Shown: one piece after another, positions 1 to 10,506 of the stretch
How the letters are laid out: every line of letters begins with the position of its first letter
Numbering within the stretch: the first letter of the stretch is position 1
Source of the DNA: Octopus sinensis
Taxonomy: Eukaryota
Assembly: GCF_006345805.1 (NCBI RefSeq)
Contig: NW_021827339.1
Coordinates: 1-10,506, forward strand
Direction: 5' to 3'
Length of the DNA stretch: 10,506 nt
Notes under the pieces: model-generated
The model's database searches: none
The model's input: only the letters and a program-made list of their open reading frames with translations
What the model was told of the DNA's origin: nothing
Made by a program: the position numbers and the translations under genes

Positions 1-217
1 AGTCAGTCAAACCAGTCATTATGCGAGGCAATTAATGAACTCAGCAATGAAACAGAATAGGTCCCTTCTAACTGAATCTACTAACAACACACCTCATTTG
101 ACTATTTCATTACCTGGTTCTCAGAAACTTTGAGGTTTATATTTTTATCGAACAGGTCTTAACTAGATTTTAATATGCAACGCTAAAATGTCACATATGT
201 ATGTATACATAATATAT

Positions 218-218
<1 letters not shown>

Positions 219-270
<52 letters not shown>

Positions 271-292
271 CAAAGAAACAAAGAAAGAAAGA
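219..292. repeat. (GAAA)n / (GAAACAAA)n microsatellite
   Basis: Direct tandem GAAA run followed by GAAACAAA variants. It explains the FLSF-repeat tail of ORF 191..385. Confidence 0.95.
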
Positions 293-914
293 GAAAAATG
301 TTTCATTTTTTTTTAGCATATCGGGAACATGAGGAAGACATCTTTGGCTAAATATATTCTGACTCAGCATTTCAGCATTATCCATGGCAAGTTTTAACCT
401 TACTAGAAAAACTCCAAATAAATATTTTCTTGCGTTTTTCCCCTACTATATTCTTAGCAAACAAACTTCTAAAATAACTCGCACCGTTCATTTAACTTGG
501 ATGAAAACTAGTGTCTAAACGTACTACATTTTACGCATCTTTTGTGAGTCAGAGTATTCCCAAACCGGAATATCATCCTTGAAATATCAATTTTTCTGTA
601 GCCCGCTATTGTTTCTATAGATGTAGAGTCCTTTCTTCACGGTGAATTGATGGCATTGAACTTACCTGTAATCAAAATATCGTCTATTGGTACAATCAAA
701 ATTTATTAAGAATTGTGTTAAAAAATTGCTAAAATATTTTGCTTATTGTAAAAGGAGAAACAGTTTACTGTGTATAAATTTGAGCAACAGAATTGATATG
801 TAGAGACCATACGGACCCCAGTTGAGGAGCACTGTTTAAAATCAACTAAAAATTATGTTGCTAGGTCCTTGTGTGTCTATATGCTATATATATGGCCCTT
901 TTGACCAGGCTATG

Positions 915-1320
915 AGATATCCTTGTACATAGCCGGTAACAATGCACTTCCATTTCTTTCTTGATTCGCCCCTATCTTCCATTTAACCTTTATGCCGTTT
1001 TTTCATCGTCTTAGAGGCATTCTGAATGTATCCTTCTGTTGTCTTGGAGCATCACTCGACAACTGCATCGTCCCACCCGGTATCTGTGATGCTTCCGGCC
1101 CAGCAGAAATTGTACTTTTGATATTTCATGATCTCATTCTTCACATTATTCTCTTATCAAATTTATTCGTTCTGGAATTGCTTTTTCCAACAATATTCCT
1201 AGGACGGATCTTTTAATGAGCCCGTGTCGTGGCCGGTCGTTGTTCATCCGCCTTGATAATGTAAGAGTGCAAGAAGAACGGTGCAATAGCATGCCCTTGC
1301 CTAATTCCGCTTTGAGGAAA
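915..1320 (-). mobile_element. Degenerate RTE-clade non-LTR retrotransposon fragment (RT motif plus C-terminal region)
   Basis: Minus-strand translation across stops and frameshifts gives, in order, SGIRQG.AIAPF, IIKADEQRPATTRA, IKRSVLGI, WAG.I, E*.PRQQK...PLRR* and WKIGANQERKWKCIVTGYVQ. This follows the RTE ORF order GxRQG ... E.KL...QR.MER..LGI ... WAGH ... EW.PR...RP..RW ... W...A.DR..W, recalled from family knowledge rather than from a search. Confidence 0.65.
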
Positions 1321-1417
1321 TACATACATACATACATACACACATACATACAAACAGATAAATAAACAGACAGACAGACAGACAGATAGATAGACAGACA
1401 CACGGACAGATAGAGAA

Positions 1418-1456
<39 letters not shown>

Positions 1457-1475
1457 GACAGACAGACAGACAGAC
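1321..1475. repeat. Compound microsatellite (ACAT)n-(ACAG)n-(AG)n-(ACAG)n
   Basis: Seen directly. It accounts for the MYVC/LSVC/LSLS stretches in ORFs 1146..1613 and 1213..1401. Confidence 0.95.
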
Positions 1476-2520
1476 CGTCAGGTTCGTCAAGGGTCGCCCT
1501 GGTTTCGTCAGTGAACAGAACAGCTCATGTCTAACGTCATGTACTTTTGGGCCCACTGAAGCCTCAAACTCCTCTGAAGGAAGCAGTTTCATGGGTTCTC
1601 GCACGGAAACCATGGTTCTGAAGATGCGATTTCTGGTGGTTTTCGGTACATAAGGAAGCCGGGAGGCAGTGAAAATGGTTTTACTTGATGTCCAGGTTTC
1701 CCATGTAATTTGAGGTCAATATTCCTTAAATCCCTAGCTGTTACAGTCTTGGACATCCCACAAACGGCTCGTTTCTTCCTTGGAGCTCATATGGCTAAAT
1801 AATTCATCATATCAATAAATGTTATAATATCATTATGGTTTTCGGTTAAATATATACCCAATGTTTGCTTAATATGTGTTATTACCATTCGTTTTATTTA
1901 AAAAATGTATAGATGAGCTATTTTCATTCAAAGGCTATTAGCGTGGCTCTCCCCAAAACTGAAGAATCTGAAATAAAAAAGAAAATCAAAGAAATGACAT
2001 TACATAGAATAATGAAAACATAACAATGGTGTTGTGATAGTGTGAACACCAGCTGGGAAACGTTTTATCGAAATCGATTCACAGATAACCGAGAAATCCT
2101 AAAATTCACTCTTAAGCTATTAGTGTGGTTCTAGGTGTATCTATCTATCTATCTATAACGAATGTTTTAATAAAAAGTGGGTAAAAGTGGCAAAAATGGT
2201 CAGTATGAAAGACGACACTATTTTAAGCGTAAATCTGTGACCAAAAGAGACAACGAGAGGTAAGGCGACTTATCATGTGTTCATTTTCGAACTGTCTGAG
2301 GTGACCTTGGTCTTTTTTGTAGGTTTTTGTTTCCAGGGCTACACCTAAACTGTGAATTTAATATATTATTATATTTTATTACACCACACAACCCACAGAT
2401 CCCTATTGATCGAACGTTTCTTTTTCTTTGTGTCCCACCCATCCACCTCGAAAAGAAAAAACTCTACATTGTATTCGTCCATTTTTATTCTGTGTTTAGC
2501 CCTGTGTGGCCACAATAAAA

Positions 2521-2847
<327 letters not shown>

Positions 2848-2854
2848 AAAGGGA

Positions 2855-4670
2855 TAAGGGATAAGTGAAATACTAAAGGAACAGTATAAAAGTGTGTTCA
2901 CATCCCCTCTGGGGCACATGCAAATCACAACCCAGAAGTTTTCTTTGATGCCACAACACTCCAAAACCAAACAACAACCATCGACCACATAGACATAACA
3001 GAGAGGGATGTAAATCTGCCATAGAAGAAATGAGAATAAACTCAGCTGCTGGACCAGATGGATTCCCAGCAGTCCTCCTAAAAACATGCAGGCATGCCCT
3101 AGCGGACCACTGAAAAGCTCTTCAGTGGTTTCCTTGGCTACGTAAACTGCCCAGGGCGCTAAAAGAAGGCACCATATGCCCTATCCACAAGGAGGGAGTA
3201 GAGCAGAGGCCAAAAACTACAGGCCAGTCTCCCTGACGTCACACATAAGTAAGGTCATGGAACGAATCATCAGAAAAAAACTGATCACGTTCCTCGAAGA
3301 AAACTAACCGTCTCACTGACAACAAGCATGGCTTTCGCCAGAAGAAGCTGCCTTACGCAGCTGTTACAACACTACGACTGGGTACTGAAACAACTACTGG
3401 ATCGCTCACAGGTGGATGTGGTATATCTCGACTTTGCGAAGGCCTTTGACAAGTCGACTACGGAGTGATATGTCACAAATTACTAAGACATCTCCCCATA
3501 ACAGGAAAAGTAGGTGAGTGGATACATGACTTCCTGAAGGACAGAAGCCAGATGGTTGCAGCCAATGGAGCCCTCTCGGGAAGACACCAATAGCAAGCGG
3601 GTGCCACAGGGCACAGTCTTGGGACCCTTGCTGTTTTGGTGGCGCTCTCTGACATGCCCTTGGTAGCACAAAACAAATCCCTCACTAGCTATGCTGATGA
3701 CACAAAGGTAGCACAGGCAATCAAAACCCAGCTGATGCTGACCTTTTACAACAAGATCTGGATGCCAAACAAATGGGTTGAAGACAACAACATGCAATTT
3801 AATGCTGGTAAATTTCAAGCCTTACAAATACCAAGCTGTAAACACATATACATTACAAAACACAACTATACTGGTCCAGGAGGGATCGAAATCCCAGTAT
3901 CGAAATCAATACGGGACCTGGGGATAGACATGAGTGACATGCATCTTTTTCTTCACACATCGCGAAGGTGGCAACAATGTGCAGACGACTCACTGGCTGG
4001 ATCCTGAGGACATTCCGGACAAGAGACTGCGGACGAGACCATGTTGACACTATGGAGGACATTTGTCCTAAGCCGCCTGGACTACTGCTCCCAACTGTGG
4101 TCACCGCATAGTGTCAAACTAACACAGAGCTTGAGACAATCCAAAGACATTTCACCAAGAGATTTCTACCATGAAAGAAAAGAACTATTGGGAGAGGCTT
4201 AGGGAACTCAATTGTACTCCTTGGAACGAAGACGAGAGAGATATGCAGTGATACATATGGAAAATCCTGGTGGGACTAGCACCAAATTTGGAATTGAGAG
4301 CTGTTCCAATCCCCGTACAGGACGTCACTGTGTGGTGCCAAAGGTCCCGTCTTCCACATCCCGGGTAAGGAGCAGATACTGTAATAGCCTGGGTTCAGGG
4401 GCCCTCAGCTTTTCAACAAACTGCCAAGAAAACTGAGAGATCTACATGATGCGGATGTGGACATTTCAAAAAAACATCTAGACAAGCTGCTTTCCGGGAT
4501 CCCAGATGAACCCACTGCAAGTACGAGGTAACCTAAGGGCAGCAGACTACAAACTCTCTCTTAGATCAGTGGCCAGCCACGGCAAAACTGGACTTAGAGA
4601 GGGTAGCAACAAGGGCGGTGCCCCAGCATGGCTCAGCCGGATGGCTGAAGCAAGTAAAAGAGTAAAAGAG
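2855..4670 (+). mobile_element. 5'-truncated CR1-group LINE (ORF2 reverse transcriptase with frameshifts) ending in a (AGTAAAAG)n tail
   Basis: Motifs in order: SEILKEQYKSVFT, SAAGPDG, KNYRPVSLTS (3212-3241), HGFR, YLDFAKAFDK (3424-3453), VPQGTVLGPLLF (3601-3636), YADD (3690-3701), DLGI, TFVLSRLDYCSQLWSP (4059-4106), YSLERRRERY, PDEP, NSLLDQ. It ends in an 8-bp tandem repeat at 4653-4670, as CR1-type elements typically do. No endonuclease domain or ORF1 is present. Confidence 0.93.
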
Positions 4671-4712
<42 letters not shown>

Positions 4713-4748
4713 TTATATATATACATACATATATATATATATATATAT
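4671..4748. repeat. (GT)n-(AT)n microsatellite at the LINE 3' flank
   Basis: Seen directly. Confidence 0.95.
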
Positions 4749-5049
4749 TACTTGTCACGTTCTTCGTGGAGTTGAAGGTGATCACTATCCAAGTACAAGG
4801 TTTCTTGATTTTGACTCAAGCCTGTACAGGGATTTGCGTCTATGTTTTTACGAATTCACGTGTCGCTATTTATAATGAAGCGGCATATTCGAATACACTT
4901 GCACTCCTGCAATAAATGCATGTCTCCCTATAATATCCGTGTGTGTTCTTAAGTTTTTGTTCGGTGTGTATGATATACCTGTGTGCATGTCTCTTAACCG
5001 TAGCATATAAGTCATTAGGTGTAAGTTATAATTCTATTCGTTATTCTAC

Positions 5050-5051
<2 letters not shown>

Positions 5052-5083
<32 letters not shown>

Positions 5084-5164
5084 TGTATGTATGTGTGTAT
5101 GTATGTATCTATGTATGTATGTATGTATATATATATGGTATGTATATATATATATATATATATA

Positions 5165-5201
<37 letters not shown>

Positions 5202-5210
5202 ATATATATA
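5052..5210. repeat. (TATG)n-(TA)n microsatellite
   Basis: Seen directly. Confidence 0.95.
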
Positions 5211-5311
5211 AAGTTCAGCAACAATTTAGATTCAAATGAATATGGTACTTAATTTAGATGCACCAGAATTTTTTATGGTGTTACCCATAAAAAATATGCG
5301 GGGTGATTATA

Positions 5312-5669
5312 ATCAAAAATAAGCAACAAGAATGACTCCGGTAATTTAGTACAATTGTTTCGTACTACAACATTTTATTAAAGCTGTAAGTATACACCAG
5401 ATTTAAGATGCCGAGTAATCTTCAGCTAATTTTATATAGGTTTTCCAATAATATAAAGTTCTCAAATCAATTAATAACATCTTAGGGAAGGTAAATATAC
5501 AGATAAAGATGTAGATATGAATCTTAGGAACATGAGGTTGTGTAGTTTAGATGCCAACTGACCAAAATCTTGTTTACAACTCTGCTGTAATATTTAAAGC
5601 TTTTAATAAAATGTTGTAGTAGAAACATTGTACTAAATACCGGATCCATCCTGTTGCTTATTTTTTGAT
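5312..5669. repeat. Inverted repeat, arms 5312-5385 and 5598-5669, spacer 212 bp
   Basis: The reverse complement of 5312-5385 (AGCTTTAATAAAATGTTGTAGTACGAAACAATTGTACTAAATTACCGGAGTCATTCTTGTTGCTTATTTTTGAT) aligns to 5598-5669 with several 1-nt indels and a few substitutions. Confidence 0.9.
5343..5432 (-). ncRNA. Type I hammerhead ribozyme motif, family B (extended stem II, palindromic stem III)
   Basis: Minus strand reads AAATTAG-CTGAAGA-TTACT-CGGCAT...ATGTTG-T-AGTAC-GAAA-CAATTG-TA|CTAAATT. The core CUGANGA/GAAA/GUA is intact. Stem I has 6 bp with one bulge or mismatch, and stem III is the palindrome ACAATTGT. The 10.1-11.1 pair is U.C rather than the usual G-C. Confidence 0.75.
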
Positions 5670-5749
5670 ATATATAATATAATATATATATATATATATA
5701 TATTATATATTATATATATACTTTATTTTAAGCAGCAGAAAATTCAACA

Positions 5750-5797
5750 AAAATCTGTTACTCTGAGTTTCTCGTTGCCGTTCATCAGACAGATTCT
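5750..5797 (-). ncRNA. Minimal type I hammerhead ribozyme motif, family C, left copy
   Basis: Minus strand reads AGAATCTGT-CTGATGA-ACG GCAA CGA-GAAA-CTCAGAG-TA|ACAGATTTT. Stem I has 9 bp (one G.U), the core is perfect, stem II has a GCAA (GNRA) tetraloop, and stem III CTC-A-GAG is near-palindromic. The stem II closing pair is A.A. Confidence 0.8.
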
Positions 5798-5800
5798 AGC

Positions 5801-5845
5801 AAAACTGTCTGATGAACGGAACGAGAAACTCAGAGTAAGATTTTG
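5801..5845 (+). ncRNA. Hammerhead family C, right (inverted) copy, degenerate
   Basis: Plus strand reads AAAACTGT-CTGATGA-ACGGAACGA-GAAA-CTCAGAG-TA|AGATTTTG. The core is intact, but a 2-nt deletion in the 3' strand disrupts stem I and 1 nt is lost from loop II. Confidence 0.55.
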
Positions 5846-5941
5846 TTGAATTTTCTGCTGCTTAAATAAAGCATATACTCTACCACTGGTATTTGAGTAC
5901 TCTTTTTTTCCACCTTGTTTCACATTTATGTGTTTACTCCG

Positions 5942-5942
<1 letters not shown>

Positions 5943-5982
<40 letters not shown>

Positions 5983-6030
5983 TATATATATCTATAATAT
6001 ATATATTATATATATATATATACACACATA
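5943..6030. repeat. (TA)n microsatellite
   Basis: Seen directly. Confidence 0.9.
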
Positions 6031-6706
6031 ATATTATATGCTCGAACTACGAGAGTAGAAAAACAGCCAACAACTGATCGTTCTTTATGTTGTTTGTCTT
6101 GTTTTCCATGTGTGTCTTCCTTTGTTCGAAAAAATAGTTCATATTCAATGTACTCGTATTTTTTGTTGAGCACGTTTCGTGACGTCCTGTGCCCACATAT
6201 GCAAATATATATATATATATATATACTTATAGATGTATGTACATATACATATGTATATAAGCATATATATTATTTATATTATTATTATATATATACATAT
6301 TTATATATAGGTAGACATATATACATACATTGATATATATGTATGTGTGTATATATATTTTTTGGGGGGTTTTGCGTATACACGCGCACTCATACACATC
6401 ATACACACACACACACATGCCTGCATATACACGTACGTATACAGTTGTATACACACATATATGAGAAAGAAACTACCTGCATATAGGTATGCGTATATAT
6501 ACATACACACTCACATGCACACAGACTCACACATTCATATATATATATATATATATATAGAATATATATGTATGTGAGTGCAACATCACAATCAAGAAAC
6601 GGCCATAATAGGCCATTCACCCACTAGAAATAACAGCCAAAGCTTCAACCGCAAAATAACATCAATTCCGTAAACCAGGAGAAAATTAAAAAAAATTTAC
6701 CCTGTA

Positions 6707-6811
6707 ATTTCTTATACGATGCACCGTTTCATCTACTGTTTAATGGTAAACTAACCTGATAAATTAAATCAAGCCAATCTACCATAGGCCCTTAGATTCA
6801 TCAGTAGAAAT
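6707..6811 (-). ncRNA. Type I hammerhead ribozyme, family A, copy 1
   Basis: Minus strand reads ATTTCTA-CTGATGA-ATCTA-[57 nt]-TAGAT-GAAA-CGGTGCATCG-TA|TAAGAAAT. Stem III is A-U, C-G, G-C, G.U with a UGCA loop, and stem I has 7 bp with a one-A bulge. Predicted cleavage is between 6715 and 6714. Confidence 0.88.
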
Positions 6812-7188
6812 AGCCAAGTCGGAACAGATATTTTTCACGAGGCATTCCCGTCCCTGCTCGGCAATATCTGACCTAAAATTTTCAAATCATCGCACTCGCG
6901 CCAAATTACGGCAGCAAATAAATATAAGCCGCCCGATTCCATTACGGAATTAACCAGAAAATTCATAATTAATCAATAGGGTGGCACAAAAAATTTGTAG
7001 AATTTTTTTTCCACCAGCGGCCTAGTGGGAAAAAATTAAATAGTCATAGACCATTTTTAAGTTCAACATCACATCAAGGAACGGCCATAATAGGCATTCA
7101 CCCACTAGAAATAACAGCCAAAAGCTTCAACCGCAAATAACATCAATTCCGTAAACCAGGAGAAAAATAAAAAAACATTTACCCTGTA

Positions 7189-7292
7189 ATTTCTTATACG
7201 ATGCACGTTTCATCTACTGTTTAATGGTAAACTAACCTGATTAATTAATCAAGCCAATCTACCATAGGCCCTTAGATTCATCAGTAAGAAAT
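7189..7292 (-). ncRNA. Type I hammerhead ribozyme, family A, copy 2
   Basis: Minus strand reads ATTTCTTA-CTGATGA-ATCTA-AGGGCCT-[19-bp hairpin]-TAAACAG-TAGAT-GAAA-CGTGCATCG-TA|TAAGAAAT. It has a perfect 8-bp stem I, a 5-bp proximal stem II, a complete core and a GUA cleavage triplet. Predicted cleavage is between 7197 and 7196. Confidence 0.92.
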
Positions 7293-7320
7293 AGCCAAGT
7301 CGGAACAGATATTGTGAGTG

Positions 7321-7373
7321 TATATAAATATATATATATATAAATATATATAATATATATAAAATATATATAT

Positions 7374-7407
<34 letters not shown>

Positions 7408-7431
7408 ATATATATAATATAATATATATAT
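7321..7431. repeat. Interrupted (TA)n tract
   Basis: Seen directly. Confidence 0.9.
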
Positions 7432-7611
7432 CGAAATTGCGAGATGATCTGGTTCTTGACTGATGACTGAGAGCTTCGAAAGTCCTGTCTGTGTGTTTTT
7501 TTGCCGTCCTTCAAAATGTTTCACGTTCTTGTCCAGTTTGTGTTTTTTTTAACGTTTACCTATATATATATATATATATATATCATATATATATGTATGT
7601 TGTGTGAGAGT

Positions 7612-7613
7612 GA

Positions 7614-7679
<66 letters not shown>

Positions 7680-7686
7680 AGAGAGA
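7612..7686. repeat. (AG)n microsatellite
   Basis: Seen directly. Confidence 0.95.
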
Positions 7687-7932
7687 AGCGCGTGTTAGAA
7701 CAGTTTGACAAGTCTTCACTCTACCACTGATAAACTAAATGTGAAGTATGCGAATCAATTTGCTGTGTTTCTTTTACTTGAAAAACCTCCACAGCATAAA
7801 AACGAAGCTTTTTTTTATTATTTTTATTTTATTATTTTAATCTGTTGTTGTTATATTGCCCTCTGTGCATCTTACGATATATTTATTAGTCAAAATCGAG
7901 AATGTATATAGTCAGCAAACACTATCTGAAAA

Positions 7933-8215
7933 GTGGTGGTGCTCGTGGTGGTTGTGCTGCTGCTGCGGCTACTGCTGCTACTGTTGTTGTTGCTGCTGTT
8001 GTCTTGCTGCTGTTGGTTGCTGCTTGCATCTATTGTTAGTGCTGCTGCTGTCATTTTCTTTGCTTTCGATGATTACTGTGTTGTCGTATATTGATCATCA
8101 CTGCTGCTGATACTTTTTCTGCTACTGCTGCGGCTGCTGCTGCTACCTTTGCTGCTGCTGCTGCTGCTGCTGCTGTTCCTTTTTCTGCTACTGCTGCTGC
8201 TGCTGCCACTACCAA

Positions 8216-8246
<31 letters not shown>

Positions 8247-8531
8247 ACTTCTTCTGCTATTGCTGTCGTTGCTGCTACTACTGCTGCTGCTACTACCTTT
8301 GCTGCTGTGACTTTTTCTGCTACTGCTGTCGTTGCTGCTACTGCTGCTGCTGCTACCTTTGCTGCTGCTGCTGCTGCTGCTGCTACCTTTGCTGCTGCTG
8401 CTGCTGTTGTTACTTTTTCTGCTATTGCTGTCGTTGCTGCTACTGCTGCTACTGCTACTCCTGCTGCTGCTGATGATGATACTTTTTCTGCTACTGCTGC
8501 TGCTGCTGCTGCTGATACTTTTAGCTGCTGC
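7933..8531. repeat. (GCT)n-derived cryptic minisatellite with recurrent codon-phased modules
   Basis: GCT/GTT triplet runs with the repeated modules ACTTTTTCTGCTACT, ACCTTTGCT and GCTGTCGTTGCTGCTACT. This tract is the source of the poly-Ala, poly-Ser and poly-Leu ORFs. Confidence 0.9.
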
Positions 8532-8769
8532 AACTACCGTTATGATAAATCTGTGTTTTGCACTCTCACCTTCCAATACGTTTCGAGGCATTCACGAGCT
8601 AATTACATATGTATACCTGACTACTTATCTACCTGTCTGTCAACATTTAGCTACTTATCCACCGAACAAGCTACTTGCCGACTTGTGTGCGCACCTGCCT
8701 ATACACCTATCTTCCTATCTAGCTACATACATACCTACATACATAACTACCTAGTCTATGAATGTATTT

Positions 8770-8875
8770 CTCTACTCTCACTCTCTCTGTTCTTTCTCTC
8801 TCTCTCCCTTTCTCTCTCCCTTTCTCTCTCTCTCTATTTCTCTCATTACGCATGTGTCTGTATCCATCATATATA

Positions 8876-8926
<51 letters not shown>

Positions 8927-9021
8927 ACAGACACATATATTTTATAGATATATACTACTTATATATACACATATATATATATAGATATCTATCTATCTAT
9001 CTATCTATATCTATCTATCTA

Positions 9022-9056
<35 letters not shown>

Positions 9057-9057
9057 C

Positions 9058-9148
<91 letters not shown>

Positions 9149-9162
9149 ATAATAATAATATT
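8770..9162. repeat. Compound microsatellite (CT)n-(TA)n-(TATC)n-(TA)n-(AAT)n
   Basis: Seen directly. Confidence 0.95.
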
Positions 9163-9479
9163 AGGCAAAGTGGTTTCCAAACTTAGAGGAAAAAATTCAA
9201 TTTTTGTAATACTAAATCAAATTTCATAATAATAATACATGTATACATGTAAGTATATAAATGCGTATGTATAATACATGTATATAAATTTGAGAAGAAA
9301 TACCATGTAGCAATTCAGCAAAGGTATATTAATCATACCATGTATCTTTAATTTTTTTGTATATGGTAGGATTTAAGTATATCATTGCTGAATTGCTACA
9401 TGGAGGTTCTTCTCAAATTTATATACATGTATTATACATATGCATTTATATACTTACATACATATATGCATGTATATAG

Positions 9480-9503
9480 TATATATTATATATATTATAA
9501 TAT

Positions 9504-9593
<90 letters not shown>

Positions 9594-9599
9594 ATATAT
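9480..9599. repeat. Interrupted (TA)n tract
   Basis: Seen directly. Confidence 0.95.
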
Positions 9600-9600
9600 T

Positions 9601-10030
9601 GCAGGAGTGGCTGTGTGGTAAGTAGCTTGTTTACCAACCACATGGTTCTGGGGTCAGTCCCACTGCGTGGCACCTTGGGCATCTGTCTTCTGCTAAAGCC
9701 TCGCGCCGACCGAAGCCTGTGAGTGGATTTGGTAGACGGAAACTGAAAGAAGGCCGTCGTATATATGTATATATATATATATAATATATATATGTGTGTG
9801 GGTGTGTGTGTGTCTGTGTTTGTCCCACTAGCATTGCTTGACAACCGATGCTGGTGTGTTTATGTCCCCGCCACTTCGCGGTTCGGCCAATGAGACCTGA
9901 TAGAATAAGTACTGTGCTTACAAAGAATAAATCCCGGGGTCGAGTTGCTCGATTAAAGGCGGTGCTCCAGCATGGGCGCAGTCAAATGACTGAAACAAGT
10001 AAAAGAGTAAAAGAGTAAGAGTAAAGAGTA
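9601..10030 (+). mobile_element. tRNA-derived CORE-type SINE (octopus OR-like) with internal microsatellite and LINE-derived 3' tail
   Basis: It has a tRNA-like head with A and B boxes. GCACCTTGGGCA..TGTCTTCT...GCCTC (9670-9702) resembles the MIR/CORE domain (GACCTTGGGCAAGT...GCCTC). An internal (TA)/(TG) tract lies at 9760-9813. The 3' 61 nt match the LINE end at 4611-4670 and end in (AGTAAAAG)n variants. The family name is from recall, not from a search. Confidence 0.9.
9608..9660 (+). promoter_or_regulatory. Pol III type 2 internal promoter of the SINE (A box 9608-9618, B box 9651-9660)
   Basis: The A box reads TGGCTGTGTGG. The B box reads GGGTCAGTCC, departing from the GGTTCRANNCC consensus at the GTTC core. 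Confidence 0.65.
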
Positions 10031-10235
10031 TGTATGTATGTATGTATGTCCGTATGTATGTATGTTATGTATGTATGTATGTATGTATGTCCGTATGTAT
10101 GAATGCATGTATGTATGTATGTAGTATGTATGTATGCATGTATGTATGCATGCATGTATGTATGTATGTGTGTAGTATGTATGTAAATTACGTACGTACG
10201 TATGTATGTATGTATGTATGTAGTATGTATGTATG

Positions 10236-10270
<35 letters not shown>

Positions 10271-10506
10271 TTTACGTACGTAAGTATGTCCGTATGTATG
10301 TATGTATATATGTATGTATGTATGTATGTAATTTACGTACGTACGTATTTATGTATGTATGTATGATATATGTATGTGTGTATGTATGTATGTAATTTAC
10401 GTACGTACGTATGTCCGTTTATGTATGTATGTATATATGTATGTATGTATGTATGTATGTAGTATGTATGTATGTATGTCCGTATGTATGTATGTATGTA
10501 TGTATG
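10029..10506. repeat. (TATG)n array with higher-order modules, running off the window end
   Basis: TATG units interrupted by recurrent TCCG, TGTAG and TAA(T/A)TTACGTACGTA modules. Confidence 0.95.

What the first reader, a model, noticed from the sequence alone, without database searches (positions are those of the whole stretch)
6581..7312. Retrozyme-like element: two tandem hammerheads set to excise a 482-nt monomer (candidate circular RNA)
Seen: the element comprises about 1.5 units of a 483-bp non-coding repeat, each repeated part carrying a full type I hammerhead on the minus strand. Cleavage at 7197|7196 and 6715|6714 would release a 482-nt RNA. Each copy carries a different 1-nt lesion (stem I in copy 1, stem III in copy 2), so their consensus is a flawless ribozyme with a near-palindromic stem III (ACGGTGCATCGT). 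Knowledge: hammerhead-bearing tandem repeats in newts, schistosomes, cave crickets, mussels and corals (non-LTR retrozymes) yield monomeric linear and circular RNAs and spread using a borrowed RT. Inference: this is a cephalopod member with a monomer larger than I recall as typical and an unusual stem II. I cannot confirm from here whether it has been described.
Basis: partly seen in the sequence, partly recalled or inferred. Interest (0 to 1): 0.95.

Follow-up and report, generated by a model that had tools for sequence, protein, structure and literature searches.

The report
Hammerhead-ribozyme retrozyme insertion in a cephalopod-like genome
This is one inserted copy (about 1.5 units) of a small non-coding mobile element that carries a self-cutting hammerhead RNA motif in each unit. 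That kind of element is already known in many animals, including molluscs, so it is a sound but fairly ordinary find with an unusually long second stem.

Summary
On the minus strand, 7312..6581 is 1.52 head-to-tail units of a 481-482 bp non-coding repeat. Each repeated part carries a complete type I hammerhead core: CUGAUGA, GAAA, A15.1-U16.1 and a GUA cut site. The cuts at 7197|7196 and 6715|6714 are 482 nt apart.

- **Not chance:** a strict hammerhead descriptor finds the upstream copy and nothing in 1000 dinucleotide shuffles of the window.
- **New here:** an 8-bp direct repeat (CACTCACA) abuts both ends, and the flanks are (TA)n. The block therefore went in as a single insertion, and its ends are not at the ribozyme cut sites.
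- **Helix III:** as a hairpin it is about 0 kcal/mol, but it is self-complementary (12 bp, -17.5 kcal/mol), so it probably works as a double hammerhead.
- **Helix II:** it is 66 nt, with a 19-bp extension holding 5 G·U pairs and no mismatch. It is stable only in the ribozyme polarity.

Against: no Rfam hammerhead model matches, even at E<=10. The 10.1-11.1 pair is A-U. The downstream copy has a bulge in helix I. I could retrieve no other copy, and there are no expression data.

Best reading: a non-LTR retrozyme (non-autonomous, Penelope-style) insertion in a cephalopod-like genome. It is a new member of a known kind. Interest 0.35.

The parts
6581..7312 (-). Whole inserted element: 1.52 head-to-tail units of a 481-482 bp non-coding repeat (full unit 7312..6831, then a 252-nt partial second unit 6832..6581)
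   Evidence: the longest ORF inside is 43 aa; the six-frame protein search found no relatives
7313..7320 (-). Upstream copy of the target-site duplication CACTCACA (read on the minus strand)
   Evidence: In this window, identical 8-mers that are not dinucleotide repeats occur at this spacing at a rate of 3.7e-5 per position pair
6573..6580 (-). Downstream copy of the target-site duplication CACTCACA
7189..7292 (-). Hammerhead A (type I): helix I 7292-7285 / 7196-7189 (8 bp), CUGAUGA 7284-7278, helix II 7277-7212, GAAA 7211-7208, helix III 7208-7198, cut after A7197
   Evidence: the hammerhead fold is -31.0 kcal/mol against an MFE of -33.1
7212..7277 (-). Extended helix II of hammerhead A (66 nt): 5-bp base (A10.1-U11.1 first), an internal loop, then a 19-bp hairpin with 5 G·U pairs
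   Evidence: -25.5 kcal/mol in the ribozyme polarity against -10.5 on the complement
6707..6811 (-). Hammerhead B: same core (CUGAUGA 6804-6798, cut after A6715). Helix I lacks one U (7 bp plus a bulged A). Helix III is the 12-nt self-complementary ACGGUGCAUCGU
6715..7196 (-). Predicted 482-nt RNA released by the two cuts (candidate circular RNA), GC 37%
   Evidence: circular MFE -133.5 kcal/mol, z = -3.6 against 200 shuffles, 67% of bases paired; the complement is -81.8 kcal/mol, z = -2.1
7321..7431 (.). (TA)n microsatellite next to the insertion (target context)
6537..6572 (.). TA-rich microsatellite on the other side of the insertion

Best explanation
This is a genomic insertion of a non-LTR retrozyme. 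That is a short, non-coding, non-autonomous retroelement whose unit carries one type I hammerhead ribozyme, and which is mobilised by a borrowed reverse transcriptase, most likely from a Penelope-like element.

**Shown by the sequence**
- 1.52 tandem units lie between an 8-bp target-site duplication, inside a (TA)n tract.
- The insertion ends are away from the ribozyme cut sites, so both cut junctions are intact inside the insert.
- One complete hammerhead core sits in each repeated part, on the minus strand.

**Inferred mechanism**
1. The template was a circular 482-nt RNA copied more than once around, or an uncut multimer. Its cDNA was integrated by target-primed reverse transcription.
2. 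When the minus strand of this locus is transcribed (read-through; no promoter identified), helix III of each hammerhead is too weak alone. The two self-complementary helix III segments pair to form a double hammerhead.
3. Both sites are cut after GUA. [quoted passage not shown]
4. A host tRNA ligase (RtcB type) circularises that RNA into a stable, highly paired circle, which can be reverse-transcribed again.

Whether this particular copy still cuts is uncertain.
For: - **Core and helices:** the full core and three helices are present, with 0 of 1000 shuffles giving any hit. The hammerhead fold is within 2 kcal/mol of the MFE.
- **Repeat architecture:**
- **Insertion:** the 8-bp direct repeat sits exactly at both ends. 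The local background for such non-simple 8-mers is 3.7e-5 per position pair.
- **Target:** the flanks are (TA)n. (TA)n is a preferred target of the Naiad PLEs, and partial tandems are typical of PLEs (PMC8557442).
- **Helix III:** the hairpin is about 0 kcal/mol, but the self-duplex is 12 bp at -17.5 and the A x B duplex is -13.0. This matches the palindromic helix III and dimeric cleavage described for metazoan type I hammerheads (PMC4209133; PMC3088659; PMC7229834).
- **Helix II extension:** 5 G·U pairs and 0 A·C mismatches (sign test p about 0.03), and -25.5 against -10.5 kcal/mol between the two polarities. This points to structure kept at the RNA level in the ribozyme polarity.
- **Monomer:** z = -3.6, 67% paired, GC 37%, as described for retrozyme circular RNAs.
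- **No coding capacity:**
- **Literature model:** the published model for the class is the same (PMC7761336).
Against: - No Rfam hammerhead family matches at the gathering score, nor at E<=10 even on a 121-nt slice.
- The 10.1-11.1 pair is A-U. Apart from A15.1-U16.1, this is the most conserved pair of the motif, and it is normally G-C.
- The 66-nt helix II removes a normal loop 2, so the usual loop 1-loop 2 contact cannot form as described.
- Copy B has a bulge two pairs from the core.
- Only this one locus is available. Scans of metagenome, genome and viral collections gave only chance hits, and the ORF-based look-ups gave nothing.
- There are no RNA data, and no Penelope-like gene lies in the window (the nearby RT is a decayed LINE).
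- The differences between the copies are dominated by indels, which suggests noisy assembly.
Confidence: 0.75

Rival explanations
1. It is a dead relic. The element arose as a hammerhead-bearing retroelement, but the ribozyme as it stands (A10.1-U11.1, giant helix II, no loop-loop contact, bulged helix I in copy B) does not cut at a useful rate. No circular RNA is made from this family any more.
For: No Rfam hammerhead hit even at E<=10. The 10.1-11.1 pair is atypical. Changes in stem length can lower activity by orders of magnitude where tertiary contacts matter (PMC3088659). Mussel retrozyme hammerheads that lack the conserved loop contacts are slower, and Penelope-type minimal hammerheads cut poorly in vitro. 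No other copies were found.
Against: Every invariant core base is intact in both copies. Helix I (8 bp) and the dimeric helix III (12 bp) are strong. The helix II extension keeps 19 pairs with only G·U changes. The two copies are 95% identical, so the insertion looks young.
Confidence: 0.3
2. It is not an independent retrozyme family. It is an internally deleted Penelope-like element: two pseudo-LTRs with their hammerheads around a 230-bp remnant of the body. The hammerheads would serve processing of the parent element's transcript, not circle formation.
For: Partial tandems forming pseudo-LTRs, hammerheads inside pLTRs and a (TA)n target preference are all PLE traits. Retrozymes and PLE pLTRs are reported to be sequence relatives in Xenopus.
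Against: The unique 230 bp has no similarity to any protein in six frames. The repeat is a clean 1.52-mer of a single unit, and the hammerhead is a full three-helix type rather than the minimal PLE type. The difference from the best explanation is mostly one of naming.
Confidence: 0.15
3. The half-unit duplication is an assembly artefact. The genome holds one unit (or a different number), and the second hammerhead is a mis-join of noisy long reads.
For: 8 of the 11 differences between the copies are single-base indels, and 7 of those are in runs of one base. That is typical of long-read consensus error. PLE-type tandem or inverted structures are known to trouble assemblies.
Against: There are also 3 substitutions. 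The block is bounded by a precise 8-bp duplication that sits outside the 1.52 units. Partial tandems are the expected product of this kind of element.
Confidence: 0.07
4. It is a chance hammerhead-like motif in an ordinary DNA-level tandem duplication.
For: Rfam reports no hammerhead.
Against: 0 of 1000 shuffles give a hit. My own rough estimate, not a tool result, is that a motif with an 8-bp Watson-Crick helix I is expected well under once in a genome of a few gigabases. The strand-specific helix II, the target-site duplication and the (TA)n context also argue against chance.
Confidence: 0.01

Closest known systems
Metazoan non-LTR retrozymes (Cervera and de la Pena 2020, PMC7229834), e.g. 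the 350-390 bp repeats of the mussel Mytilus galloprovincialis, and coral and axolotl repeats
   Same: It has one type I hammerhead per unit in head-to-tail repeats of a few hundred bp, with low GC. It has no LTR, PBS, PPT or ORF. Its target-site duplication is longer than 4 bp, and the monomer is predicted to be highly paired. Like the mussel hammerheads, it lacks the archetypal loop 1-loop 2 nucleotides.
   Different: Only 1.52 units are present at this locus. The unit is 482 nt, slightly above the 150-450 range of that paper but inside the 51-972 range of the 2026 preprint. Helix II is 66 nt instead of about 4 bp plus a loop, and the 10.1-11.1 pair is A-U. Expression and copy number are unknown. 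No cephalopod example turned up in the searched library.
Newt satellite 2, axolotl HHR_Amex1 and ASBVd-type double hammerheads
   Same: Helix III is weak as a hairpin but palindromic, so two ribozymes of one transcript can form a long shared helix III (here 12 bp, -17.5 kcal/mol).
   Different: Here helix III has 3 pairs and a 5-6 nt loop, rather than 1 pair and a tetraloop. The conserved loop contacts of the amphibian motif are absent.
Hammerheads in the pseudo-LTRs of Penelope-like elements (Cervera and de la Pena 2014, PMC4209133; Craig et al. 2021, PMC8557442)
   Same: It shares the partial-tandem insertion architecture, insertion into (TA)n and a larger-than-usual helix II. PLEs are the likely source of the reverse transcriptase.
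   Different: It has no RT or GIY-YIG ORF. It has a full helix III and a long helix I rather than the minimal PLE motif, and no 30-40 bp tail is recognisable.
Plant LTR retrozymes
   Same: Two hammerheads delimit an RNA that is excised and circularised, and the element is non-autonomous.
   Different: The plant elements have type III hammerheads, LTRs of about 350 bp, a PBS and PPT, 4-bp TSDs and high GC. None of these is present here.

Membership tests
Hammerhead ribozyme, type I | Invariant core: C3 U4 G5 A6 N7 G8 A9, G12 A13 A14, A15.1-U16.1, H17 not G | tested here: met
   CUGAUGA, GAAA and ...CGU-A are present in both copies
Hammerhead ribozyme, type I | Three helices around the core, with helix I open-ended | tested here: met
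   Copy A has helix I of 8 bp, helix II of 5 + 19 bp and helix III of 3 bp. Copy B has helix I of 7 bp with one bulge
Hammerhead ribozyme, type I | G10.1-C11.1 at the base of helix II (most conserved pair after 15.1-16.1) | tested here: not met
   A-U in both copies. Natural variants at this pair, including U-U, are reported as active (PMC3088659), so this weakens the case but does not exclude membership
Hammerhead ribozyme, type I | Match to a curated covariance model (Rfam hammerhead families) | tested here: not met
   No hammerhead hit at the gathering score or at E<=10, even on the 121-nt slice. The likely cause is the 66-nt helix II, but that is my inference
Hammerhead ribozyme, type I | Tertiary contact between helix I loop and helix II loop | tested here: inconclusive
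   There is no terminal loop 2 near the core. Internal loops exist in helix II (5 bp from the core) and beyond the 8-bp helix I, read by eye. No covariation data are available
Hammerhead ribozyme, type I | Site-specific self-cleavage | not testable with these tools
   Needs in vitro transcription
Non-LTR retrozyme | Type I hammerhead once per unit in head-to-tail repeats of a few hundred bp | tested here: met
   Two hammerheads lie 482 nt apart in 1.52 units
Non-LTR retrozyme | Low GC (<50%), no ORF, no LTR/PBS/PPT | tested here: met
   GC is 37%. The longest ORF is 43 aa and the six-frame search found no protein relatives. No tRNA-like or PBS feature was found. The repeat is a plain tandem
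Non-LTR retrozyme | Target-site duplication longer than 4 bp when present | tested here: met
   8-bp CACTCACA at both ends
Non-LTR retrozyme | Monomer predicted to fold into a stable, highly paired circle | tested here: met
   -133.5 kcal/mol, z = -3.6, 67% paired, branched rather than rod-like
Non-LTR retrozyme | Many copies in the genome, with family-level conservation of the ribozyme | not testable with these tools
   No cephalopod genome is searchable by DNA here. Scans of three collections gave only chance matches. 21 kb of Argonauta hians holds none
Non-LTR retrozyme | Expressed as linear and circular monomer RNA | not testable with these tools
   Needs RNA data
Penelope-like element (autonomous) | ORF with a telomerase-like RT and a GIY-YIG endonuclease between pseudo-LTRs | tested here: not met
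   There is no ORF or protein similarity in the element. The window's only RT is a decayed LINE with relatives named jockey-like

The most novel reading that the evidence does not exclude
The 66-nt helix II is not decoration. It may define a new structural sub-type of type I hammerhead. In it, the usual loop 2 is replaced by an internal loop that contacts helix I, and a 19-bp G·U-rich arm serves a second role, such as a protein or Dicer handle or a stabiliser of the circle. This sub-type would be invisible to current covariance models, so a whole lineage of cephalopod retrozymes may have been missed.
Probability: 0.15. Interest if true: 0.55.

Novelty: new member of a known kind. Interest (0 to 1): 0.35.

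Why it matters
**If confirmed by other copies and RNA data**
- It would add cephalopods to the animals that make ribozyme-derived circular RNAs.
- It would show that a type I hammerhead tolerates a very long helix II and an A-U 10.1-11.1 pair.
- It would show that Rfam-based surveys undercount such ribozymes.

**What this locus offers**
- It is a clean single insertion: an 8-bp duplication, a (TA)n target, and ends away from the cut sites.
- It is therefore a useful example for how these elements integrate.
- It supports two ideas: copying from a circular or uncut multimeric template, and use of Penelope-like machinery.

It does not change the picture of the class.

Tried and rejected
**Rfam**
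- I ran it at the gathering score on the whole window and at E<=10 on 6400-7500 and on 7180-7300.
- It gave no hammerhead or other ribozyme family, only sub-threshold miRNA-like hits in the microsatellite flanks.

**Search for other copies**
- I scanned metagenome, GTDB genome and IMG/VR contigs with the pattern CTGATGAATCTA-N40-65-TAGATGAAAC. The 9 loci found are unrelated chance matches.
- A 26-nt exact pattern found nothing in viral contigs.
- Exact look-ups of the two longest ORFs inside the element found nothing.
- A concatenated six-frame translation of the element against 5.8 billion proteins found nothing.

**Related DNA**
- I fetched 21 kb of Argonauta hians and a 2-kb metagenome contig through the neighbouring LINE RT.
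- They hold no retrozyme homologue and no hammerhead by either descriptor.

**Other checks**
- There is no ribozyme motif on the plus strand of the element and no tRNA-like part.
- I considered and rejected a poly(A)-dependent SINE/LINE mechanism (no A tail at the 3' end), a plant-type LTR retrozyme, and a coding element.
- I looked at microhomology between the 3' end of the insert and the target. It is weak (6 of 11), so I did not use it.

Full report
**What is in the sequence**

Read on the minus strand, 7312..6581 is one full unit of a non-coding repeat followed by a second copy of its first 252 nt, so 1.52 units. Start-to-start spacing of the matching blocks is 480-482 bp. BLASTN gives 95.3% identity over 258 columns. 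A global alignment shows 3 substitutions and 8 single-base indels, and 7 of the indels change the length of a run of one base. Nothing else in the 10.5-kb window resembles the unit.

**The hammerheads**

Each repeated part carries, on the minus strand, the following layout:

5'-AUUUCUUA-CUGAUGA-[66-nt helix II]-GAAA-CG(G)UGCAUCG-U-A|UAAGAAAU

- All invariant positions are present: C3-A9, G12-A14, A15.1-U16.1 and H17 = A.
- In copy A (7292..7189), helix I is 8 Watson-Crick pairs. Helix II starts with 5 pairs and continues after an internal loop into a 19-bp hairpin. Helix III is 3 pairs with a 5-nt loop.
- In copy B (6811..6707), one U is missing from the 5' strand of helix I. That leaves 7 pairs and a bulged A, and helix III has the extra G.

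A strict descriptor written for this check finds copy A and gives no hit in 1000 dinucleotide-preserving shuffles of the window. The hammerhead secondary structure of copy A costs only 2 kcal/mol more than the MFE: -31.0 against -33.1.

**What speaks against a working ribozyme**

- Rfam reports no hammerhead family at the gathering score. It reports none at E<=10 on a 1.1-kb slice or on the 121-nt ribozyme alone. I attribute this to the 66-nt helix II, but that is inference.
- The 10.1-11.1 pair is A-U. Perreault et al. call this the most conserved pair after 15.1-16.1, although they found active natural variants, including U-U (PMC3088659).
- With helix II extended there is no ordinary loop 2, so the classical loop 1-loop 2 contact cannot form as described.
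- The mussel retrozyme hammerheads also lack those conserved nucleotides, and they cut about eight times more slowly than the coral one (PMC7229834).

**Evidence that the RNA structure matters, in this polarity**

- The 19-bp arm of helix II has 14 Watson-Crick and 5 G·U pairs and no mismatch. It folds at -25.5 kcal/mol in the ribozyme polarity and -10.5 on the complement.
- If a DNA palindrome had simply decayed by transitions, G·U and A·C outcomes would be equally likely. Five to nil gives p of about 0.03 (my sign test).
- The differences between copies A and B inside helix II fall in the apical loop.
- Helix III is marginal as a hairpin (-0.2 and 0 kcal/mol). The 12-nt version ACGGUGCAUCGU is fully self-complementary as RNA: 12 bp at -17.5 kcal/mol. 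The A x B duplex is -13.0.
- This is the palindromic helix III and double-hammerhead arrangement described for newt, axolotl, mosquito and PLE-associated hammerheads.
- The 482-nt monomer folded as a circle gives -133.5 kcal/mol, z = -3.6 against 200 shuffles, with 67% of bases paired. The complementary circle gives -81.8, z = -2.1.

**The insertion**

- The 8-mer CACTCACA (minus strand) lies immediately outside both ends, at 7320-7313 and 6580-6573.
- It occurs four times on the two strands of the window. In this window, identical 8-mers that are not dinucleotide repeats occur at comparable spacing at 3.7e-5 per position pair. Even allowing some freedom in the boundaries, a chance fit is about 1 in 1000.
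- Beyond the duplication, both flanks are TA microsatellite.
- The block is therefore one insertion event with an 8-bp target-site duplication in a (TA)n tract.
- Its ends are not at the ribozyme cut sites, and both cut junctions are intact inside it. The template was therefore not a cut linear monomer. It was either a ligated circle copied more than once around or an uncut multimer (inference).
- There is no A tail.
- Partial tandems are typical of Penelope-like elements, and (TA)n is a preferred target of their Naiad clade (PMC8557442).
- PLEs are the proposed helpers of animal retrozymes (PMC7761336; preprint 10.64898/2026.07.22.740005).

**Coding capacity and context**

- The longest ORF inside the element is 43 aa. 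A concatenated six-frame translation found no relative among 5.8 billion proteins.
- The window is AT-rich and full of microsatellites.
- At about 2900-4700 (+) lies a decayed LINE reverse transcriptase with frameshifts and stops.
- Its best named relative is from the octopod Argonauta hians (45% aa), and an Octopus protein also appears in the list. At nucleotide level it is 66% identical to the Argonauta locus and 72% to an ENA metagenome contig.
- A cephalopod source is therefore plausible but not proven.

**Other copies**

I could not obtain any.

- Pattern scans of the metagenome, GTDB and IMG/VR collections returned only unrelated chance matches.
- Exact look-ups of the element's ORFs found nothing.
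- The fetched Argonauta and metagenome DNA holds nothing similar.
- These collections are not eukaryote genome collections, so this is absence of data, not evidence of absence.

**Comparison with what is known**

- Non-LTR retrozymes are described in cnidarians, molluscs (mussel, 350-390 bp), arthropods, rotifers, flatworms, annelids and amphibians. Their units are 150-450 bp with GC below 50% and TSDs longer than 4 bp. They lack LTR, PBS and PPT, and they give abundant circular RNAs closed by a tRNA ligase.
- A 2026 preprint reports consensus lengths of 51-972 bp and relates the elements to PLE pseudo-LTRs.
- The present element meets every sequence-level criterion that I could test.
- It differs in its very long helix II and its A-U 10.1-11.1 pair.
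- I found no paper in the searchable library that reports hammerheads or retrozymes in cephalopods. That library is incomplete, and supplementary tables of earlier surveys were not examined.

**Verdict**

- The interpretation as a retrozyme-type element is supported at the level of architecture. It is untested at the level of activity, copy number and circular RNA.
- It is a new member of a known kind, of moderate interest.
- The two single-base 'lesions' should not be over-read. They are run-length changes of the kind long-read assemblies get wrong.

Noticed in passing
window 5721-5868: A 148-bp near-perfect palindrome lies between two (TA)n tracts. Each arm carries CUGAUGA-ACGG(C)AACGA-GAAAC (5809-5829 plus, 5788-5767 minus; 0.02 such matches expected per window). 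That is followed by a near-palindromic CUCAGAGUA and a partial helix I complement. A relaxed hammerhead descriptor, tuned after the fact, accepts both arms, and 16 of 1000 shuffles give any hit. Helix II would be only 2 bp flanked by A·A. Rfam sees only sub-threshold miRNA-like hairpins. It could be a degenerate Penelope-type hammerhead in an inverted-copy arrangement, or coincidence inside a hairpin repeat.
   Followed up: partly
window 2900-4700 (+): A decayed LINE reverse-transcriptase fragment (YADD box, several frameshifts and stops). Its closest named relative is from Argonauta hians (45% aa), and related proteins are named jockey-like. It is 72% identical at nucleotide level to an ENA metagenome scaffold (L011), which probably holds host DNA.
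   Followed up: partly
window 9664-9759: A 97-bp stretch matches two separate places, in opposite orientations, in the 21-kb Argonauta hians locus L010 at 81-82% identity. This is probably a short interspersed repeat shared among octopods.
   Followed up: no
window 6505-6583: The downstream target-site copy CACTCACA pairs with TGTGAGT on the far side of the TA tract. Together they form a hairpin that gives sub-threshold miRNA-family hits. This is low-complexity sequence and probably meaningless.
   Followed up: no
window 8101-8514 and throughout: A long impure (CTG)n tract of 138 units, plus many di- and tetranucleotide microsatellites (26 TRF rows), cover a large share of the window.
   Followed up: no
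window 6581-7312: The differences between the two repeat copies are 8 single-base indels against 3 substitutions, mostly in runs of one base. The pattern suggests an unpolished long-read assembly, so single-base features in this window should be treated with caution.
   Followed up: partly
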